From assembly GCA_903916255.1 (NCBI GenBank), contig CAIWVW010000090.1, positions 2,229 through 66,228 on the forward strand: a stretch of 64,000 bases of DNA, given 5' to 3'. The number at the start of each line of letters is the position of its first letter. Position 1 is the first letter of the stretch. The notes beneath the pieces were generated by a model. That model saw only the letters and a list, made by a program, of their open reading frames with translations. It was not told the DNA's origin and made no database searches. Of this stretch, positions 1 through 64,000 are shown one piece after another. The position numbers and the translations under genes were made by a program. The stretch is from an uncultured Bacteroidota bacterium (GTDB lineage: Bacteria; Bacteroidota; Bacteroidia; JABEUT01).

Positions 1-1145
1 GGAATATTCAAATCCTTTAAACTAATCCTTGATGCAACTAAGTTTTTAGAATCATCTTTTATTAACCGCTCCTTGTTATGTTCAATAAGTATTCTTGCAG
101 AATCTAATATGTTTTGTGTAGAACGGTAATTCTCTACCAACACCACTTTCAGCAAGCCATTGGAATATTCGGCAGCAAACTCGCGTATGTTCTTCACATT
201 CGCATCCTGAAATGAAAAAATAGATTGGTCATCATCGCCAACAACAAACACGTTGGGTGTTTCCCAATAATCAATCAGATGTTGTAATAATTGTTTTTGC
301 GAGCCGCTTGTATCCTGAAATTCATCTACCAGAAAATATAAAAACCTCTCCTGGTAATTGAGAAGGATATTGGTGTTTTCTTTAAATGCTTTAAGCACCC
401 ACAATATCATATCATCAAAAGTGTAGCGCCCTCTTTCGCGCATCATCTCTTCATACTTCGGGTAAAGATTCACCGCTTCGCGGACTTTTTCCATGTATTC
501 GGTTTCATCCTTTATCCTGTCTTGATTGGGTTCTCCGGCTTTAAATTGTTTGTAGTTGCGTTTGTAAAAGAAACCGTCTTTGGTTGGCAGTTCAGCTATA
601 TAAGCATCAATCTTTTCATTCAAAAAATCCAAACTCCAGGCTTCTTTTTTTATTAAGGAGAAAAGGCTTTTTACCTTTGGAATTTCATAGTTTACATCGC
701 CTTTAAATTTCTTCAAAAGGCTATCTGTCGCTACATTATTCAGTAATTCTTTGAATAGTTCTATTTCCTCCAATTCGGAAATGGCTTCTAAATTCTGCCT
801 TCCAAAATAAGTTAGGTTGTCCTGAATAACCTCATTACAAAAAGAGTGAAATGTATGTATATTAACCCTGTAGGCCGCAGGCCCAATAAGGCTAAACAGG
901 CGGTTGCGCATTTCAACCCGTCCGGTATCGGTATAGGTGAGGCACAGTATTCCGTGGGCAGGAGTATCGGTTTGTTGCAATATTTTGCCAATACGTGTAG
1001 CAAGTATTTGTGTCTTTCCTGTTCCCGGCCCTGCAATAACAAGCACAGGCCCTTCAATATTCTCGACAGCTTCTTTCTGCGCTGCATTGAGCTTTTCAAA
1101 GGCTTCTGAAAAAGCTACTTCATATTGCGATGGGAATTTTGGCAT
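1..1145 (-). CDS. UvrD/PcrA/Rep-family ATP-dependent DNA helicase, N-terminal part (C-terminus runs off the window start)
   Basis: ATG at 1143-1145 on the minus strand. The translation reads MPKFPSQYEVAFSEAFEKLNAAQKEAVENIEGPVLVIAGPGTGKTQILATRIG... (Walker A GPGTGKT), then ...FLYFLVDEFQDTSGSQ (helicase motif II VDEFQD). The frame stays open to position 1. It is absent from the ORF track because there is no in-window stop. Confidence 0.8.
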   Translation of the reverse strand, partial: MPKFPSQYEVAFSEAFEKLNAAQKEAVENIEGPVLVIAGPGTGKTQILATRIGKILQQTDTPAHGILCLTYTDTGRVEMRNRLFSLIGPAAYRVNIHTFHSFCNEVIQDNLTYFGRQNLEAISELEEIELFKELLNNVATDSLLKKFKGDVNYEIPKVKSLFSLIKKEAWSLDFLNEKIDAYIAELPTKDGFFYKRNYKQFKAGEPNQDRIKDETEYMEKVREAVNLYPKYEEMMRERGRYTFDDMILWVLKAFKENTNILLNYQERFLYFLVDEFQDTSGSQKQLLQHLIDYWETPNVFVVGDDDQSIFSFQDANVKNIREFAAEYSNGLLKVVLVENYRSTQNILDSARILIEHNKERLIKDDSKNLVASRISLKDLNI

Positions 1146-1150
1146 GTTAG

Positions 1151-1876
1151 TTATGGTCTCAACTCAAAGTTTTCACCCAAATATAATTTGCGGGCTTCAG
1201 GGTCATTGGCCAATTCTTCGGTAGTTCCGGCTTTCAATATTCTTCCCTCATATAGCAAATAAGAGCGGTCGCAAATAGAGAGGGTTTCGTGTACGTTATG
1301 GTCGGTAATAAGTATGCCGATATTTTTTCTTTTCAAGTCCCGAACTATCTTCTGAATATCCTCCACCGCAATGGGGTCGATACCTGCGAATGGTTCATCT
1401 AATAATATAAATGACGGGTTTACAGCCAGACAACGCGCTATTTCAGTTCTTCTTCTCTCTCCTCCTGAAAGCACATCGCCGCGCGCATCGCGGATATGTC
1501 CTAACCCGAATTCTTCCAACAGTGATTCCACTTTTCTTTTTTGGTCTTCTTTTGAAAGCGAAGTCATTTCGAGCACCAGCTTTAAATTATCCTGTACGCT
1601 CAGTTTGCGGAATATGGAAGCCTCCTGAGGCAAGTATGATATACCCATAGTTGCCCTTTTATACATCGGCTGTGCGGTAATAGGGGTATCGTCCAGGAAA
1701 ATATCGCCTTCGTTGGGTTTTACAAGGCCGACAATCATATAGAACGTGGTGGTTTTTCCGGCGCCATTCGGCCCGAGCAAACCCACAATTTCTCCTTTTT
1801 TAACTTCTACGGAAACATTGTTTACAACGGTTCTGCGCTTATATTTTTTTATGAGTTGCGAAGTACGTAAAATCAT
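1151..1876 (-). CDS. lptB: LPS export ABC transporter ATP-binding protein LptB
   Basis: 241 aa with Walker A GPNGAGKTTTF, ABC signature LSGGERRR and Walker B ILLDEPFAGID. The overall pattern is LptB-like. Its stop lies 5 bp from the helicase start codon. Confidence 0.8.
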   Translation of the reverse strand: MILRTSQLIKKYKRRTVVNNVSVEVKKGEIVGLLGPNGAGKTTTFYMIVGLVKPNEGDIFLDDTPITAQPMYKRATMGISYLPQEASIFRKLSVQDNLKLVLEMTSLSKEDQKRKVESLLEEFGLGHIRDARGDVLSGGERRRTEIARCLAVNPSFILLDEPFAGIDPIAVEDIQKIVRDLKRKNIGILITDHNVHETLSICDRSYLLYEGRILKAGTTEELANDPEARKLYLGENFELRP

Positions 1877-1878
1877 TC

Positions 1879-4368
1879 TTAAAAAGTAAATTCAAATGAG
1901 CCCATTAGGGCAAATTTTGAAACATTGGGATGGCTAAGATACGAAAGCCTCCACAGAGCATCTACACGAATAATGTTAAAAATGTTTTCGATGCCTACCC
2001 CTGTTTCCGAATAGGGCCTATTGGTAAGTCCGTACATATTGGCCGGAAACAGCACGGTTTGTTCATTCACCGGATTAACGCTTCCCACAAGGCATCGGTA
2101 GGTAGCAACTTCCCGCCACTTTAATTTGCGCATTAGCGGAATCCTGTTCAGGAATAACCCTTCAAAATGGTGCTCGGCTGTAACTGCAATATATTCGTCG
2201 CTGACAAATTCGTAATAATTCATTAAATTATAGGAGGCTCTGTCATACACGTAGGTTTCATTTCCAGGCGGTAAAAACATTTCAAGGTATGGAACATTGC
2301 CCCATATTTTGCCAGATTCCACATTCAGGTTTGTTCTTCCAATCGGGTTAATATGGAGTACATAACTGATGCCGGCTACCAATTTTTGATACTTGTAATC
2401 TCCGTTAAAAATGCCCTGCAGGCCTTTGGTATAGCGAACCAGCAAAATCGGGTATTTAGTGCCTAACGATTTTCTTGTAACCGAATAAATCACGTATTTT
2501 TGATTGAAGGACAAGTTCATATTCACCTGTAATTCGGGGTCGTAAATGGATGTTTTTGTGTCTATATCGGCTGGGCCGTCAAATACAGAATACCCAATTC
2601 CCTCGGTAGGTATGAAAATTTTATTGACAAACGAGAATTTAAAATTAAGGCCTGAAAAAATATCCCTGTCGTAAGTCAATTTAGTTTCTTTTATTTCTGT
2701 AAGGTTTGTCATCGGCTCTCGGGAAAGCAGGCTGGTTAAAATATTGTCCTGGCTGAAAAGCCGCTCTGAACGCCCCAATACCCTTACATCATCATTATAT
2801 TGCACCGAAATCTGTTGCCAGGGTTCTTTTGTAATAAACGCTTTATAGCCTATATCGTATTTTGTTTTCCGGTCTTTTAAGCCATACGCTAAATAGCCGC
2901 TCAGTTCATACCACTTGCTAAAGTTGTTGCTGGTGCGCCCTCCAAAACGGAATCGGTCGCCTTCCACCGGATTGTGGCTATAAAAATCGGTAATAGGGCC
3001 TATTTCAAAATCGCCCAATGTTTTATATCCTGTGGCAATAAGGGTAATGGTGTTTAAAGCATGATGATAAACCGGCAATGTTTGGAAGGTATCGACCATT
3101 GCATAAATACTCTTTTCATTCTTTGATAAAGGTTCCTGCCTTATGGAATCCCAATAATGCAGCGAGCGGCGGTTGGCGCTGTCCTCCACAATCGTTTTTT
3201 TTATTGGATTATAAAAACCGTCTTCCGTTTTGGGTTTGTTTATAACGAAGTTGTCATAGAGTGTAGTCTTTCTTCCATACAACCCAAGCCCTTTTGCGCT
3301 CAAACCAAATTCAACAACAAGTTTGTTTTTACTGAGCATCCAGTATTTATTATCTACGTATGCATATTCCTGCACCACACTAAAATCCTGCACATAATTC
3401 AGGTTGGCATCTTTTGCAACGGTCATTTCAATGCGCATCAGCGCGAAGGTGGTGTCGGCAATCCACATATTGCCATAAAAAGCAAACTCGGAAAGGTGTT
3501 TTGGCTTAAACTGAATCTGGTAGCAATGGTGCCCGTTGATATACATGCTGTCGATTAAATAATATTTATAATACCCGTTCCAGCTATTAGACAAGGGGCT
3601 TACAAATTCCTGTCCGAAAATGAGCGAACTGTTTTTGTAAATGTCGATATCCTGGTACATGTCGCCTGTATAATGCGATATGCTTGGGTTTTGAAAGCCT
3701 GAGAACTTGGTAGCTTTAATTATTTCCTTTTTATCGGAAGGGTTGCTGCGGTAATAAATATCGGAAACAGATTCGGTAATGAATGTGGGCAGGTAAGGTT
3801 TCTCTTTAACATTGGAGCTGTCTATATAGTTGAAGATAAAATTGACAGGCTTCAATACCTTTTTCTTTTCATATTTTTTGGGAATATTATTCAAATCAAA
3901 CTCCAGCTTATTATAGGCTTCAAACTGATACGATTCCAGCTTCCCGGGGTCATTGTCAGGTTTATGTTCCACCATTTTTCGCAGTATACGCCACGCAGGA
4001 TTTTCACCCGGATGAACCACCACTTCGCCCAGGTTCTGAGATTGCGATTGAAGGAAAAAATTAATTGTTTGGGTTTTATGATTTACAATTGGCTTAATAG
4101 TCATATCATAACCAATGTATGATACCATTATGGAATCAGAAGAAGTTTCTGTTTCCAGTTTATAGGCGCCGTCAATGTCGGTAGTTGTACCAACTGTTGT
4201 ATTCTTTAATAGGAGATTTACAAATGGGAGCGGTTCCCTTGTGGTAGCGTCATACACCTTCCCCGTAATAATGGTTTTTTGCTGGGCAGAAATCACAAAT
4301 GGAAGTACTGCCAATAAAATAGAGATTATTGCTTTTTTAATGGATATTTTATGGGGGGAAATTGCCAT
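1879..4368 (-). CDS. Secreted carboxypeptidase-regulatory-like domain protein (DUF5686-like, about 830 aa Bacteroidota family)
   Basis: Signal peptide is followed by ITGKVYDATTREPLPFVNLLLKNTTVGTTTDIDGAYKL, a CarbopepD_reg-like beta-sandwich. The size and architecture are typical of Bacteroidota DUF5686 proteins. Confidence 0.55.
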   Translation of the reverse strand: MAISPHKISIKKAIISILLAVLPFVISAQQKTIITGKVYDATTREPLPFVNLLLKNTTVGTTTDIDGAYKLETETSSDSIMVSYIGYDMTIKPIVNHKTQTINFFLQSQSQNLGEVVVHPGENPAWRILRKMVEHKPDNDPGKLESYQFEAYNKLEFDLNNIPKKYEKKKVLKPVNFIFNYIDSSNVKEKPYLPTFITESVSDIYYRSNPSDKKEIIKATKFSGFQNPSISHYTGDMYQDIDIYKNSSLIFGQEFVSPLSNSWNGYYKYYLIDSMYINGHHCYQIQFKPKHLSEFAFYGNMWIADTTFALMRIEMTVAKDANLNYVQDFSVVQEYAYVDNKYWMLSKNKLVVEFGLSAKGLGLYGRKTTLYDNFVINKPKTEDGFYNPIKKTIVEDSANRRSLHYWDSIRQEPLSKNEKSIYAMVDTFQTLPVYHHALNTITLIATGYKTLGDFEIGPITDFYSHNPVEGDRFRFGGRTSNNFSKWYELSGYLAYGLKDRKTKYDIGYKAFITKEPWQQISVQYNDDVRVLGRSERLFSQDNILTSLLSREPMTNLTEIKETKLTYDRDIFSGLNFKFSFVNKIFIPTEGIGYSVFDGPADIDTKTSIYDPELQVNMNLSFNQKYVIYSVTRKSLGTKYPILLVRYTKGLQGIFNGDYKYQKLVAGISYVLHINPIGRTNLNVESGKIWGNVPYLEMFLPPGNETYVYDRASYNLMNYYEFVSDEYIAVTAEHHFEGLFLNRIPLMRKLKWREVATYRCLVGSVNPVNEQTVLFPANMYGLTNRPYSETGVGIENIFNIIRVDALWRLSYLSHPNVSKFALMGSFEFTF

Positions 4369-4383
4369 TTAAAAAGGGATGCG

Positions 4384-5271
4384 TTAATAGTCTTCAATAT
4401 TCATAAGGTAGCTTCCATACCCGCTCTTTAATAATGGTTCAGCCAGTTTTTTTAGTTGGGTTTTATCGATATATCCCATGCGGTAGGCCACTTCTTCAAT
4501 ACAGCCTATTTTCAAACCCTGTCGTTCTTCAATAACCTGCACAAACTGGCTCGCCTGCATTAATGATGCAAAGGTGCCTGTATCAAGCCATGCAGTGCCC
4601 CTGTCAAGCACGCTTACTTTCAGTTTGCCCATTTTCAGGTACTCTTTATTTACATCGGTAATTTCATATTCGCCACGGGCACTTGGCTTAAGGTTTTTGG
4701 CAATTTCCACAACTGTATTATCATAGAAGTATAATCCCGGCACAGCATAGTTTGATTTAGGCTTCGCAGGTTTTTCTTCAATGGATATCACTTTGTTATT
4801 GGCATCAAATTCAGCAACGCCATAACGTTCCGGGTCTGAAACGTGGTAGGCATAAATAATACCGCCATCAGGGTTATGATTGGATTGCAGGAGCCTTCCC
4901 AAGCCGCCGCCATAAAAAATGTTATCACCCAAAACCAATGCCACTTTTTCTTTGCCTATGAACTTTTCGCCAATTACAAATGCCTGTGCCAATCCATTCG
5001 GCACTTGCTGTTCAGCATATTCAAAACTGCATCCTAAAGATTTTCCATCACCCAACAGTCTTTTAAATCCCGGTAAATCATGAGGAGTTGAGATAATAAG
5101 TATTTCCTTAATGCCTGTCATCATTAACACAGACAACGGGTAATAAATCATAGGCTTGTCATAAATGGGCATCAACTGCTTGCTAAGAGCCAATGTAAGA
5201 GGGTGTAATCGGGTTCCTGAACCGCCTGCGAGAATAATTCCTTTCATAGATATGGGTTGAAAATATGTCAC
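4384..5271 (-). CDS. rfbA: Glucose-1-phosphate thymidylyltransferase
   Basis: [18 protein letters not shown]...LGDNIFYG... is a classic RmlA signature. The true start is probably the internal Met (MKGIIL), about 24 nt downstream of the ORF-track start. Confidence 0.9.
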
Positions 5272-5373
5272 TAAACTACGAACTTTTTAACACTCGAAAG
5301 ATAATTTATAACGCATAACTTATAACTCATAACTATTGATGCTATCTTTGAGCCAAAAATATACGATTACACT

Positions 5374-6513
5374 ATGAAATTTGCCACCAAAGCCATACAT
5401 GCCGGTCAGGAGCCTGACCCTTCAACTGGAGCAATAATGACTCCTATTTTTCAAACTTCAACCTACGTTCAAGCCGCACCGGGCATGCATAAAGGGTTTG
5501 AATATTCCCGTACCCACAACCCTACACGTGAAGCTTTGGAGAAAAACCTTGCAGCCCTTGAAGAGGGTAAACACGGACTTTGTTTCAGCAGCGGAATGGC
5601 AGCGGAAGATTGTGTTGCTAAACTCTTAAAGCCTGGCGACGAAGTTATCTCCACCAATGATTTATATGGAGGTTCCTTCCGTATGTTCACTAAAATATTT
5701 GCCAATTATGGAATCAAGTTTCACTTTATTCCTATGTCCGACCCAAAGGAAGTGGCAAAGCACATCAATAAGAATACCAAACTCATTTGGATTGAAACCC
5801 CTACCAATCCGATGTTGAATATTATTGATATTAACGCGATCTCTGCGTTAGCTAAAAAGAATAAAATACTTGTAGCAGTAGATAATACCTTCGCAACGCC
5901 ATACCTGCAAACCCCTTTAAAATTGGGTGCTGACATCGTTACCCATTCCGTTACCAAATATTTAGGCGGACATTCCGATGTAATTATGGGTGCAATAGTT
6001 TGCAATGATGACGTCCTTTCGGAACAATTGCATTTTATACAAAACAGTTGCGGGGCTATTCCTTCGCCCCATGATTGTTTCCTCGTTTTGCGCGGCATTA
6101 AAACCCTGCATATACGTATGGACAGGCATTGTGAGAATGCGGCAAAAGTCTGCAAATACCTGCAATCTCACCCTAAAGTAGATAAGGTTTATTACCCCGG
6201 AATACCTTCCCACAAAAACCATAAAGTGGCAAAAGCGCAAATGCGTGGCTTTGGTGGTATGATGTCCTTCACACTTAAGAAGGATGATATTAAAGAAGCC
6301 CACCGTGTACTTTCCAAATTTAAAGTGTTTTCATTGGCTGAATCGTTAGGCGGAGTTGAATCCCTTAGCGGTCACCCCGCAACTATGACACATGCTTCGA
6401 TACCAAAAGAAGTGCGTGAAAAATCGGGCGTGGTTGATTCGCTCATCCGATTGAGCGTGGGTATTGAAGATATAGATGATTTGATAGAAGATTTGAAACA
6501 GGCGTTAAAGTAA
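5374..6513 (+). CDS. Cys/Met-metabolism PLP-dependent enzyme (cystathionine gamma-synthase / beta-lyase / gamma-lyase family)
   Basis: 379 aa. The N-terminus reads ...TKAIHAGQEPDPSTGAIMTPIFQTSTY. The PLP-lysine region reads HSVTKYLGGHSDVIMG. This is the classic trans-sulfuration family fold. Confidence 0.8.
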   Translation: MKFATKAIHAGQEPDPSTGAIMTPIFQTSTYVQAAPGMHKGFEYSRTHNPTREALEKNLAALEEGKHGLCFSSGMAAEDCVAKLLKPGDEVISTNDLYGGSFRMFTKIFANYGIKFHFIPMSDPKEVAKHINKNTKLIWIETPTNPMLNIIDINAISALAKKNKILVAVDNTFATPYLQTPLKLGADIVTHSVTKYLGGHSDVIMGAIVCNDDVLSEQLHFIQNSCGAIPSPHDCFLVLRGIKTLHIRMDRHCENAAKVCKYLQSHPKVDKVYYPGIPSHKNHKVAKAQMRGFGGMMSFTLKKDDIKEAHRVLSKFKVFSLAESLGGVESLSGHPATMTHASIPKEVREKSGVVDSLIRLSVGIEDIDDLIEDLKQALK

Positions 6514-6525
6514 TACCAAAAAACC

Positions 6526-7329
6526 ATGATAGACTTAACAAACAAACGCGCCATGGTATGCGGAAGCACCCAAGGCATAGGCAAGGCCTCAGCAATGGTG
6601 CTTGCCGGACAGGGTGCAAGTATTACATTGGTTGCACGCAATGAAGATGCATTGAAGCAAGTCTTGACGGAACTTCCAACAAATGCCAATCAGAAACACG
6701 ATTATATTGTCGCTGATTTCAACCAGCCGGAAGAACTAAAGAAAAGTGTTGAAGCATACCTATCGCCCACCAAACATCATTTAGGAGATGCAGGTTTTCA
6801 TATTTTGTTAAATAATTCAGGAGGCCCTCCCGGTGGGGAAATTATCAATGCTAAAGTGGAAGATTTTACCCAAACTTTCCAACGACATTTGGTCTGCAAC
6901 CATATCCTTACACAGCTTCTTGTTCCTGATATGAAGAAGAACAAATATGGGAGAATTATTAATATTATTTCCACTTCGGTTAAAGAACCGATTAAAGGCT
7001 TGGGCGTTTCTAATACCATACGTGCAGCAGTTGCCAATTGGTCTAAAACAATGGCAATCGAATTAGGCCCTTTTGGAATTACAGTTAATAATGTGCTTCC
7101 CGGCTCAACCGAAACTGTAAGAATTGAAGAAATAATAAATAATAACTCCAAAAAGTCGGGCAAAACGCCTGAGCAGGTAAAGGCAGATATGATTAGCAAA
7201 GTACCAGTCGGCAGGTTTGCCAGCGCCGATGAAATAGCTTATGCGGTTGCTTTTCTGGCATCGCCGGAAGCTGCTTACATCAATGGTATCAACTTGCCAG
7301 TGGATGGCGGGCGTACAGGTTGTTTGTAA
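6526..7329 (+). CDS. SDR-family oxidoreductase
   Basis: GSTQGIGKA Rossmann motif, NNSG region, and a 267 aa length typical of short-chain dehydrogenases. Confidence 0.75.
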   Translation: MIDLTNKRAMVCGSTQGIGKASAMVLAGQGASITLVARNEDALKQVLTELPTNANQKHDYIVADFNQPEELKKSVEAYLSPTKHHLGDAGFHILLNNSGGPPGGEIINAKVEDFTQTFQRHLVCNHILTQLLVPDMKKNKYGRIINIISTSVKEPIKGLGVSNTIRAAVANWSKTMAIELGPFGITVNNVLPGSTETVRIEEIINNNSKKSGKTPEQVKADMISKVPVGRFASADEIAYAVAFLASPEAAYINGINLPVDGGRTGCL

Positions 7330-7423
7330 GAATAGTATTTTGCTCTTTTGAGCGAGTGAAACAACCAATTTGACGAATATCACGTCTTATATGAGTAGTA
7401 AGGGATAACTTCGCTTTTAATGG

Positions 7424-7906
7424 TTGTTAAATTATAGTATGAAGAGGAGAATAGTAATTGGGTTTGTACTAAGTGTTTTTTCAATTTTTATTATCGAATC
7501 ATGTGAAGAAAGCGGTTGCAGTAAACAATTGGTCAGTTCCTATAATTCGCATGAAAGCAAAAAAATGACCGGAAACTGCATGGGTTGCCATAGCCCTAAT
7601 GGAGGTGCCAATGCAGGTTGCTTCAGGGTAGGAGGTACTGCATATGATAGCATACCGGCAGATAGTACCGTTCAGAATGCAATTGTGAAATTATACTCCG
7701 AACCAAACGGCGGCGGCGAACTGGTAGCAACCATGCAGGTTGACCAAAGCGGTAATTTTTATACCACTTCTCCAATATCTTTTGGTAATGGTTTGTATGC
7801 AGCAATCACTTCAAAAACCGGAACCCGTTATATGCCGGCAGCTACTATTACCGGGGCTTGCAACAGTTGCCACGGGGTAGTAAATAATACTATTTGGGCT
7901 GATTAA
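7424..7906 (+). CDS. Small secreted/lipoprotein with two CXXCH motifs (putative dihaem c-type cytochrome-like protein)
   Basis: The N-terminal hydrophobic segment ends ...IIESC. Two haem-binding-type motifs, CMGCH and CNSCH, are separated by about 90 aa. The likely start is the internal Met (MKRRIV). Confidence 0.4.
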   Translation: MLNYSMKRRIVIGFVLSVFSIFIIESCEESGCSKQLVSSYNSHESKKMTGNCMGCHSPNGGANAGCFRVGGTAYDSIPADSTVQNAIVKLYSEPNGGGELVATMQVDQSGNFYTTSPISFGNGLYAAITSKTGTRYMPAATITGACNSCHGVVNNTIWAD

Positions 7907-7926
7907 GCTGTTGTTAAAAAGAACCT

Positions 7927-8841
7927 ATGACAAAAAGACTTTTACTTTTTTCTATACTATCTATTGCTTCGATTGCGTGCTTTGCCCAAACCAAAATAGA
8001 TACGGCACATAAAAAAAACGTTCCTCCGACATGGAACGATGAGCGCTTGATAAGTTCTCCAACTACCCTTACCGTTGCTCCCGGTACTATGGAAGTTTAT
8101 TTTATGCACAGGCTGGGAAGCATGGGTACTTCCTCTAATGGAGGATTTCATACCCTTTATGGTTTTGATGTGGCTTCCGATGTTTTATTTGGCTTTGATT
8201 TCGGAATTACCAAACGGTTTATGCTCGGCTTTTGCCGCAGTAAAGACCAGGAGTTGATAGATGTATATGGGAAATACAGGCTTCTCGACCAGAAAATAGG
8301 CGGGTCGCCCATATCGATAGCTGTGAATGCTGATTGGGGTATTACCCCGGAAGATACAACTACGCTGTACAATGGTTCGTCTGAAGCGGAAAGCAGGCGC
8401 AGTATAGCTGATAGGTTTTTTTATCTCGGACAGATAATTATCGCTTCGCGGATAGATAAGCATCTTTCGTTGGAAATAGTGCCCACATTATCGCACCGCA
8501 ACCATGTGCTTGAAATCATTAATACCAACAATAATACTTATGATGAAAACGATATTCCGGCTATTGGAGTAGGGGGAAGGTATATGTTTAATAAAACCCT
8601 GGGTATTGTGGCCGACTATTATTATATCATTTCAAGTTACCGCACCAATAACCCATATAACAACTATTATAACGCTCTTTCCTGCGGAATAGAGCTAAAC
8701 ACAGGCGGGCACGTTTTTGAAATTAATTTGAGCAACGCCTCCGGTTTGGTTGCTAATAATTTCATACCCAACACTACCGATACCTGGCTGAAAGGCGGGT
8801 TTAAACTGGGGTTCACTATTTCACGAGGATTCAATCTATAA
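7927..8841 (+). CDS. Secreted hypothetical protein, probable outer-membrane beta-barrel (family uncertain)
   Basis: Signal peptide ...ACFAQ. The body has alternating amphipathic strands rich in Y/G/N and ends with an aromatic-containing C-terminus (GFNL). It is 20 bp downstream of the CXXCH protein, so probably co-transcribed. Confidence 0.35.
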   Translation: MTKRLLLFSILSIASIACFAQTKIDTAHKKNVPPTWNDERLISSPTTLTVAPGTMEVYFMHRLGSMGTSSNGGFHTLYGFDVASDVLFGFDFGITKRFMLGFCRSKDQELIDVYGKYRLLDQKIGGSPISIAVNADWGITPEDTTTLYNGSSEAESRRSIADRFFYLGQIIIASRIDKHLSLEIVPTLSHRNHVLEIINTNNNTYDENDIPAIGVGGRYMFNKTLGIVADYYYIISSYRTNNPYNNYYNALSCGIELNTGGHVFEINLSNASGLVANNFIPNTTDTWLKGGFKLGFTISRGFNL

Positions 8842-8853
8842 GGTGCAAGCCTC

Positions 8854-9573
8854 CTATCGGTGAATGTTTAAAGCCAGAAGTCCAACTATTCCGAAAAGGA
8901 TAATAGCAAAAATAATACCGCCGACAGCTTTCCCTGTACCGGTGTATTTGCCCTGTTCCAAATGTATTTTATGAAACGCAACAATAGCAAAAATAATGGC
9001 CAGTATGGCTAAAATGCCTCCTGCAATAACCCCTCCACTAACCACTGTAGTGGCAAGCATAACCGTGGCCCATGTAGCTCCGGCGTTTATGGAAGCCTGA
9101 ATAATTACCCAAGCGGCAAAAGAAATAAGCGTTAATGTAAGTGCAAACATGCCTAAATGCTGGCTCGCTTTAGCTTGCTTGCAAACCCTTGCCGCCATGG
9201 CGCGCAAGCTATCCCTTGAAATTTCGGGGCCGGGCTTTGAAAAATCAAGTGTAGGTGATTCTGTGGCAGATTCTATTTTCGTTGACGAAAAATTCTTGTT
9301 ATAAACAGCTGGTGTGGTTATATCATTAAAATCAGGAATTGGGTTTTCTGCTGTAATCGTATTGACCGGCGAATGAAATTCCTTAGCTGCTAAAGCTTTT
9401 GGCAACACAGATTTGATATTTGCAGGTGAAGCGGCAACCGGATTGTTGTATATTGTTTTAGGCGCTTTATTCACATGCCCGAAAGTATAACCGGGCAGGT
9501 ATTTTCTTTTGGTAATGGTGCACGATGCGCATAACAGTAAGCAGGCTAAAAGAAGGTATTTGTATTTCATCAT
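8854..9573 (-). CDS. Lipoprotein-anchored membrane protein with DUF4190-like C-terminal helical hairpin (paralog 1)
   Basis: Lipobox ...LLCASC followed by TITKRKYLPGYTFGH. The C-terminus has two or three TM helices with the GKYTGTGKAVGGIIFAIILFGIV pattern typical of DUF4190. Confidence 0.4.
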   Translation of the reverse strand: MMKYKYLLLACLLLCASCTITKRKYLPGYTFGHVNKAPKTIYNNPVAASPANIKSVLPKALAAKEFHSPVNTITAENPIPDFNDITTPAVYNKNFSSTKIESATESPTLDFSKPGPEISRDSLRAMAARVCKQAKASQHLGMFALTLTLISFAAWVIIQASINAGATWATVMLATTVVSGGVIAGGILAILAIIFAIVAFHKIHLEQGKYTGTGKAVGGIIFAIILFGIVGLLALNIHR

Positions 9574-9661
9574 AGGCTGAGTTGAAAGTATCCTACGAAT
9601 GCAACATAGAAAGGTTACTTTTAATTGTAATCTTCAGAACAAGTAGTTATAAGTTAAATAC

Positions 9662-10393
9662 TTAATGCCTTATAATAAAATAAGTGGCTATAAGAACAGG
9701 TAGGATAGATGCTAGGATTATTCCCCAAACGGCTTGTCCTTTTCCTTCATAAATATCGGGGTTCGAATTAATTTCTTTTATAGCCATAAGCCCTTGTATA
9801 TAGGCAAGCACCGAAAACGTTAACCCTGCCAATAAACTTAACAGGAATATAATAATGGCATAGGTTAGCGGATTGGTAAATGTACCTCCCGATGAAATGG
9901 CGATAACAAACAGAATAATATAGGCTAAAGCAGGGATAGCTAAGGAGAGAATACCGAATGTAAGGCTATGACGGGCATGGTCGTCGCCTTGCTCGTCGCC
10001 TGTAAAAAAATGAGGGTTGTTTGTATCAATTGGCATTACCGTGTGGGCAAACGAAACAGGTTCTTTTGTTATTGGTAATGATTGGTTGGATGTCTCTTTG
10101 CCGACAACATGCGTCTTTAAGGTATTTATATTTGCAGGAGCCGTCCATTTTTCATCGTTTTCAGGAATTTGATTTACTTTATTGGTAGGCAGTTTCACCA
10201 ATTGGTTATGTGCAATAACCGGACGTGTAGCATCGGGTATTTTATTGGCAAAGGTCTTAGGCGTTTTATGTCCCCAATCCAGCGAATAGCCGGACATATA
10301 CCTGCGCTTGGTAAGGCTGCAGGACCCGAATAATAAAGCTGCCAGAAAAATCAATAGTATGTTGCGCACGGTATAGAAAATAGAGTTTTTCAA
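9662..10393 (-). CDS. Lipoprotein-anchored membrane protein with DUF4190-like C-terminus (paralog 2, tandem to 8854..9573)
   Basis: The same architecture as paralog 1: ...FGSCSLTKRRYMSGYSLDWGH then a C-terminal EGKGQAVWGIILASILPVL helical region. It is a clear paralog of the downstream gene. Confidence 0.4.
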   Translation of the reverse strand: MKNSIFYTVRNILLIFLAALLFGSCSLTKRRYMSGYSLDWGHKTPKTFANKIPDATRPVIAHNQLVKLPTNKVNQIPENDEKWTAPANINTLKTHVVGKETSNQSLPITKEPVSFAHTVMPIDTNNPHFFTGDEQGDDHARHSLTFGILSLAIPALAYIILFVIAISSGGTFTNPLTYAIIIFLLSLLAGLTFSVLAYIQGLMAIKEINSNPDIYEGKGQAVWGIILASILPVLIATYFIIRH

Positions 10394-10423
10394 ATATACA
10401 ATCTATTTGAATTGCGCCTGTAA

Positions 10424-12586
10424 TTACTTCGCAAAAGTATACACCAAAAAACTGGCTATCCATGCCAGCGCACCCATATAAAAAAACTGGATAACCGGCC
10501 ATTTAATACTCTTTGTTTCCCTGTAAACAACCGCCAGCGTACTCATACACTGCATGGCAAAAGCATAAAATAGCATCAGCGAAAAGCCTGTGGCTGCCGA
10601 GTATTCTTTTTTACCGGTTTCCGGATTTACGGCAGCCGACATTTTTTCGCGTATAGAAAGATTATTGTCCGCTCCATCTGCGCTGTAAAGTGTTGCCATA
10701 GTGCCTACAAAAACTTCTCTTGCAGCAAAAGAGGTAATTAAAGCAATACCTATTTTCCAATCGAAACCAAGCGGTTTGATGGCTGGTTCAATCCATCTTC
10801 CGGCATTGCCGGCATACGATTGCTTCAATTTTCCTGCCGCAATAAAATTTTGAATTTGCTGGGGTGAATATTTTTTTGCAGAATCTGCATTATTGTATGC
10901 CGTTTCAGCGGCTTTCATTTTGGAGGGCGGCCCGTGTGATGCCATTACCCACAAAATTACAGAAATGGCCACAATTACCTTTCCGGCATCCCGAAGGAAG
11001 ATGAATGATTTTTGGTAAATAGTTAAAAATACGCCTGATAATTTTGGAACGCGGTAGAGTGGCATCTCCATCATAAAATAGCTTTTCTCTTTCGATTTGA
11101 TAAGCAGTTTTATTACAAATGCCGCTGCCAATGCGGATACAAAACCTAATAAATACAGGCCCATAAGCACAAGGCCCTGCAAATTGAAATAACCGTAATT
11201 ATGTGTTGATGGGATTACCAATGAAATTAGCAGGGTATAAACAGGTAAACGTGCCGAGCAACTCATTAGCGGTGTAACCATAATGGTGGTTACCCTCTCC
11301 TTCCAGTTTTGAATGGTGCGCGTACCCATAATAGCAGGAACGGCGCACGCCATGCCACTCATCAGCGGGATAACCGAACGCCCGTTCAACCCAAGCGGAC
11401 GCATAAGTTTATCCATCAGGAAACTTACACGGGCCATATATCCTGTATCTTCCAGCACAGCAATAAATGCAAATAATAACGCAATTTGCGGAACAAAAAC
11501 GGCAATACCGCTTAGTCCGGCTAAAATACCATTAATAAGTAATGAGGTCAGTTCCCCCGGCGGCAATACATTCTGCCCGAATTCAGATATTTTTACAAAA
11601 CAGAATTCTATGGCATTCATCGGGTATTTGGCAATGAAAAAGATTGCCTGAAAGATAATAAACAAGATAATAAGAAAGAAAACATATCCCCATACTTTAT
11701 GGGTTAATAGCTTATCTACCCGGGCGGTTACCGATTTTTTCTTTTCCTCTTCGTTGATTACTACGCATTCTTTTATAACCTCGTTTATGGATTTGTAACG
11801 GGCTATTGTTTCTTCTGATTGTATTTTATGCTTTTCGAAATGGTAATCGGCAATCAGTTTCTTAATTTCCTTTTTCTTGTATTCTATCGATTCGAAATGG
11901 GAAATACCGGTTTCGTTATTTATAATTTGATAAGCCCCGTAAGCGGTCTCTCCGGGAAACATGCCCATAACCGTATTCAGCATTGCACGCGGGGCGAATT
12001 CACCAATATCCAAAAAGGTTTTAGCAGGTGTATGAAATTCGTTCAGAATAGCCTTTTTCAAATTTTCTATACCTACCTTTTTGCGGGCATTAGTTGCTAC
12101 AACCGATACTCCAAGCAATTCGGAAAGTTTGGCAGTATCTATTTCAAGCCCGCGCAGACGGGCAAAATCCATCATATTAAGCACCAGAACGCAAGGAATA
12201 CCCAAATCGATTACCTGCGTGGTTAAGAATAAACTTCTCCTTAAATTCGTCGAGTCGGCTATTACAAGTACCGCATCCGGATGGTCGTCGTCGGTATTAT
12301 CGCAAAGAACTTTATAACATACTTCTTCGTCTAAACTTTTCGGATATATGCTGTACGTGCCCGGCAAATCGAGAAAAGATATAAAAGCGGATTTTCCGGT
12401 TTCATCCCGTAATATGGCTTCGCCTGTGCGTTTTTCTACCGTTACGCCCGGATAGTTGCCCGTCTGTTGGCTCATTCCGGTAAGGGCATTAAATAGAGTC
12501 GACTTGCCGCTATTCGGGTTACCCATAAGGGCCACCTTTATAGTTGACATAGATGCATCTCTTTTTAATTTTCTCCGTTTGAACAT
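10424..12586 (-). CDS. feoB: Ferrous iron transporter B
   Basis: N-terminal G-protein domain IKVALMGNPNSGKSTLFNALTG...GNYPGVTVEK followed by a large polytopic membrane domain. The true start may be the internal MSTIKV. Confidence 0.9.
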   Translation of the reverse strand: MFKRRKLKRDASMSTIKVALMGNPNSGKSTLFNALTGMSQQTGNYPGVTVEKRTGEAILRDETGKSAFISFLDLPGTYSIYPKSLDEEVCYKVLCDNTDDDHPDAVLVIADSTNLRRSLFLTTQVIDLGIPCVLVLNMMDFARLRGLEIDTAKLSELLGVSVVATNARKKVGIENLKKAILNEFHTPAKTFLDIGEFAPRAMLNTVMGMFPGETAYGAYQIINNETGISHFESIEYKKKEIKKLIADYHFEKHKIQSEETIARYKSINEVIKECVVINEEEKKKSVTARVDKLLTHKVWGYVFFLIILFIIFQAIFFIAKYPMNAIEFCFVKISEFGQNVLPPGELTSLLINGILAGLSGIAVFVPQIALLFAFIAVLEDTGYMARVSFLMDKLMRPLGLNGRSVIPLMSGMACAVPAIMGTRTIQNWKERVTTIMVTPLMSCSARLPVYTLLISLVIPSTHNYGYFNLQGLVLMGLYLLGFVSALAAAFVIKLLIKSKEKSYFMMEMPLYRVPKLSGVFLTIYQKSFIFLRDAGKVIVAISVILWVMASHGPPSKMKAAETAYNNADSAKKYSPQQIQNFIAAGKLKQSYAGNAGRWIEPAIKPLGFDWKIGIALITSFAAREVFVGTMATLYSADGADNNLSIREKMSAAVNPETGKKEYSAATGFSLMLFYAFAMQCMSTLAVVYRETKSIKWPVIQFFYMGALAWIASFLVYTFAK

Positions 12587-12895
12587 CTAAATTCTTTCAA
12601 TATTTATAGAGGATGCCTCCGATTTCCGTAAACTTAACTTATATCCGGACACCATTACTGCAACAGGGTCTCCCAACGGGGCGTAACTGTCCATTAAAAT
12701 AATTTCTCCCGGTGTGCAGCCCATCTCCATGAATTTCAGAGCTTTTTCCTCATCGTTAAACGAGACAATGCTCCCTGATTCACCGGGTTTTAATTTATCG
12801 AGCGTACATATCTCTGCTGACATTGGGGGAGATTTTGAATTACAAAGATAATACCTTGCTGAAAAGGGGGGCATACCTTGTTTGGGGTATTTCAA
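12587..12895 (-). CDS. feoA: FeoA-domain protein (ferrous iron transport protein A)
   Basis: SH3-like FeoA motif LKPGESGSIVSF...MGCTPGEIILMDSYAPLGDPVAVMVSGYKLSLRKSEA. It sits immediately upstream of feoB. The real start is probably the internal MSAEIC, giving about 78 aa. Confidence 0.7.
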   Translation of the reverse strand: MKYPKQGMPPFSARYYLCNSKSPPMSAEICTLDKLKPGESGSIVSFNDEEKALKFMEMGCTPGEIILMDSYAPLGDPVAVMVSGYKLSLRKSEASSINIERI

Positions 12896-12910
12896 TTACA
12901 GGTCACATCC

Positions 12911-12927
12911 AATAATCTCATTACATT
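12911..12927. promoter_or_regulatory. Candidate Fur-box-like AT-rich dyad (aataatctcattacatt) in the feoAB promoter region
   Basis: The TAAT-CTC-ATTA dyad resembles half of the GATAATGATAATCATTATC Fur consensus and lies just upstream of feoA. Confidence 0.25.
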
Positions 12928-12942
12928 TGTGCATACCGATTT

Positions 12943-14277
12943 TTGAAAATGAGACGAGGACCCTTCAGGCTTAAATTTTTTATAAACCGCATAGTAAATG
13001 ATTTGCGGGTTGGGTTTCTTATCCGTCCATTGGTAATTGCTTTGTTAATAGGCGCTGCGGGTATGTATTTATCCACCTTGGAGGAGTGGTATCCGAACAT
13101 GCGGCACTGGATACCTACCATGCTTTTCCCAACTACGCAAGACCCTGCTGTGGCCCAGCTTGTGCTAAGCAATATAGCAACTGCCATGATGACGGTAGTA
13201 TCTATTGTATTTGCCATTCTGTTAATGACGTTAACGCTTGCATCTACGCAATTTTCGCCCCGCATCATTATAAGTTTTGTCCGCGACAGGGTTACCCAAC
13301 AAACCCTCGGCATATTTCTTGGTACGTTTCTTTATTGCCTCGGTTCATTGCCGGCAGCAAGGAATTTCCCAACTGCTTTTTGCCCGGTAGTAACGGTTTT
13401 TGGAGCTATGGTGCTGGCTTTTTTATGTGTTACATGGCTGCTGTTTTTCATTATTCATATTTCACGGGCAGTTAGCGTTACCCATTTGGTAGACCGTATT
13501 GCCCGCGAAACCGAAGAGATGATTATGCAGAACTTGCCTGAAATGCGAAAGGATAATGAGCCGGTTCAGAAAACAGTTCCTCCTGCACACCTTGACCAAA
13601 GCGGAACCCCTGTATTAAGTGAGGCTTCGGGCTATATTTTATTTATAGATACAGATAAATTACTTGCCATTGCCAAAAGCAACGATATCACTATTTACGT
13701 AGTAAGACGGGTAGGGCATTTTGTACCGGCAGGTATTCCGCTTCTTGGAATTAGTGGTAGCGGTAAATTAACACCTGAGTTGGAAAGGTCGTTGAAGAAA
13801 GCATTTCACATTGGCGCAACGCGTACCCTTGACGAAGATATAGAATTTGGAATTTTGCAAATTGTGGATATTGGACTGAAGGCCGTTTCCGCCGCATCGA
13901 ATGACCCAAGTACTGCCATTAATTGCATCGACCAGCTTAGCAGTATCCTTATCCGGTTTGCTATGCACCGTGCGCCACAAACGGATTTTTATTACCCTGA
14001 AAATACCTTGCGCCTTAGTGTTCCCTGGCTGGGTTTTGACCGTATATTGGAATCTGCATTCGAACAAATACGCCTCTATTCGCAAGCTGATGTGGCCGTG
14101 AGTCTGCGTTTGCTGCGTGCATTTATAGATATTGCTTCTACTTTACCGGATAGGGAATCACGTAAATTACTCGTTGAACAAGGTATCCGCCTTGTAAACG
14201 GCTGTTCGGAAAAACTGGCGGAAGAAGTACTGAAAGAAATGCATTCGCGCCTTGCAGCGCTTGAAAAGATGGCATAA
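12943..14277 (+). CDS. DUF2254-family predicted membrane protein
   Basis: 444 aa with N-terminal TM helices (LIRPLVIALLIGAAGMYL, MMTVVSIVFAILLMTLTL, and others) and a large soluble C-terminal domain, the pattern typical of DUF2254. Confidence 0.5.
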   Translation: MKMRRGPFRLKFFINRIVNDLRVGFLIRPLVIALLIGAAGMYLSTLEEWYPNMRHWIPTMLFPTTQDPAVAQLVLSNIATAMMTVVSIVFAILLMTLTLASTQFSPRIIISFVRDRVTQQTLGIFLGTFLYCLGSLPAARNFPTAFCPVVTVFGAMVLAFLCVTWLLFFIIHISRAVSVTHLVDRIARETEEMIMQNLPEMRKDNEPVQKTVPPAHLDQSGTPVLSEASGYILFIDTDKLLAIAKSNDITIYVVRRVGHFVPAGIPLLGISGSGKLTPELERSLKKAFHIGATRTLDEDIEFGILQIVDIGLKAVSAASNDPSTAINCIDQLSSILIRFAMHRAPQTDFYYPENTLRLSVPWLGFDRILESAFEQIRLYSQADVAVSLRLLRAFIDIASTLPDRESRKLLVEQGIRLVNGCSEKLAEEVLKEMHSRLAALEKMA

Positions 14278-14580
14278 GATTCCTTCGCTCACACCTCATC
14301 CTTGGTCTTCTCCTATGAGGCGAGGGTTGGTTGGCACGCGAAACTTAATGAGATTTCCCTCTCATGGTAGGAGAGGATAATCTGATGTCTTGGGCATAAA
14401 TAAACCGGCCGGCCTTTTGGGAATCCAAATGTTCCCCCACCATAAATATTATTTCATCATCGCAGGGGCCAACCCATGTGTCTGCCCAAAATCCGAAACG
14501 GATGTTCCCGCAATTTAAATGGATGTTTTGTTTTGTGGGCGGACACTTGGGGTTGCACTAATGTATTTGGTGTAATTATA

Positions 14581-14608
14581 TTTGGGCGGACATATATGTC
14601 CGCCCAAA
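14581..14608. promoter_or_regulatory. 28-bp perfect palindrome tttgggcggacatat/atgtccgcccaaa, part of a four-copy GGGC(G/A)GACA motif array
   Basis: Seen directly. Two further motif copies lie at 14478-14491 (reverse orientation, gtgtctgcccaaaa) and 14534-14546 (tgtgggcggacac). Confidence 0.5.
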
Positions 14609-14614
14609 CGAATA

Positions 14615-14647
14615 CCCGTTTTTACCCGTTATTTCCATAAAAAAATC
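14615..14647. repeat. Direct repeat copy 1 (cccgtttttacccgttatttccataaaaaaatc)
   Basis: About 28 of 30 positions identical to 18978..19008 (gccgtttttagccgttatttccatacaaatc). The pair brackets the SprB-repeat gene plus tRNA-Pro. Confidence 0.6.
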
Positions 14648-14675
14648 CCGCCTAAATAAATATTCAGGCGGGATT
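14639..14675 (-). terminator. Rho-independent terminator downstream of the SprB-repeat gene
   Basis: On the minus strand: aatcccgcc-tgaatatttattt-aggcgggat followed by TTTTTTT. This is an 8-9 bp GC-rich stem. Confidence 0.55.
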
Positions 14676-14697
14676 AATAAAGTGTATTGGTAATGGG

Positions 14698-17600
14698 TTA
14701 ATTCATTTTCACCACCTTCTTTTCATCTACCAAGCTGCCATCTTTGCCGAGTATGCGAATCAGGTAAATGCCGTTTGGTTGAGAGGACAAGTCAATTGTG
14801 AATGTTAATTGGTTAATGGTGAATTGTGAATACACCTTTTGCCCAAGGGTATTGTAAACCTCAACTGTCATTTGCCCACTACCCAATGCCGACTGGACAT
14901 TGAAAAGCCCATTGCTGGGGTTTGGGTATATATTCACCGAAGAGCCATTGCCGTTGACAGTAGCCACGCTGCTGGTGTTAGGTATTACCACGCAGACAGT
15001 TTGCGAGCAACCATTTGCATCGGTAACGGTGCAACAATAATCGCCCACACATTCGCCTTTAATGGTGTCGGTAGTGGCACCGCCGGGGCTCCACAGGTAG
15101 GTAAAGGGAGCGGTTCCGCCGCTAACCACTGTAACTGCAGCTTCTCCATTGCAACCACCAATTAAGGTGGAACTGATGGAATCAGCCGAAATAACCATTC
15201 CCGCAGGTTGTGTCAACGTAACCGCATCTATGGCCGTGCAACCATTGCTATCAGTAAGTGTTACCGTATATGTTCCTGCACTAAGGCCGGAAACAGTAGC
15301 ATTAGTACCTCCGCTTGGCGACCATGCATAGGTGTAAGGCAATGTTCCTCCCGAAGGAGCTGTGCTTGCGCTTCCATTGCTGTTTCCAAAGCACCCTGAA
15401 ACGGAAACTCCGCTAACGGCAATACTTAAGGTAGGAGGAAGTGTTATTGTTTCGGATGCGGTAGCTGTGCAACCATTGCTATCGGTGGCGGTAATGGTGT
15501 AAGTTCCAGCACCGAGTGTGGTAATGGTAGTTAGGTTAGTGCCGCCGCTTGGCGCCCAAACATAATTGTAAGGCGGTGTGCCGCCTGTAGCTGCCTGGGA
15601 AGAAATATAACCCATTCCGGCGCAAGCCAGGGTGGTTCGCGAAGCAATGGCAATATACAATGTTGTGCCCGACTGCGTTATAGTTACAGATGCGCTGGCA
15701 GTACATCCATTATTATCGGTTGCATTAATTGTATACGTTCCTGCACTCAGGTTAGAGGCCGTTAAGTTAGTGCCGCCGCTTGGCGCCCAGGCATATGTGT
15801 AAGGCCCTGTCCCGCCACTGGCGGGATTAGCAGTGGCGCTTCCCGAATTGGGAACACATAAAATATTGGTCTGCGATGCAATGTTTATTGCGACCGCCGT
15901 TGCAGGTTGTGTTACAGTTGCAGATGCAGTATCGGTGCAGCCATTGTTGTCGGTTACAGTAATCGTATAGCTACCTGCACTCAGGTTTGATGCGGTAAGT
16001 CCTGTGCCACCGCTGGGGGTCCAGTTATAGGTATAAGGAGCCGTTCCGCCGGAAGCTACAGTTGCGGTAATACTACCTGATGAATTGCCATTGCAGGCCA
16101 CATTGGTAATGGAAGCAATAGAAATTGCCACCCCATTAGCCGGTTGAGATATGGTAACCGATGCCGATGCCGTGCATCCGTTGTTGTCTGTTGCGGTAAT
16201 AGTGTAGCTGCCTGCACTCAGGTTAGATGCGGTAAGGTTTGTTTGTCCGCCCGGATTCCATACATAGGTGTAAGGCAAAGAACCACCGTTTGGCACATTA
16301 GCGGTTGCGCTTCCGTCATCAAGCCCGTTGCAGAGTACATTTATTTCTGAGGCGATAGTAATGGATAACGTATTCGGTTGTGTAATTGTTGCAGATGCTG
16401 TTGCGGTGCAACCATTGTTATCGGTAGCGGTAATGGTATAGGTTCCTGCACTCAGGTTGGAGGCTGTAAGTCCTGTGCCACCGCTTGGTGTCCAATTATA
16501 AGTATATGGGGATGTACCACCATTTGGAATATTCGCGGTAGCCGTTCCCGTAGGGCCGCCATTGCAAAGCACTCCTGTAACTGATTGGATGGTTATTGTT
16601 AATGCATTCGGTTGTGTAATTGTTACCGAAGCAGTCGCGGTACATCCGCTATTATCGGTAGCGGTAATAGTATATGTTCCCGCACTTAGGTTAGAAGCAT
16701 TAAGGTTCGTACCTCCACTTGGCGCCCAGTTATACGTATAAGGAGCCGTTCCGCCGGTGGCTGCATTAGCTGTTGCACTTCCGTTACTGTTTCCATTGCA
16801 AAGCAGGTCCGTCTGCGATGCGATTGTAATTGATAAAGCAGTAGGTTGGGTAATAGTTGCCGAAGCGGTTGCAATACACCCATTGTTATCGGTGGCGGTA
16901 ATGGTGTATGTTCCTGCACTAAGATTAGAAGCCGTAAGATTTGTTCCGCCTGAAGGTGTCCAGTTATACGTATATGGTGTCGCACCGCCAGTGGCTGCAT
17001 TTGCAGTTGCACTTCCTGTAGAGCTGCCATTACAAAGCACATTTGTTTGCGATGCGATTGAAATAGATAATGCAGTTGGTTGTGTAATAGTTGCCGAAGC
17101 TGTTGCGGTGCAACCATTATTATCTGTTGCCGTAATTGTATAGGTTCCGGCACTCAGATTAGAAGCAGTGGGATTTGTTCCGCCGCTCGGCGTCCAGTTG
17201 TAAGTATAAGGTGCTGTTCCGCCGGTGGCTGCATTTGCAGTAATACTTCCGGTGGAAGAGCCATTGCAAAGCACATTGGTCTGCGATGCGATTGAAATAC
17301 CCAATGTTGTGGGCTGTGTAATAGTAACTGAGGTAGTTGTTGTGCATCCCGAATTATCGGAAACGGTAACAGTATATGTTCCTGCACTAAGGGTAGAAAC
17401 TGTTTGCGCGGTATATCCATTCGGGTTCCAGGAGTATGTATAGGGTGTGGCTCCTCCTACAGGGTTTATGGTTGCACTGCCATTTGAATTTCCATTACAT
17501 AAAACATTGGAGTTAATTGTTGCCGTAGCTGTAAGCGTATTGGAAGTTGTCAGCGTAGCAGATGCTGTTCCCATACAACCCGTATGGTCGGTAACAGTAA

Positions 17601-18483
17601 TGGTGTAAGTACCCGCGCTTAAGTTGCTGGCTGTGGCATTTGTTCCACCCGATGGGCTCCAACTGTAGGTATAGGGGGTGGTTCCACCCGATGCGCTTGC
17701 CATAATAGACCCATTGCTGCCGCTACAGGTGGGGTTTGTTGTGCTTGAAATGGTAACGCTTACGCCGCATGGCGGAGGTTGAATGGCAACTAAAATTAAA
17801 GCGGCCCCATAGCTTGAATTGCCATCGGCCGCTGTAACGGTGTAAGAACCCGCAGTAGTAGCACTCGTATATGCCTCACCGGCATCTATACCATTGTTTT
17901 CATGGTAGCCGCCTTCCTCCAGTGCGCCTGTAAATGATAAATCCAATGAACTGTATGACCCTGTATTATATTCCGCAGTGGAGTAAATCATCGAGTTGGG
18001 TTCGGTTGTGGTTATTATATCCGAAACCGAATGGCTGCTTACACCCGTAGTGCTTTGTGTGGTAGTTAAATTAGATAAGCCAAGTGGCGTGCAACTGCCC
18101 GTAGAATAAAAAGCGGAGGCAAAATTCAGATTATACGATGCAGAGAAACCCGTTTCAACCACGACAATAGTATGAACCCCGGCCGCAGGTGCCGAATAAG
18201 CCCAAACCAAGGCTTCTCCACCATCGATAGTGGGAATACTTGAGCTGGCAACCTGCGTTGCAGGATTTCCATCTACCGTAACACTTCCCGTAAATGGCCC
18301 TTCCCATCCGTCGGTTGAAATGAGGATTAATTCATTGGAAAAAGCAGTTGATATAGTAAATGTGCTGGCTCCATTGCCTTGGGCCGACTGGTCATAGTTA
18401 ACGGTTCCATAACATTGCGCTTTTAGCGATGGGCTGATTGCTAATAATAATGCGGCAAATAAGAGTAGTAATGGTTTTCTCAT
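14698..18483 (-). CDS. T9SS substrate: giant cell-surface protein with about 12 SprB repeats and a type A Por/T9SS C-terminal sorting domain
   Basis: Signal peptide is followed by about 77-aa units such as LCNGSSTGSITANAATGGTAPYTYNWTPSGGTNPTASNLSAGTYTITATDNNGCTATASATITQP, which match the SprB repeat pattern. The C-terminus reads NIYPNPSNGLFNV...VEVYNTLGQKVYSQ...GIYLIRILGKDGSLVDEKKVVKMN, a type A CTD. Confidence 0.8.
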   Translation of the reverse strand: MRKPLLLLFAALLLAISPSLKAQCYGTVNYDQSAQGNGASTFTISTAFSNELILISTDGWEGPFTGSVTVDGNPATQVASSSIPTIDGGEALVWAYSAPAAGVHTIVVVETGFSASYNLNFASAFYSTGSCTPLGLSNLTTTQSTTGVSSHSVSDIITTTEPNSMIYSTAEYNTGSYSSLDLSFTGALEEGGYHENNGIDAGEAYTSATTAGSYTVTAADGNSSYGAALILVAIQPPPCGVSVTISSTTNPTCSGSNGSIMASASGGTTPYTYSWSPSGGTNATASNLSAGTYTITVTDHTGCMGTASATLTTSNTLTATATINSNVLCNGNSNGSATINPVGGATPYTYSWNPNGYTAQTVSTLSAGTYTVTVSDNSGCTTTTSVTITQPTTLGISIASQTNVLCNGSSTGSITANAATGGTAPYTYNWTPSGGTNPTASNLSAGTYTITATDNNGCTATASATITQPTALSISIASQTNVLCNGSSTGSATANAATGGATPYTYNWTPSGGTNLTASNLSAGTYTITATDNNGCIATASATITQPTALSITIASQTDLLCNGNSNGSATANAATGGTAPYTYNWAPSGGTNLNASNLSAGTYTITATDNSGCTATASVTITQPNALTITIQSVTGVLCNGGPTGTATANIPNGGTSPYTYNWTPSGGTGLTASNLSAGTYTITATDNNGCTATASATITQPNTLSITIASEINVLCNGLDDGSATANVPNGGSLPYTYVWNPGGQTNLTASNLSAGSYTITATDNNGCTASASVTISQPANGVAISIASITNVACNGNSSGSITATVASGGTAPYTYNWTPSGGTGLTASNLSAGSYTITVTDNNGCTDTASATVTQPATAVAINIASQTNILCVPNSGSATANPASGGTGPYTYAWAPSGGTNLTASNLSAGTYTINATDNNGCTASASVTITQSGTTLYIAIASRTTLACAGMGYISSQAATGGTPPYNYVWAPSGGTNLTTITTLGAGTYTITATDSNGCTATASETITLPPTLSIAVSGVSVSGCFGNSNGSASTAPSGGTLPYTYAWSPSGGTNATVSGLSAGTYTVTLTDSNGCTAIDAVTLTQPAGMVISADSISSTLIGGCNGEAAVTVVSGGTAPFTYLWSPGGATTDTIKGECVGDYCCTVTDANGCSQTVCVVIPNTSSVATVNGNGSSVNIYPNPSNGLFNVQSALGSGQMTVEVYNTLGQKVYSQFTINQLTFTIDLSSQPNGIYLIRILGKDGSLVDEKKVVKMN
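15480..17800. repeat. Tandem array of about 231-bp coding repeats (SprB repeat units) inside the adhesin gene
   Basis: Near-identical DNA repeats are visible, e.g. ggtaaggtttgt...ccgcccgg and similar stretches. They generate the spurious antisense ORFs listed in the track. Confidence 0.6.
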
Positions 18484-18792
18484 GCGTAAATAAGTTTAGT
18501 AGTTGTGTAAAGTAACGTCCTATAAAACAGGTTTGTCATAAGTGCTAAGATAAGTAAATTTTATTGGTATACCTGTCTGCCGGCAGGGAATTTGTAAAGT
18601 CAGATTGTTAATAATGTTGTAAATCCTTTACTAATCAACAGCCTTAAAACAGATTCCCCGGCAACTGTATATAAATATGTTCTTGTAGTTTTTTAAATAA
18701 AATTACCTTTGCAACCTGTTTTAAAGGGCCTGTACGTTTAAAGCACCCCAAATGCAAGCCCTGATAACGGATACGTTCAGAAAATAATAGTT

Positions 18793-18867
18793 CGGGATGT
18801 AGCGCAGCCCGGTTAGCGCACACCCTTGGGGTGGGTGAGGTCGCGAGTTCGAATCCCGCCATCCCGA
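18793..18867 (+). tRNA. tRNA-Pro (anticodon GGG)
   Basis: Cloverleaf read by hand. Acceptor cgggatg/catcccg with the C1-G72 pair typical of tRNA-Pro. D arm gcgc-agcccggtta-gcgc. Anticodon stem caccc/gggtg with loop ttGGGgt. T arm gcgag-ttcgaat-cccgc. Discriminator A. No CCA is encoded. Confidence 0.85.
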
Positions 18868-18977
18868 CATTATTTTGAAAAAATTACCAGCCGAATAATA
18901 TTTTACCATCTGTAACGGTTATTTCTGTAAACAGGCCCGCGTAGGCGCTGATTTGCAATCAATGCCCAAATTCCATA

Positions 18978-19008
18978 GCCGTTTTTAGCCGTTATTTCCA
19001 TACAAATC
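18978..19008. repeat. Direct repeat copy 2 (gccgtttttagccgttatttccatacaaatc)
   Basis: Partner of 14615..14647. It lies about 110 bp downstream of the tRNA-Pro 3' end. Confidence 0.6.
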
Positions 19009-19058
19009 AGGTAAAAGGTGAAAGTAAAACAACTTTACAAACTTTTTACTTTCTACTC

Positions 19059-22007
19059 TTACATATCATCCAAATTTATTGTTGTGAGCCTTTCCATTTG
19101 GGTTACTTCTATATACATAAAATCAAACTCCTCTTTCACTATCCCTTTCAGCAGGTAGCATCCATTCCCCTGAAAGGGATATTGCTTGGCTGCCTGAGGG
19201 AAATGTACCGTATCGAGCCAGTCGCCATTGGTATCAATAAATGTTCCAAAATACATGCGGTCGCCTTTGGCGGTGCGGGTATATTTTACGGTTACCAAAT
19301 ACCCAACAATAGCAACAGGTTTACCGAGCATGGCAGGCAGTTCTTTCGCTGTTAAACTGCTGGGCAGTTTTTCCTGTATAAGGTTAAAGTAGGGGCAAAG
19401 CGGAAAGCCGAGCAACTCGATTTCATCAAAGGCATCGTCCTGCCATTTGTCGGTTAGTTCCGGCAACTTATATTTACGTGCGCCAACATCAAAAAGCTCT
19501 TTGGCCTGATAAGAAACTTTGGCGGGCTTCACCAGCGAGTAGGCTTCCCAAAGCAGTTCTTTTTTATTCTTCCCAATAAACTGAAAAGCGCCTGCCCTGA
19601 TTAATAAACGCAGTTGTTCTATAGAAACCGGAACACGTTTTACGAAATCATCCAGGTTTATAAACGGGCCATTCTGATGGCGTTCTGTAAGCAGGTTTTT
19701 AATAACGGATGCCTCCAGTTCTTTTATCATACTTAAGCCTAAATAAATGTGTTCGCCTGCTATTTCATAAACCGACGAACTGTTGTTTACGCATGGCGGA
19801 TGTATTTTAGCGCCATGCATACGGGCTTCATGAACATAGAGTTCTGTGCGGTAAAAACCGCCGCCGTTATTAAGGGTAGCCACCATATACTCCAGCGGAA
19901 AATAGGCTTTCAGGTAAAGCGCCTGAAAACTTTCCACCGCATAACTTGCCGAATGTCCCTTCGAAAAGGCATAATTGGCAAAACTTTCAATCTGGTTCCA
20001 GATATTGGAAATGGTTTCAGTGGAGTATCCTTTTTTTATACAGTTTTTGAAAAAGTTATCCTTTACCCTGTCGAATTCATTACGCTGCTTGAATTTCCAA
20101 GACATTCCCCGCCTCAGGTAATCTGCCTCAGCCAGAGATAAGTCTGCAAAAAAGTGGGCCACTTTAATCACATCCTCCTGGTAAACCATTACTCCGTAAG
20201 TTTCTTTCAGCAATGCATACAATTCCGGTATTTCGTTCATCGCCTTTTCCCTTGCTTTTTCATCACGGTAGCGCAAAATATATTCCCGCATCATTCCGCT
20301 TTTCGATACGCCCGGGCGAATGATGGAACTGGCAGCCACAAGGCGCAGGTAATCGTCAGCCCGGAGCTTGGCAAGCAACATGCGCATAGCCGGCGATTCA
20401 ATATAAAAACAGCCAATGCATTTGCCGAGTTTTAATAAATTCTGGACTTTTTTGTCGGTTTTAAATTTCTGTATGTCATGAATGTCGATACTAACACCTT
20501 TATTTTTCTTAATGATGGCAAGAGCGTCTTTTATTTTTCCCAGGCCCCGCTGGCTAAGGATATCGAATTTATAAAGCCCAATATCTTCGGCTTCCAACAT
20601 GCTGAACTGTGTGGTAGGATAGCCTTTGGGCGGCATGAAAGTTGCACTGTAACAGGTAATGGGTTCCTGTGAAATAAGTATGCCGCTGGAATGGATGCTT
20701 AAGTGATTGGGAAATCCCTGGATGAGTTTGCTGTAAGTCAGCACCAATTTGCCCAGTGTATCCGGTTTGTTGTTTTCATGCACCGATTGCAGTTTGTCGA
20801 TTTCTTCGGGTGGCAAACCAAACACTTTGCCCAGTTCTCTTATTACGGCATCGTGCTGATAGGTATTGTAAGAGCCCAGCAGGGCGGTGTTTTTATTGCC
20901 AAAGCGTTCAAAAATGTAGCGGGTAATATCATCACGGTCAGTCCATGAAAAATCAACGTCGAAATCGGGAGGGTTGCTGCGCGAAGGATTAATGAAGCGC
21001 TCGAAATATAAATCCAGTTCGATGGGGTCTACATCGGTTATTCTAAGCAGGTAAGCCACCATACTATTAGCACCGCTGCCCCTCCCCACATAATAGTAGT
21101 CTTTACTTTGGGCGTATTTTATAATATCCCAATTGATAAGAAAATAAGAAGCGAATTTCATTTGCGCTATTATCTCCAGTTCTTTTTCCATTCGTTTGAG
21201 CACCTCGTCCGATGGAATTTTGTAGCGGTATTTCAAACCCTCCTCACATTCTTTGCGGAGCAGTTTCAGGTCGCCTTGTAACGTACCTGTATAGTAGGTC
21301 AGGTTTTTATTTGAGAACTTTCCATATTCAAATTCAATATGACATGTATTTAATATTTTTTCTGTATTAGCCTGTATTACCGGATACCCGGAATAGGCCG
21401 CATAAAGTTCCTCTTTGCAGGGTATTGTTTCATCAAGCGTTGCTTGTTCATAGGCAGGCAGTTTGCTCAGCAGAGTATTCAGGCTGATGGCCCTGAGCAG
21501 GCGATGTGCATTAAAATGTTTTTTAGAAATAAAAGATAATGACTGAAGTGCAACCTGTTTTTCCGGTTGTAGTTTGGCAGGGGAGAAAGGCAGCCTTACA
21601 AGGTCTTTCAAGGAAACTCCTATAAATTCATTTCCTCTTAACTTCCATCCTTTATATGTCTGCAAAGGGTATATTATAAATGCATTTTTAAATATTGGAG
21701 CGATGGGCTCAAAATCTTTTTTGCTGTGCAGGTGTTCAGAAAGGTGAATGTTCAGTTCGTTGAAACCTTCATTATTATTTGCTATGCCAACATACTGCTG
21801 ACGGATACCATTCCGGAAATCGATTCCTAAAATGGGTTTTATTCCTTTTTCATTGGCCAGCCTAACCATATCTATGCAGGCGGATGTATTATTAATATCT
21901 GATAATACAAACGAAGTGTACCCCTTTCCTGCTATTTCAGCCAGCAATTCGTTTACCGACAGGGTTCCATAGCCGAAGCTGTAATAGGTATGGCAATTAA
22001 GAAGCAT
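19059..22007 (-). CDS. dnaE2: Error-prone DNA polymerase III alpha-subunit homolog (DnaE2/ImuC-like)
   Basis: 982 aa. N-terminal PHP domain MLLNCHTYYSFGYGTLSVNELL...SDINNTSACID. The core carries the pol III alpha fingers/palm. It is too short for replicative DnaE and sits directly downstream of a Y-family polymerase gene. Confidence 0.75.
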   Translation of the reverse strand: MLLNCHTYYSFGYGTLSVNELLAEIAGKGYTSFVLSDINNTSACIDMVRLANEKGIKPILGIDFRNGIRQQYVGIANNNEGFNELNIHLSEHLHSKKDFEPIAPIFKNAFIIYPLQTYKGWKLRGNEFIGVSLKDLVRLPFSPAKLQPEKQVALQSLSFISKKHFNAHRLLRAISLNTLLSKLPAYEQATLDETIPCKEELYAAYSGYPVIQANTEKILNTCHIEFEYGKFSNKNLTYYTGTLQGDLKLLRKECEEGLKYRYKIPSDEVLKRMEKELEIIAQMKFASYFLINWDIIKYAQSKDYYYVGRGSGANSMVAYLLRITDVDPIELDLYFERFINPSRSNPPDFDVDFSWTDRDDITRYIFERFGNKNTALLGSYNTYQHDAVIRELGKVFGLPPEEIDKLQSVHENNKPDTLGKLVLTYSKLIQGFPNHLSIHSSGILISQEPITCYSATFMPPKGYPTTQFSMLEAEDIGLYKFDILSQRGLGKIKDALAIIKKNKGVSIDIHDIQKFKTDKKVQNLLKLGKCIGCFYIESPAMRMLLAKLRADDYLRLVAASSIIRPGVSKSGMMREYILRYRDEKAREKAMNEIPELYALLKETYGVMVYQEDVIKVAHFFADLSLAEADYLRRGMSWKFKQRNEFDRVKDNFFKNCIKKGYSTETISNIWNQIESFANYAFSKGHSASYAVESFQALYLKAYFPLEYMVATLNNGGGFYRTELYVHEARMHGAKIHPPCVNNSSSVYEIAGEHIYLGLSMIKELEASVIKNLLTERHQNGPFINLDDFVKRVPVSIEQLRLLIRAGAFQFIGKNKKELLWEAYSLVKPAKVSYQAKELFDVGARKYKLPELTDKWQDDAFDEIELLGFPLCPYFNLIQEKLPSSLTAKELPAMLGKPVAIVGYLVTVKYTRTAKGDRMYFGTFIDTNGDWLDTVHFPQAAKQYPFQGNGCYLLKGIVKEEFDFMYIEVTQMERLTTINLDDM

Positions 22008-22016
22008 GGAATAGCT

Positions 22017-23204
22017 TTAGGTTGTTCGCCCGTTAAAGGGATTAAAATCTCCGCGTTGCGATATTTTCATACCCACGGCTCGTTTCACAATATCGCGCCC
22101 GTAGCGGTTGCGCAACTTATCCATGGCCTGATAGAGCTGTATCTGCTCGGCCGTATCGTTAAAAATATCAAACTGGTAATTGCCATGCACCAAATGGCTG
22201 AAACGGATTCCGATAAGGCGGATGAGCATACGTTTCTGGTAAAGTTTGTCGAACAACTCTTTCACTTTATCGATAAGCGTATGGTCGAGCGAGGTATATC
22301 CAATACGCGACTGCATAGTGTAGGTGTTAAAATCTGAATAGCGTATTTTTACCGTTACACAGGATGTTAGTTTCTGTTCGCTACGCAATTGAAAGGCCAG
22401 TTTTTCGGTCATGCTTACCAGCATCGCTTTCAGGTAAGTCACATCTATTGTGTCTTTGTCAAAAGTGTTTTCCGTTGAGATAGATTTACGTTCGCTGTAT
22501 TGTTCCACAGGGCTGTTATCAATACCATTTGCCTTTTTCCATATTAATATACCATTTTCTCCCAGCACTCTTTCCATTAGTTCTATGGGCATGTCCTGCA
22601 TGGTCTTTACTTTTTCTATTCCCATGCTCCGCAGTATATGGTATGTTTTATCACCTACCATTGGTATCTTTTTAACCGACAGCGGAGCCAGAAATCCTTT
22701 TTCCGTTCCCGAACGAATTTCCTTTTGTCCATTGGGTTTGGCTTCTCCTGTGCCTACTTTGGCAACCGTTTTGTTGGTGGATAATGCAAATGAAATGGGC
22801 AGCCCCGTCTCTTTAATGATATTTTTCCGCAGTTCGGTGGCGAGTTTATAGCTGCCAAAAAAGCGTTCCATGCCCGTGAGGTCCATATAAAACTCATCAA
22901 TAGATGTTTTTTCATAAACAGGAACAGTTTCCTTTATAATTTCCGTAACCGTGTCTGAGTATTTGGTATATTGTTCATAGTCGCCCCGCACTATTATCGC
23001 ATGTGGGCAAAGCTGCCTTGCCATGCGCATAGGCATAGCCGAATGGATACCGAACCTGCGGGCCTCATAACTACAAGAAGCTACCACCCCCCGGTCGCTT
23101 GTGCCGCCCACTAATACAGGTTTCCCTAGTAAGGAGCTGTTGTGCAGCCGCTCTACCGATACGAAAAAAGTATCCATATCCATGTGTACAATCGTCCTTT
23201 CCAT
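22017..23204 (-). CDS. dinB: Y-family DNA polymerase (DinB/Pol IV-like, catalytic residues intact)
   Basis: MERTIVHMDMDTFFVSVE carries the catalytic DMD..F.SVE motif. SCSYEARRFGI and GIG..SHL motifs are present. It lies 9 bp upstream of dnaE2, so the two form a cassette. Confidence 0.75.
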   Translation of the reverse strand: MERTIVHMDMDTFFVSVERLHNSSLLGKPVLVGGTSDRGVVASCSYEARRFGIHSAMPMRMARQLCPHAIIVRGDYEQYTKYSDTVTEIIKETVPVYEKTSIDEFYMDLTGMERFFGSYKLATELRKNIIKETGLPISFALSTNKTVAKVGTGEAKPNGQKEIRSGTEKGFLAPLSVKKIPMVGDKTYHILRSMGIEKVKTMQDMPIELMERVLGENGILIWKKANGIDNSPVEQYSERKSISTENTFDKDTIDVTYLKAMLVSMTEKLAFQLRSEQKLTSCVTVKIRYSDFNTYTMQSRIGYTSLDHTLIDKVKELFDKLYQKRMLIRLIGIRFSHLVHGNYQFDIFNDTAEQIQLYQAMDKLRNRYGRDIVKRAVGMKISQRGDFNPFNGRTT

Positions 23205-23222
23205 TGTTAGGTTAAACAGGGC

Positions 23223-23234
23223 CTGTTTCTACAG
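23223..23234. promoter_or_regulatory. CTGT-N4-ACAG dyad (ctgtttctacag) about 20 bp upstream of the dinB start; candidate repressor operator
   Basis: Seen in sequence. The outer arms match the E. coli-type LexA half-sites, but the spacer is 4 rather than 8. Confidence 0.2.
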
Positions 23235-23363
23235 GTGATTTTTATCTTTACAAAGTTACATTGTAGGGGAACTTGACTTGGCTATAAAATGTAGTTTTCC
23301 GCCTCATTAAAGTTTTATCTACTTTTGTGCGTCTTTGTTAAAATTACGAGTTTCTAAAAGTAT

Positions 23364-25814
23364 ATGCGCATTTCCCTGTTTTCTTTGTTATTGGTTCTTT
23401 TAGGATGTCGTGCGTATTCACAAGATTTTAAAGTTTCGGGTTATATAAAAGATGCGGTAACGGGTCAAACTATTCCCGGTGTAAGCGTATATACAGATGA
23501 ATCTCAGCAGGGCGCATCTACCGACGTTAATGGGTTTTACAGTTTCACCATCCCTGCCGGAAATTACCATTTGCATGTTTCCCTGCTCAGCTATCGCGAT
23601 ACCATTATACCCATTAAGGTTTCGGCCAATATTCGTATGAATGTAAGCATAGCTTCATCTGCCGTAAATGCACAGGAGGTTAAAGTTACCGCCGACCGCC
23701 CCGATAAAAACGTTACCAGTTCGCAAATGGGCGCCATTAAATTAGAAACAAAAGACCTCAAAACCATTCCGGTATTTTTTGGCGAGCCTGATATTTTAAA
23801 AGTCATTCAGCTTTTACCGGGTGTTATGAGCGGTGGCGATGCCAACACGGGCTTTTATGTGCGTGGCGGAGGCCCCGATGAAAACCTTGTGTTGCTTGAT
23901 GGAGCCACTGTTTATAATGCAGGCCATTTGCTTGGTTTCTTCTCTATCTTTAATTCAGATGCATTAAGTAGTGTGGAGCTTACCAAAGGCAATATGCCCG
24001 CTAATTTTGGCGGACGCATTTCTTCGGTTCTCGACATTCAATCGAAGGACGGAGATATGGACCAATTGCACGTTAATGGGGGTATTGGCCTTATCGCATC
24101 GCATGTAACCATTCAAGGGCCCATTAAAAAGGATACCGCTTCATACATATTTTCCTTCCGCCGCACCTACCTGGATGCTTTTCTTCGTCCGCCCATTATA
24201 AATACCAGTTCGCCGTTTTACGGAACCAAGTATTATTTCTACGACCTGAACGGTAAAATAAATTGGAACCTTTCTAAAAAAGACCAGTTGTCTGTAAGCG
24301 GTTACTTCGGTCAGGACGTATTTACCTTTGCCGATGCCACTGCCGGTTTCGGCGCACAGGTTCCCTGGGGGAACGGAATAGCCGCCATCAACTGGAACCA
24401 CATTTACAGCGATAAGGTTATTTCCAATCTTTCATTGGATTATACCGATTATAATTTCAAATTCAGCGGAAGCGAATCGGGATTTACATTCTCATTATTC
24501 TCTGGAATACATGACTATCATGCCAAGTACAATTACAACTATAATCCCACCAAAAAACATGAGATTAAATTTGGCGTTGAATATACCCTGCATGTATTTA
24601 TTCCAAGCGAAATCTCTGCGCAGGAACAGAGTGTTAATTTCAACCTGAACAGCGTTCAAAGGTTATATGGAAACGAAGGTGGCGTTTATATTACCGATGC
24701 ATTCGAGCTGAGCGACCGCATTAAAATAGAAGGTGGTTTGCGTTATTCCATTTTCCAGCAAATAGGCCCGTTCGACAGGTATAACCAAAATAATCAGGGG
24801 GTTAATATCGATACCATTCATTACAAAACATTTCAGAATGTAGCACTGTATGGTGGCCTTGAGCCACGTATTTCATTCCGTTATAAATTAAACGGCGAGT
24901 CCTCTATAAAATTAGGGTATAGCCGCAATATGCAATACATACACCTGGCATCTATCAGTTCAGTTTCATTACCGACCGATATTTGGTTTCCCAGCACATC
25001 TATTGTGCAGCCAACTTATGGCGACCAATATGCTTTGGGGTATTATCATAACTTTATGGATAATCTTTATGAGTCCTCTGTAGAGACCTATTATAAAGAT
25101 ATGCGCAACCTGATTGAATATAAAAACGGGGTAACGCCTGATGAAAACTCCTCTACCAACCCTGATGAAAACTTCACCTTTGGCAGCGGGCAAGCGTATG
25201 GGTTCGAGTTCTTCCTGAAGAAAAAAGCCGGAAAGTTTAACGGTTGGATAGGATATACCTTATCATGGACCACTGAAACCTTTGCCGACCTGAATAACGG
25301 ACAAACATTTTATGCCAAGTATGACCGCCGTAATGATATTTCCGCTGTTGCGAATTATGAACTGAATGACCGCTGGACATTTTCATCCGTATTTGTTTTT
25401 GCCAGCGGCGAAGCCTTAACTATGCCCTCGGGCTGGTATATAATAGAAGGTAATTTAGTAGAGCAATACACCAGTGTAAATGGCTACCGGTTGGCTCCTT
25501 ACGACAGGCTTGATTTGGCAGCTACCCTTACTCCCGACCATCAAAAGCACCTTGCAAAACGCCAACAAAGGATTGAAAACCGTATGCAAAAGAAGGGTAT
25601 AGACACTCCTTATGTGGACCACCGCCCCAAATGGATGAAAAATTTTAAAACAAGTTGGACTTTCTCCGTCTATAATGTATATAACCGCTATAATCCTTAT
25701 TTCATTTATTTCGACATACAGGGTAGTGTATATAATAACACATTATCAATACAGGCCAAGCAAGTTTCACTTTTCCCGGTACTTCCATCCGTAATGTGGA
25801 ACTTCAATTTTTAA
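23364..25814 (+). CDS. TonB-dependent receptor (CarbopepD_reg + plug + beta-barrel)
   Basis: Signal peptide. Carboxypeptidase-regulatory-like domain VSGYIKDAVTGQTIPGVSVY...DVNGFYSF. Plug region DLKTIPVFFGEPDILKVIQLLPGVMSG...YVRGGGPDENLVLLDGATVYN. The C-terminus ends in aromatic F. Confidence 0.8.
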   Translation: MRISLFSLLLVLLGCRAYSQDFKVSGYIKDAVTGQTIPGVSVYTDESQQGASTDVNGFYSFTIPAGNYHLHVSLLSYRDTIIPIKVSANIRMNVSIASSAVNAQEVKVTADRPDKNVTSSQMGAIKLETKDLKTIPVFFGEPDILKVIQLLPGVMSGGDANTGFYVRGGGPDENLVLLDGATVYNAGHLLGFFSIFNSDALSSVELTKGNMPANFGGRISSVLDIQSKDGDMDQLHVNGGIGLIASHVTIQGPIKKDTASYIFSFRRTYLDAFLRPPIINTSSPFYGTKYYFYDLNGKINWNLSKKDQLSVSGYFGQDVFTFADATAGFGAQVPWGNGIAAINWNHIYSDKVISNLSLDYTDYNFKFSGSESGFTFSLFSGIHDYHAKYNYNYNPTKKHEIKFGVEYTLHVFIPSEISAQEQSVNFNLNSVQRLYGNEGGVYITDAFELSDRIKIEGGLRYSIFQQIGPFDRYNQNNQGVNIDTIHYKTFQNVALYGGLEPRISFRYKLNGESSIKLGYSRNMQYIHLASISSVSLPTDIWFPSTSIVQPTYGDQYALGYYHNFMDNLYESSVETYYKDMRNLIEYKNGVTPDENSSTNPDENFTFGSGQAYGFEFFLKKKAGKFNGWIGYTLSWTTETFADLNNGQTFYAKYDRRNDISAVANYELNDRWTFSSVFVFASGEALTMPSGWYIIEGNLVEQYTSVNGYRLAPYDRLDLAATLTPDHQKHLAKRQQRIENRMQKKGIDTPYVDHRPKWMKNFKTSWTFSVYNVYNRYNPYFIYFDIQGSVYNNTLSIQAKQVSLFPVLPSVMWNFNF

Positions 25815-26680
25815 CGAGCATGAAGAGCAGTTATATATATATAATAGGCTTTATAGGTGCACTAATGATGGCCGGTTGCGAAAAGAACGTTACGCTTAAT
25901 TTGCCTCAGCCCGCTTCACAACTATGTGTGGATGGCTATGTGCAACCGAATTATCCGGCCTACTTATTCCTTACCCATAATTTTGCCTTTTTCGGTACCA
26001 TTTCAGCGGGCAGCATCTATAACAATGATTTAATTCATGGAGCAGTTATAACCGTTAATGACGGTGTAACCACCGATACCATGATTGAAGCAATTCCGTC
26101 GCTTGCGCTTTATGCTACCCCGCACATGCGTGGCGTGAGCGGCAGAACCTATAGCCTCACGGTGAAAGCGCAGGGTCAAACGCTTACTGCCTCTACCAGC
26201 ATATTGCCCGCTATACCGTTAGATTCGGCATGGTTTCAGGTTCAACCCGGGCTTGATTCGCTCGGTTATTTGTGGGCCATACTTCATGACCCGCCTACGC
26301 CCGGAAATTGTTATCGCTGGCTGGTGGAAAGGATAGGGCAGGACACCGCATTTATTCCACCCTACGAATCAGTTTTTAATGATGCGTTTATCAATGGACA
26401 GAGTTTTGAGTTTTTTTATAATCGTGGCAGCTGGCCGGGGTCGAAAGCCAAGGATGATACCGATGCCGAAGCCGGATATTTTAAAAAAGGAGAGACTTGT
26501 GTAATTGAATTTTGCACCATCAGCAATGCATCCTACCAATTTTTTAACCAGTATTATTATCAGTTAAACAATGTTGGCAACCCCTTTGGCTCACCTGCAC
26601 CTGTAACGGGTAACATTAATGGCGGTCTTGGCATTTGGTGTGGGTATGGCACGGCATTTGATACTGTACATTGCCATTGA
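25796..26680 (+). CDS. DUF4249-like lipoprotein, the companion of SusD-less TonB receptors
   Basis: Lipobox ...MMAGCEKN with LNLPQP immediately after. It directly overlaps the end of the TonB receptor gene. The likely start is the internal MKSSYIY. Confidence 0.45.
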   Translation: MELQFLTSMKSSYIYIIGFIGALMMAGCEKNVTLNLPQPASQLCVDGYVQPNYPAYLFLTHNFAFFGTISAGSIYNNDLIHGAVITVNDGVTTDTMIEAIPSLALYATPHMRGVSGRTYSLTVKAQGQTLTASTSILPAIPLDSAWFQVQPGLDSLGYLWAILHDPPTPGNCYRWLVERIGQDTAFIPPYESVFNDAFINGQSFEFFYNRGSWPGSKAKDDTDAEAGYFKKGETCVIEFCTISNASYQFFNQYYYQLNNVGNPFGSPAPVTGNINGGLGIWCGYGTAFDTVHCH

Positions 26681-26761
26681 GTTAGAATAAATCATCTCCC
26701 GTTAAATTCAATTAGATTAATTTCGCACCCTTAAAATGAATATCCAATTTTTAAATAGAAT

Positions 26762-27703
26762 ATGACTACAAACGAAAAGAAAAAATGCCTGATTATCGGT
26801 TCCGGCCCTGCCGGATATACCGCCGCTATATATGCTGCCCGCGCTGATATGCAACCTGTGATGGTTGCCGGTTTGCAACCCGGTGGACAATTAACCATCA
26901 CTACTGATGTCGAAAATTACCCCGGTTATCCGGATGGAATACAGGGGCCTGAAATGATGGAGCATTTCCGCAAGCAGGCTGCCCGTTTCGGTACCGATAT
27001 TCGCTGGTCTTATGTCAGTTCGGTTGACTTTTCCAAGGCTCCGTTTAAAGTGGTGGTAGAAGAAAAGGAAACGATTCTGGCTGATTCAGTAATTATAGCC
27101 ACAGGCGCATCTGCCAAATGGATTGGGTTGCCTTCGGAACAGCGCTTAAATGGATTTGGCGTTTCTGCATGCGCCGTGTGTGACGGATACTTTTTCCGCA
27201 AACAAGATGTAGCTATTGTCGGGGGCGGGGATACAGCTGCTGAAGAAGCTACATATCTGGCTAAGCTTTGTAACAAAGTATATATGATTGTGCGTAAGAA
27301 TGAGCTCAGAGCCTCAAAAGCAATGCAGCACAGAGTATTTAACACCCCTAACATCGAAGTCCTGTTTAATACGGAAACGCTTGAAATTTTAGGCGAAAAG
27401 AGTGTTACAGGTGCAGCTGTGGTTAATACCCTTACCAAAGAAGAACGCATTTTGAATGTTACCGGATTTTTTGTTGCCATTGGCCACCAACCCAATACCG
27501 ATATTTTTAAAGGTTGGATTGATATGGATGAACAAGGCTACCTGAAAACCATTCCGGGAACTGCTAAAACCAATATTCCCGGTGTTTTTGCCTGTGGCGA
27601 TGCACAGGATAAGAACTACCGCCAGGCTGTAACTGCGGCAGGCAGCGGCTGCATGGCTGCCATTGATGCAGAGCGTTACCTGGCCCATATGGGATTACAT
27701 TAA
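26762..27703 (+). CDS. trxB: Thioredoxin-disulfide reductase
   Basis: GSGPAGYTAAIYAARA FAD motif, redox-active CAVCDG, and GGGDTAAEEA NADPH motif. 313 aa. Confidence 0.9.
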   Translation: MTTNEKKKCLIIGSGPAGYTAAIYAARADMQPVMVAGLQPGGQLTITTDVENYPGYPDGIQGPEMMEHFRKQAARFGTDIRWSYVSSVDFSKAPFKVVVEEKETILADSVIIATGASAKWIGLPSEQRLNGFGVSACAVCDGYFFRKQDVAIVGGGDTAAEEATYLAKLCNKVYMIVRKNELRASKAMQHRVFNTPNIEVLFNTETLEILGEKSVTGAAVVNTLTKEERILNVTGFFVAIGHQPNTDIFKGWIDMDEQGYLKTIPGTAKTNIPGVFACGDAQDKNYRQAVTAAGSGCMAAIDAERYLAHMGLH

Positions 27704-27716
27704 TTTTAAATGAAAA

Positions 27717-28499
27717 ATGAACAGTGAGAAACGAAAAATAAAATACTATTATTCTAAGTTTTTCACTTTTCATTTTTCGCTTTTCATTTGTTTTTTCTGG
27801 TCCTCGCTAAACTGTGTTACCGGGCAAACCTTAGGTGCGGTTGTATATACCTTTGCACAGGTAAACGATTCAGCGTTTGGTATTCAGTTTTACGATAAGT
27901 ACAACCCAAAATTAGGCGGTGATTCTACCCGCAAATATTTTGACGGGCATCTATGCAATGGCTTGATTGAGGACCATTATGCTGATGGTACTATCCTGCA
28001 CAAAGGATATTATACGGATGGCAAACTTACCCAATACACCAATTATTATCCCGATGGAGTAGTGGAAAGGATATTCAGGCCTACATCTGACAGGAAAGAT
28101 GAATTGAAAAAGTATTATGAAAGTAAAACGCTCAAATCGGATGTTCAATATTATGACGGCAATTCTACTTTATGGCAGGATTATTACGATAGCGGACAAC
28201 TCTCTTATGTAGAAGAATACGATAAAAAACATGAGCGTGTGCTGAGAAGGTGCTCCTACTACAAAGATGGAAAACCGCTCTCTGTTTTTGTCCCATCCGT
28301 AACCCAGGGTGATATAATACGCTATAGCCTGAAAGAATATTTCCCAAACGGGCAACTGCAGGAAGAATCGGAAGCGCTTTACAGCAAAGACTCCTTTGAC
28401 TTTTTTAAAGATGGGGATGATAAGCAATATAATGACAAAGGCAATTTGGTTGCAGAATATGAGTATGTGGGCGGTAAATTGAATAATACTATCAAATAA
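27717..28499 (+). CDS. Hypothetical secreted protein with MORN/YwqK-like repeats
   Basis: Repeated Y-x-D/N-G-x-L motifs (YYTDGKLTQYTNYYPDGVVE, YYDSGQLSYVEEYDKK, YYKDGKPL) resemble the MORN-variant repeats of YwqK-family proteins. Confidence 0.3.
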   Translation: MNSEKRKIKYYYSKFFTFHFSLFICFFWSSLNCVTGQTLGAVVYTFAQVNDSAFGIQFYDKYNPKLGGDSTRKYFDGHLCNGLIEDHYADGTILHKGYYTDGKLTQYTNYYPDGVVERIFRPTSDRKDELKKYYESKTLKSDVQYYDGNSTLWQDYYDSGQLSYVEEYDKKHERVLRRCSYYKDGKPLSVFVPSVTQGDIIRYSLKEYFPNGQLQEESEALYSKDSFDFFKDGDDKQYNDKGNLVAEYEYVGGKLNNTIK

Positions 28500-28514
28500 A
28501 TTCAAAAAGCAATT

Positions 28515-28569
28515 GCCACAGATTTCACAGATGGAAAACAAATATTTTTTAATCTGTGAAATCTGTGGC
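28515..28569. promoter_or_regulatory. 18-bp perfect inverted repeat (gccacagatttcacagat ... atctgtgaaatctgtggc) with a 19-nt spacer; a third half-site cctgtggca overlaps the mpg GTG start
   Basis: Seen directly. It lies between the MORN-like gene stop and the mpg start. It could act as a terminator or an operator. Confidence 0.45.
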
Positions 28570-28598
28570 ATCTTTGCATTTGGAAAACAAATTAACCT

Positions 28599-29207
28599 GT
28601 GGCAAGCAAACTTAAACCTGAATTTTATCTTCGTAAAAATGTTCTTCGAATTACGGAAGAACTAATCGGAAAATTTCTGGTTACGAATTTTGACGGAGTT
28701 AAAACCTCCGGTATTATTGTAGAGGCAGAAGCCTATAATGGCGCTATTGATAAAGCTTCGCATGCCTATAATGGCAAACGAACCAAACGGAATGAAATTA
28801 TGTATGCGGAAGGCGGAACGGCATACGTTTATCTATGTTATGGAATCCATCACCTGTTTAATGTAGTTACAAACGGAAAAGATACTCCCCATGCAATCCT
28901 TATCAGGGCTATTGTTCCGGCAGACGGGCTGGATGCAATTCTATATCGGCGCAAACAAAAATTGAATAAGAAAATATCCGACGGGCCGGGAACCCTTTCA
29001 ACCGCATTGGGAATTAAAACAACACATTCCGGGCTTCCTTTAACAGGTAATAAAATTTGGATTGAAGACCGCGCAGTAAAATTCAGCAAGAAAGATATTG
29101 TCACTAGTCCCCGCATTGGTGTTGATTATGCAGGGGAAGATGCGAAGCTGCCATACAGGTATAGATTAAGGGAGGAAATAATTATGGAGTTATTAAATAA
29201 GAAGTAG
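28599..29207 (+). CDS. mpg: DNA-3-methyladenine glycosylase (Mpg/AAG family)
   Basis: ...FYLRKNVLRITEELIGKFLV...GIIVEAEAYNG...YVYLCYGIHHLFNVV... is the Mpg fold signature. It has a GTG start at 28599. Confidence 0.8.
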   Translation: MASKLKPEFYLRKNVLRITEELIGKFLVTNFDGVKTSGIIVEAEAYNGAIDKASHAYNGKRTKRNEIMYAEGGTAYVYLCYGIHHLFNVVTNGKDTPHAILIRAIVPADGLDAILYRRKQKLNKKISDGPGTLSTALGIKTTHSGLPLTGNKIWIEDRAVKFSKKDIVTSPRIGVDYAGEDAKLPYRYRLREEIIMELLNKK

Positions 29208-29221
29208 GAGCCCGATTTATT

Positions 29222-29743
29222 TCACTCAATTCTTATTGAATGTCTTTTATCTTTAGATACCAGCTCACCGGAACTTTTGAAAGACCAAACATAATATGTC
29301 AAATCGTTCTGAGTTTGGTTGGCCATTACTAAACGCACATCATAACTGATATCACCCTTACTGTCTATAGTTTTTCGTTCAATGCCTATGGGTTTGTAAT
29401 CGTTATGTGCAGCTATAACCTTTTGCATTGTATCCGGCAAATAAGATAAGGGTAACCCGCGAAAATCTGTAGTAATAATATTTCCATTCGTATCGCAAGT
29501 AACATTAATCTGGGTACAGCCATAATGTTTTGAATCAGGAAGTGCTACAACTACCGTTCGTGTACGATCTGTTTTATTTGTGGTAACGGAATAATCCCTC
29601 CACGCATCCGGATAGAGGGAATCAATTTTTGTTTTGATACTATGGTTTACCGTATGCTGGGCATCAACCCACCGTTGGCAATATGCGCAAATACAAATTA
29701 AAAGGCTGAAAGATAAAAGCCCGGTAGCTTTTGCGAGTTTCAT
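29222..29743 (-). CDS. Secreted PepSY-like (DUF2874-type, BLIP-like) protein, paralog 1
   Basis: Signal peptide, about 170 aa, two beta-lactamase-inhibitor-like half domains. A clear paralog of the upstream gene. Confidence 0.4.
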   Translation of the reverse strand: MKLAKATGLLSFSLLICICAYCQRWVDAQHTVNHSIKTKIDSLYPDAWRDYSVTTNKTDRTRTVVVALPDSKHYGCTQINVTCDTNGNIITTDFRGLPLSYLPDTMQKVIAAHNDYKPIGIERKTIDSKGDISYDVRLVMANQTQNDLTYYVWSFKSSGELVSKDKRHSIRIE

Positions 29744-29765
29744 ACATCAAATATAAGAAATATCT

Positions 29766-30302
29766 TCAATTATTCTGCAATCTTTTATCCACCGATATAA
29801 ATTCGCCGGAGGCTTTAAATTTCAGGATATAAACCCAGCCCCCAACGGTAACATTGCCATCCCCATTTATTTGAAGTAATTCCACCCGATAGGTTACATC
29901 ATTCGTGTTTCCGGAAACTTTAGCTGTTTCGCCATAGGTAAAGCCACTGCTCGGATAATTATTATCGACATAATCGGTAATAGCGACAGGTAATTCTTTC
30001 ATGGAAATATCCACTTCTTTCGTAAGAACAGTTCCGACGGTATCAAAGGTAATTTTCAAATGCCCTAACCCTTCGGTACAGTTGCATTCAAAAATTACCT
30101 GCCGGGTATTACTATTTACAGGGCTATCTGCCCAAAGGGTGTTCGCTGCTTGGGGATACAATGCTTTAAGTGCCTGTTCTATTTTAGGTGGAACGGGCTG
30201 GTTCTGGCTTTGGCAATAGGCTACTATAAGTGCAGTAAAGAGAATCGTAGTTATAAACTTTGTGTAATTCATATTCTTCAAATATAGTAAAGAACACAAC
30301 AA
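29766..30302 (-). CDS. Secreted PepSY-like (DUF2874-type) protein, paralog 2
   Basis: DVTYRVELLQINGDGNVTVGGWVYILKFKASGEFISVDK is a PepSY-like repeat. It is tandem with 29222..29743. Confidence 0.4.
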   Translation of the reverse strand: MLCSLLYLKNMNYTKFITTILFTALIVAYCQSQNQPVPPKIEQALKALYPQAANTLWADSPVNSNTRQVIFECNCTEGLGHLKITFDTVGTVLTKEVDISMKELPVAITDYVDNNYPSSGFTYGETAKVSGNTNDVTYRVELLQINGDGNVTVGGWVYILKFKASGEFISVDKRLQNN

Positions 30303-30375
30303 TTATCTATTTTAAATGAGGGGGCTTATCTCTTTTATCGTATCTCTTATCTCTCATAATTCTTAGTTTTGCTCC

Positions 30376-31590
30376 ATGAACGAAATACCTAAAATAATTC
30401 TTAATTCGGGCAAAGAAGAATCCCCTAAGCGTTTTCACCCCTGGATTTTCTCGGGAGCTGTAAAAAAAGCCCCCGAAAACATAAAGAATGGCGATGTAGT
30501 GGAAGTATATTCAAGCAAAGATGCCTACCTCGGTACGGGCCATTACCAAAAGGGTTCCATTATGGTCCGCTTATTTTCATTTAATAAGATTGTACCTGAT
30601 GTGGCATTCTGGAAAGCGAAAATTCAAAACGCATATAATTACCGCCAATCTATTGGATTGACCAATAATGCAAACACCAATGTTTATCGTCTTGTTTACG
30701 GCGAAGGCGATGGGCTCCCAGGTTTAATAATCGATTTTTATAATGGAACTGTTGTAATACAGACGCACTCGATAGGCATGTACCGTGAAAGGCATTTGTT
30801 TGTAGAAGCGCTGAAAGAAATTTATGGCGATAAACTGAAATCCGTTTACGATAAAAGTAAGGAAAGTTTAGGTGTTTCAGGAACAAAAATACCGGTAGAT
30901 AGTGAAATAGAAAGCGAATTGAAGAACGGCTATCTTTTTGGAACCGGTTCGGAAAAGGAAGTATTGGAAAATGGGCATAAATTCAGCATTGATTGGGAAG
31001 AAGGACAAAAGACAGGCTTCTTTATCGACCAGCGCGAAAACCGCAAATTAGTTGCACAATATGCTCCAAATAAAAAGGTGTTGGATTGCTTTTGCTATGC
31101 CGGAGGTTTTTCTGTCTATGCGTTGAAAGCAGGGGCTGCTGAGGTTCATTCAGTGGATAGCTCTAAGGCTGCTATAAAGTTAACGGATAATAACATCAAT
31201 CTCAATTTTGGCGGAGCCGCCAACCACACTTCACATGTTGCCGATGCATTTGATTTTTTAGGTAAAAACGCATCTGAATATGACATGATGATTATCGACC
31301 CGCCTGCCTTTGCCAAGCACCGCGATGCCCGCCACCAGGCCGTAATGGGTTACCGGAGACTGAATGCATTAGCCATAAAGGGTATAAAACCCGGCGGAAT
31401 AATATTTACTTTTTCCTGCTCGCAGGTGGTGGATAAATACCTGTTTCATGGAGCTATAACTGCTGCCGCTATTGATGCAGGACGTAATGTACGGATAGTA
31501 AAATATTTGTCGCACCCGGCAGACCACCCAATCAGCATTTATCATCCTGAAGGGGAATACCTGAAGGGTATGATTTTGTTTGTGGAGTAG
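30376..31590 (+). CDS. rlmI: Class I SAM-dependent 23S rRNA (cytosine-C5) methyltransferase RlmI-like (PUA + MTase)
   Basis: N-terminal PUA-like region (RFHPWIFSGAV...GDVVEVYSS) followed by a Rossmann MTase (VLDCFCYAGGFSVYA...DPPAF). Confidence 0.7.
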   Translation: MNEIPKIILNSGKEESPKRFHPWIFSGAVKKAPENIKNGDVVEVYSSKDAYLGTGHYQKGSIMVRLFSFNKIVPDVAFWKAKIQNAYNYRQSIGLTNNANTNVYRLVYGEGDGLPGLIIDFYNGTVVIQTHSIGMYRERHLFVEALKEIYGDKLKSVYDKSKESLGVSGTKIPVDSEIESELKNGYLFGTGSEKEVLENGHKFSIDWEEGQKTGFFIDQRENRKLVAQYAPNKKVLDCFCYAGGFSVYALKAGAAEVHSVDSSKAAIKLTDNNINLNFGGAANHTSHVADAFDFLGKNASEYDMMIIDPPAFAKHRDARHQAVMGYRRLNALAIKGIKPGGIIFTFSCSQVVDKYLFHGAITAAAIDAGRNVRIVKYLSHPADHPISIYHPEGEYLKGMILFVE

Positions 31591-31728
31591 CCTCACGAAT
31601 TTTTGACAAATGTCATTTTTTGCAAGCGAAAACGATTCCAAGTCGGATAAATATGTCCATTTTCAGGTATTAACGAGATAGAAACAGGATTTTTGCCGAA
31701 ATTTTAATACATTCGTTGCCTTATTAAT

Positions 31729-34700
31729 TTGCCCCCAATGATGAAAAAAATATTTATTGCATTTTGCTGCATTATTTCCACTGTTGTTTTTGCCCAGCAA
31801 GGTAAGAATGGCAGCGCTACCATTACAACCACTGTCGAGGTAAATGAATACACTTACCTTACCGCAAATGAAGCTGCCGGGGCTACAACAATAACTGTTG
31901 CCAGCAGTACGCTTAATTCCCATTCGCGTTTTTCGGGCAATTTGGCTGCAGGAGATTTAATTATGATAATTCAATTGCAGGGCGCAACCCTCAACGGAAG
32001 TATTAACCCCGGAAACCGTGATATTGGCCAGCCTAAAGATAGTACCTGGGGTGCTATAAACAACTATAACAACTGCGGTAATTATGAATTTGCCGAGGTT
32101 TCTGCCGTGCCTTCCGGAACAACCATTACATTAGATTGCCCTTTGCAATACAGTTACACTGATACAGGTAAAGTAGAAATAGTAAGGGTTCCAAGGTATG
32201 CTTCGCTGACCATTAATTCAGGGGGAACTATTAGTTGCGACCCATGGGACAGCACCATTGGGGGTATTATTGCCATCGAAGTGCAAGGAAATACGATTAT
32301 CAATTCCGGAGGAGCTATTAATGCAACAGGTATGGGTTTCCGCGGCGGGCAGTATAACGGTGAAGACAGTATAGGCTGGGGTGTTGGTGATGTGGCAGAA
32401 GGGCTGCAAGCCTATGGAAAAGAAAAGGGAGAAGGTGTGGGCGGATATGAATGGAAATATAAAAAATTGGGCGGCAAAGAAGGCATGGGCGCACCGGGCA
32501 ATGGCGGCGGCGGCGGCGATGCGCAAAATGGCGGCGGCGGCGGCGGCGCAAATGGCGGAGTGGTAGCCAATTACATTAACGGGTATGGAAACCCTGACAT
32601 AAGCACAAATAATAATAAAACAGCCTGGGGTATTGAATATACTTGGTTGCCAACCTTTACATCTGCAGGTGGGGGACGCGGCGGTTATACGTTTGGACAG
32701 AATAATGTGAGCCCCCTGACAAATGCTCCCGGAGCAGGCGCTTGGGCAGGTGATGACCGCAGAAGCGTGGGCGGCCGCGGCGGCCGTCCGCTGAATTATT
32801 CTACAGGCAAAATTTTTATTGCCGGCGGCGGCGGTGCAGGCGACCAGAATGATGGTTTTGGCGGCACAGGAGCCAGTGGTGGCGGTATTGTTTACCTTAT
32901 GAGCTATGGAACAGTATCTGGTGCCGGCCAAATAATTTCAAACGGAAATAATGGTGCGAATACGCACGGAACTGCTGCATTTGGCCATGCTGCCGGAATA
33001 GATGGTGCAGGCGGTGGCGGCGGCGGCGGAACGTTAATAGTTAATTCTGTAGGAAATATTTCAGGGATTAGCCTTACTGCAAACGGCGGTACGGGTGGAA
33101 ACCAGGTTATAACATGGAATTTCAGTTCCGATGCTGAATCTGAAGGGCCGGGCGGTGGCGGCGGCGGCGGCTATATAGCCACTTCTAATGCCGGACTTAC
33201 TGAAACCACTACTGGCGGTGCCAATGGCACCAGTAATGCTATTCCCCTTGCCAATTTTCCGCCGAATGGCGCTACAATAGGCGGTGTGGGAACTACCAAT
33301 GCAAGTATTGCTAATTTTTATATTACAGCTAAAAACGATACAATTTGCAGCGGACAAAGCGCGACTTTAACTGCCACCCTGAACGGAACTGTTCCAAACG
33401 GAACAACTATCGAGTGGTTTAGCACTTCAACAGGCGGTTCTTCCATAGGGACAGGGCCATCATATACTACTCCGGCTTTAACCGTGAATACAACCTATTA
33501 CGTTGGCACTTGCCCGGGAACATACCGGATTGCAGTGAACGTGATTATTTCAGGCAGCGCTTCGGTATCTATCAGCCCGAACAAAACGATTTGCAAAGGC
33601 ACTGCCGATTCATTAAAAGCCACAGGTGGAACAGCCTATTCATGGACACCCACCACCGGATTGAGCAATGCCAATATTGCTAACCCGATTGCTACTCCGA
33701 TTGCAACAACAACATATACTGTTAATATAACTACGGCTTGCGGATTAATAAAGGATTCAGTTAAAATTACCGTATCGCCTCTACCAACAGCGACCATCAG
33801 CGCAAGCACCAACCCAATTTGTGCAGGAAAATCGACTACCCTTACTGCAGGCGGAGGTACAGTTTATACTTGGAGCAATGGGGCCACTACATCATCCATA
33901 ACGGTTACTCCGCTTACCACCACTACATATACTGCAGAAGTTAGTAACGGAACCTGCACTAAAGACACTACATTAAAGGTTACCGTTAATCCGCTTCCTA
34001 CGCCTACTATCGGTGCAACTAGTAACCCTATTTGTCCCGGCAGTTCAACAACTATTTCAGTTACAGGCGGCACAAGCTATACCTGGAGTAACAGCGCAAC
34101 TACAACATCTATTACCGTAAGCCCTGCTACAACTACTAATTACTCGGTTATTGTAAGCAATGGCACATGTACAAAAGATACCAATATCACCGTAACTGTT
34201 AGTGCAAGCCCAACGGTAACTGTTAACCCATCTGCGCCCACTATTTGCAGTAATGGCAGCGTGACATTAAATGGGGTAGGAGCCACCACGTATACCTGGT
34301 CTCCTAATACGTCATTAACCTGTACGAATTGTGTTTCCACCGTTGCTACGCCAACGGCCACAACAACATATACCGTTATAGGTGCCAACGCGCAAGGGTG
34401 TACTGATACGAACACAGTAACGGTTACTGTAGGCGGTGCTATTAATGCCCGAATTACAGGTAATGATTCCTTATGCTCAGGCAATTCCGCTACGCTTACC
34501 GCTTCCGGCGGAACAACCTATACCTGGAGCAACGGTGCAACTACATCAATTATTACAGTAATTCCACTTGTAACAACTACATACACTGCAACAATCAGTA
34601 ACGGAATATGTACCAAAGACACCACGTTTAAAATTACGGTTACACCTACGCCTACAGCTTCCATAGCGGCATCTGTCAATCCTATCTGTGCGGGAGAATC

Positions 34701-36690
34701 GTCAACGTTAACAGTATCCGGTGGAACAGCCTACAAATGGAATACAGGAGCCACTACCTCAACACTTACTGTTAATCCGATATCAACAACCACTTACACG
34801 GCTACGGTAAGCAATGGAAAATGCTCAAAAGACACTACAATTACGGTTACCGTAAATACTAAACCCACGGTAACTTTAAATAACCCCGCGCCATCGATAT
34901 GCACAGGCGGAAATGTTGCTTTTGTAGCCAGCGGAGCCAGTAGCTATACCTGGGCGCCAAATACTAATTTGACATGCAACAATTGCCCTAATCCAACCGC
35001 ATCGCCAACGGCGACCACGACCTATACTATAATTGGTACCAATTTGGCTGGCTGTAAAGACACAATCACAGTTACTGTAACGGTAGTAAATACCCTGACA
35101 GCGACTATCAGCCCGCCAAGTGACAGTGTTTGCAATGGAAGTTCCACTACCTTAACCGCGGGCGGCGGCAGTACCTATCTTTGGAGCAATAGCGCAACAA
35201 CAGCAATTATCAATGTAAGCCCGAATGTAAATACTACCTATAGCGTGCTTGTTTCCAGCGGCGGATGTAAGGATAGTGCTACCATAACAGTTAAAGTAAA
35301 TCCACTTCCTGTTGTAGTAATATCGAATGATACCTCTGTTTGTTCCGGAACAAATGTTACGCTGAATGTAAGCGGCGGCGGTACTTATTTATGGAGCAAT
35401 TCAGCAACCACAAGCAGTATAACAGTAAATCCGGCAAATACAACTACATATACCGCGCAGGTAACATCATCCAAAGGATGTTTAAAAGACACGGTAGTTA
35501 CCGTTACCATTAATCCGGCCCCAACATTGACCATAACTCCCACAATGATTTCCTGTGCCGGAACACCTGATACACTTTCTGTTTTGGGAGGTAATGGTTA
35601 CCTATGGAGCAACGGGTCTACCAACAGTACCATTATTGTTAGCCCAATAACCTCTAAAATATATACCGTAACGACTGGTGGTGGCGGCCCCTGCCCTGTA
35701 AGTGCTGTAGATACAGTGAAAGTGAAAGCATTGCCCACCGTAACAACCCAGGGGACAACTTCTGTTTGCAATGGTGATAGCGCAGTAATATTAGCCACAG
35801 GTGGAGGCACATATTCATGGGCTCCCGGAGGAAAAACAACCGCTGAAATAATTGTGTACCCTTCAAGCACTACTATTTATACTGTATCGGTTACAAAAAA
35901 TGGATGCACAAAAATGGATACTTTTCAGGTAGCGCTTAATCCATCACCAAACCCTACCGTAAACCCATCGATTATTACCCTTTGTAAAGGCGAATCTACC
36001 ATGCTGAGCGCAACAGGAGGTACTACTTATTTATGGTCGCCATCCGCTACGCTGAGTGATTCGGTTATTTATAACCCGATAGCTACGCCTTCAGCCAATA
36101 CTACCTATGTTGTAACCGTTGCCAACACCGACGGCTGCACTGCAAAAGACAGCATTAAAGTATTTGTTATTGCAGGAGCAAGCGGCTCTGCCTGTTGCGA
36201 TGCTACTATTGTTCCCGGCGCTTCAGAAACATTATCTGTTTCGGGCGCTAATGCCGGTTCTACCTATAAATGGACACCTTCGGGAAGTTTAAGCTGCGAT
36301 ACTTGTGCTAATCCGATTGCAACACCAAGTACAACCACATGGTATTATGTTACCATTTCGGATGCAAACGGATGCAGCAGGCTCGACTCTCTTTTAATTA
36401 CGGTGAATGAGTCGGGATGCGGAGCAGTATTTATTCCTACGGCTTTTTCACCGGGCCAAATGGCCAACAATATTCTGTATGTGCGCGGCGATTGTATAGC
36501 ATCTATGGAATTCGACATTTTCGACCGTTGGGGAAATAAAGTATTTACATCCACCAACATTAAAGATGGCTGGGATGGCAGCTACCGCGGGCAGGGCATG
36601 AATTTAGGCACCTATGTTTATTTCCTGAAAGCTACCTTGATTGATGGAACCACCATAAATCAGAAAGGTAATGTTACGCTGGTAAGATAG
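31729..36690 (+). CDS. T9SS type B cargo: 1653-aa surface protein with a Gly-rich N-terminal region, about 14 Ig-like repeats and a gliding-motility-type C-terminal domain
   Basis: Signal peptide. Poly-Gly tracts (GNGGGGGDAQNGGGGGGANGG). About 78-aa repeats with the pattern ICxGxSxTLTAxGGxxYxWSNGATTxSITVxPxxTTTYTAxVSNGxCxKDTTxxVTVNPLP. The C-terminus reads VFIPTAFSPGQMANNILYVRGDCIASMEFDIFDRWGNKVF...GWDGSYRGQGMNLGTYVYFLKAT...KGNVTLVR, matching the type B CTD (TIGR04131-like). Confidence 0.8.
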   Translation: MPPMMKKIFIAFCCIISTVVFAQQGKNGSATITTTVEVNEYTYLTANEAAGATTITVASSTLNSHSRFSGNLAAGDLIMIIQLQGATLNGSINPGNRDIGQPKDSTWGAINNYNNCGNYEFAEVSAVPSGTTITLDCPLQYSYTDTGKVEIVRVPRYASLTINSGGTISCDPWDSTIGGIIAIEVQGNTIINSGGAINATGMGFRGGQYNGEDSIGWGVGDVAEGLQAYGKEKGEGVGGYEWKYKKLGGKEGMGAPGNGGGGGDAQNGGGGGGANGGVVANYINGYGNPDISTNNNKTAWGIEYTWLPTFTSAGGGRGGYTFGQNNVSPLTNAPGAGAWAGDDRRSVGGRGGRPLNYSTGKIFIAGGGGAGDQNDGFGGTGASGGGIVYLMSYGTVSGAGQIISNGNNGANTHGTAAFGHAAGIDGAGGGGGGGTLIVNSVGNISGISLTANGGTGGNQVITWNFSSDAESEGPGGGGGGGYIATSNAGLTETTTGGANGTSNAIPLANFPPNGATIGGVGTTNASIANFYITAKNDTICSGQSATLTATLNGTVPNGTTIEWFSTSTGGSSIGTGPSYTTPALTVNTTYYVGTCPGTYRIAVNVIISGSASVSISPNKTICKGTADSLKATGGTAYSWTPTTGLSNANIANPIATPIATTTYTVNITTACGLIKDSVKITVSPLPTATISASTNPICAGKSTTLTAGGGTVYTWSNGATTSSITVTPLTTTTYTAEVSNGTCTKDTTLKVTVNPLPTPTIGATSNPICPGSSTTISVTGGTSYTWSNSATTTSITVSPATTTNYSVIVSNGTCTKDTNITVTVSASPTVTVNPSAPTICSNGSVTLNGVGATTYTWSPNTSLTCTNCVSTVATPTATTTYTVIGANAQGCTDTNTVTVTVGGAINARITGNDSLCSGNSATLTASGGTTYTWSNGATTSIITVIPLVTTTYTATISNGICTKDTTFKITVTPTPTASIAASVNPICAGESSTLTVSGGTAYKWNTGATTSTLTVNPISTTTYTATVSNGKCSKDTTITVTVNTKPTVTLNNPAPSICTGGNVAFVASGASSYTWAPNTNLTCNNCPNPTASPTATTTYTIIGTNLAGCKDTITVTVTVVNTLTATISPPSDSVCNGSSTTLTAGGGSTYLWSNSATTAIINVSPNVNTTYSVLVSSGGCKDSATITVKVNPLPVVVISNDTSVCSGTNVTLNVSGGGTYLWSNSATTSSITVNPANTTTYTAQVTSSKGCLKDTVVTVTINPAPTLTITPTMISCAGTPDTLSVLGGNGYLWSNGSTNSTIIVSPITSKIYTVTTGGGGPCPVSAVDTVKVKALPTVTTQGTTSVCNGDSAVILATGGGTYSWAPGGKTTAEIIVYPSSTTIYTVSVTKNGCTKMDTFQVALNPSPNPTVNPSIITLCKGESTMLSATGGTTYLWSPSATLSDSVIYNPIATPSANTTYVVTVANTDGCTAKDSIKVFVIAGASGSACCDATIVPGASETLSVSGANAGSTYKWTPSGSLSCDTCANPIATPSTTTWYYVTISDANGCSRLDSLLITVNESGCGAVFIPTAFSPGQMANNILYVRGDCIASMEFDIFDRWGNKVFTSTNIKDGWDGSYRGQGMNLGTYVYFLKATLIDGTTINQKGNVTLVR
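33360..36410. repeat. Tandem coding repeats (about 234 bp, Ig-like units) within the type B CTD gene
   Basis: Periodicity visible in the translation. The DNA copies are more diverged than those in the SprB gene. Confidence 0.5.
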
Positions 36691-36715
36691 GCCGGATACA
36701 GACTGTGAGATATTT

Positions 36716-36747
36716 AAAACCCCGGCCTATTTGGTCGGGTTTTTTTT
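36716..36747. terminator. Bidirectional rho-independent terminator between convergent genes
   Basis: aaaa-ccccggcc-tattt-ggtcggg-tttttttt. A GC stem is flanked by an A-run upstream and a T-run downstream. Confidence 0.6.
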
Positions 36748-36749
36748 AA

Positions 36750-38141
36750 TTATTCTATCATCTCACTGATACCGCTAAGAATTATCGTTTTCACATTATG
36801 GTTTTTCAACCAACCCCTGATTATATCATCATTATCGGGGTAGGAGTGTGCTCTTTTTATAGAATTCCTTAATTCCTCCGGACTGTTTGCCTGCCCTGTT
36901 ATATCGGCGTACCCATAGCCTGCATAATGCCCGTTTGCTATCAGAATTAATGACCTTTCTTCCCTGTGCCTACCTTCTTCTATAATTAAAAAGTCTTTAT
37001 CGCCAAAACTAAATTCCTTCAAAATTTTAGAAGCGCGTTTGTTGTATTCCTCCACTTCTTCTTCTCCGGCGCAAATACCATTGCATTTTTTTATCTGGTG
37101 ATTAAAGCAAACGGCATCATCATCTGTCAATCCGCAATAACGCAGGCAAAGCGAATATTCATCCAGCCAGCGTTCCAAACATTCCCGTGCCGACAGATAA
37201 CTTGTAAAAGAACGCAGCGGGTTGGATGATTCTTGCGATTCGGTTATTTTGAAATTGATAATTCCTTTTTCATCCTTGCTCCAATCAATGCTGTGCGTAA
37301 AGGAGTCAGCCTTACGGGCGCGATTATAATAGGGATGATGTTTTTTTATTTCTTCCGATTCCACTAACAATGCTATCAATTCGCTGCCTGTAAGCTGATA
37401 ACTTACATCATACAAATCGTTCAGCATTTTTTTGCTCTTGCTTTCCTTTGAGTTGAAATGGCTTTGCGCCCGTTGATACATATTATTACTCTTCCCGATG
37501 TAAATGATTTTCCCTTCCTTGTCTAAAAAGTAATAAACACCGCATTCTTCGGGCAGTTTTTTCAGGATATAGCTTTTTATTTTATCAATCCTGGTTCCCA
37601 TTATTTCATTTACCCCTTTGGTTTTATACTGAGGGTCCATGGTTTTCAGTTGCAGCAGCAAATCGAATAATTTGGCTGTTGCTACGGCATCGCCTTCGGC
37701 CCTGTGGCGGCCTTCGATAGGAATATTCAGCGAGGCGCATAGATTGCCAAGGCTGTATGATACTTTTCCCGGAATAAGTTTGCGGCTCAATCGCACGGTA
37801 CATAATTTCTCCCTGTTGTATTTATAGCCAAGCGATTTAAATTCTTCTCTAACAAAGCCATAATCGAAGCCTACATTATGTGCCACGAATATACGTCCCT
37901 CGGTCATTTCTAAAATGGTTTTAGCTACTTGCTGGAAAGTGGGGGCAGAGGCAACCATATCATTGGTAATGCCTGAAATCCTTGTGTAAATCGGGGATAT
38001 GTAACATCCCGGATTAATAAGCGTAGTGAACTTATCGGTTACCTGCAAACCATCATGCTGCACAATGGAAATCTCGATGATTCTCCCTTTTGGGTATTCG
38101 AAGCGGCCACCGCAAGTTTCTATGTCGATAATGGAGAACAT
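36750..38141 (-). CDS. DnaQ-like 3'-5' exonuclease fused to a GIY-YIG nuclease with Cys-rich region (Cho/UvrC-N-like)
   Basis: Exo I IIDIETCG, Exo II VAHNVGFDYGFV and Exo III HRAEGDA motifs are present. The GIY-YIG domain reads GVYYFLDKEGKIIYIGKSNNMYQRAQSH. Downstream Cys clusters (C..C......C....C) follow. Confidence 0.7.
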   Translation of the reverse strand: MFSIIDIETCGGRFEYPKGRIIEISIVQHDGLQVTDKFTTLINPGCYISPIYTRISGITNDMVASAPTFQQVAKTILEMTEGRIFVAHNVGFDYGFVREEFKSLGYKYNREKLCTVRLSRKLIPGKVSYSLGNLCASLNIPIEGRHRAEGDAVATAKLFDLLLQLKTMDPQYKTKGVNEIMGTRIDKIKSYILKKLPEECGVYYFLDKEGKIIYIGKSNNMYQRAQSHFNSKESKSKKMLNDLYDVSYQLTGSELIALLVESEEIKKHHPYYNRARKADSFTHSIDWSKDEKGIINFKITESQESSNPLRSFTSYLSARECLERWLDEYSLCLRYCGLTDDDAVCFNHQIKKCNGICAGEEEVEEYNKRASKILKEFSFGDKDFLIIEEGRHREERSLILIANGHYAGYGYADITGQANSPEELRNSIKRAHSYPDNDDIIRGWLKNHNVKTIILSGISEMIE

Positions 38142-38149
38142 GTATGTCT

Positions 38150-40093
38150 TTAGTTTTTCGCAGCATTCACAACATTCAGGCTGAATCCGGGAATAGCAAG
38201 TTCAGCATAATTCTTTTTATAAGGGTCAAAATAATTGATGCTTGCAGCAGGGACAGCCCAAGTACCCCTTTCCTGTGGAATCAATACATAATGAAAAGTG
38301 CGGTTGCTAAGAACAAGACCATCTTCCGTTTCATAGGTACTGTCGGAAAAGGTTGGGGGAAGCGGTTTTATAGTATCGGAAAACTGATAAGGAATGGAAG
38401 TTAATACTTTCAAATTTCCATTCCCGATAAGGGTAACTTTCAAATGAACAGAATCCCCGGGTTTTACAATATCTTCTTCCAATGAAACATTCACCTTAAA
38501 ATGACCAACCAAACCTGAAAATGATTTATAGGTAGGAGGGAGGGGATTAACCTGAAGGGTTGGGCGGTCGCTAATAATGTAATATGAATACCGCTTGTAA
38601 CTTGCTCCAAAAAACTGTTCGAAAAAGTTTTTTGATACGAGAGGTTTATCCAGAATAAAAATAGCTGTATCGGCATCTATCTTTAAACTTCCTGAACGTT
38701 TTGGGTAAATGGATTTAAGTATAATTGAAGCGGTTTTAAATGCTTTATGGTTAATAGAGTCTTTGCTTGTTTGTAGTTGTCCATCAGGCATCCGTATATT
38801 GGAGAATGTGAAGTTTTTAGATTCTCTGAATTTTTTAAATTGTAAGGTTTCTATGTTAAACCGGGTGAAAATTTTAGCGTTGAGCACTATTTGCTCACCT
38901 TCATAGACCGTGGTTTTATCAGGGATAACTTTTAAAAAGAGGTTTTGTTTTACACTATCACTTGGCGCCTCCGGATGCGCAATAAGTGTATGTACGCTTG
39001 CCGTATCCTTAGTATCGTTTTCTCCTTGCTTTGTAATTTGTGCAGGTAAGTTATATACCTTCCTTATAGAATCAACTATGTGGATGTTTTTAGCCGTAGC
39101 TTTTACAACCGGAATGGTAACGGTATTGGATGATATAGTTCTGTCTCCAAGTTGTATGGTAGCTGGTTCTAACGTAAATGTACCTGTTGTTTTTGGTGTG
39201 AGGAAATAGGAATATGTTACAGTTTCGGAATAGGTTCCGTTTATATAATTCGCGCTGGAACTTTGCTCCGGCCCAATGAAATCGAATCCTTCAAATGAGG
39301 GAGGGGTGAAATTAATACCCTTGCTGTTGTTAAATGTAAAGTCCACTAAAAACTGCTGCCCAGCCACCACCAAACTTGATTCAACTTTGGCTTTGAGCAT
39401 CGGTTCTTCTGTACTTATAGTATTAATTGCAGGAGCATAATTGTGATTGGTATTATTTGTTTTTCCGGCAACAGGGTGTTCCAGTTTTTCTTTCATTTCT
39501 GTAGCTTCGCGGTAGCCGGGTTTCAGTTCAATGGCTTTGTTGCAATCATCAATGGCTAAACTGTTCTTAGCTATCCATTTATATTCAATGGCTCTGTTAT
39601 AATAAAGTACTGCGCTGGCCGGCTGCAGGTTAATAGCCTCGGTAATGTCTTTAATAGCGCCGTAATGGTCTTTCTGGCGCGATTTGCAAATGCCCCTTAA
39701 ATTATAAAACTCTCCGTAATCTGATTTCAATTCGATTGCTTTTGAAAAGTCATCGATGGCCTCTGCATAGTTTTTCCGGCCATATTTTATTTGACCCCGG
39801 CCGAAAAAAGCCCAAACAGCTTTTGGTTTAAGCGCTATGGCATGGGTATAATCCAGCAGCGCATTGTCAGAATCATGAAAAGCGGCCAGTTCCATATCTG
39901 CTTTGCCCTTCCAGGCGCGGGAAGAATCGGGATATTGTTCTACCGCAATCCTGAACTTTTCGTAGGATTCATTATAGTTATTGCTGCGCTCCAAATCCCA
40001 GGATTGCTGTACTATATCTGCTTGCGAATAGGCAGACAAACAGCAGAGTATTAAGGCGAGAATAAGAAATGTTTTTTTGCTTTTGAAGTGCAT
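38150..40093 (-). CDS. Secreted TPR-repeat protein with BatD-like (oxygen-tolerance family) C-terminal domains
   Basis: Four or five TPRs sit N-terminally (AIALKPKAVWAFFGRGQIKYGRKNYAEAIDDFSKAIELK...). The BatD-like patterns QSSSANYINGTYSETVTYSYFLTPKTTGTFTLEPATIQLG and HFKVNVSLEEDIVKPGDSVHLKVTLIGNGNLKVL follow. It lies 9 bp upstream of the exonuclease gene. Confidence 0.45.
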   Translation of the reverse strand: MHFKSKKTFLILALILCCLSAYSQADIVQQSWDLERSNNYNESYEKFRIAVEQYPDSSRAWKGKADMELAAFHDSDNALLDYTHAIALKPKAVWAFFGRGQIKYGRKNYAEAIDDFSKAIELKSDYGEFYNLRGICKSRQKDHYGAIKDITEAINLQPASAVLYYNRAIEYKWIAKNSLAIDDCNKAIELKPGYREATEMKEKLEHPVAGKTNNTNHNYAPAINTISTEEPMLKAKVESSLVVAGQQFLVDFTFNNSKGINFTPPSFEGFDFIGPEQSSSANYINGTYSETVTYSYFLTPKTTGTFTLEPATIQLGDRTISSNTVTIPVVKATAKNIHIVDSIRKVYNLPAQITKQGENDTKDTASVHTLIAHPEAPSDSVKQNLFLKVIPDKTTVYEGEQIVLNAKIFTRFNIETLQFKKFRESKNFTFSNIRMPDGQLQTSKDSINHKAFKTASIILKSIYPKRSGSLKIDADTAIFILDKPLVSKNFFEQFFGASYKRYSYYIISDRPTLQVNPLPPTYKSFSGLVGHFKVNVSLEEDIVKPGDSVHLKVTLIGNGNLKVLTSIPYQFSDTIKPLPPTFSDSTYETEDGLVLSNRTFHYVLIPQERGTWAVPAASINYFDPYKKNYAELAIPGFSLNVVNAAKN

Positions 40094-40171
40094 ATGGATT
40101 TATACCACACAAAGCTAAGAAAAACGATTATAAGCAATATGATACAAATCGCATTGTATAGCTTATATCTC

Positions 40172-40825
40172 TTAAAGCGGGTCTTTCAGGAATTTAATTG
40201 CTTCTTTCGGGTTAGGGGAGGAGAAGACCGTATTTCCGGCGACTAATATATCGGCTCCGCAGCGGAGCAGGGGAAGTGCATTATCTAAATCGACGCCGCC
40301 ATCTATTTCAATTTTAGCTTTGGAACTGCTGTCTATAATCAGTTGTTTCAGTCGTAAAACCTTGTCGAATGTATGTTCAATAAATTTTTGTCCTCCGAAC
40401 CCGGGGTTGACAGACATCACCAATACCACATCCACATCACGAATAATATCTTCCAGGCTATTTATAGGCGTATGGGGGTTAATTGCAACGCCTGCCTTCA
40501 TTCCATGGTGCTTAATAGCCTGAATAGTGCGGTGAAGGTGGTTACATGCTTCATAATGCACATGCAATGCTCCGGCTCCCGCTTTTTTGAAATCTTCGAT
40601 ATAACGGTCGGGCTCAACAATCATCAGATGGACATCAAGCAACTTCTGTGCATGTTTCTGCAAGGCTTTCATAACCGGGAAACCGAAAGAAATATTTGGA
40701 ACAAATACGCCATCCATTACATCCACATGAAAGTAATCAGCTTCGCTTTCGTTAATCAGGTCAATAGCCGCTTTCAGGTGAGCAAAATCAGCTGATAAAA
40801 TGGAGGGGGCAACCATGCAAGGCAT
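40172..40825 (-). CDS. rpe: Ribulose-phosphate 3-epimerase
   Basis: VAPSILSADFAHL...HVDVMDGVFVPNISFG...VHLMIV...GADILVAGNTVF is classic Rpe. Confidence 0.9.
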   Translation of the reverse strand: MPCMVAPSILSADFAHLKAAIDLINESEADYFHVDVMDGVFVPNISFGFPVMKALQKHAQKLLDVHLMIVEPDRYIEDFKKAGAGALHVHYEACNHLHRTIQAIKHHGMKAGVAINPHTPINSLEDIIRDVDVVLVMSVNPGFGGQKFIEHTFDKVLRLKQLIIDSSSKAKIEIDGGVDLDNALPLLRCGADILVAGNTVFSSPNPKEAIKFLKDPL

Positions 40826-40914
40826 AAGGGTAGTTTAAATCGTGAGAAACAAAAGTAAGAAATTTGTAGAGAGTATTGGGTATTGCAGATTGAGAATCGC
40901 CCTTATCTTCAAAA

Positions 40915-42936
40915 TCAATAGGTTGGAGGAGTATCCCCATTGGTGGTTATCACAAATTTATCCAAATCGATTTCACCTTGCAGCGGGCTTATTTTCAAGG
41001 CGTTATTTCCATAGAAATTATAAGTATCGGGCAGCACGACTTTTACCCAATTCCACTTATCTGTTTTAGGTAAACCTGTGCGTTGAGATATTTTGTTGCC
41101 CTTTTCATTATTCATTGCAATAATTATTCCGCCGTTGCCTTTATAGCATACCCACAAATAATGGCTTTTGTTAACCGAATCTCTTTCCCCAAAATGATAG
41201 ATGAATTGCTTGCCCTTTCCTAAATGAACATAAGATATATAGTTAGTATAATCTCCCTCATTAGCGGTTGCCGTAGTGTAGATATCAGCAGAAGCAACTC
41301 CCGAATCTGCTACTTCAGCTTCAAAGTTAAAATCCTTACTCCAATGCTCCGGATGGGCGTTTTCATGCCATTTATCCAATTGGTAGAAAATAGTGCGGTT
41401 ATCGGCAGTTTTTTCATAAATATAAACACTGCCTTGCCTTCTTATTTTAAAAGTTAAGGCATGTCCGTTTATTGTAACCGATACATCTTTCTTTTCAGCT
41501 ATTTCATCCGAATCATTCGAAAATGGCTGATAGGTTCCACATATAACATACTTTTCAGTGTTGTTTTTTTTACGGGCGGTAATTAGAACGTGCTTATCAT
41601 CTGTAGTGTAAGTTATAATAGGTAAAGGTGTTTTATCAAACAGCACATTTCCGTCTTTCAATACGTCTTCAAAGCGGCTGGTTATAGCTTGTGCGTATGC
41701 GGGCATGGCAGCCTGCCATATATAATCGGAAGGGTTGTTAAACGGAGGGCTCAGGTTAAAATAGCCCACGTAATAAAACTCGGCACCTGCAACAGACAAG
41801 CATTTTAGCAAACCCAGCCATTGCCCCGGTGTTATATTTTCATCATCCTTCTTCGACCACCCTGCCGCTACAAACGGGCTGAACAATTTATCGCTGTCGT
41901 CTATTTCGGTGGTTCTTCCATGGTCAATCCAACTCCAGCCATGCCATGCTCCTGTCCAGTCTTTCCAGTTTCTGGGCCATCGCGGGTAAAAATCGGGTGT
42001 GGAATAATAATTATTATCCACTGGAGTCATGCACTTTTTCATAATAGGCCATGAAAAGCGGTCTACAGGCCCGCCTTCAACGGTATAAAAACTAAAAAAT
42101 GTATTTTTAAGTTCAGGCAGTTCCTTCATAAATGCAGCAGAATATACATTGCGCATGTGTAATTTCAGGGTTGATGCAAAGTCATCCCATGAATTTATTT
42201 TCATGGAGTCTTTCATTTTTACCATATAAGGGTCATTCTTCAAATATTCGGCTAAATAGAATCCCGGCGGCTCCTCACCGTTTTCATTTATACGGTCGAT
42301 TGGGCGGTGCAGGCATTTTACTATTTTAGATAAATAGAATTTTTGCACCTCTCCATCTATGTGAATTAGCGAATCGGGAAAGGTGAAACCAATTTCACTG
42401 GCATTGTTTCCACCCCGGGTGTATTTAAATAAATAGGCCGAATCGACCGATGGAGCCATTATCATAGGTTTCATAGGCTTATAGCCTATGTCTCTCGGCC
42501 TGCCTTGTGTCCATAGTAAAATCACATCTAAAGGTACATTAGGGTAAGCGTTTGCCAATTTCAAAATAGCAGGACAAACCGTGTCGGCAGCCCCATTAAA
42601 AAGGGAGCCTGCATTAGGAATAACGATACCATAATTCCAGTTGGTTATTAACTCCTGTTGAATGATGCAGCCGGTATGGTTATACTCTTTTTTTGCAATA
42701 CTATTTTGCCCTCGTCCACCTAAATATTCAGGATTCATCCAGTTAAAGAGGCGCATAAGGTGATTGCCCGGCAGGTAACGCGGCAAGGGATAGCCTTTCA
42801 GTTGATTTAATGGAGTCTCTTCATTGGAAGGATATCCGGTTGGGTATTGCAAAACACTTGGATGGCTTGCCTTATCCTGGCAACTGGAGGTAGAGGCGAT
42901 AAGCAAAAAGAGCAAGAATGACTGATAGAATTTCAT
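40915..42936 (-). CDS. Hypothetical secreted lipoprotein, 673 aa, no family recognised
   Basis: Lipobox ...ASTSSCQDK. Rich in W/Y/N. It could be a carbohydrate-active or binding protein, but I see no signature I can name. Confidence 0.35.
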   Translation of the reverse strand: MKFYQSFLLFLLIASTSSCQDKASHPSVLQYPTGYPSNEETPLNQLKGYPLPRYLPGNHLMRLFNWMNPEYLGGRGQNSIAKKEYNHTGCIIQQELITNWNYGIVIPNAGSLFNGAADTVCPAILKLANAYPNVPLDVILLWTQGRPRDIGYKPMKPMIMAPSVDSAYLFKYTRGGNNASEIGFTFPDSLIHIDGEVQKFYLSKIVKCLHRPIDRINENGEEPPGFYLAEYLKNDPYMVKMKDSMKINSWDDFASTLKLHMRNVYSAAFMKELPELKNTFFSFYTVEGGPVDRFSWPIMKKCMTPVDNNYYSTPDFYPRWPRNWKDWTGAWHGWSWIDHGRTTEIDDSDKLFSPFVAAGWSKKDDENITPGQWLGLLKCLSVAGAEFYYVGYFNLSPPFNNPSDYIWQAAMPAYAQAITSRFEDVLKDGNVLFDKTPLPIITYTTDDKHVLITARKKNNTEKYVICGTYQPFSNDSDEIAEKKDVSVTINGHALTFKIRRQGSVYIYEKTADNRTIFYQLDKWHENAHPEHWSKDFNFEAEVADSGVASADIYTTATANEGDYTNYISYVHLGKGKQFIYHFGERDSVNKSHYLWVCYKGNGGIIIAMNNEKGNKISQRTGLPKTDKWNWVKVVLPDTYNFYGNNALKISPLQGEIDLDKFVITTNGDTPPTY

Positions 42937-42972
42937 CTTTCAAAAATACATAGAATTGGGCAATATGAATAA

Positions 42973-45027
42973 ATGGCTCCGCAAAAGGAACCAATCCATA
43001 AAATAATTATTTTTGGGTCGATGGTTATAAAAGAAAATCCTAAACAATTAATCAGTCTCAACAATGCGCTAATAGCAATTGTTGCTATTACTGTAGCTGC
43101 TTTTATTCCCACTTTCAGCAATAGTTATGTGTTTTGGGACGACCCTGAATACATCCTGCATAACCCATTAATGACCGCTTCGCTTAAAGAAGTATTCACT
43201 ACGCCCTACTTAAGCAATTATCATCCTTTAACCATTCTTGTTTATACGCTCGAACACCATTTGTGGAGTTCAAATCTGCTCGGCTACCATTGCGTGAGCC
43301 TTTTTTTACATATATGTAACAGCTTATTGGTTTTCTTTTTTATTTACTATCTGTTGAACAAAAAAAACATATTGATTCCGCTTGGCACTGCGCTTCTTTT
43401 TTCTATTCACCCCATGCATGTGGAATCGGTAGCTTGGGCTTCGGAACTGAAAGATGTGCTTTATAGCTTTTTCTTTCTTGGGGCGTTAGTTTGTTATGTG
43501 TTGTATATGCAAAACAACAGGCAATTAAAATACTTGTTTTATGCTTTTACTTTATTCCTGCTTTCCCTTATTTCTAAAGGGCAAGCGGTAACTTTGCCAT
43601 TGTGTTTCCTATTGGTTGATTATTTCCTGAACCGGAAACTATCCTATAAAATACTTCTCGATAAAATACCCTTCTTTGCCTTGTCGGTAATATTCGGGCT
43701 GCTGGCAATAAAATTCCAGGGGCCTGAAGAAATCCACAATAATTCAGAATATTTCCAGCGTTTTTTATGGGGAGGATATGGGTTAAGCCTTTACCTGTAT
43801 AAGTTTATTTTACCTATACATTTATCCGGCTTGTATCCCTATCCATTAAACCCTGACAGGTCAATGCCAACCTTCGTTTATATTATCCCAATTTTCACAA
43901 CTACACTCTTAATTTTCCTTTTCTGGTTCTTCCGGAAAAATAAGTTTGTACTATTTGGCCTGCTTTTTTTCCTCGCCAATATTTTTACACTCTTAAAGTT
44001 TATCCCTGTTGGCGATGCCATTGTAGCAGACAGGTACAGCTATATTCCTTACATAGGCCTGTTTTTTGTAGTTGCCTATGGCTTCCATAAGCTACTGAAT
44101 AACCCAAAATATAAAGCTTCTAAAAATGCTATTCGGTATGGTGGCATTGCTATTATACTGCTACTTTCCTCATTAACATGGGCAAGGGTATCTGTATGGA
44201 AAGATACATTTTCATTTTGGGGAGATGCCATAAAAAAGAATGCAACCTATTGGAGGCCCTATTACTGCATTGGGCAGGAATATTACGACCATGATAATTT
44301 TCCGCAAGCTGTTCAATATTTTACAGGAGCTATCAAAAACGATAGATTTTGTCCGCCTTTGGTCTATATGTGGAGAGGGGTAACCTATATGGAGCAATTG
44401 CACAATGTGGATTCTGCCCTGGTTGACTTTAAAAAAGTGCTTGATTTTCCCAATAAACAAGACCCCTCTCAAATACAGGGCAGGTTAAATTTAGGATTAG
44501 CCTATTACCGGAAAAACATGTTCGATTCGGCCCTGAAGGTATATAGCGAACTGATTACAATGGACCCGCAGCAACCGACTGCTTATTTTCAGCGCGGGCT
44601 TGTTTATCAATACAGCAAAACACCACAGCCTGAATTGGCACTTGCCGATTACAGCAAAGCAATAGAAATGAACCCAAATTATACTATGGCATATTTAAAC
44701 CGGGGTTCACTCTATGTCGACTTATTAAATAAATATGATTTGGCTATTGCCGATTTTAATAAAACATCGGAACTTGACCCTACCAATACCGATGCAATAG
44801 TAAATAAAGGAATAGCTTATTACCGTAAAGGAGATTTCGATGAAGCACTTAGGATTTACAACTCAGCACCGGGAAATTTGAATGACCATGGAAAAATATT
44901 TTATTTAAAGGCCTTATCTTATGCAGGTAAAAAAGATTATGCCAATGCCATACAAAATGCGGAAACAGCGCAAAAAATGGGACTGGGAATAGACCCTTCC
45001 ATTCTTCAACAGTGGAAATCGAAATAA
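42973..45027 (+). CDS. TMTC-like membrane protein: polytopic DUF1736/PMT-like N-terminal domain plus C-terminal TPR repeats
   Basis: About 11 predicted TM helices in the first 400 aa, then multiple TPRs (AYFQRGLVYQ, AYLNRGSLYVDLLNKYDLAIADFNKTSELDP, and others). The architecture matches TMTC/ArnT-like glycosyltransferases. Confidence 0.5.
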   Translation: MAPQKEPIHKIIIFGSMVIKENPKQLISLNNALIAIVAITVAAFIPTFSNSYVFWDDPEYILHNPLMTASLKEVFTTPYLSNYHPLTILVYTLEHHLWSSNLLGYHCVSLFLHICNSLLVFFFIYYLLNKKNILIPLGTALLFSIHPMHVESVAWASELKDVLYSFFFLGALVCYVLYMQNNRQLKYLFYAFTLFLLSLISKGQAVTLPLCFLLVDYFLNRKLSYKILLDKIPFFALSVIFGLLAIKFQGPEEIHNNSEYFQRFLWGGYGLSLYLYKFILPIHLSGLYPYPLNPDRSMPTFVYIIPIFTTTLLIFLFWFFRKNKFVLFGLLFFLANIFTLLKFIPVGDAIVADRYSYIPYIGLFFVVAYGFHKLLNNPKYKASKNAIRYGGIAIILLLSSLTWARVSVWKDTFSFWGDAIKKNATYWRPYYCIGQEYYDHDNFPQAVQYFTGAIKNDRFCPPLVYMWRGVTYMEQLHNVDSALVDFKKVLDFPNKQDPSQIQGRLNLGLAYYRKNMFDSALKVYSELITMDPQQPTAYFQRGLVYQYSKTPQPELALADYSKAIEMNPNYTMAYLNRGSLYVDLLNKYDLAIADFNKTSELDPTNTDAIVNKGIAYYRKGDFDEALRIYNSAPGNLNDHGKIFYLKALSYAGKKDYANAIQNAETAQKMGLGIDPSILQQWKSK

Positions 45028-45130
45028 GATACTAAACCTTGGTATTTTAAGTTTGTGATAAAGAACATATAGTCAATTACAAATAATTCGTAATTTTGAT
45101 GAATTACTGTTATCGCAATAAACCCAGCCT

Positions 45131-46048
45131 ATGAAAGTTGAAATTAAAAGAATACTTGTGCCTACCGATTTTTCGGAAACAAGCAATTATGCTGTTACTA
45201 AGGCCTGCCGCATGGCTTCAAGGCTGAGCGCAAAGCTTTACATAATACATGTATTGGAAAGTTCTCCCTACAAACTGGTGCAATCGGATGAAAACCCCAA
45301 GGAGAAGGTGGTTTACCAGAAAAATATAATGGACAGGCTTGAAAAACTCTCTACATCAATTAGCGAAGAATATAATATTGAAGTAAGTACCCTGATTGGC
45401 GAAGCAAAAGTTACAGATGCAATTGAAGAAGCTATTCGGGATAATAAAATAGACCTGATTGTAATGGGTACCAGCGGTGCCAGCGGAATGCGCGAGTTTT
45501 TAATTGGCAGCAATGCCCAACGAATAGTTAACCTTGCCTCCTGTCCGGTTATCACCTTTAGGGTGCCACCGGGTGAAATGGGATTTAAAACCATTGTATT
45601 ACCCGTGGAAGGTTGGAACAGTTCTATTGAAAAGCTGGATTATGTAACAGAAATTGCCAAGCTTTATAATTCTCAGGTGCATTTGTTAGGAATTATAGAA
45701 AGCAGGAAGAAAGCAGATATGAGACAGGTACTTGTGCTGCTTAATGAAGCTGAAAAGTACTTAAAGGAAGCTGGTATCTCTTTCCTTAGGAAAATAATTG
45801 CCAGCGACCAAGTGGCAAAGGAAACTCTAGCCTATGCCGAGGAAATAAAAGCCGACCTTATTATGGTAATGACAGAACATGAATCGAAGCTGCAGACTGC
45901 GCTTGCAGGTATTGTGGCAAAACATATTGCCAATCATTCTGAAATACCTGTAATGAGCATTAAACCGGCCATGTATCACACCGAAAAGGTTTCCATTAAG
46001 CCAAATCCCGTTCATTACAGAAATGAACACTCCAACATAAACGAATAA
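45131..46048 (+). CDS. Universal stress protein (tandem UspA domains)
   Basis: RILVPTDFSETSNYAV...LYIIHVLE plus a second Usp repeat VLPVEGWNSS...VHLLGI, with a G-x2-G-x9-G(S/T) ATP motif region GTSGASGMREFLIGSNAQ. Confidence 0.8.
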   Translation: MKVEIKRILVPTDFSETSNYAVTKACRMASRLSAKLYIIHVLESSPYKLVQSDENPKEKVVYQKNIMDRLEKLSTSISEEYNIEVSTLIGEAKVTDAIEEAIRDNKIDLIVMGTSGASGMREFLIGSNAQRIVNLASCPVITFRVPPGEMGFKTIVLPVEGWNSSIEKLDYVTEIAKLYNSQVHLLGIIESRKKADMRQVLVLLNEAEKYLKEAGISFLRKIIASDQVAKETLAYAEEIKADLIMVMTEHESKLQTALAGIVAKHIANHSEIPVMSIKPAMYHTEKVSIKPNPVHYRNEHSNINE

Positions 46049-46070
46049 CTAGGCTTTTAGCCGATAGCTT

Positions 46071-46520
46071 CTACATATTCGAGAAGGAGCCATTGCTTAC
46101 AGATACTGTTCCTCCACCTTGGGTGGGGGTTGTTTCAACCGCATTAAAATAGAATGTACCATTATAAAGGCCATTGCTTCCTTGCGTAACTACCGCCTGA
46201 CCAATATACGTTGAACTTGTGCTGTAACTGGCAAAGTTATTGCCAACCGTAGCGTAAAAATTAGTAGAAGGGTCTCCGAGATAATATGTTCCGCCACCGC
46301 CACCATTTAATTTCAGGTAAAGTTGAACAGTATTAGAACTGCTGCTTCCGGTCATTACAATAAGTCCGTTGGTGTTAGTGAAACTGGCAGATAAACTTAC
46401 TGTTCCCGACCCTAAATCGGCGCTCATGGAAGATGATGGAGTACTCGAACTTTCGCTCTTATTGCAGGAAAACAATACCCCTGTCAGCAAAACAAGTGTA
46501 ATAATTTTTCGTGTTTTCAT
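46071..46520 (-). CDS. Hypothetical S/T/G-rich lipoprotein
   Basis: Lipobox LFSC followed by a low-complexity body. Confidence 0.3.
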   Translation of the reverse strand: MKTRKIITLVLLTGVLFSCNKSESSSTPSSSMSADLGSGTVSLSASFTNTNGLIVMTGSSSSNTVQLYLKLNGGGGGTYYLGDPSTNFYATVGNNFASYSTSSTYIGQAVVTQGSNGLYNGTFYFNAVETTPTQGGGTVSVSNGSFSNM

Positions 46521-46557
46521 ATTGCAAAGGTAGGAAAAAGTAAGGAATTAAAACAGC

Positions 46558-47055
46558 TTATAACTTCCCTTCAAAAGCATATACCACTGCAATTGCGACC
46601 ACTGTGCCGTATGCAGCCACGCCCAGCAGTTGTCCTATTGTAGCTGCATCAAACCGGAAACCCTTTCCGGGAATCATAATAGTGTAGGTTGTAATATCCA
46701 CATTTTTCAAAATGGTTGCATTCAGTTCGGTATTCAGTTCGGCTTTTGTGTAAATATTAAGGTCATGCTTATGTTTCCGCATTTGCTTTTTTGTTTGCGG
46801 GTTTTTAATTTCCGCAATGGCAGCAGGGTCGCGTAATTGCGTAACAACGCCTTTAATACCCGTAACTGAAACTTTTGCGTTATCTACCTTGTAGGTATCG
46901 GTTGCGTCGTGAATGTATATATTATAACTGTCCAGCTTATCACTCACCTTGTCGAAATCTTTATACTTGTAATGCATAACCTCGTATGACTGACAAGAGG
47001 AAAAAACAGAAAGTATTATAAAAAACAGGGAAATTGATTTGACAGAAAACTTCAT
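46558..47055 (-). CDS. Hypothetical lipoprotein with C-terminal TM helix
   Basis: Lipobox VFSSC and a C-terminal hydrophobic stretch LLGVAAYGTVVAIAVVYAF. Confidence 0.3.
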   Translation of the reverse strand: MKFSVKSISLFFIILSVFSSCQSYEVMHYKYKDFDKVSDKLDSYNIYIHDATDTYKVDNAKVSVTGIKGVVTQLRDPAAIAEIKNPQTKKQMRKHKHDLNIYTKAELNTELNATILKNVDITTYTIMIPGKGFRFDAATIGQLLGVAAYGTVVAIAVVYAFEGKL

Positions 47056-47178
47056 GAAAGAAACATTTAAAATAGACTATTTACTCATTGAGCGCACTAA
47101 AGTATGAAATATCTGAAGATGAATTAGGGTATATTTTATGTGATTTACGCGCAAATGCATGATATATTGTGCATCCGC

Positions 47179-47204
47179 AAAAATATAAGCCCCGGTTTCG
47201 GGGC
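47179..47204 (-). terminator. Hairpin terminator downstream of tRNA-Met
   Basis: gccccg-gttt-cggggc on the plus strand. On the minus strand it is followed by ttatattttt. Confidence 0.45.
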
Positions 47205-47212
47205 TTATTTAG

Positions 47213-47284
47213 TAGCGGGGGCTGGATTCGAACCAACGACTTTTGGGTTATGAGCCCAACGAGCTACCTCTGCTCTACCCCGCA
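47213..47284 (-). tRNA. tRNA-Met (anticodon CAT), probably initiator tRNA-fMet
   Basis: Reverse complement reads tgcgggg-ta-gagc-agaggta-gctc-g-ttggg-ctCATaa-cccaa-aagtc-gttgg-ttcgaat-ccagc-ccccgct-a. It is near-identical in layout to E. coli tRNA-fMet, including the three G:C pairs in the anticodon stem. Positions 1:72 are unpaired (U.U). Confidence 0.8.
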
Positions 47285-47395
47285 ATATTTTTTTAAAGGG
47301 TTGCAAAGATAGGATTATTTTTCCATTGGTGGTTTTATTTAATGAATAGTGCATTTTTTTATTCGCCTTGCTTTCTTCAACAGCTACTGGAGTTT

Positions 47396-49369
47396 TTATT
47401 TGGTAACTTCTTCACAATATACTTTTATGATAAGGTATGCCTGGGTAAGACCCAGTTCTCCCGCTTTGCCAAAATCTTGGCAGGCATTCATTTTATAGTT
47501 TTCAATATAAAGCAATAAACCCCTGTTGTAATAGGCGTCGGCAAATTGCGGATTAATTTGAACCGCATAATTATAGTCGGCAATGGCTCCGTCGAAATCT
47601 TGCAATTTATATTTTACATAGGCCCTGTTATAATAGGCATAGGCAAAATCAGGTTCCATCTGAATAACTTTACTGAAATCTGTCAGCGCTTTTTTATAGT
47701 TTTCATTGACAGGAGTATTCACTGCGCGGAAAGTTTTGTTTATATAAGTTTCTTGCTCATTATTATTCAGATTCCCCGCTATTTCTATTTCTTTGCAAAT
47801 GTCGATTCCGAGGGCAAAGTAGGCTATTGCACAGGTAGAATCGTGTTTAATAATTTCTGAATAATCATTGGCTGCGGCTCTGAATAATTGCATGCTTGTT
47901 TCCTGCAAGGCCTTTTCCAGCAAGGCATCCGCTTGTTTCGCACTATCTTTTCGGCCCTCTGTCTTCAGTTGGACAGAACCGCTTTCTTCAAGTTTTGCTT
48001 TTGAATTTGTTAAGCATAAGCGCAGGTATTCTTTATTGCTTTTCTTTAGCAGCACCGGATTGCAGACTGCCTTTCCCTGTCCGCTATTTTTTAACGTCAA
48101 ATAATAGACAGGCATCAAATCGATATTAGCGGTATCCGGCAGTTTTTGATTCCCGCCGTTAAAATTGGCATTTAAAGCCAGCATGTGCATGAGCGTAGTA
48201 GAGTCATTAGCCGCTTGAAACGAGTTTCTCGTAAGACTAAGTTCGGTCATTATTTTGCCCAACTTATAGTCCTCTTTTGCTCCTGCATTATCGTTCATTG
48301 CCTCTTTTAACTTAGCCCTGTCATAATAGGTTTCAACTAAATAGGGAAACAAATCTATAGCCGTAGTATAGTCGCTTAAAGCACCTTTGAAGTCGTTTAA
48401 CCGGGTTTTAATTTTCGCCCTGTTAAGAAGAGCCTGTATATTTTTCGGATTTAAAGTAACAACCTTATCGAAATCAGCGAGGGCATCCGTATAATCGTTT
48501 TTTTGCGCCTCAAGTACACCTCTGTTAAAATACGCTAGGGCATTCATAGGGTCTATATCTATAACCTTATTAAAATCTTCCATGGCTTTTTTATCGTCAT
48601 TTAATTTTAAATATGCCTCGGCCATGTAATAATAAGCAAGTGTAGAGGATGAATCTATTTTCAAGGCCAGCGTATATTGCGCTATTGCTTCTTTATATTT
48701 GCCAAGGGTATCATCAGTAATTCCTGTCCGAATATATATATCGATATCTTTCGGATTGAGTTTACGTGCAATGGCGTAGTTTATCAGTGCGCTGTCAAAC
48801 TTATTAATCCCATTTTCAGCCATGCCTTTGCATAGGTATAAGTTTTCTTGTCCATAATTCAGGCGCAATGCTGTGTTACAATCACTTATTACTGCCGTAA
48901 AATTTTGCAGGGATAGCTCGAAAAAAGCCCTTTGCACATACAATTCACCGGAAGCCTGAGCCTGTTCCTGCTCCCATCCGATAACACGATTTATATCATT
49001 AATAGCTCCCTCAAAGTCGCCCAAGCGATAGCGAATAAGGCTTCTGTAATGATAAGCATCATACAGCAACGGGTCGAACATGGAAACGGCACTTGTAAGG
49101 TCCTGTTCGGCGCCAAGGTTGTCATTCAGGTAATACTTGCACAAGCCTCGGTAAAAATAGGCCACATATTCACCGGGTTTCACAGCAATGCAGAGGTCAA
49201 GTTTCTGCATAGCGTCGTAATACTTCTTATTCGATAAGTCTTTCCTGGCCTCTTCAAGATAGACATTCACATTCAGTTGTGCCCATGCGTGGATGGTAAA
49301 AGCAAAATAAAAAGCAACAGTGAGCAGTAACTTAAATAATTTCATCAAAGACATCGCTAAAACACACAA
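47396..49369 (-). CDS. Secreted tetratricopeptide-repeat protein
   Basis: Signal peptide followed by about 15 TPR units with the (A/S)YYNRG...A..D(F/Y) pattern throughout. Confidence 0.6.
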   Translation of the reverse strand: MCVLAMSLMKLFKLLLTVAFYFAFTIHAWAQLNVNVYLEEARKDLSNKKYYDAMQKLDLCIAVKPGEYVAYFYRGLCKYYLNDNLGAEQDLTSAVSMFDPLLYDAYHYRSLIRYRLGDFEGAINDINRVIGWEQEQAQASGELYVQRAFFELSLQNFTAVISDCNTALRLNYGQENLYLCKGMAENGINKFDSALINYAIARKLNPKDIDIYIRTGITDDTLGKYKEAIAQYTLALKIDSSSTLAYYYMAEAYLKLNDDKKAMEDFNKVIDIDPMNALAYFNRGVLEAQKNDYTDALADFDKVVTLNPKNIQALLNRAKIKTRLNDFKGALSDYTTAIDLFPYLVETYYDRAKLKEAMNDNAGAKEDYKLGKIMTELSLTRNSFQAANDSTTLMHMLALNANFNGGNQKLPDTANIDLMPVYYLTLKNSGQGKAVCNPVLLKKSNKEYLRLCLTNSKAKLEESGSVQLKTEGRKDSAKQADALLEKALQETSMQLFRAAANDYSEIIKHDSTCAIAYFALGIDICKEIEIAGNLNNNEQETYINKTFRAVNTPVNENYKKALTDFSKVIQMEPDFAYAYYNRAYVKYKLQDFDGAIADYNYAVQINPQFADAYYNRGLLLYIENYKMNACQDFGKAGELGLTQAYLIIKVYCEEVTK

Positions 49370-49383
49370 AATTACGGTTTACA

Positions 49384-49403
49384 GACTTATCTATTGATAA
49401 GTC
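49384..49403. promoter_or_regulatory. 20-bp palindrome gacttatc-tatt-gataagtc in the divergent TPR-gene/era promoter region
   Basis: Seen directly. Confidence 0.3.
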
Positions 49404-49482
49404 AGACATTGGACGATAAATCCCAATCGTTTATTTCTATTCCGTTCGCCGCCTGAGATTATAGATTACTTTTGCAGGCTGA

Positions 49483-50367
49483 ATGGAAAATAAAAAACAT
49501 AAATCGGGTTGGGTAAGTGTGGTTGGAAGCCCTAATGTGGGGAAATCTACGCTTGTGAATGAATTGGTGGGCGAGAAGCTATCTATTGTTACCAATAAGC
49601 CTCAAACTACCCGCCATCGTATTACGGCAATATGCAATGGGGATGACTATCAGATGGTGTTTTCCGATACACCCGGGGTGCTAAGGCCAACCTATAAAAT
49701 GCAGGAGGCTATGATGAAAAGGGTAGGGGAAGCGCTTGAGGATGCGGATATTATTATGGCCGTTATAGATGTAAATGAAAAATATTTCCCGCAGGAATTG
49801 TTTGAAAAGTTGAAAAGAACGAAACTGCCGACCATAGTTGTGCTTAATAAACTTGACCTTGGCGAACAAGAGGACGTTGCCCGGAAACTGACCTTACTGA
49901 ACGAACAGATAAAACCAACCAGTATCATTGCTACTTCAGCAACCCATAATTTCAACATTAAGGAGTTAAAAGAACTCTTAATCAAGCACCTTCCGGAAGG
50001 TGAGCCATATTACCCGAAAGACCAGATTTCTGATTTGCCGGAGAAATTTTTTGTGGCTGAAATTTTGCGCGAGAAAATATTGATGTATTACCAGCAGGAG
50101 ATTCCGTATTCCGTAGAGGTCGTTACAACTGACTTCGTTGAAACTGAAAAGCTGATACGAATTCGTTGTGAAATATTTGTAAACAGGCATACACAAAAAG
50201 CTATCATAATCGGCAAAGCCGGAGCAGCCCTTAAAAGAACCGCCACCGCTGCCCGCCACGACCTTGAAAAATGGCTGAACGCAAAAGTATTTTTAGAAGT
50301 GGATGTAAAAGTGAAAAAAGATTGGCGCGATAATGATATGCACTTAAAGAATTTCGGTTATTTATAA
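49483..50367 (+). CDS. era: GTPase Era
   Basis: G1 GSPNVGKST, G3 DTPG, G4 NKLD, and a C-terminal KH domain. Confidence 0.9.
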   Translation: MENKKHKSGWVSVVGSPNVGKSTLVNELVGEKLSIVTNKPQTTRHRITAICNGDDYQMVFSDTPGVLRPTYKMQEAMMKRVGEALEDADIIMAVIDVNEKYFPQELFEKLKRTKLPTIVVLNKLDLGEQEDVARKLTLLNEQIKPTSIIATSATHNFNIKELKELLIKHLPEGEPYYPKDQISDLPEKFFVAEILREKILMYYQQEIPYSVEVVTTDFVETEKLIRIRCEIFVNRHTQKAIIIGKAGAALKRTATAARHDLEKWLNAKVFLEVDVKVKKDWRDNDMHLKNFGYL

Positions 50368-50371
50368 AAAC

Positions 50372-50440
50372 AATGCTAAATTGTTAATTGAAATGCTAAA
50401 TGAAATTCATTCACAATTTACAATTCACAATTTACAATTA
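50372..50440. repeat. Element A (about 68 bp) immediately upstream of the der start; inverted copy at 53171..53240
   Basis: aatgctaaattgttaattgaaatgctaaatgaaattcattcacaatttacaattcacaatttacaatta. It contains a 14-bp tandem direct repeat (tcacaatttacaat) x2. Confidence 0.7.
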
Positions 50441-50447
50441 GAAAAAG

Positions 50448-51770
50448 ATGTCAAGAATAGCAGCAATAGTAGGAAGGCCCAATGTAGGTAAATCGACCCT
50501 GTTCAACAGGCTTACGGAAACCCGTGAAGCGATTGAAGACCCGACCAGCGGTGTTACCCGAGACCGTCATTATGGCCGTGTGGAATGGAATGGTGAAAAT
50601 TTCACATTAATAGATACCGGAGGCTATGTGCATGGCAGCGATGATGTGTTTGAGGCCAGCATCCGAAACCAGGTACAGTTGGCTATTGATGAAGCAGACC
50701 TTATCATATTTGTGTTAGATGCTATGGAGGGCATTACGGGTGCCGATGAAATGGTTGCCGATATGCTGCGCAAATCTAAAAAGCAATTTAAAGACAAAAA
50801 AATATTGGTAGTGGGCAATAAAGCCGACACCCACGAAAGGGCGCACATGACCTCTGAATTTTATGCGTTGGGACTGGGAGAAGTATATCCCATTTCTGCT
50901 GTGAGTGGCGGAGGTACAGGCGAATTACTTGATGAAATTATTACCATATTCAAATCGGAGAAAGATGAATTCTACCCTGAAGGGTTACCAAGGATAGCTG
51001 TTGTGGGTAGGCCGAATGTGGGCAAATCATCCTTTATTAATGCACTAACAGGGGAGGAAAGAACCATTGTTACCGATATTGCAGGAACCACCCGCGATGC
51101 TATCGATTTACGTTTCACTAAATTCGGATATGACATACTTTTAGTAGATACAGCAGGGCTTCGCAAAAAGAGCAAAGAGAAAGAAGACGTTGAATTTTAT
51201 TCAGTATTACGTAGTGTTAGGGCAATTGAGCGTTCTGACATTTGTATATTGATTTTAGATGCCGAACAAGGCTTTGAAGCCCAGGATATGGCAATATTCA
51301 GTTTAGCGGTTAGTAACCACAAAGGGGTTGTAGTGGTGGTAAACAAATGGGATTTGGTTGAAAAAACAAACCAAACTACCGGCTATTTCACCGACTTTAT
51401 TCAGCTAAAACTGGCTCCTTTTAGCGATGTACCAATTGTTTTTACCTCAGTACACGAAAAGCAAAGGGTATTAAAAGTATTGGAAACAGCTATGCAGGTG
51501 TATAAGAACCGCAGCCAAAAAATTGCGACTTCCAAGTTGAATGATATTATGCTGCCCATTATTGAAGAGACTCCCCCTCCGGCAATCAAGACTAGGTATG
51601 TAAAAATGAAATATATCACGCAACTGCCAACGCCATTCCCGGCGTTTGCCATATTTTGTAACCACCCGCAATATGTGCAGGAATCATATAAACGCTTTTT
51701 GGAAAACCAACTGCGTGAAAAGTTTGAACTAAGCGGAACACCTATCGAGATTTTCTTTAGGCAGAAGTAA
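50448..51770 (+). CDS. der: Ribosome-biogenesis GTPase Der (EngA), two GTPase domains plus KH-like domain
   Basis: G1 motifs GRPNVGKST occur twice (aa 9 and about 187). The G4 motifs are NKAD and NKWD. Confidence 0.9.
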   Translation: MSRIAAIVGRPNVGKSTLFNRLTETREAIEDPTSGVTRDRHYGRVEWNGENFTLIDTGGYVHGSDDVFEASIRNQVQLAIDEADLIIFVLDAMEGITGADEMVADMLRKSKKQFKDKKILVVGNKADTHERAHMTSEFYALGLGEVYPISAVSGGGTGELLDEIITIFKSEKDEFYPEGLPRIAVVGRPNVGKSSFINALTGEERTIVTDIAGTTRDAIDLRFTKFGYDILLVDTAGLRKKSKEKEDVEFYSVLRSVRAIERSDICILILDAEQGFEAQDMAIFSLAVSNHKGVVVVVNKWDLVEKTNQTTGYFTDFIQLKLAPFSDVPIVFTSVHEKQRVLKVLETAMQVYKNRSQKIATSKLNDIMLPIIEETPPPAIKTRYVKMKYITQLPTPFPAFAIFCNHPQYVQESYKRFLENQLREKFELSGTPIEIFFRQK

Positions 51771-51793
51771 GGCACGGAAAACGATGCTATTTA

Positions 51794-52360
51794 CTAAGGT
51801 CTGATTAATTTATAGCTATTTAACAGGTTATCTATTTTACCACCTATCATAAATCGATAAACATTTCCTGATTTAATGAACCAACCTAGGTGTCCTCGCT
51901 GTTTTATGACCCTCCCTTTTGAGTCGAACTGATTAAATTGAAGAGGTGGTGAAATACACAATCTTTCATAGATAGCTCCATTTCTTATATAATCAAGTTC
52001 TATTCGAACTTCAGTTGCTGGATTATTTTGGAAGGTATCTTTTGTAAAGTTTAGAGTATCGCTAAATAAAATGCAAATATCATGTATTTTTTTTTGATTT
52101 TTTTCTATATAGACATCTGCGTCTGTATGTTTTCCTACCTCTCCACATTGAACCCCAACTAGATAATTCTTTGACAAGCCAAGTGAATATATATCAACCT
52201 CATCTGGATAATGAGGTGTGTTTTTATTTTGAAAAATTGAGCATCCTGTTAAGTAGAAAATAATGCTTATACTAATAAGCATTCTTATTTTAATTCTTTT
52301 TAGAATAATGAAACTACTTGAAGTAGTATGCTCTCGTGATATGTTATTTGGCAAACCCAA
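51794..52360 (-). CDS. Hypothetical lipoprotein, about 33% GC (well below the flanks)
   Basis: The probable true start is the internal MLISISIIFYLTGCS (lipobox). There is no recognisable family. The ORF-track version overlaps the pyrF 3' end by 17 bp. Confidence 0.35.
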   Translation of the reverse strand: MGLPNNISREHTTSSSFIILKRIKIRMLISISIIFYLTGCSIFQNKNTPHYPDEVDIYSLGLSKNYLVGVQCGEVGKHTDADVYIEKNQKKIHDICILFSDTLNFTKDTFQNNPATEVRIELDYIRNGAIYERLCISPPLQFNQFDSKGRVIKQRGHLGWFIKSGNVYRFMIGGKIDNLLNSYKLIRP

Positions 52361-53165
52361 AATCCATGCTCAATTTGAGGTTCATGGCTTCTTCACGCGC
52401 TTTGGCTGCAAAGTCTTTTTCATTTCCCGCGTATAGTATACTGCGGGATGCATTAATCAATAGCCTTCCGTCTTTGGTGGCTCCTGCTTTTATCACTTCT
52501 TCCATATCTCCGCCTTGCGAACCAACACCGGGAACTAATAAGAAATGGTCAGGTATTATTTTACGGATACTAGTTAAGGCCTCCGCTTTTGTTGCGCCTA
52601 CCACATACATCATATTTTCCTTATTTCCCCAGTCTTTTGATGTTTCAAACACATGTTCATAAAGGGCTTTTCCGTCTTTCATCTTCTGCAGTTGAAAGTC
52701 TTTAGCGCCTTCATTAGAGGTAAGCCCCAATAATATTGACCATTTGCCTTTATGTTCCAGGTAAGGTGTGATGGAATCCTTGCCCATATAGGGTGATAAA
52801 GTAATAGCATGAACATCCAAATCATCAAAGAATGCTTTGGCATACATGGCAGAAGTATTTCCTATATCGCCACGTTTTGCATCTGCTATTATCAAAATAT
52901 CCTTTGGAATAAGTTCAATAGTTTGACGGAGAATATCCCAACCTTTAGCGCCCATAGCTTCATAAAACGCAATGTTCAATTTATAAGCCACACAAAGGTC
53001 ATGCGTAGCTTCAATTATCTGCCTGTTAAAACTGATAACCGCAACAGGGGTCTTTGCAAAGTGGGTTGGCAGTTTATCAATGTCGGTATCAAGCCCTACG
53101 CAAAGGAAGGACTTTTTCTTTTTTACTTGTATGTCAAGTTCCTTTAGGGGAAGAATTCTACTCAT
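52344..53165 (-). CDS. pyrF: Orotidine-5'-phosphate decarboxylase (long, type 2 form)
   Basis: ...SFLCVGLDTDIDKLP...ADAKRGDIGNTSAMYA... The roughly 273 aa length matches type-2 PyrF. Confidence 0.85.
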   Translation of the reverse strand: MSRILPLKELDIQVKKKKSFLCVGLDTDIDKLPTHFAKTPVAVISFNRQIIEATHDLCVAYKLNIAFYEAMGAKGWDILRQTIELIPKDILIIADAKRGDIGNTSAMYAKAFFDDLDVHAITLSPYMGKDSITPYLEHKGKWSILLGLTSNEGAKDFQLQKMKDGKALYEHVFETSKDWGNKENMMYVVGATKAEALTSIRKIIPDHFLLVPGVGSQGGDMEEVIKAGATKDGRLLINASRSILYAGNEKDFAAKAREEAMNLKLSMDFGFAK

Positions 53166-53170
53166 TTCTT

Positions 53171-53240
53171 TAATTGTAAATTGTGAATTGTAAATTGTGA
53201 ATGAATTTCATTTACCATTTAGCATTTACAATTAAGCATT
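53171..53240. repeat. Element B, the inverted copy of 50372..50440, immediately upstream of the pyrF start on the minus strand
   Basis: Reverse complement reads aatgcttaattgtaaatgctaaatggtaaatgaaattcattcacaatttacaattcacaatttacaatta. The last about 45 nt are identical to element A, with a 6-nt indel. Confidence 0.7.
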
Positions 53241-54311
53241 AACCGAATATCCCTCCTGGAGGCGTTGTGCATTTTCGGCTAATTGAATGGCTTCTATCAA
53301 GTCCTGTATATCACCTTCCATAAAGGCTGGCAGGTTATGTGCCGTAAATCCTATACGGTGGTCGGTTATACGGCTTTGCGGAAAGTTATATGTCCTGATT
53401 TTCTCGGAACGGTCACCACCTGCAACAAGAGTTTTACGCTTGGCAGCATTGGCGCTGTTGCGCTTTTCCATCTGCATTTCATACATGCGGCTACGCAATA
53501 CAGTCATAGCCTTATCCATGTTTTTTATCTGTGAACGCTCATCCTGGCATTGTACTACTAAACCCGTTGGGATGTGCGTTATTCTCACGGCAGACTTGGT
53601 AGTATTTACCGATTGTCCGCCTTTTCCGCCTGAACAGAAGGTATCTTTACGTAAATCTGATTCCTTGATTTCCACATCCAGTTCATCGGCTTCCGGCATA
53701 ACAATTACAGTTGCGGCAGAAGTATGCACACGTCCCTGTGTTTCGGTAGCAGGCACCCGTTGCACACGGTGTACGCCCGATTCATATTTCAAGGTTCCAT
53801 AAACATTCTCGCCATGGACTTCAAAAACAACCTCTTTATATCCACCCATTGTACCTTCGGAATGGTCAACTATTTCTAATTTCCAGCCTTTTATTTCGCA
53901 ATAGCGGAGATACATATTGAACAACTCACCGGCAAAAAGAGATGCTTCATCGCCACCGGTTCCGGCACGGATTTCAACCACCACATCTTTTGCATCTTCA
54001 GGGTCTTTGGGTACTAACATCACACGGATATCTTCATCCAACTTATCCAGTATGGGCTGAAGTTCTTCCATTTCAGCCTTCGCCATTTCCCTTATTTCCT
54101 CATCCTTTTCCTTATACAGCATGTCTTTGGCATTCTGTATGTTGGAGGTGAGGTTCCGATACTCGATATAGGCATTATGAATCTTGGTCAGTTCCTTATA
54201 TTCCTTGTTGAGTTTGGCAAACTTCTTTATATCCGACAAAGCGTCGGGTTCTGAAAGCTGCCTTTCAATCTCGACATATCGTTCTTCTATGGCTTCTAAT
54301 TTATCTAACAT
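53232..54311 (-). CDS. prfA: Peptide chain release factor 1
   Basis: GGQ motif (SGGKGGQSVNTT) and PAT tripeptide (RVPATETQGRVHTSAATV), which is specific to RF1. Confidence 0.9.
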   Translation of the reverse strand: MLDKLEAIEERYVEIERQLSEPDALSDIKKFAKLNKEYKELTKIHNAYIEYRNLTSNIQNAKDMLYKEKDEEIREMAKAEMEELQPILDKLDEDIRVMLVPKDPEDAKDVVVEIRAGTGGDEASLFAGELFNMYLRYCEIKGWKLEIVDHSEGTMGGYKEVVFEVHGENVYGTLKYESGVHRVQRVPATETQGRVHTSAATVIVMPEADELDVEIKESDLRKDTFCSGGKGGQSVNTTKSAVRITHIPTGLVVQCQDERSQIKNMDKAMTVLRSRMYEMQMEKRNSANAAKRKTLVAGGDRSEKIRTYNFPQSRITDHRIGFTAHNLPAFMEGDIQDLIEAIQLAENAQRLQEGYSVNA

Positions 54312-54364
54312 GGCGCAAAGATAGGCAAAATGCGGGTAATAACTATGGGCATCTGCTATGACGT

Positions 54365-54670
54365 ATGAACGAGTTATTAACGCTAATTGAAGGAATGAAT
54401 TATATTTGTAAGACCATGAACAATATTCTCGATTTCTTACAAAAATTACTTGGCAAATACAGCGATTTTAAACATTTTACCGTTAGCTGGTTTGTTTATC
54501 TGGCATGGGCTCCCTGCATATTATGGGGGCTGTATGACGGAATGCTTTATATACTTGGAAAAGATAAAAGTGACGAAAACCTTACTAACTTTTACATCCG
54601 CACCGGAGTGGGTTGTATATTGTTCCTTATCTGGTTTTTCTTGCTGCGTTCAAAAGGGAAAAGAAATTAA
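54365..54670 (+). CDS. Hypothetical small membrane protein
   Basis: 101 aa with two hydrophobic helices. Weak coding evidence. Confidence 0.25.
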   Translation: MNELLTLIEGMNYICKTMNNILDFLQKLLGKYSDFKHFTVSWFVYLAWAPCILWGLYDGMLYILGKDKSDENLTNFYIRTGVGCILFLIWFFLLRSKGKRN

Positions 54671-54692
54671 ATAATTGCTATTAAGGTTATAA

Positions 54693-55889
54693 CTAATACT
54701 CAAACGTCCCTTTCTCGCTTGAAATAGTAAGCTTTTTGCCGTTATGGGCTTTTACATGGCCAACAACCTTAGCTTCAATCATGTATTTATGGGAAATGTC
54801 AATGATATTTTTTGCTGCTTCCGCATTTACGTATAGTTCAATGCGGTGGCCCATATTGAACACACGGTACATTTCGGAGAAATCGGCACCCGAATTTTCA
54901 TGTATAATTTGAAAAACGGGAGGGATATTAAACAGGTTATCTTTAATGATATGCAGGTTATCTACAAAATGCAGCACTTTGGTTTGCCCTCCGCCAGTGC
55001 AATGTATTACCCCATGAATATGGTTTCTATACCCTCTCAAAATCTCCTGCATCACCGGGAAATAGGTGCGGGTAGGTGATAGGAGTAGCTTCCCGATATT
55101 TGTAAGGTATTGTTTGCCGTTCCAGTTTACAGCTATCTCTTCTGTCAGTTTCCGTTTGCCGTTATAAACCACTTCATCGGGTATCAGTGGATTATAGGAT
55201 TCAGGATAGGAAGTATAGGAATGTTCCAGCGTATCATGCCTTGCAGAAGTTAAGCCATTGCTGGCAATGCCGCTATTGTATGTTTCTTCGTAAGTGGCTT
55301 GTCCGTATGATGCCAAACCGACTATCACATCACCAGGCTGTATTTTATCGTTGGAAATAACTGTATTCCTTCGCATACGGCATACAATGGATGAATCTAC
55401 AATTATGGTTCTTACCAAATCGCCTACATCGGCTGTTTCCCCGCCTGTGGATATGATATTTATCCCAAACATACGAAGTCTCGATAAAAACTCTTCCGTA
55501 CCATGGATAAGCCCGGAAATAACTTCCCCGGGTATCAATAACTTATTCCGCCCGATAGAGGAGGAGAGCAGCATATTATCGGTAGCTCCCGCACAAAGCA
55601 AGTCATCGGTATTCATTACTATGGAATCCTGGGATATACCTTTCCATACGGAGTCATCACCTGTTTCTTTCCAATAAATATAAGCTAATGAACTTTTGGT
55701 TCCTGCACCATCGGCGTGCATAATGAGACAATAGTCATCATCCCCTGAAAGATAATCGGGAATTACCTTGCAAAAGGCTTTTGGAAACAGCCCTTTATCT
55801 ATATTGGAAATGGCTTTATGCACATCTTCCTTGGCTGATGAAACTCCGCGCTTGTTGTATGAATCGCTCATTGGGTCTTTTCTAAACAA
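54693..55889 (-). CDS. AIR-synthase-related protein (PurM-like; probable phosphoribosylformylglycinamidine cyclo-ligase of the Bacteroidota type)
   Basis: PurM-fold motifs ...IMHADGAGTKS... and GGET.DVGDLV. The length (about 390 aa) matches Bacteroidota purM-like genes. The start is probably the internal MSDSYN. Confidence 0.55.
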   Translation of the reverse strand: MFRKDPMSDSYNKRGVSSAKEDVHKAISNIDKGLFPKAFCKVIPDYLSGDDDYCLIMHADGAGTKSSLAYIYWKETGDDSVWKGISQDSIVMNTDDLLCAGATDNMLLSSSIGRNKLLIPGEVISGLIHGTEEFLSRLRMFGINIISTGGETADVGDLVRTIIVDSSIVCRMRRNTVISNDKIQPGDVIVGLASYGQATYEETYNSGIASNGLTSARHDTLEHSYTSYPESYNPLIPDEVVYNGKRKLTEEIAVNWNGKQYLTNIGKLLLSPTRTYFPVMQEILRGYRNHIHGVIHCTGGGQTKVLHFVDNLHIIKDNLFNIPPVFQIIHENSGADFSEMYRVFNMGHRIELYVNAEAAKNIIDISHKYMIEAKVVGHVKAHNGKKLTISSEKGTFEY

Positions 55890-55941
55890 AACATCCCGAT
55901 ATACTATACCGGGATGTTTCTAGTATCAAATATAAAATCTG

Positions 55942-58122
55942 TTAGTTATTCTTAGGCTTGGTTGCATTGTTGTTGTTTGGTGCAGGAGCCTGTTTATTAG
56001 GAGCAGCAGGTGTTTTTACCGGAGGCACGTAATTCCTTTCTTCTTCAGGAACCGGTGCATTGGTAGTATCGGAAGCCTCTTGTCCGCTAACTTTAATCTT
56101 AGAGCCTTCCTGCATCTTTAAACTATCAGCGTGAGTCATCATATGTCCTTTAGGAACATATGTCCAATTGGTAATCTTAAATACAGTACGACGGTTGATT
56201 TGATATAAAGAATCGCGTTTAGCTTTGCTCTTTTCAGCCATAATTTGCTTGGTTTGAATAAGCAGCTTGGTAAAACCCCATCCTTTAGCGGTCAAACGGG
56301 CTGAATCAATACCCTGAGAAATGAGGTAGCTAACGCATGATTCAGCGCGGGCTTGGGAAAGCTTGATGTTGTGGTTATAATCACCCTGTTGGTCAGTATG
56401 AGCATCCAATTCAATAGCCAGTGTTGGGTTATTGTTCAACAATTTCACAAGGTAATTGAGAGAATCCTTTGATTCAGGCTTCAAATCTGCTTTATCCAGG
56501 TCATATAATACGGCAGGGAAGTGAAGTTCTGTAACAGGAGAAGGTTTTTGCAGTTGGAAATCATGTACAAATGTTTCTGATTCTGTTTTTCCTACAGTTG
56601 TTTCATTTGCCTTTTCATCACTGGCAAGGTATTTCAAATCAGTTGCGCTGGCTGAAAGGATATATGAACTGTTAATCTTAACATAACGGTCGTTAGCGCC
56701 TAATGCTCCAAACATATAATGGCCGCCCGTGTCGGTTTTAAGGGAAACATCAGAACCATCAGAACCAACCATGCGAACGGTTGCCCCATTGATTCCTTTG
56801 TGGGTATCCTGGTCATATACTGTTCCTTCAATTACAAAGAGTATTGGGGGTAAATAGAATGAATAAATATCATCGCTTCCTCTTCCCCCGGGACGGTTAG
56901 ATGAGAAATAACCTCTGTCTTTGGTGCCTTCGAATACAATTCCAAAATCATCGCCTTCAGAGTTGATTGGAGAGCCTAAGTTAGTTGGATTACTCCATTG
57001 GTCGGTACCAGTTTTTGCAGCCTTGTAAATATCCAAGCCGCCCATTCCCGGTAAGCCGTCGGATGCGTAATATAAAGAACCATCAGCATGTATATATGGA
57101 AACTCTTCATTTCCGGGAGTATTGATTCCAGGGCCAAGGTTTACAGGATTACCCCATGATTTTGTTTTCTTATCATAGTGGCTCAACCATAAATCATAGC
57201 CTCCTTGTCCGCCGGGCAAGTTCGATGTAAAAATAATTTCTTGTTCGTCTGCTGAAATAGCAGGATGCGAATATTGAATAGTATCTGTTTGGAAATTCAG
57301 CATAACCGGGTCTGTCCAGTTATTACCTCGGCGTTGGGTCGAATAAATTTTACATTTTGGTTGCTTGTTCTTAACAACACCGCAACGGGTAAAATACATT
57401 GTTTTGAAAGACTTGTCGAAAATAGCGGAGCCTTCATTATCGGGAGTGTTAACAGGAGCCGGTAATGGGAGGGGAGCACTGAACTTGCCGTTCTTATCTA
57501 ATTTAGTAATAAAAATATCGGAAAAATTCTGGCCCAATCCATCATCTACTTTATCACCCATAGTTCCCTGGCGGGTTGATGTAAATACGATTTCATCCAT
57601 TCTTCTGTCGGAATAAGCAGGAGAAAAATCTTCAAACTTGGAGTTCAGCTGCGCCATATTGGTAACCACATAGCGGGTAGGCGCATTTTTCAACTGCTGT
57701 GCCAATTGGCATGATTTGATTCCGTTTTGGCCCCTTGGGTCGGAAGGTACCTTTTGGGCATATGATTGATAGGAAGCCAACGCATCGTCATATTTAGCCT
57801 GCATCATTTGTGCATCGGCCATGTAAAGAATGGCTGAAGCATCGTCATAGTTGGCTTTAACAGCTTTTGCATATTCTTCTTCTTCATGTTTAACATCGCC
57901 GGTCATCCGGTAGCATTCGGCTATTTGAAAAATAATACGTGCCTTGTCTTCCTTTTTGGGGTTCTGAGACAATGCCTTCTTGTAAATGTCGATGGCGTTA
58001 TAGTATTCTTTGCTTTTGAAAGCATTATCGCCTGCCTTAATAAAAGCCTTTTGGGCCTTTGTAGTTAGGGCGATGCAGGATACCAATAGAATTAAACTGA
58101 AAGTAGATTTTATTCTTCTCAT
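55942..58122 (-). CDS. OmpA-family outer-membrane protein with N-terminal TPRs, TolB-like beta-propeller repeats and a C-terminal OmpA domain
   Basis: The C-terminus reads ...LYDLDKADLKPESKDSLNYLVKLLNNNPTLAIELDAHTDQQGDYNHNIKLSQARAESCVSYL, an OmpA/MotB peptidoglycan-binding signature, followed by a P/N-rich tail. Confidence 0.7.
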   Translation of the reverse strand: MRRIKSTFSLILLVSCIALTTKAQKAFIKAGDNAFKSKEYYNAIDIYKKALSQNPKKEDKARIIFQIAECYRMTGDVKHEEEEYAKAVKANYDDASAILYMADAQMMQAKYDDALASYQSYAQKVPSDPRGQNGIKSCQLAQQLKNAPTRYVVTNMAQLNSKFEDFSPAYSDRRMDEIVFTSTRQGTMGDKVDDGLGQNFSDIFITKLDKNGKFSAPLPLPAPVNTPDNEGSAIFDKSFKTMYFTRCGVVKNKQPKCKIYSTQRRGNNWTDPVMLNFQTDTIQYSHPAISADEQEIIFTSNLPGGQGGYDLWLSHYDKKTKSWGNPVNLGPGINTPGNEEFPYIHADGSLYYASDGLPGMGGLDIYKAAKTGTDQWSNPTNLGSPINSEGDDFGIVFEGTKDRGYFSSNRPGGRGSDDIYSFYLPPILFVIEGTVYDQDTHKGINGATVRMVGSDGSDVSLKTDTGGHYMFGALGANDRYVKINSSYILSASATDLKYLASDEKANETTVGKTESETFVHDFQLQKPSPVTELHFPAVLYDLDKADLKPESKDSLNYLVKLLNNNPTLAIELDAHTDQQGDYNHNIKLSQARAESCVSYLISQGIDSARLTAKGWGFTKLLIQTKQIMAEKSKAKRDSLYQINRRTVFKITNWTYVPKGHMMTHADSLKMQEGSKIKVSGQEASDTTNAPVPEEERNYVPPVKTPAAPNKQAPAPNNNNATKPKNN

Positions 58123-58199
58123 AAGTGAATGCGTTTTGTTTTTTTCGGCTGCTAATATATAAAGAAATTACCAATCAAGGCTGATTTTTGAAATTAATT

Positions 58200-60443
58200 T
58201 TATTTAATGAATAATAATTCCCTGTATTTCGGGAATGGCCAAATTGAGTCATCTATAAGCAGTTCAAGCTTGTCGGCATGGTAGCGTATCTCATCGAAGC
58301 AAGGTTTCACTTTATCGCAATAAGCATAGGCTTTATCGGTGGTATCCTCAATTTTATTGGCCTTTTTGCGTTCTTCTATCATTTGCTCAGTTCGGTTTCT
58401 GATAATCGATACTCTTTCGCTTATTTCCTTAATCATAGCTATTTGCGAATCTGCAATATCTTCATAGCGGCCGTCATTCATGCTTTCGGCAAGGGCTTTA
58501 TCCTTCACTTCCACACCTGCAAAAGCACGGCTGGGAGTGAATATTTCCTTGATTCCGCGCACATTATCTATCACCATATTTTGGTATTTTAATGCGGCGG
58601 GAATAATTTGAGTTAGCGCCATATCAGCCATGATACGTGATTCTATCTGTATTTTTTTGGTATACATTTCCGCCTGAATTTCATGGCGAGCATGTTGTTC
58701 GCGCTTGGTAAAGATGCCTTGATTTTCAAAAAGCTTAAGGGCTTTGTCAGTCAACAAGGCTTCCAGCGCTTGCGGAGTGGTTTGAACATTGGGCAACCCA
58801 CGGCGGGCGGCTTCTTTTACCCACTCTTCGCTATAGTTGTTTCCTTCAAAACGAATATTTGCAGACGCCGTGATATAGGAACGAAGTACCTGAACTATCG
58901 CTTCTTCGGTAGTGGTTGATTTGTTTACCAGCGCATCTACATCTTTTTTAAACCGGGTAAGTTGTTCGGCTACTATTGTATTCAGCACCAACATAGATTG
59001 GGCACAGTTAGCCGAAGAACCCACCGCGCGAAATTCAAACTTATTGCCTGTGAAAGCAAAAGGAGAAGTGCGGTTACGGTCGGTGTTATCGAGCATCAAT
59101 TCAGGAATATGGCCTATATCCAGCTTTAATGATTTCTTTCCCGATGATTTTTCAGCTTTTACTTTCTTTTCAAATCCGTCTAAAACCTTGGTAAGCTGTT
59201 CCCCGATAAATACAGATATTATTGCCGGTGGAGCTTCATTGGCTCCCAGCCTATGTTCATTTCCGGCAGAAGCGATACTTGCCCGCAATATATCTGAGTA
59301 GTCGTGAACGGCTTTTATGGTATTTACAAAGAATGTTAAAAACTGTAGGTTAGAATCAGGCGTTTTGCCGGGGCTTAGCAAGTTAACACCTGTATCGGTT
59401 GCCATGCTCCAGTTATTATGCTTACCCGAACCATTTACTCCCGCAAAAGGTTTTTCGTAAAACAATACCTTTAAATGATGGCGGCGTGCAATTTTATCCA
59501 TCAAATCCATCAGAAGTTGGTTATGGTCGACGGCTATATTAACTTCTTCAAAAATAGGAGCCACCTCATATTGGTTGGGAGCCACTTCATTATGCCTTGT
59601 TTTTAAAGGAATGCCCAGTTTATAGGATTCCGTTTCAAAATCGCGCATATATTCATTCACCCTTTCAGGAATAGAACCAAAATAGTGGTCTTCCAGTTGC
59701 TGGCCTTTTGCCGGGTTTGCTCCGAATAATGCCCTTCCGGAATGAACCAAATCGGGGCGTACATTAAACATGGCTTCATCCACCAAAAAATACTCTTGTT
59801 CCCAGCCCAATGTAGCCACTACTTTCTTTACGTTTTTATCGAAGTAGTTGCATACTGGAACAGCTGCATTATTGAGTGCATGTAAAGCTTTAAGTAAAGG
59901 GGTCTTATAATCAAGAGCCTCACCAGTATATGAAATGTAAATTGTAGGGATGCAAAGGGTCTTTCCAAATATAAATGCGGGCGACGATGGGTCCCATCCG
60001 GTATAACCCCTTGCCTCAAAAGTACTGCGTATTCCACCACTCGGAAAACTGGACGCATCCGGCTCCTGCTGAACCAACTGTCCGCCGCTGAATTTTTCCA
60101 TCACTTTACCATCCGGGGAAACATCTAAAAACACGTCGTGTTTTTCGGCGGTTGCACCCGTTAATGGCTGAAACCAGTGGGTGTAGTGAGTAACGCCCTT
60201 TTCCAATGCCCAGGTTTTCATGGCTATAGCCACTTCATCGGCAGTTGGCCTGTCTATTGGCATATTATTTTCAATAGCCGCTTTCAGGGTCTTTAAAACA
60301 CCTTCGGAAAGGTATTTCTGCATCACTTCGTAGCTGAACACATTGGTTCCGAAAAATTCGGATACTTTGTTGGATGGAAGTTCCACATCGACAGGTTGCC
60401 TTGAAATGGCTTCTTGCAGGGCTTTAAAGCGGATTGAGCTCAT
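58200..60443 (-). CDS. glnA: Glutamine synthetase type III
   Basis: 747 aa. Length and N-terminus are typical of GSIII (Bacteroides GlnN-like). Catalytic-domain motifs NEVAPNQYE and ...SFPSGGIR.. are present. Confidence 0.8.
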   Translation of the reverse strand: MSSIRFKALQEAISRQPVDVELPSNKVSEFFGTNVFSYEVMQKYLSEGVLKTLKAAIENNMPIDRPTADEVAIAMKTWALEKGVTHYTHWFQPLTGATAEKHDVFLDVSPDGKVMEKFSGGQLVQQEPDASSFPSGGIRSTFEARGYTGWDPSSPAFIFGKTLCIPTIYISYTGEALDYKTPLLKALHALNNAAVPVCNYFDKNVKKVVATLGWEQEYFLVDEAMFNVRPDLVHSGRALFGANPAKGQQLEDHYFGSIPERVNEYMRDFETESYKLGIPLKTRHNEVAPNQYEVAPIFEEVNIAVDHNQLLMDLMDKIARRHHLKVLFYEKPFAGVNGSGKHNNWSMATDTGVNLLSPGKTPDSNLQFLTFFVNTIKAVHDYSDILRASIASAGNEHRLGANEAPPAIISVFIGEQLTKVLDGFEKKVKAEKSSGKKSLKLDIGHIPELMLDNTDRNRTSPFAFTGNKFEFRAVGSSANCAQSMLVLNTIVAEQLTRFKKDVDALVNKSTTTEEAIVQVLRSYITASANIRFEGNNYSEEWVKEAARRGLPNVQTTPQALEALLTDKALKLFENQGIFTKREQHARHEIQAEMYTKKIQIESRIMADMALTQIIPAALKYQNMVIDNVRGIKEIFTPSRAFAGVEVKDKALAESMNDGRYEDIADSQIAMIKEISERVSIIRNRTEQMIEERKKANKIEDTTDKAYAYCDKVKPCFDEIRYHADKLELLIDDSIWPFPKYRELLFIK

Positions 60444-60651
60444 GGATTATTTAATTAAGAATTGGAAATTTGTAATTAGGATTCTCTACGGGTTTTGGAG
60501 GCAATTAGGGCATCTCTTAAATTCCCTGCAAATTTATAAATTTTACACCGGAATTCATGGCTTCAAGTTGTTAGATTTTATTAACATTTTTAACGCTTAA
60601 TGTTTTGATTAAATAGTTTTTGTACTTTAGCCGAATCAAATACTTATAATC

Positions 60652-61332
60652 ATGCGTACGAAACACTTACACCAACTAAAGAACTTTTTTAAATTCACCC
60701 TTCTGTTTGGTGCCGTTGCTTTCCTTTCTTATTGCACCACATCACCTAAAACTGCCTCCAATTTTGGGAAACGGAAATATACGCATGGCCATTTCTCCGA
60801 CCCGGTTGCCAAAGTTAAAATGGAATATAAGCCTTCTGCTGAACCAAACCTGGCTCCAACTACCCATGCCAATCCTTCGGAAAATACCGCTAATAACCTG
60901 CTTGTAAAACCTTCCGATAAGAACAATTCAAAACCAACATTTACCGCAAAAGCCACCAATTCAGTTACCCCTTCGGGAAATAGGCCAAAACAGGAAGCGG
61001 GTACCATTGCAAAAAATGAATCGGCCGCTTCGGCAAACAATAATATATCGTTAAAAGTAAACTCCGGCGTAAGTGCTTATCCCTATGTAGAACAAGGACA
61101 TCCGTATGAGCATGGCGGGGGAGACCGAAGCTCGGGCCTTTTAGTAGCCTGGTTATTAGCTTTAGGTGTATCTGTGCTTTGTTACTTACTTTTAATTGCA
61201 TATGCCGCTTCTGCTGCTTCCGGCACAAGTGTTACCGCTGGGGTCGGTTGCTTTTTAGTAATCTTTGGTACGTTTGCCTTTATAGCAGCTATTGTGCTAT
61301 TTATCCTTTGGATTATAGCCATCTCCAGATAA
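60652..61332 (+). CDS. Hypothetical lipoprotein/membrane protein, a distant third member of the CT..KRKY-lipobox family
   Basis: SYCTTSPKTASNFGKRKYTHGHF resembles the N-termini of 8854..9573 and 9662..10393. The body is low-complexity S/N/A-rich, with C-terminal TM helices. Confidence 0.3.
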   Translation: MRTKHLHQLKNFFKFTLLFGAVAFLSYCTTSPKTASNFGKRKYTHGHFSDPVAKVKMEYKPSAEPNLAPTTHANPSENTANNLLVKPSDKNNSKPTFTAKATNSVTPSGNRPKQEAGTIAKNESAASANNNISLKVNSGVSAYPYVEQGHPYEHGGGDRSSGLLVAWLLALGVSVLCYLLLIAYAASAASGTSVTAGVGCFLVIFGTFAFIAAIVLFILWIIAISR

Positions 61333-61376
61333 GCCGGAGTCCGGCAATCCCATTACTGTATAGGAAATCTTACTGC

Positions 61377-62033
61377 TTAGAGTTTGAAACAAACCCCGAT
61401 GGCGGCATCGGTATAGCCATAGCCAAGTTCCAGCCACAGGCCTACATGTTCGCTTACATAATAGCGTGCGCCAATATACAAGCCAAACGCCATATATCCT
61501 GCGTAACTTGCTGAATAGGTTCCATAATACGGGTCGCCGGGATGATTATAGTAAGGGTCGCTGCTGGTTACCTTGTAGCTAATGTCATAATAGCCCAGCA
61601 TAAGTCCGGCATACGGGTCGAAACGGGGAGCCGATGGAATTGTCAGGTGATATGCACTGCGGAAGCCAATGATGTAATAGGTCCAGTTTTGGTTATAGTA
61701 ATACCCAGTATGATAATCGGTATAATCGTACCCGATTCCTTTAAAAGCTACTAAAGCGCCCAAACTGATAGTTCCGGGGCCTACGTTGCCAAAGGTTCCG
61801 TTTTCATACGAAAGTACAAAATCGGGGGTAGAGGTATACCCGTCGCCAAAATAAGTATAATCTCCCCCTAAGCCGACACCTACATTTAGGATATTCGAAC
61901 CTTTACCAAAAGCTTCGTCAGATTGTGCATAAACTGCCGAGGTAGCGGCAAGCATGCAGCCAATGCTTAATGCTGTTATCAACTTTTTTGTTTTCATAGG
62001 GTTGGGTGTTAGGGTTAACGGGTAAATAATCAT
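61377..62033 (-). CDS. Small outer-membrane beta-barrel protein (OmpW/OMP_b-brl-like), paralog 1
   Basis: Signal peptide ...AVYAQ, alternating Y/G-rich strands, C-terminal ...GYGYTDAAIGVCFKL. Confidence 0.4.
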   Translation of the reverse strand: MIIYPLTLTPNPMKTKKLITALSIGCMLAATSAVYAQSDEAFGKGSNILNVGVGLGGDYTYFGDGYTSTPDFVLSYENGTFGNVGPGTISLGALVAFKGIGYDYTDYHTGYYYNQNWTYYIIGFRSAYHLTIPSAPRFDPYAGLMLGYYDISYKVTSSDPYYNHPGDPYYGTYSASYAGYMAFGLYIGARYYVSEHVGLWLELGYGYTDAAIGVCFKL

Positions 62034-62110
62034 GTGTAAAGATGCAACTTTGTAAAAGCCCTGTTGTTATATTAGGATTATTAAAAGTTGCATCTTTTAC
62101 ACATTTACCC
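62021..62110. promoter_or_regulatory. Long imperfect inverted repeat (ggtaaataatca-tgtgtaaagatgcaacttt ... aaagttgcatcttttacaca-tttacc) spanning the start codon of 61377..62033
   Basis: Seen directly. The arms are about 30 nt with 1-2 mismatches and the loop is about 30 nt. Confidence 0.4.
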
Positions 62111-62220
62111 CTGTTTCAATTTCAAAATTACAACGGAAAACAGGTGCTAACTTAAAAATTAGACCAATGCCATATTCGGGCAGGTTAATACTAAAAAATG
62201 ATTGTTAAACAGGAAACGGA

Positions 62221-62874
62221 CTACAGTTTATAGCTAAACCCGAAGTTAAAGGTAGTGTACCCATAACCTATATCGGCCCATACACAGCCCTTACTATTGA
62301 ACCAGGAACGTACACCTGTGAAAACGCTGGCGGCAAAAAAGTTAGGGTAGTGGTTAATAGACAAATAATTACCCGGGTCGGCGGCATCGCCATAGTTAGG
62401 GTCGTTGCTGGTGAATTTAAATCCGGTAAAGTAATAACCCACCATACCGCCTGCGTATAAATCGACCTTTTTACTTTGAAAAGGGGCAATATGGTATGCA
62501 ATTCGTGCTCCGGCTATGTAATAGTTCCATTCCTGATAGTAATTATACATGCCGTTATAATCCGAATAGCCGGTGGCAATCTGCTTAAATGAAAACAGAG
62601 CGCCCACGCTGATATTTCCCGGGCCGATATGCTTAAAGGTAGTATTATCGAAATAGAAGGAGAGGTTAGGAGTGGCGGTAAAAACAGGCCCCGTGTATGG
62701 ATAATAACCGCCATAACCAAAGCCGAAAGAGAATAAATCACCTCCGGAAGTTTCGGGCTTGGCAGCTTCGGGGTCAACGTACATATACTTATTATTATCA
62801 GTCGTTTGAGCCACGCTGCTTAAAGTGGCTGTTAAAGCCAGCAGAGATATGAAAATCCGGTTCCTGAGTTTCAT
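62221..62874 (-). CDS. Small outer-membrane beta-barrel protein, paralog 2 (tandem)
   Basis: The same architecture, with C-terminal ...GYGYTTFNFGFSYKL. It shares GPGxISxGALxxFK and YxGxMxGYY blocks with paralog 1. Confidence 0.4.
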   Translation of the reverse strand: MKLRNRIFISLLALTATLSSVAQTTDNNKYMYVDPEAAKPETSGGDLFSFGFGYGGYYPYTGPVFTATPNLSFYFDNTTFKHIGPGNISVGALFSFKQIATGYSDYNGMYNYYQEWNYYIAGARIAYHIAPFQSKKVDLYAGGMVGYYFTGFKFTSNDPNYGDAADPGNYLSINHYPNFFAASVFTGVRSWFNSKGCVWADIGYGYTTFNFGFSYKL

Positions 62875-62970
62875 GGTACAAAGCTAATAATATTTCCGAA
62901 TTAGCGAACTGATTTTTTGTTGAGCCTTTCTTTTTTTAAGACGATTTAACACGTAAAAGGCTTAAACGGG

Positions 62971-63162
62971 CTATATGGGTGGATTGTCGCCCGCATTATT
63001 TAGCGGGTCGATAAACCGGGCAAGCCTCGGATTATTAGCTATACATGAGTTGCAAATGAATAAATTTGTTGGAGTATCGTATAGTTTCACCTTATGTATT
63101 TCAGTTGGCGCTAACCGCGAGCCACATAAAACACATGTTTCCAAATGAGATTCTGTTTCCAT
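62971..63162 (-). CDS. Small zinc-ribbon-like hypothetical protein
   Basis: CVLCGS...CNSC forms a 2x CxxC pair. 63 aa. Confidence 0.25.
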   Translation of the reverse strand: METESHLETCVLCGSRLAPTEIHKVKLYDTPTNLFICNSCIANNPRLARFIDPLNNAGDNPPI

Positions 63163-63612
63163 TTAATTTCCGATTTTAAGTTACTGCAAATTTCAAAAGC
63201 AGGCATATTTCAGTGCTTATATTCCTATTGATAAGTCTTACATAGTTTACAGGTTTACCTAAAAAAAGGAAGGGGAGAAGTGCTTTTATTTTATTTAATC
63301 AAAAAAAGTGATATTATTTAACAATCAATCAATTTTTAACATATTAACTAATTGGTTATGAGAAAATTACACTATTTAACATAAAATCGCATTATAGGCT
63401 CCCGCCCCCCGAAAAAAATGGGAGCAGAGACAGCGATAAACAGAAACATTTTTGGGATGGAAGTAATAGGCTACGTTCCGAAGTTATGCAACATGAATTT
63501 TCTTAGTTTATAACAATAAAAAAACCCATGTGGAAGCAGTTAACTTTTACACACGGGTTTTAATGGGTTTTCCCGTATGCAAATATGGGAAAAATATTTT
63601 ATTATTTCACTA

Positions 63613-63990
63613 CTAAAGAAAAGATTTTGATGTTATTATTAGGGCTTGCCATAGGGATACTTTATGGTCTACAGCATAGGTTATAGATTCTGTAGCAATA
63701 GCCCCTATAAATGCAATAAGTAAAACCCCTAAAATCCAAAGTATTGCCTTTTGGATTTTAGGGGAAGCGATTACTCCAACAATTATCATAAAAACACAAT
63801 AAGGAATCATTGCAATAATTATCAACGGAAAAGCTACTATTACCAATATTCCTATTAATAAATACTTGAAAAACATAAAAATAAAGTGCTTCAAATAAAT
63901 TGATTCCCAATATTTGACCCTTAAATAATTAAATTCATCTTCATCTACAAATGCCGGATTTGATAAATTCTTTAATAAATCGTCAAACAA
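63613..63990 (-). CDS. Hypothetical small polytopic membrane protein in an AT-rich region
   Basis: Three hydrophobic helices. About 30% GC locally. Confidence 0.25.
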   Translation of the reverse strand: MFDDLLKNLSNPAFVDEDEFNYLRVKYWESIYLKHFIFMFFKYLLIGILVIVAFPLIIIAMIPYCVFMIIVGVIASPKIQKAILWILGVLLIAFIGAIATESITYAVDHKVSLWQALIITSKSFL

Positions 63991-64000
63991 TCCTTTGTTT

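Follow-up and report, generated by a model that had tools for sequence, protein, structure and literature searches.

A probable, partly decayed cluster of GTAG-type REPs beside an older hairpin module in a convergent gap of an uncultured Bacteroidota bacterium

The 420-nt gap between two convergent genes of an uncultured Bacteroidota bacterium is probably a partly decayed, BIME-like cluster of GTAG-type REPs, accompanied by one older hairpin module. The gap lies in a 64-kb stretch of DNA, which was analysed as a whole and is referred to here as the window. Its repeat units are homologous to intact units in two related genomes, the intact unit is dispersed over unrelated sequence contexts, and its variation keeps the stem paired. 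The feature is real, conserved and ordinary; its value is mainly for annotation, in that an empty-looking convergent gap of 420 bp can be labelled as a REP cluster plus a terminator, and the four-copy motif and 28-bp palindrome that drew attention to it call for neither a regulator nor an RNA gene. Of the origins suggested in a first-pass annotation of this DNA, the miniature mobile-element remnant gained support, the units being most readily read as decayed copies of a dispersed GTAG-tagged REP family, whereas a small RNA and a transcription-factor array did not.

Both flanking genes end in the gap, as had been described, with stop codons at 14277 on the plus strand and 14698 on the minus strand (Table 1). 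The gene context of the window is that of Bacteroidota (FeoAB, SprB repeats, T9SS, TonB receptors); an exact look-up of the DUF2254 protein returned no record. The intrinsic terminator of the SprB-like gene is stable (−21.2 kcal/mol, z −6 for folding against shuffles) and lies outside the conserved element, and DUF2254 is without a canonical terminator of its own. A sigma-70 scan for promoters in the gap gave one weak minus-strand match, inside the palindrome, at a frequency no higher than in shuffles. No GC-skew switch was seen across the window, and a terminus or origin reading of the gap was dropped on that ground. A 54-aa ORF at 14476–14640 was likewise rejected as a small protein, since the motif copies sit in different reading frames.

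Table 1. Features of the convergent gap and its flanks (window coordinates; L131 and L136 are homologous loci in two relatives)
Feature	Position	Strand	Basis or remark
DUF2254 membrane protein gene, left flank	12949..14277	+	Pfam PF10011, E 6e-101
Leftmost conserved block CCTCATCCTTGGTCTTCTCCTATGAGGCGAGGG, weak hairpin	14294..14335	+	Runs of 13 and 10 identical bases against L131 14250-14205
Module A, hairpin TTTCCCTCTC/GAGAGG then GTCTTGGGCATAAATA	14348..14403	+	In L131, twice in L136
Putative REP unit 1, decayed, GCAG-GGGCCAAC-CCATGT-GTCTGCCC	14462..14487	+	3 mismatches to consensus
Spacer, two 21-nt direct sub-repeats and T-rich tail GTTTTGTTTTGT	14488..14532	+	Repeat finder
Putative REP unit 2, decayed, (GTGG)GGGCGGAC-ACTTGG-GGTTGCAC	14533..14558	+	9 mismatches to consensus, in register
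Putative REP unit 3, inverted, GTTT-GGGCGGAC-ATATAT-GTCCGCCC-AAAT	14581..14609	-	Contains the 28-bp palindrome
Intrinsic terminator of the SprB-like gene, 14-pair stem then TTTTTTT	14637..14675 (hairpin 14644-14675)	-	Terminator scan; sole site
SprB-repeat protein gene, 1261 aa, T9SS C-terminal sorting domain, right flank	14698..18483	-	Pfam PF13573, PF18962

The four-copy motif array described earlier was recovered. GGGCRGACA occurs five times in the 64-kb window against an expectation of 0.54, a count that none of 100 dinucleotide shuffles reached, and four of the five sites lie within 14479–14605, at 14479 (minus), 14537 (plus), 14584 (plus) and 14597 (minus). This is an approximately sevenfold enrichment over the whole-window expectation, within 130 bp. 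The fifth site, at 16244, is inside the SprB-like gene, and no motif of this type was found upstream of any window gene. The array includes gtgtctgcccaaaa at 14478–14491 and tgtgggcggacac at 14534–14546, and TTTGGGCGGACATATATGTCCGCCCAAA at 14581–14608 is, as claimed, a perfect 28-bp palindrome; it is the longest perfect one in the window and folds with −21 to −22.5 kcal/mol (z about −6 against shuffles). NrdR-box and dif-like readings of this palindrome were dropped after comparison by eye with the respective consensus sequences. The repeats of GGGCGGACA are not four independent sites, however, but the stem arms of three hairpin units.

A repeat finder placed three copies of this partly palindromic unit of about 25 nt at 14466, 14537 and 14584, i.e. 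with spacings of 71 and 47 nt. The copies are 64–76% alike and one is inverted; each was scored against the consensus GTAG-GGGCRGAC-CYATGT-GTCYGCCC. Units 1 and 2 now each lack one arm. Unit 1 alone forms no hairpin (z −0.47 against shuffles), and unit 2 has kept its left arm and lost the right one, its hairpin being gone (z +0.40). An 87-nt hairpin at 14468–14554 (−37 kcal/mol, z −3.8) joins the right arm of unit 1 to the left arm of unit 2. Unit 3 retains a perfect stem of 11–14 bp. Its palindrome arose from the change of the GTAG tag to GTTT, which pairs with the conserved AAA on the 3′ side, plus two changes in the loop. As to tags, units 1 to 3 of the window have GCAG, GTGG, which overlaps the stem, and GTTT; two of the three fall outside the GTAG/GTGG rule. 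The spacer between units 1 and 2 contains the 21-nt sub-repeats AAACGGATGTT at 14496 and AAATGGATGTT at 14517, both carrying GGAUG in RNA form; the same sub-repeat, ATTCGCAACGGATGTTT, is found in three to four copies in L131 and in two in L136. The three-unit arm structure, the 21-nt sub-repeats at 14496 and 14517 and the terminator at 14644–14675 had not been noticed before. As for the two further short hairpins that had been pointed out, the inverted repeats are present, cctcat (14294–14299) with atgagg (14315–14320) in the leftmost block and cctctc (14358–14363) with gagagg (14371–14376) in Module A, but their folding stands out little, if at all, from that of shuffles (z −0.76 and −1.85, respectively); the latter repeat is kept in relatives.

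Comparison with related genomes places a rearrangement junction at the left edge of the gap. Relatives of the DUF2254 protein share 80–91% identity, and their contigs (L120–L130) have in common an upstream block of DUF4190, FeoB, FeoA and DUF2254. In the closest relative, nucleotide homology of 81% stops exactly at the DUF2254 stop codon at 14277. The genes that follow DUF2254 in the relatives, namely Acyl_transf_3, PMT_2 or TMEM175, are absent from the window. These two facts together define the junction. On the other side, an ENA contig encodes a 100% identical SprB-like protein, with unchanged neighbours and a gap that is likewise 420 nt long, and the 423-kb contig that carries the closest relative of DUF2254 also has an orthologue with 71% identity (L131).

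It is on L131 that a homologue of the gap itself was found. Window positions 14294–14506 match L131 14244–14039 with 71% identity, and shorter matches of the motif array extend to L131 13879; the aligned L131 stretch is non-coding. Over window 14270–14700 and L131 14330–13850, an alignment gave 74% mean column identity with exact runs of 13–18 bases. The homologous block, which pairs window 14294–14612 with L131 13880–14250 at 71–74% identity, stops immediately after the last palindrome. Beyond that point in L131, a reverse transcriptase gene (RVT_1) and an ORF of 71 aa separate the element from the SprB terminator, and on the other side of the element lies a gene for an RRM_1 RNA-binding protein. 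A metagenome scan with the conserved two-block pattern yielded a further homologue, L136, to which window 14412–14605 is about 80% identical (L136 360–624). Here the element lies directly 3′ of the RRM_1 terminator, and the cluster is followed by a two-gene, toxin-antitoxin-like cassette flanked by direct repeats of about 140 nt. Each of the three genomes thus has a breakpoint where the cluster ends: the window on the left, L131 on the right with the RVT_1 insert, and L136 at the repeat-flanked insert. The locus is rearranged, or holds a different insert, in each of three related genomes, which fits REP clusters as fragile sites.

The three-way alignment of the window, L131 and L136 is modular, with a hairpin module (TTTCCCTC..GGAGAGGGTAGGGTGAGGTCTTC.GGGCGTAAATAC) preceding tandem units, and then one inverted unit. 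In L136 the units recur with a period of about 72 nt, with starts at 409 and 482 (73 nt apart) and a spacer of about 46 nt that carries the 21-nt sub-repeats; in the window the corresponding starts are 71 nt apart. The number of units varies, with three in the window and 4–5 and 4 in the two relatives. Most importantly, the relatives have intact units. On one strand these read GTAG-GGGCAGAC-CCATGT-GTCTGCCC, with no mismatch to GTAG-GGGCRGAC-CCATGT-GTCYGCCC, and on the other strand GTAG-GGGCGGAC-CCATGT-GTCCGCCC, followed by AAAT, again with no mismatch. Within L131, and likewise within L136, the first and last units differ by a single compensatory swap of A-T to G-C. Since the last unit is inverted, the tags of the L131 and L136 clusters point outwards.

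The cluster has been retained at 71–80% identity across genomes, as compared with 77–83% for coding DNA, and this retention could mean selection for a function in the host. Some length variation exists at closer range: in a conspecific assembly the gap is 374 nt, i.e. 46 nt shorter. A frameshift as the cause was dropped in view of stop codons in the alternative frame. A 46-nt indel is more likely, and slippage at an 8-nt direct repeat, CATAAATA at 14395 and 14441, exactly 46 nt apart, is a candidate route.

Module A is an older module, separate from the REPs. Its core lies directly 3′ of the RRM_1 terminator in L173–L175, loci without a REP cluster; variant forms occur in L176–L178, the module is duplicated in L136, and none was found in the viral contigs. 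Its placement after RRM_1 indicates that the gap of the window is a translocated piece of the mosaic found downstream of RRM_1. The RRM_1 gene and its neighbours are absent from the window.

The intact unit is not peculiar to this locus. Both other occurrences of the motif and conservation in relatives, whose joint absence would have counted against the first-pass annotation, were found. The same 26-nt unit also lies 5′ of a glycogen-phosphorylase gene at an unrelated locus, L137/L134, where it is followed by other GTAG-headed hairpins with different stems. Furthermore, a scan of IMG/VR with the 22-nt hairpin pattern GGGCRGACCYATGTGTCYGCCC gave 47 matches on 35 stretches, in 42 distinct contexts with unrelated flanks and contig GC contents from 35% to 68%. 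The four nucleotides 5′ of the hairpin in these contexts are GTAG in 34, GTTG in four, ATAG in two and TAGG in one, the remaining one being at a contig end. The pattern also permitted both non-complementary combinations at the R/Y stem positions; none turned up, all 42 contexts having complementary bases there. Because the pattern allowed mismatched combinations, this complementarity serves as an internal control. Stem position 5 was A-T or G-C in all 42 distinct copies, with no mixed pair. Such covariation indicates that the stem is under selection for pairing. At one locus (L143), two units bracket an ORF that, by eye only, resembles a capsid gene.

Within the genomes at hand the unit is scarce. 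Further copies of the unit, which does occur on other contigs, were found neither in the remaining 63.6 kb of the window nor in the other 33 kb examined of the closest relative. The unit therefore appears to be low in copy number or confined to this locus in these genomes. Pfam scans of 34 window ORFs detected no RAYT-like gene, and a scan of all DNA examined for the HuH...Y motif revealed no RAYT. No paper turned up when the literature was searched for the unit or for the peptide translated from it.

REPs spread as single-stranded DNA hairpins that are handled by RAYT (REP-associated tyrosine transposase), and they are often transcribed as 3′ parts of mRNAs. From this general knowledge, a course of events can be proposed for the locus. 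An intact unit, as seen in the relatives, consists of an unpaired GTAG tag, an 8-bp GGGCRGAC/GTCYGCCC stem and a CYATGT loop. Such units may originally have spread as single-stranded hairpins processed by a RAYT, and would then have been amplified in tandem along with spacer DNA, the outermost one being inverted. Decay in the window would have followed, whereby the tags mutated (to GCAG, GTGG and GTTT) and two units lost one arm; in the third, changes in the flank and loop would have produced the perfect 28-bp palindrome. The window copies, without their tags, are probably immobile relics, whose remaining effects, judging from what REPs do elsewhere, would be passive. Transcripts from the DUF2254 side would reach the array and the stable unit 3 before the SprB terminator, and would form stable stem-loops at their 3′ ends that hinder read-through and exonucleases. 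The array would be suited to stabilising 3′ ends or to insulating the two convergent genes from each other. At the DNA level, the cluster would be a fragile, recombination-prone spot.

Having proposed a REP origin, we would note that other explanations were weighed. The one that survives best, to which we give a small chance, is a structured small RNA, or a processed 3′-UTR RNA, within 14290–14640, which might for example titrate an RNA-binding protein. On either strand, the gap as a whole folds much more stably than its shuffles (z −6.6 and −5.3), the element is kept in three genomes, it contains the repeated 21-nt units bearing GGAUG, and it adjoins RRM_1 in L131, L136 and L173–L178. Yet the RRM_1 gene is missing from the window, where moreover the hairpins of units 1 and 2 are lost, and the number of units varies between genomes. 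The sole candidate for a Bacteroidetes-type −7 box seen by eye, TATATTTG at 14577–14584, is not conserved in L131. Rfam at the gathering score recognised two tRNAs only in the 64-kb window; in the gap, with E up to 10, there was only noise, the best match having 26 bits against a threshold of 97, and nothing was found on the L131 homologue with E up to 0.1. The tRNA/tmRNA scan of the gap was also empty. The unannotated small RNA suggested at first accordingly has no Rfam match and no promoter shared by the homologues, and REP hairpins account for the structure; as the hairpin unit is a dispersed repeat in unrelated contexts, no dedicated RNA gene is called for.

A second explanation treats the palindromes as core sites of a tyrosine recombinase (11-6-11, Xer/dif or att like) and the locus as a landing pad for cassettes. 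The 28-bp palindrome can indeed be parsed as 11-6-11; in L131 the RVT_1 gene and the small ORF border precisely on the outer side of the last unit, in L136 the two-gene cassette with its direct repeats of about 140 nt follows the cluster, and in the window synteny breaks at the left edge. We consider this unlikely. There is no recombinase gene among the window ORFs examined or beside the inserts, and both the GTAG tag and the occurrence of dispersed single copies are as expected of REPs. For an Xer/dif site in particular, a skew switch is lacking across the window and several copies are present instead of one; by eye, the core and arms of the palindrome also appear unlike the ATAA/TTAT dif core. 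REPs are, in addition, known hot spots of recombination and insertion (PMC3733652), so the breakpoints do not require a dedicated recombinase system.

Along related lines, the mosaic downstream of RRM_1 might be a dedicated insertion hot spot, with the GTAG hairpins acting as recombination or priming sites for accessory cassettes. This would fit the RVT_1 gene in L131, the toxin-antitoxin-like pair in L136 and the DUF2254 junction here, and we put it forward as a long shot. The 26-nt hairpin, being common to phage contigs of 35–68% GC, might even be a cross-phylum currency for an enzyme acting on single-stranded DNA, and not a REP tied to one lineage.

It is very unlikely that the array is bound as duplex DNA, be it as operators or as iterons of a transcription factor or replication protein, with the 21-nt repeats at two helical turns beside the palindromes. 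The 21-nt direct repeats and palindromic half-sites invite such an idea; the array sits, however, at the 3′ ends of both genes, where there is no promoter to regulate, and no such motif lies upstream of any window gene. The compensatory A-T/G-C swaps across 42 contexts keep pairing and not base identity. The conservation of stem complementarity and of the unpaired GTAG across these contexts points to a single-stranded hairpin rather than a double-stranded operator, and it tells against the transcription-factor sink or binding array that had been suggested. Finally, a chance build-up of GC-rich hairpins in neutral junction DNA after the rearrangement is scarcely credible: the gap is a synteny breakpoint on its DUF2254 side, and the matches listed by a loose-palindrome contig scan (TGGGCRGACA-N2-8-TGTCYGCCCA) are generic hairpins from all phyla, but the motif is about sevenfold enriched and packed in 130 bp, some 320 nt are homologous in two other genomes, and the units of the relatives match the dispersed consensus exactly, tag included, so that homology and tag statistics effectively exclude it.

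How, then, does the locus compare with known systems? As in CRISPR arrays, repeats about 26 nt long and palindromic in part follow one another every 72 nt or so. Unlike there, the repeats are heterogeneous, with one inverted, there are no cas genes, and the units have no Rfam CRISPR-DR match. A CRISPR remnant was rejected on account of the spacers, which show homology both among themselves and between genomes; the units themselves are only 64–76% alike. With Rho-independent terminators it shares a stable GC-rich hairpin that ends a transcription unit, the neighbouring hairpin at 14644–14675 being a textbook case. The 28-bp palindrome differs in this respect, as it has no U-run next to it on either strand (flanks ACGAAUACCC and AUAUAAUUAC), and the terminator scan did not list it.

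REPINs, described as REP doublets that form hairpins (Bertels and Rainey 2011, as cited in PMC3733652), come closer. Two inverted REPs separated by a spacer of tens of bases, with adjacent arms able to pair, are found here too (14468–14554). REPINs, however, are near-identical doublets that replicate as a unit and are present in many copies, whereas here there is one locus with 3–5 heterogeneous units and a spacer with direct repeats.

The closest resemblance is to GTAG REPs and BIMEs. GTAG REPs have 6–13-bp stems, short loops and an unpaired terminal GTAG, which is sometimes degenerate or GTGG; their stems show compensatory variants, they lie mostly 3′ of ORFs, between convergent or unidirectional ORFs, and they frequently form head-to-head or tail-to-tail dimers 20–100 bp apart (PMC3733652). 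In clusters, REP units are reiterated in tandem together with flanking DNA (PMC3733652). Quentin et al. 2018 (PMC6006769) searched for GTAG or GTGG 0–2 nt 5′ of a G/C-rich basal stem that is paired throughout and has 7 bp or more. The units of L131, L136, L137 and the viral contigs satisfy published REP rules and the window copies do so in part only; the 6-nt loop exceeds the 2–5 nt of one such rule, unless an extension interrupted by C.T is counted. Several differences should be stated. The tags in the window are mutated, two units are broken and no RAYT was seen in the DNA examined. In addition, a classical family exceeds 100 copies per genome, whereas no other copy is present in the 64 kb here, and the sampled DNA (the 64-kb window plus 33 kb of the closest relative) gives no sign of many copies per genome.

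The likenesses concern several traits. First, the unit is a GC-rich stem-loop, whose consensus 8-bp stem, GGGCRGAC/GTCYGCCC, lies within the range of 6–13 bp and has at least three G/C among its first four basal pairs. Second, outside the window an unpaired 5′ tag directly precedes the stem, with GTAG in the L131 and L136 orthologues and in 34 of the 42 dispersed copies; in the window the tags are GCAG, GTGG and GTTT, decayed in two of three units. Third, the stem variants are compensatory, in 42 of 42 copies and in the swap within L131 and within L136. Fourth, the position is 3′ of ORFs: the gap of the window is convergent, and the cluster is 3′ of RRM_1 in both L131 and L136. Fifth, close units with an inverted partner, tags outside, are reiterated in tandem with shared spacer sub-repeats. 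Last, the unit recurs in distant organisms. The catalogue of Di Nocera et al. 2013 lists GTAG repeats in Proteobacteria, Cyanobacteria, Chloroflexi and PVC, and only CGTC repeats in Bacteroidetes (PMC3733652); subclass 2.4 RAYTs with canonical REPs have since been reported in Bacteroidetes (Quentin et al. 2018, PMC6006769). The present data show a canonical REP unit with the GTAG tag in a lineage of Bacteroidota, and place the identical 26-nt unit on Bacteroidota chromosomes and on many phage-like contigs of very different base composition.

The intergenic gap between the DUF2254 gene and the SprB-like gene is 374 nt long in a conspecific assembly (ERZ1426558), as against 420 nt in the window. 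A frameshift cannot account for the difference. The window's gap contains an 8-nt direct repeat, CATAAATA, whose two copies (14395-14402 and 14441-14448) are spaced exactly 46 nt apart; a deletion between these copies is a candidate source of the 46-nt difference.

A second difference lies beside a tRNA gene. In the window, two polymerase genes on the minus strand, one IMS/ImuB-like and the other DnaE2-type, are found between tRNA-Pro(ggg) and a TonB-receptor gene. In L131, the contig of the closest relative, the receptor gene immediately adjoins tRNA-Pro and the cassette is absent. Therefore, this mutagenesis cassette is either an insertion in the window or a loss in the relative.

Genes of the mutagenesis cassette and the adjoining tRNA in the window
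Feature	Position	Remark
tRNA-Pro(ggg)	18793-18868	adjoins polymerase cassette 19059-23204
DnaE2-type polymerase gene	19059-22007	
Y-family polymerase gene (IMS/ImuB-like)	22017-23204	

Hairpins were also seen elsewhere in the relatives. Downstream of RRM_1 orthologues in the clade, short C/T-rich and G/A-rich hairpin modules form a mosaic (L173 4340-4440; L176 4987-5100; L177 643-800), reading CCCTCTCC..GGAGAGGG, then GGGTGAGG, with order and count differing from contig to contig. Between the RRM_1 and GldD genes of L131, at 15372-15422, a perfectly paired stem of 24 bp is closed by a loop of 3 nt (GTGCAGGGTGGTCAAGGCGCGGGC aaa GCCCGCGCCTTGACCACCCTGCAC). Furthermore, a second hairpin family, CAAACCCC-TAAAG-GGGCTTTG, occurs in L131 as two inverted pairs (1011-1064 and 4030-4106), which points to more than one REP-like family in the lineage.

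Further afield, Prevotella contigs (L049 4262 and 5100; L058 7895; L111 3302) have in common a longer repeat around the REP-unit stem, AAAAA(A/C)CAAA-TGGGCGGACATTGTYGTGTCCGCCCA-TTGTTGTTAT, present twice within 840 nt in L049. The 26-nt unit GTAG-GGGCRGAC-CYATGT-GTCYGCCC was found in 42 distinct contexts on IMG/VR contigs (L138-L172) with a GC content of 35-68%, with up to five copies in 12 kb (L146), and further GTAG hairpins with different stems lie near it. One pair of units, on L143, encloses a 346-aa ORF that looks capsid-like by eye only.

In the two relatives with intact REP units downstream of the RRM_1 gene, additional genes lie next to the REP cluster. Between the cluster and the SprB terminator of L131 come a gene for an RVT_1 reverse transcriptase of 384 aa and an ORF of 71 aa (11910-13772). 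Their boundary falls exactly where the last REP unit has its outer edge, and neither is present in the window. In L136, the third homologue, a direct repeat of ~140 nt (175-320 and 1259-1400) comprises the final RRM_1 codons, the RRM_1 terminator and the hairpin of module A. Between its two copies lie the REP cluster and two small overlapping ORFs, of 94 aa and 71 aa; the 71-aa ORF has a weak DUF2683 match. The direct repeats and ORF pair of L136 resemble an inserted toxin-antitoxin-like cassette.

Follow-up and report, generated by a model that had tools for sequence, protein, structure and literature searches.

A probable stalked SprB-repeat protein with a type A T9SS sorting domain and an unannotated head domain in an uncultured Bacteroidia lineage

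Is a gene dominated by tandem SprB repeats the locus of a giant, recombination-prone gliding filament, or does it encode a surface protein of another kind? The gene considered here lies in a 64-kb stretch of DNA (the window) from an uncultured lineage of Bacteroidia that has so far been met in metagenomes only. We propose, with a probability of about 0.65, that its product is a C-terminally anchored stalked adhesin that is exported as type A cargo of the T9SS. The complete coding sequence (CDS) specifies, in this order, a signal peptide, a head, 12 SprB units, a linker and a type A C-terminal sorting domain (CTD) (Table 1); in translation the reading frame is unbroken through all 12 units, and the identical protein is present on six or more contigs from independent assemblies. 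The description of this protein as giant is overstated, since other SprB-repeat proteins found in our searches have 2000-7400 aa, as against 1261 aa here.

Table 1. Position and basis of the features of the adhesin locus in the window.
Feature	Position	Strand	Basis or remark
Complete CDS, 1261 aa + stop	14698..18483	(-)	ORF list + translation
Sec signal peptide, aa 1-22 (MRKPLLLLFAALLLAISPSLKA)	18418..18483	(-)	Read by eye from sequence
N-terminal head, aa 23-236 (214 aa), unannotated all-beta two-lobed sandwich	17776..18417	(-)	Predicted structure
Stalk, 12 tandem SprB-type Ig-like units, aa 237-1170	14974..17775	(-)	PF13573 + motif anchors + unit alignment
Central, most similar units R3-R8, aa 392-860	15904..17310	(-)	TRF + pairwise DNA identity
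T9SS type A C-terminal sorting domain, aa 1185-1261	14701..14931	(-)	TIGR04183, PF18962
Intrinsic-terminator-like hairpin, 14-bp stem + T run	14644..14675	(-)	23 nt past stop codon

The signal peptide, called by eye, consists of a basic n-region (MRK), a hydrophobic core and the sequence SLKA followed by Q, with cleavage predicted before Q23. This residue is invariant in the 19 family members that were aligned, and a Gln at the predicted mature N-terminus fits the Bacteroidetes 'Q-rule'. At the opposite end, the anticipated type A CTD was confirmed: TIGR04183 matches aa 1185-1255 with 80.6 bits (cut-off 23), Por_Secre_tail (PF18962) matches within aa 1185-1258 with an E-value of 5.7e-28 and 97.4 bits (cut-off 27), and the domain resembles the solved T9SS CTD chain 8glk_D. 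The type B model TIGR04131 found no match in the protein, the other CTD match being that of a type C model below its threshold. Export by the T9SS is a well supported prediction from these scores. The core T9SS genes gldKLMN, sprA, porU and porV do not occur within the window, and we therefore infer their presence elsewhere in the genome. The window does contain a gene for a PorE-like protein (55942-58122) with TPR, PD40, CarboxypepD_reg and OmpA domains, the architecture given for PorE in PMC12773672, and a gene for a second T9SS cargo, whose CTD is of type B (CHU_C; 31729-36690).

Between these two export signals, the predicted series of about 12 SprB repeats of 77 aa was recovered: 12 units, each 77-79 aa long, follow one another directly, and the motif P[YF][TN]Y.W anchors them from aa 270 to aa 1126. 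PF13573 (SprB) matches 11 stretches of the array (E 9.8e-84; 275 bits against a cut-off of 28), and the repeats also cross-match Big_7, Big_9 and PKD-like families in Pfam. Each unit has two conserved Cys residues about 51 positions apart. Over its 934 aa the stalk contains 1 Lys, 1 Arg, 20 Asp and 4 Glu; it is thus almost without basic residues, and Thr, Ser, Ala, Gly and Asn are abundant. A profile built from the 12 units matches Ig-like domains of phages with known structures (9occ, E 1.2e-6; 5lxk; 8zvi), and because of this match by sequence the SprB unit can be regarded as an Ig-like domain of the phage whisker/decoration type.

The DNA of the array had been described as a set of near-identical, highly similar copies, and here the result is quite different. 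Units R3-R8 are the only portion of the stalk that repeat finders detect as a DNA tandem array: Tandem Repeats Finder reports just four copies (16352-17298, period 234, 75% matches), and in a second repeat search the copies are 60-86% identical to its reference copies. Pairwise DNA identity within R3-R8 is 64-80%, the best pair (R3/R4, codon-aligned) sharing 79-80% of its DNA as against 91% of its protein sequence, and all unit pairs average about 53-59% (about 59% in the codon-aligned comparison); no exact direct repeat within the CDS is longer than 24 nt. For the closest units pS is 0.56-0.8, which is near saturation, with a pN of 0.08-0.2, and pS is at least 0.56 for all unit pairs. In relatives, the maximum DNA identity between units is likewise only 75-83%. 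Read from these substitution patterns, the units are old duplicates, in which the likeness of the protein would have been held by purifying selection while the synonymous sites were scrambled; the array should therefore be genetically stable and unambiguous to assemble.

Such near-saturated synonymous sites and short exact repeats argue against a recent expansion and against an array prone to expansion, contraction and recombination, as the original prediction had it. In its strongest form this idea makes the array a hypervariable, recombination-prone contingency locus, the unit number of which shifts from strain to strain. The 90% cluster comprises four sequence variants (nine contigs, independent assemblies), each of which encodes 1261 aa, a small and probably short-read sample in which strain-to-strain length variation is absent. 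Some remodelling is nevertheless evident at greater distance. The 73%-identical ortholog P0008 has 11 units, exactly R7 (aa 704-782) being missing, and R3-R8 have no one-to-one orthologs in it, which indicates past duplication, loss or conversion; in addition, the variant P0155 carries the substitution P438L, which shifts R3 towards the sequence of R4. From the absence of R7 and the lack of one-to-one orthologs it follows that remodelling of the array did take place, over a long stretch of evolutionary time. A difference in copy number was seen only in this 73%-identical relative, so that unit number varies between species-level relatives (12 versus 11 units) and not among close variants. Considering also that inter-unit DNA identity peaks at 80% and that relatives, too, reach only 75-83%, we judge a contingency locus to be very improbable.

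Assembly collapse, which had also been feared, left no sign. The same CDS, but for one synonymous SNP, is given by three independent assemblies: an ENA scaffold, a contig of MEGAHIT style (k141) and a Logan contig. Repeated k-mers do not exceed 24 nt, and the array is therefore resolved by any de Bruijn assembly that uses a k above this length. Assemblers and samples that are independent of one another concur, the frame is intact across the units, and the ortholog has the same organisation on a 423-kb contig, the name of which suggests nanopore polishing. An artefact in which units were collapsed or expanded could appeal to the general risk that attaches to repeats and to the fact that every source is a metagenome assembly; against the agreement just described, we find it scarcely credible. 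The importance of the locus as first proposed is thus limited, the protein being neither giant nor unstable. What it offers instead is a clean case of a repeat stalk with units up to 91% alike in protein and saturated synonymous sites. Such arrays are trustworthy in short-read assemblies, and repeats in a protein are not by themselves a reason to flag a collapse.

The gene was further described as encoding a gliding or adhesion filament subunit exported by the T9SS; the export stands on the CTD scores given above, whereas the gliding half of the description fares poorly. The neighbours of the gene are tRNA-Pro, imuB-dnaE2 (IMS-family polymerase, DnaE2), DUF2254 and feoAB (FeoA, FeoB), and no PorP/SprF-like, sprC or sprD gene is found among them. 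A gliding adhesin like SprB or RemA, moved by the gliding machinery, would be in keeping with the SprB-type repeats, with the type B CTDs of some proteins that share the same head and with a GldD lipoprotein gene located about 4 kb from the ortholog (locus L010), on account of which the lineage probably glides. However, the protein lacks the type B CTD as well as the neighbours named above, and a type A CTD swapped onto SprB abolishes its helical movement (PMC12618676). The repeats themselves are shared by thousands of T9SS cargo proteins that are otherwise unrelated (13,916 clusters at E <=1e-3 in one search, 6755 matches at E <=1e-50 in another) and are therefore not diagnostic of gliding. 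We thus consider a role as gliding adhesin improbable and, judging by its sequence, the protein is not an SprB ortholog. Proteins combining SprB repeats with a T9SS CTD number thousands, and the present one is an ordinary addition to this very common class.

The gene looks monocistronic, with the hairpin listed in Table 1 behind its stop codon and the next downstream gene (DUF2254, 12943-14277, plus strand) in convergent orientation. A scan for sigma-70 promoters was uninformative: it returned counts equal to the shuffled expectation, and Bacteroidota promoters differ. A 25-nt direct repeat flanks the gene together with tRNA-Pro (14612-14636 and 18975-18999). We rejected its interpretation as the att sites of an inserted island: the motif is missing at the syntenic locus of the ortholog, which retains the tRNA-adhesin pair, and it also turns up in 40 unrelated stretches of metagenome DNA, where 43 of 44 copies are intergenic and the flanks differ. 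A scan of genome contigs recovered relatives at 42-47% identity in Bacteroidia MAGs.

How would a stalked adhesin of this kind reach the surface? Following passage through Sec by means of the signal peptide, cleavage would expose Gln23 as the new N-terminus, and the protein would fold in the periplasm, where the two conserved Cys of each repeat could pair as a disulfide. [quoted passage not shown] The twelve Ig-like units may form a rod of roughly 40-50 nm, displaying the two-lobed beta-sandwich head away from the cell for putative ligand binding. Type A CTDs make use of PorV and lead to anchoring or release, whereas SprB's type B CTD directs cargo to the gliding track (PMC12618676). In Flavobacterium johnsoniae, the type A outcome depends on the individual CTD, that of AmyB leading to release and that of RemA to both anchoring and release (PMC12618676). 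The same protein, exported in the same way, might thus be released as a soluble or vesicle-associated binding protein, and no sequence feature tells this outcome from anchoring. In P. gingivalis, by contrast, type A cargo becomes covalently attached to A-LPS, according to two reports (PMC8545088, PMC9143113), and a rigid stalk of 12 domains, which would hold the head far from the anchor, seems best suited to a surface-attached fibre. We therefore regard release as rather unlikely and retain the anchored, stalked adhesin as the preferred reading.

The most informative part of the protein is the head, which the original prediction had passed over. Its structural model, computed from a 19-sequence alignment, is a confident (pLDDT 91) two-lobed beta-sandwich; an earlier model from a 5-sequence alignment was set aside (pLDDT 58). 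Sequence searches of the head against Pfam, PHROG and PDB gave nothing significant, with no PHROG profile match better than E 0.01, and neither the whole protein nor any one of the 19 heads matched a lectin family. The head is nonetheless a recurrent N-terminal module, found in at least 18 proteins with 1 to about 20 SprB units and with type A or type B CTDs. Head-bearing proteins were taken to be matches spanning profile positions 1-297, and the family count is therefore a lower bound; the exhaustive profile search was flooded by SprB matches, since two rows had contributed their first SprB unit to the profile positions. The family is rare and was found only in uncultured Bacteroidia. When orthologs are compared, the head proves to have diverged more than any other region, with 60% identity as against 71-87% for most units.

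Fold comparison unraveled a likeness that the sequence searches did not. The whole 214-aa head model superposes on phage minor tail proteins in BFVD (E 4e-14 to 1e-7, TM 0.55-0.70, about 225 columns), with 110 BFVD matches at E <=1e-3, and at the level of single lobes it matches fibre-tip, TNF, C1q and BclA-type domains. The double jelly roll of PRD1 P3 was also considered; a Foldseek TM of only about 0.25 against PDB was not taken as a relationship. The head probably binds a ligand, although it may be enzymatic instead. It is possible, if doubtful, that the head represents an undescribed receptor-binding family, restricted to a few uncultured Bacteroidia, having its entire fold in common with minor tail proteins from actinobacteriophages and from uncultured tailed phages, and shuffled onto SprB stalks of widely differing length and onto type A as well as type B CTDs. 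Were this the case, bacteria and phages would share one binding module for a cell-surface ligand, for example the polysaccharide of other microbes, and the family could be a modular T9SS system of fibres with an exchangeable address tag. The new information from this locus thus resides in the head, an unannotated and confidently modelled family with a phage tail-protein-like fold, which provides a concrete target for asking which ligands the T9SS adhesins of uncultured freshwater Bacteroidia recognise.

Among known systems, the protein shares with SprB of F. johnsoniae, the gliding adhesin from which PF13573 takes its name, the same Ig-like unit, with the motif GG..PY.Y.W ... AG.Y.V.V.D..GC, and SprB is likewise T9SS cargo forming a long surface filament. 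SprB has about 6500 aa, however, and is about five times longer; it also has a type B CTD (TIGR04131), depends on an adjacent SprF shuttle and is encoded in a sprCDBF cluster, and none of these features accompanies the 1261-aa protein. Moreover, the CTD of SprB loads it onto the helical gliding track (PMC12618676). RemA of F. johnsoniae and other type A surface proteins, such as the A-LPS-anchored cargo of P. gingivalis, resemble it in having a CTD recognised by PorV, a similar size and a binding module combined with spacer domains; they are anchored or released after CTD processing. The binding module of RemA is a lectin domain (PMC12618676), whereas the present head matches no lectin or other Pfam family. 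The phage minor tail proteins (from Mycobacterium and Gordonia phages and uncultured Caudovirales) resemble the head over its whole length in fold, both structures being predicted, but have a sequence identity of only 13-22% to it; they belong to a virion tail and not to a bacterial T9SS cargo. Finally, the Ig-like domains found in neck whisker and decoration proteins of phages (9occ, 5lxk, 8zvi; Hoc 3shs) share the pattern GG.aPYtY.W ... aG.Ytvtv.D with the stalk units (E 1.2e-6 to 4e-5). In those phage proteins one domain or a few sit on the capsid, whereas the stalk described here is composed of 12 tandem units, each with its conserved Cys pair.

The adhesin gene (14698-18483, minus strand) is a single uninterrupted ORF of 1261 aa; the short plus-strand ORFs lying antisense within it are taken as shadows of the long frame, and its 3' end carries its own strong terminator hairpin. 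Pfam searches recovered the SprB repeat (PF13573, E 9.8e-84, 11 stretches) and Por_Secre_tail (PF18962, E 5.7e-28), while NCBIfam assigned the C-terminal sorting domain (CTD) to the type A family (TIGR04183, 80.6 bits for a cut-off of 23) and gave no match to a type B sorting domain. This CTD is similar to a solved T9SS CTD (8glk_D). The twelve units (R1-R12) are each marked by an anchor P[YF][TN]Y.W, at aa 270, 347, 425, 503, 581, 659, 737, 816, 894, 971, 1049 and 1126. The ORF, the anchors and the two sets of domain matches thus bear out the original prediction in its coordinates, in the number and length of the units and in the names of both domains.

Layout of the adhesin and positions of other features in the window
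Feature	Position	Strand	Remarks
Signal peptide	aa 1-22		MRKPLLLLFAALLLAISPSLKA, then Gln23
N-terminal head domain	aa 23-236		214 aa
Twelve tandem units	aa 237-1170		77-79 aa each
Linker			14 aa, between last unit and CTD
C-terminal domain	aa 1185-1261		
tRNA-Pro(GGG)	18793-18868	+	divergent from adhesin gene; pairing kept in 73%-identical relative
imuB-like Y-family polymerase (IMS) + DnaE2 error-prone polymerase cassette	19059-23204	-	
Second large T9SS cargo	31729-36690	+	1653 aa; Ig_7 (CHU_C-associated) + CHU_C type B sorting domain
PorE-like protein	55942-58122	-	726 aa; TPR, PD40 (WD40-like), CarboxypepD_reg, OmpA
25-nt motif	14612-14636 and 18975-18999	- (both)	partial third copy 18902-18933

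The units had been described as near-identical at the DNA level, a description that their divergence contradicts. The closest pair, R3/R4, shares 80% DNA identity and 91-92% protein identity (in register), DNA identity averaged across the 66 pairs is 53% without gaps and 59% when codon-aligned, and the longest exact direct repeat in the whole CDS is 24 nt. Tandem Repeats Finder reported only four copies (234-nt period, 75% matches, 16352-17298), and a second repeat search grouped the array into families with 60-86% identity between each copy and the reference copy. By the Nei-Gojobori method, pS and pN are 0.56 and 0.08 for the closest pair, and pS averages 0.74 between units. Synonymous sites are near saturation and the protein sequence is kept by purifying selection; the units are old duplicates with no recent expansion, and the array leaves hardly any sequence on which homologous recombination could act or, at any k above 24, an assembler could go wrong.

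Nor is there any sign of the predicted hypervariability and risk of assembly collapse. The exact protein occurs in several independent assemblies (a 76-kb ENA scaffold, a k141-named contig and a Logan contig), whose CDS is separated from that of the window by one synonymous SNP, and the 90%-identity cluster comprises four variants from nine contigs, each 1261 aa long, with 1-6 substitutions between them. One of these variants (P0155) has five substitutions within six CTD residues (NQLTFT to HNSPFI, aa 1224-1229), which a compensated frameshift or a small conversion tract could explain, and also P438L in R3, bringing R3 closer to R4. Length differences are seen only in relatives beyond this cluster: the 73%-identical ortholog P0008 has 11 units and lacks precisely R7, and P0164, with about 60% identity, has 1335 aa. 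R1, R2 and R9-R12 each pair clearly with a single orthologous unit of P0008, and R3-R8 all share one P0008 unit as best match, which indicates that the middle of the array has been remodelled since the lineages split. The three proteins compared have a maximum unit-to-unit DNA identity of only 75-83%, and their longest exact repeats measure 24-50 nt.

The head domain has no match in Pfam or NCBIfam. A search of 5.8 billion proteins by word index returned four relatives, all fragments, and an exhaustive profile search found at least 18 proteins that begin with it and continue with between 1 and about 20 SprB units, sometimes also with other Ig-like domains; the proteins end in a type A CTD in P0008, P0017, P0083, P0104, P0120 and P0126, and in a type B CTD in P0046, P0053 and P0086. 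Among 185,579 species genomes the head is encoded at only six loci (42-47% identity), each of them in a MAG of uncultured Bacteroidia or 'Bacteroidetes'. An AlphaFold2 model built from a 19-sequence alignment is confident and all-beta, with 16 strands (pLDDT 91.2, pTM 0.87). Foldseek gave no convincing fold match in the PDB; against predicted viral structures it gave 110 matches at E <=1e-3, among them matches over the full length to minor tail proteins from Mycobacterium phages, Gordonia phages and uncultured tailed phages (E 4e-14 to 1e-7, TM 0.55-0.70). At the sequence level no link to PHROGs, Pfam or PDB was found. The head is also the least conserved region relative to P0008 (60% identity, against 71-87% for most units). 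Ligand binding is its most likely role, given that it lies at the far end from the anchor, is reused as a module and has a fold like that of fibre tips.

In the proposed scheme, the protein would first be exported by Sec and cut by signal peptidase I before Gln23, a residue invariant in the family alignment; under the Bacteroidetes Q-rule, pyroglutamate formation is expected at this position. After folding in the periplasm, the type A CTD would direct translocation by the T9SS and be removed, the new C-terminus becoming the attachment point. Taking 3.5-4 nm per domain, the twelve Ig-like domains would then make up a rod about 40-50 nm long, displaying the head to the surroundings. Release of the protein into the medium is the chief alternative to anchoring: type A CTDs are handled by PorV, with surface anchoring or release as the CTD-dependent outcome (PMC12618676).

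The neighbours of the adhesin gene (tRNA-Pro, the imuB-like/dnaE2 pair, DUF2254, feoAB) are unrelated to motility or secretion. Elsewhere in the window, no PorP/SprF-like gene was seen adjoining the second cargo among the ORFs scanned, and the domains of the PorE-like protein make up the four-domain architecture given for the T9SS component PorE (PMC12773672). Synteny is partly conserved at the P0008 locus (L010, on a 423-kb contig), which has in common with the window a TonB-dependent receptor, DUF4249, a pyridine-nucleotide oxidoreductase, MORN and the divergent tRNA-Pro(GGG). The imuB-like/DnaE2 cassette, which sits between receptor and tRNA-Pro in the window, is absent from the otherwise syntenic L010, where the receptor directly adjoins tRNA-Pro and adhesin; the cassette has been gained or lost between relatives. 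Directly downstream of the ortholog, an RVT_1 reverse transcriptase (L010 13910-15064, 384 aa) takes the place of the DUF2254/feoAB genes.

A 25-nt motif, GGAAATAACGG[C/G]TAAAAACGG[C/G]TAT, with an internal direct repeat AACGGnTA at 10-nt spacing, follows both dnaE2 and the adhesin gene at about 60 nt from the stop codon, thus bracketing adhesin and tRNA-Pro. The motif also occurs outside this locus, in 40 metagenome stretches (L012-L051) whose flanks are unrelated, and 43 of 44 cases are intergenic; AAAAATGTAC often precedes it, and it frequently falls just past a terminator or between convergent genes. It has no Rfam match and may represent either a dispersed intergenic element or a site for protein binding. 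One population variant (L002 9477-9640, versus L001 9426-9640, equivalent to window ~18870-18960) lacks 51 nt between motif and tRNA-Pro, a segment holding a degenerate extra motif copy.

Searched as a profile, the units match Ig-like domains of known structure from phage neck-whisker and decoration proteins, conserved motif included (9occ, E 1.2e-6; 5lxk; 8zvi), and the Pfam cross-matches of the protein are exclusively to Ig-like families. The stalk is rich in Thr, Ala, Ser, Gly and Asn, with 1 Lys, 1 Arg, 20 Asp and 4 Glu among its 934 residues, and each unit contains a pair of Cys spaced by about 51 residues. At 1261 aa the protein does not deserve the term 'giant', and of the earlier interpretation the T9SS cargo with SprB repeats stands, but the gliding filament role does not. 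The protein joins a very common class, in which the unannotated head is its only feature of some interest. Given its type A rather than type B CTD, and the CTD rules of PMC12618676, it is a type A T9SS cargo with SprB-type Ig-like spacers and not an ortholog of SprB.

Follow-up and report, generated by a model that had tools for sequence, protein, structure and literature searches.

Two related elements of ~70 nt each were found in inverted orientation within the window, the whole 64,000-nt stretch of DNA from an uncultured Bacteroidota bacterium that was analyzed in this study. The genes between and beside them are era, der, a hypothetical protein, pyrF, prfA, and a purM-like gene, and both elements sit between co-oriented genes in spacers of 66 to 80 nt. 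The annotated features were the following:

49483-50367, plus strand: era (NF000908, 1e-103), upstream of element A
50372-50440, plus strand: element A, a 69-nt heptamer palindrome filling the era/der spacer
50372-50402, plus strand: distal arm of element A, with the units AATGCTA, AATTGTT, and AATTGAA
50397-50440, plus strand: identical 44-nt core, copy A, comprising the loop and the whole start-proximal arm
~50403-50408, plus strand: loop of element A
50409-50440, plus strand: start-proximal arm of element A, ATTCACA ATTTACA twice followed by ATTA
50448-51770, plus strand: der (engA; TIGR03594, 7e-158), directly downstream of element A
52344-53165, minus strand: pyrF (TIGR02127, 2e-71), directly downstream of element B
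53171-53240, minus strand: element B, a 70-nt copy in the prfA/pyrF spacer
53171-53214, minus strand: identical 44-nt core, copy B
53232-54311, minus strand: prfA (NF001859, 6e-157), upstream of element B

The profile matches agreed with the identities given to der and pyrF in an earlier note on this DNA, as did the distances to their ATG codons (7 nt from position 50440 to der and 5 nt from position 53171 to pyrF). The start of der, ATGTCAAGAATA, was kept in relatives, and a Shine-Dalgarno core was found in 0 of 44 genes; the genome makes no use of Shine-Dalgarno sequences. Element B has the same orientation relative to its downstream gene as element A, and its distal heptamer reaches into the end of prfA, covering the final two codons together with the stop.

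The longest exact inverted match between the two elements is the 44-nt sequence TAAATGAAATTCATTCACAATTTACAATTCACAATTTACAATTA, found at 50397-50440 and as the reverse complement at 53171-53214. A repeat search of the window extended it to inverted arms of 56 nt (50391-50446 and 53165-53220) that are 95% complementary. The inverted duplicate that the earlier note had placed before der and pyrF is real, but the identity claimed for it over 65-70 bp holds only in the 44-nt core, as the outer parts of the elements are only ~70% alike. The string quoted in that note covers 38 nt of the 44-nt run. This match was the sole exact repeat of at least 25 nt between two different places in the 64-kb window. 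In addition, a 17-mer taken from the arm had nine matches in the window with up to three mismatches, where 0.93 were expected, and none of 100 shuffles reached nine. Since an exact 44-nt match is arithmetically not expected in 64 kb, this excess and the match together exclude chance as the origin of the similarity.

Each element is an imperfect palindrome of tandem 7-nt units. The unit adjoining the start codon is ATTYACA (ATTCACA or ATTTACA), the units on the far side are AATGCTA or AATTGTA, and the inverted arm pair inside the element spans 26 nt at 85% complementarity. Tandem Repeats Finder (TRF) reported a period of 7 with 4.4 copies at each of 50409-50439 and 53172-53202, and with 5.1 copies at 53209-53244. 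The 14-bp tandem repeat described earlier was present as the equivalent 14-nt unit in 2.2 copies. The sense RNA of element A was predicted to fold at -12.7 kcal/mol (z -2.9) and its antisense at -18.2 kcal/mol. For element B, the 66-nt spacer was predicted to fold at -8.7 kcal/mol (z -1.7) on the sense strand, at -13.3 kcal/mol (z -2.6) with its flanks, and at -20.1 kcal/mol (z -4.8) on the antisense strand. The weak sense folding of the window copies, which fold better antisense, counts against a role at the RNA level. Downstream of the stem, the sense strand reads AGAAAAAG or AAAGAA. An intrinsic terminator was considered and rejected, since the AU-rich stem leads into no U-tract on the sense strand, and a terminator scan returned nothing at either element. 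A search of 49000-54500 on both strands against Rfam 15 gave no match at E <= 1.

The repeats had also been proposed to mediate inversion of the segment between them. As a recombination substrate, the 44-bp inverted repeats would invert the 2.7-kb der-hypothetical-pyrF segment and place pyrF behind era and der behind prfA, such that each gene would stay behind an identical leader in both products. The minimal length for homologous recombination lies below the 44 bp of exact identity observed here, and one contig from the Logan collection (L122) starts and stops inside the two repeats. Nevertheless, only one arrangement was found: no alternative appeared among 11 contigs with this Der and nine with this PyrF from several samples, a comparison in which short contigs cannot show the junctions, and every contig spanning the junctions reads era-der ... 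pyrF-prfA. A comparison of gene order, which the earlier note had advised, showed that relatives without the repeat share the same arrangement. Neither an invertase nor a recombinase gene was found between the repeats or next to the segment, and contig ends like those of L122 arise with a k-mer assembler at every repeat exceeding k in length. An invertible segment is therefore scarcely credible, while the ends of L122 demonstrate that the repeat breaks short-read assemblies.

Further copies were sought, again as advised, and two were found at unrelated loci in other metagenome contigs, which brings the family to at least four. The copy in L131, with a 98% match to copy A over 55 nt, is flanked by an aminomutase-like gene and a gene for a short-chain dehydrogenase (SDR), and its arm ends 6 nt before the GTG start of the latter. 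The copy in L132 lies between recA and a TPR lipoprotein gene and overlaps the start of the lipoprotein gene, whereas the array ends 7 nt and 5 nt before the start in copies A and B. In all four copies (4/4), the flanking genes are co-oriented and the same arm adjoins the start codon, and the distal-arm units (AATGCTA) are kept although they form a poor duplex with the proximal arm. Searching the window and the corresponding loci of relatives with an nhmmer profile built from these copies revealed no additional full copy, and the loop-plus-arm 27-mer was not found in viral contigs. The copies in L131 and L132 indicate a dispersed leader-type element rather than a unique local duplication. The suggestion of a shared module at start codons is borne out in that the copies are directly 5' of starts, but the module is carried by more genes than der and pyrF.

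All five intergenic heptamer arrays of the window either overlap a start codon or are found no more than 40 nt from one, compared with only 35% of its intergenic bases falling in the 45 nt upstream of a start. At 5301-5334, the window also has a TAACTGA-like array (ATAACTN). The array at 14794-14831 was considered as a third copy and rejected as a coding coincidence, since its sequence encodes part of a genuine T9SS C-terminal sorting domain.

A shared DNA operator or promoter, with the TGTGA/TCACA heptamers bound by a transcription factor or sigma factor that would co-regulate the carrier genes, could account for the identical 44-mer before both der and pyrF and for the further copies preceding other genes. 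A sigma-70-like match (TTCACA-17-TACAAT, 10/12) also occurs in the proximal arm of both copies, but it would leave a leader of only ~3 nt and was rejected as a promoter, as its type is wrong for the phylum; such promoters are not known to be used by the main sigma factor of Bacteroidota. The Bacteroidota -7 motif (TAnnTTTG) was absent in, and within 200 nt upstream of, either spacer, making co-transcription with the upstream gene likely, and a promoter scan of the region yielded 18 matches against 14.4 +/- 4.1 in shuffles, which is not above the shuffles. Furthermore, no function is shared by the four genes downstream of the copies, and the sequence is not kept before the orthologues of der and pyrF in close relatives, the opposite of what a conserved operator would lead one to expect. 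The shared promoter and the co-regulation of der and pyrF that had been proposed are not supported by these results, and an operator or promoter is considered very improbable. The repeat provides evidence of neither a regulatory link between der and pyrF nor an invertible segment.

Copies A and B also contain the same small open reading frame:

50400-50441, plus strand: mini-ORF of copy A, 13 codons (MKFIHNLQFTIYN and a stop), starting at the loop ATG and stopping 6 nt before the der ATG
53170-53211, minus strand: mini-ORF of copy B, the same 13 codons, stopping 4 nt before the pyrF ATG

Ribosomes ending this mini-ORF might re-initiate on der, pyrF, or the SDR gene and thereby couple a leader peptide to the downstream cistron. 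The frame is open in copies A and B and, with one extra codon, in L131, and it ends 6, 4, or 1 nt before the downstream start. In L132, the lipoprotein signal peptide MKFIHNLQFAFYLLLVGFLSTSC has no plausible start other than the equivalent ATG, whose upstream context is the same, from which it follows that the loop ATG context can probably initiate translation. Against such coupling, these copies share one identical core and provide no independent support, and an open frame of 13 codons is not unusual in AT-rich DNA, with a roughly estimated chance of ~0.4. In addition, a loop ATG is missing from the era/der hairpins of the related contigs L127, L123, L126, and L134, and the only ORFs of L124, L128, and L129 are very short or not equivalent to this one. 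Leader-peptide coupling is thus judged improbable, and the mini-ORF may be incidental.

The same sites were compared among relatives. In two contigs that are 99.8% identical to the window (L120 and L121), both elements are identical, and L122 (99.6%) matches the window over the parts it contains; a phase-variable simple sequence repeat (SSR) locus was rejected on the basis of this small sample. At greater distances, the era/der spacers of eight relatives with Der identities of 69-94% (L127, L123, L128, L124, L129, L130, L126, and L134) carry heptamer arrays, but of the units ATTRCTA, TAACTWA, ATCAAAT, or AACTTTA instead of the heptamers of the window. For example, the hairpin of L128 is built of TAACTGA-like heptamers. 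The heptamer already differs at 94% Der identity, and the sequence of the window's element was absent before der in relatives with Der identities of 82-94%. It was also absent before pyrF in all relatives examined, where either no spacer or an unrelated sequence was found; judged by these sequence comparisons, the prfA/pyrF copy is specific to this lineage. The era/der spacer of L125 is only 9 nt long, and prfA and pyrF overlap in L124, such that the element is dispensable at both sites.

The spacers of seven relatives had predicted folding energies of -13.5 to -31.4 kcal/mol, with z-scores of -5.0 to -7.3 relative to shuffles in all but one case; the spacer of L134 folded at -11.9 kcal/mol, a value without a shuffle control. 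In a cross-pairing matrix, duplexes between arms of the same family had a mean of -19.8 kcal/mol, compared with -5.8 kcal/mol across families. Five heptamer families were distinguished across the era/der series, with complementary arms and a fixed polarity throughout. At era/der, heptamer replacement in one arm is matched by a change in the other. The loop motif GCATTTC is common to L123, L126, L127, and L134, and GCATTTTC is found in L128; the shared loop motif suggests a change in place. The start-proximal arm was poorer in G than the distal arm in 9/9 elements, with zero to two G in eight of them. No consensus structure emerged when RNAalifold was applied to nine spacers aligned with MAFFT, since the arms are repetitive and non-homologous and the alignment columns fall out of register.

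A count of tandem repeats by period across 119 loci from many phyla, 0.84 Mb in total, demonstrated a dominance of period 7, with 345 arrays, whereas no other period exceeded 58. The period-7 arrays of these loci included 121 different heptamers, such that the period is invariant while the sequence is not. In other phyla, ATTYACA arrays adjoin start codons in both orientations (17 vs 23 among the matches listed), which argues against a strand-specific role of the heptamer sequence itself.

Knowledge of bacterial heptanucleotide repeats dates back to the description of the cyanobacterial STRRs (short tandemly repeated repetitive sequences), and such repeats are over-represented in many genomes. 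The element described here belongs to this known kind of bacterial repeat and comes from an uncultured Bacteroidia lineage. Tandem 7-nt units, dispersed intergenic sites, and variability at the same site among relatives, as in intergenic heptanucleotide repeats, were all observed, as were the inverted heptamer arrays able to form a stem-loop that characterize intercistronic hairpins of the STRR type. Hairpins of 7-bp STRRs occur between hupS and hupL, where transcript stability or translational coupling has been proposed as their role (PMC2670836). The present element resembles them in its 7-nt tandem units, its hairpin, its position in the spacer of co-oriented and probably co-transcribed genes, and its occurrence at many sites. 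In contrast to STRR1-3, it is found in Bacteroidia and consists of AT-rich ATTYACA/AATGCTA units with four to five units per arm, and unlike the cyanobacterial STRRs it ends within 5-7 nt of the start codon.

Heptamers of the TAACTGA type are found just upstream of starts in Beggiatoaceae, cyanobacteria, and five Bacteroidetes, and a role in translation has been proposed for them (PMC4679880). They share with the present element forward heptamers a few nucleotides upstream of starts without a Shine-Dalgarno sequence and downstream genes without a common function (MacGregor 2015); indels of TAACTGA repeats come in 7-nt steps. In contrast to the elements studied here, TAACTGA sets are direct repeats without predicted structure, with one indirect repeat in 170 sets. 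Membership in the TAACTGA family was rejected, as the units here are ATTCACA/ATTTACA and AATGCTA/AATTGTA, which places them in another family of the same kind. Heptameric SSRs are also over-represented intergenically and occupy the same sites with variable sequence in different Xanthomonas species, for which polymerase slippage has been hypothesized (PMC4692102). The GGGAATC arrays of Xanthomonas and GGGGAYT arrays of Nostoc (Rehm et al. 2015) likewise vary in length and sequence at the same intergenic sites, and their occasional inverted pairs could form stem-loops; those arrays are G-rich and quadruplex-forming, whereas the arrays here are AT-rich and G-poor on the sense strand. Phase-variable heptanucleotide repeats are reported to lie upstream of hmw1A in Haemophilus influenzae (PMC8262952, PMC12721329). 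The likeness consists in a heptanucleotide repeat in a 5' region whose RNA structure and processing matter for expression. The hmw1A repeat is described as acting through copy-number change between close isolates, while the elements here, with ~4 units per array, are identical in four assemblies at 99.6-99.8% identity.

Like REP/BIME elements and MITEs, the element is a short extragenic palindrome with dispersed copies. REP hairpins located inside operons modulate the stability of mRNA segments. Unlike REP/BIME elements and MITEs, the present element has a 7-nt periodicity, no visible target-site duplication, and no transposon-type terminal inverted repeats, and it lies 5' of starts and not 3' of genes. 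A MITE was rejected because target-site duplication was absent, the flanks of the four copies sharing no duplicated bases by eye. A literature search for the heptamer strings themselves returned nothing relevant.

The reading judged to have an even chance of being correct is that the elements are copies of a dispersed heptanucleotide hairpin repeat of the STRR kind that acts as an intercistronic structural or translational module of the mRNA. The repeat itself, an imperfect palindrome of ~70 nt, lies in a short spacer of co-oriented genes and ends a few bases before the downstream start. Its arrays may arise and be homogenized by replication slippage, by a switch of template from one arm to the other, and by gene conversion or copying from site to site; such copying or homogenization would explain the 44-nt identity beside the diverged outer arms. 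The element would be transcribed within the era-der and prfA-pyrF messages, where its AU-rich stem-loop may separate the two cistrons at the RNA level, and the G-poor, A/U/C-rich arm with its A-rich tail would constitute the translation-initiation region of the downstream gene. It could in this manner set the stability of the mRNA segment and the efficiency or coupling of downstream translation. Such a module would be generic, and its position upstream of der and pyrF probably happenstance instead of a device linking both.

Alternatively, the elements may be a neutral or selfish by-product without function, with arrays produced by slippage, made palindromic by template switching, and copied by gene conversion. 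They would then persist only where they are harmless, in short AT-rich spacers with a G-poor arm next to the start codon. This alternative is a possible one, though rather doubtful. It is consistent with the dominance of period 7 across phyla with 121 heptamers, the absence of the element at era/der of L125 and prfA/pyrF of L124, the fast turnover of heptamers that differ already at 94% Der identity, and the published slippage hypothesis (PMC4692102). Three observations are suggestive of the opposite: the structured element persists at era/der down to 69% Der identity while its sequence changes, the polarity is the same in the four family copies and all orthologous variants compared, and the AATGCTA distal units are kept in four copies despite their poor pairing. 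The orientation bias and the arm covariation could also reflect purifying selection on tolerated insertions together with template-switch mutation, in the absence of any positive function, which counts against a role at the RNA level.

A wider form of the preferred module is more speculative and on present evidence unlikely, namely that heptamer hairpins are position-conserved, fast-evolving intercistronic control modules in Bacteroidota, a phylum that does without Shine-Dalgarno sites. Joint evolution of the two arms would preserve the stem, and the G-poor arm would serve as a landing platform of the ribosome, S1, or a cold-shock protein for the downstream cistron. New copies would spread within the genome, occasionally donating a start codon, as may have occurred in L132. 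If this wider form were true, the era/der series would represent a set of natural compensatory variants and offer a first test of the function of heptamer repeats.

An inverted duplicate before der and pyrF had been claimed in the earlier note, and it was borne out by both the sequence as read and a repeat search. The latter identified inverted arms at 50391-50446 and 53165-53220 (56 nt, 95% complementary). The longest exact match spanned 44 nt, with 50397-50440 being the reverse complement of 53171-53214, and no other pair of separate loci in the 64-kb window shared an exact repeat of at least 25 nt. A 17-mer of the arm had nine matches at up to three mismatches against 0.93 expected, and none of 100 shuffles reached nine.

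Genes (NCBIfam assignments) and elements around the inverted duplicate
49483-50367, + strand: era
50372-50440, + strand: element A, a heptamer palindrome
50448-51770, + strand: der
52344-53165, - strand: pyrF
53171-53240, - strand: element B, the inverted copy
53232-54311, - strand: prfA

Element A filled the spacer between era and der (80 nt), and element B that between prfA and pyrF (66 nt), each with a co-oriented gene on either side and with identical polarity relative to the downstream gene. Both were made up of tandem 7-nt units. The proximal arm, beside the start codon, read (ATTCACA ATTTACA)x2 plus ATTA. On the far side, the distal arm consisted of AATGCTA, AATTGTA, and AATTGAA units, and a short loop, AAATGAAATTC, separated the two, which were partly complementary (an inverted pair of 26 nt, 85%). 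The loop and proximal arm were identical between the copies, while the distal arms were just ~70% alike. Sense RNA folding was modest, at -12.7 kcal/mol (z -2.9) in A and between -8.7 and -13.3 kcal/mol in B, and the antisense folds were stronger (-18.2 and -20.1 kcal/mol, respectively). No Rfam match was obtained within 49000-54500, and a terminator scan found none at element A or B; the sense strand 3' of the stem was A-rich and had no U-tract.

The Bacteroidota -7 element, TAnnTTTG, was absent from the sense strand of both spacers and of the 200 nt upstream of each, which makes co-transcription of der with era and of pyrF with prfA probable. A sigma-70-type match (TTCACA-17-TACAAT, 10/12) was present inside the proximal arm of both copies but was set aside as a promoter, as this type is not known to be used by the main sigma factor of Bacteroidota and the leader would be only ~3 nt long. 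A Shine-Dalgarno core at -20 to -4 was found in none of 44 genes, and upstream regions contained ~10% G, in agreement with the Shine-Dalgarno-independent initiation of Bacteroidota. The closest Der proteins were annotated to uncultured 'Bacteroidia bacterium' MAGs, and SprB-repeat and T9SS C-terminal sorting domains were encoded in the window.

Two more copies turned up at unrelated loci when JGI metagenome contigs were scanned for the 27-mer covering loop and arm. The first (L131), 98% identical to copy A over 55 nt, was flanked by the 3' end of an aminomutase-like gene and by a short-chain dehydrogenase (SDR) gene, whose GTG start lay 6 nt from the end of the proximal arm. The second (L132) was located immediately 3' of recA, and its loop ATG was the sole plausible start of a TPR lipoprotein with a signal peptide starting MKFIHNLQFAFYLLLVGFLSTSC. 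In this copy (10763-10820 of the contig, between recA and the lipoprotein gene), two heptamers would then encode signal-peptide residues 3-9. With the loop ATG apparently a true start codon and the heptamers coding, the gene start appears to be supplied by the repeat. A nhmmer profile from the four copies identified no additional full copy in the window, and no copy was found in viral contigs.

All four copies had co-oriented genes on both sides and their ATTYACA arm facing the start of the downstream gene. The downstream genes (der, pyrF, SDR, and TPR lipoprotein) had no common function. The shared leader module of the earlier note thus stands as a description, with the same polarity at the starts of four genes. 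It is not supported as a co-regulation specific to der and pyrF, given the lack of a common function and of conservation in relatives. The loop ATG also opens a 13-codon mini-ORF, MKFIHNLQFTIYN, whose stop lies 6 nt before the der ATG, 4 nt before the pyrF ATG, and 1 nt before the SDR start of L131, a geometry that would suit termination-reinitiation. Such a role is unlikely, as all copies have one identical core in common and other heptamer families at the era|der site contain no such ORF.

Contigs from other samples that were 99.6-99.8% identical to the window had identical elements and unchanged gene order. More distant relatives were retrieved via their Der proteins.

Relatives, with Der identity and content of the era|der spacer
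L127, 94%: hairpin of ATTRCTA / AATTAGT units
L128, 91%: hairpin of TAACTWA / GTTATRA units
L123, 89%: hairpin of ATTRCTA / AATTAGT units
L124, 88%: hairpin of ATCAAAT / ATTTGAT units
L129, 88%: AACTTTA-type units
L130, 85%: AACTTTA-type units
L125, 83%: 9 nt only, without an element
L126, 82%: hairpin of ATCAAAT / ATTTGAT units
L135, 70%: weak heptad pattern
L134, 69%: hairpin of ATCAAAT / ATTTGAT units

Compared with shuffles, the era|der folds reached -20.7 to -31.4 kcal/mol (z -5.0 to -7.3) in six of seven relatives and were weaker in L129 (-13.5 kcal/mol, z -2.1); the L134 fold, calculated without a shuffle control, was -11.9 kcal/mol. Pairing of distal with proximal arms averaged -19.8 kcal/mol within a heptamer family versus -5.8 kcal/mol between families, and hence the two arms have changed together. 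The proximal arm contained fewer G than the distal arm in all nine elements (0-2 G in eight, 4 in L130). The motif GCATTTC was common to L123, L126, L127, and L134 at the loop/arm junction, where L128 had GCATTTTC, suggesting that the element was altered in place and not replaced wholesale. The sequence is not conserved among these relatives, contrary to what a DNA operator or promoter would predict, and such a role is considered very unlikely.

At the prfA|pyrF junction, the two genes overlapped in L124, other sequence was found in L126 and L130, and L123 had a 166-nt spacer (9051-9216) with an unrelated strong palindrome (-55.7 kcal/mol). Judging from these junctions, copy B is specific to the lineage of the window. 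The L123 palindrome was long, nearly perfect, and more G+C-rich (...attgagattgcttcgttcctcgcaat...attgcgaggaacgaagcaatctc...), an inserted repeat of another type in the position that copy B takes in the window. Between der and pyrF, the window included an ORF (51794-52360, - strand) with a lipoprotein-like N-terminus (...ISIIFYLTGCS...) and no family match. It was missing in L124 and L126, where pyrF directly follows der, and two T9SS-tail proteins took its place in L123; the der-pyrF interval is thus variable.

The earlier note had also suggested that the inverted copies could mediate inversion of the segment between them. No alternative arrangement was found in the 11 Der contigs or nine PyrF contigs looked up, and every contig spanning the junctions read era-der ... 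pyrF-prfA. No recombinase gene was present in or beside the segment, and in the gene-order comparison L124 and L126 had the same arrangement as the window despite lacking the shared repeat. These results do not support an inversion switch, and even a rare homologous inversion across the 44 bp is very improbable. A near-identical Logan contig (L122) corresponded exactly to 50411-53200, with both ends within the inverted copies. Because a k-mer assembler breaks contigs at any repeat longer than k, these ends are not evidence for inversion; the 44-nt repeat breaks short-read assembly graphs there.

When one genome per species was searched for ATTYACA repeated three times in tandem, at least 119 loci were returned, and those listed included Bacteroidota, Chloroflexota, Acidobacteriota, Cyanobacteria, Beggiatoaceae, Planctomycetota, Nitrospirota, Ignavibacteria, and others. 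Among the matches listed, and according to crude heuristic ORF-based gene calls, 97 of 120 arrays were intergenic, and 40 of these 97 had a gene start no more than 40 nt away, with both orientations represented (17 versus 23). An inverted partner array occurred within 150 nt for 28 of the 120 listed. Hairpins of (ATTYACA)n directly before start codons were seen, for example, in L080 (Nitrospirota), L058 (Raineyaceae), and L052 (Hormoscilla). Across 0.84 Mb of listed loci, 345 arrays had a period of 7, compared with at most 58 for any other period (~six-fold or more), and 121 different heptamers were represented. The 7-nt period, not the sequence, is the constant feature. The main rival explanation, in which the arrays are tolerated by-products without function, draws on this general period-7 bias and on the lack of the element in L125 and, where prfA and pyrF overlap, in L124; we regard it as possible but doubtful.

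Many bacterial genomes are enriched in heptameric simple-sequence repeats; related Xanthomonas species share the intergenic sites, sequence and length vary extensively, and inverted pairs were noted, with polymerase slippage on a 7-nt footprint as the proposed origin (PMC4692102). In filamentous cyanobacteria, hairpins of 7-bp short tandemly repeated repetitive (STRR) arrays occur between hupS and hupL, with a proposed role in transcript stabilisation or translation coupling (PMC2670836). In Beggiatoaceae, cyanobacteria, and five Bacteroidetes, TAACTGA direct repeats precede start codons by a few nt, with no functional pattern among the downstream genes and with S1, Csp, or CsrA binding suggested (PMC4679880). 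Heptamer repeats near start codons altered reporter expression in Nostoc, in a manner left unsettled (bioRxiv 10.1101/2022.06.06.494920). The der/pyrF element fits this known class: it adjoins a start codon like the TAACTGA repeats and takes a hairpin form like the hupS-hupL STRR, but does not belong to the TAACTGA family because its heptamer differs.

The account we infer as most likely, with about even confidence, combines a copying origin with co-transcription and action at the RNA level. Arrays would arise and homogenise via slippage, template switching between arms, and copying between sites, and would be transcribed inside the era-der and prfA-pyrF messages. There, the AU-rich stem-loop may set the cistrons apart, while the G-poor arm and A-rich tail would form the translation-initiation region of the downstream gene. 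The most useful by-product of the analysis is the set of co-varying heptamer hairpins at era|der, which could serve to test the action of such repeats.

Three other intergenic heptamer arrays in the window (5301-5334, 27708-27789, and 30325-30354) either overlapped a start codon or were at most 40 nt away from one; the 45-nt stretches upstream of starts account for just 35% of intergenic bases. The first (ATAACTN, 4-5 units, followed after 39 nt by a Cys/Met-metabolism PLP enzyme gene) resembles the Beggiatoaceae TAACTGA repeats, and its heptamer family also builds the L128 era|der hairpin. The second forms a hairpin (27704-27790; -23.4 kcal/mol, z -4.8) with arms of AAATGAA-type and TTTTCAC-type units, starting right after the stop of a thioredoxin-reductase-like gene and followed by a T-run. 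Its left arm contains the ATG (27717) with which a MORN-repeat protein begins, the N-terminus being signal-peptide-like (MNSEKRKIKYYYSKFFTFHFSLFICFF...) and the Lys-rich and Phe-rich coding halves being mutually complementary. The third (CTTATCT, four units) lies 21 nt upstream of a PUA/SAM-methyltransferase gene and has no obvious inverted partner. An AATTGTG-like period-7 stretch at 14794-14831 was rejected as a further copy: it encodes ...FTINQLTFTID... of a large SprB-repeat protein, within a genuine T9SS C-terminal sorting domain, and is therefore a coding coincidence. A 234-nt tandem repeat at 16352-17298 (four copies, 75% matches), within a large SprB-repeat/T9SS gene, presumably represents protein domain repeats. 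The 420-nt convergent intergenic region at 14278-14697 contained several G+C-rich palindromes, such as gggcggacatatatgtccgccc, unlike the AT-rich heptamer elements.
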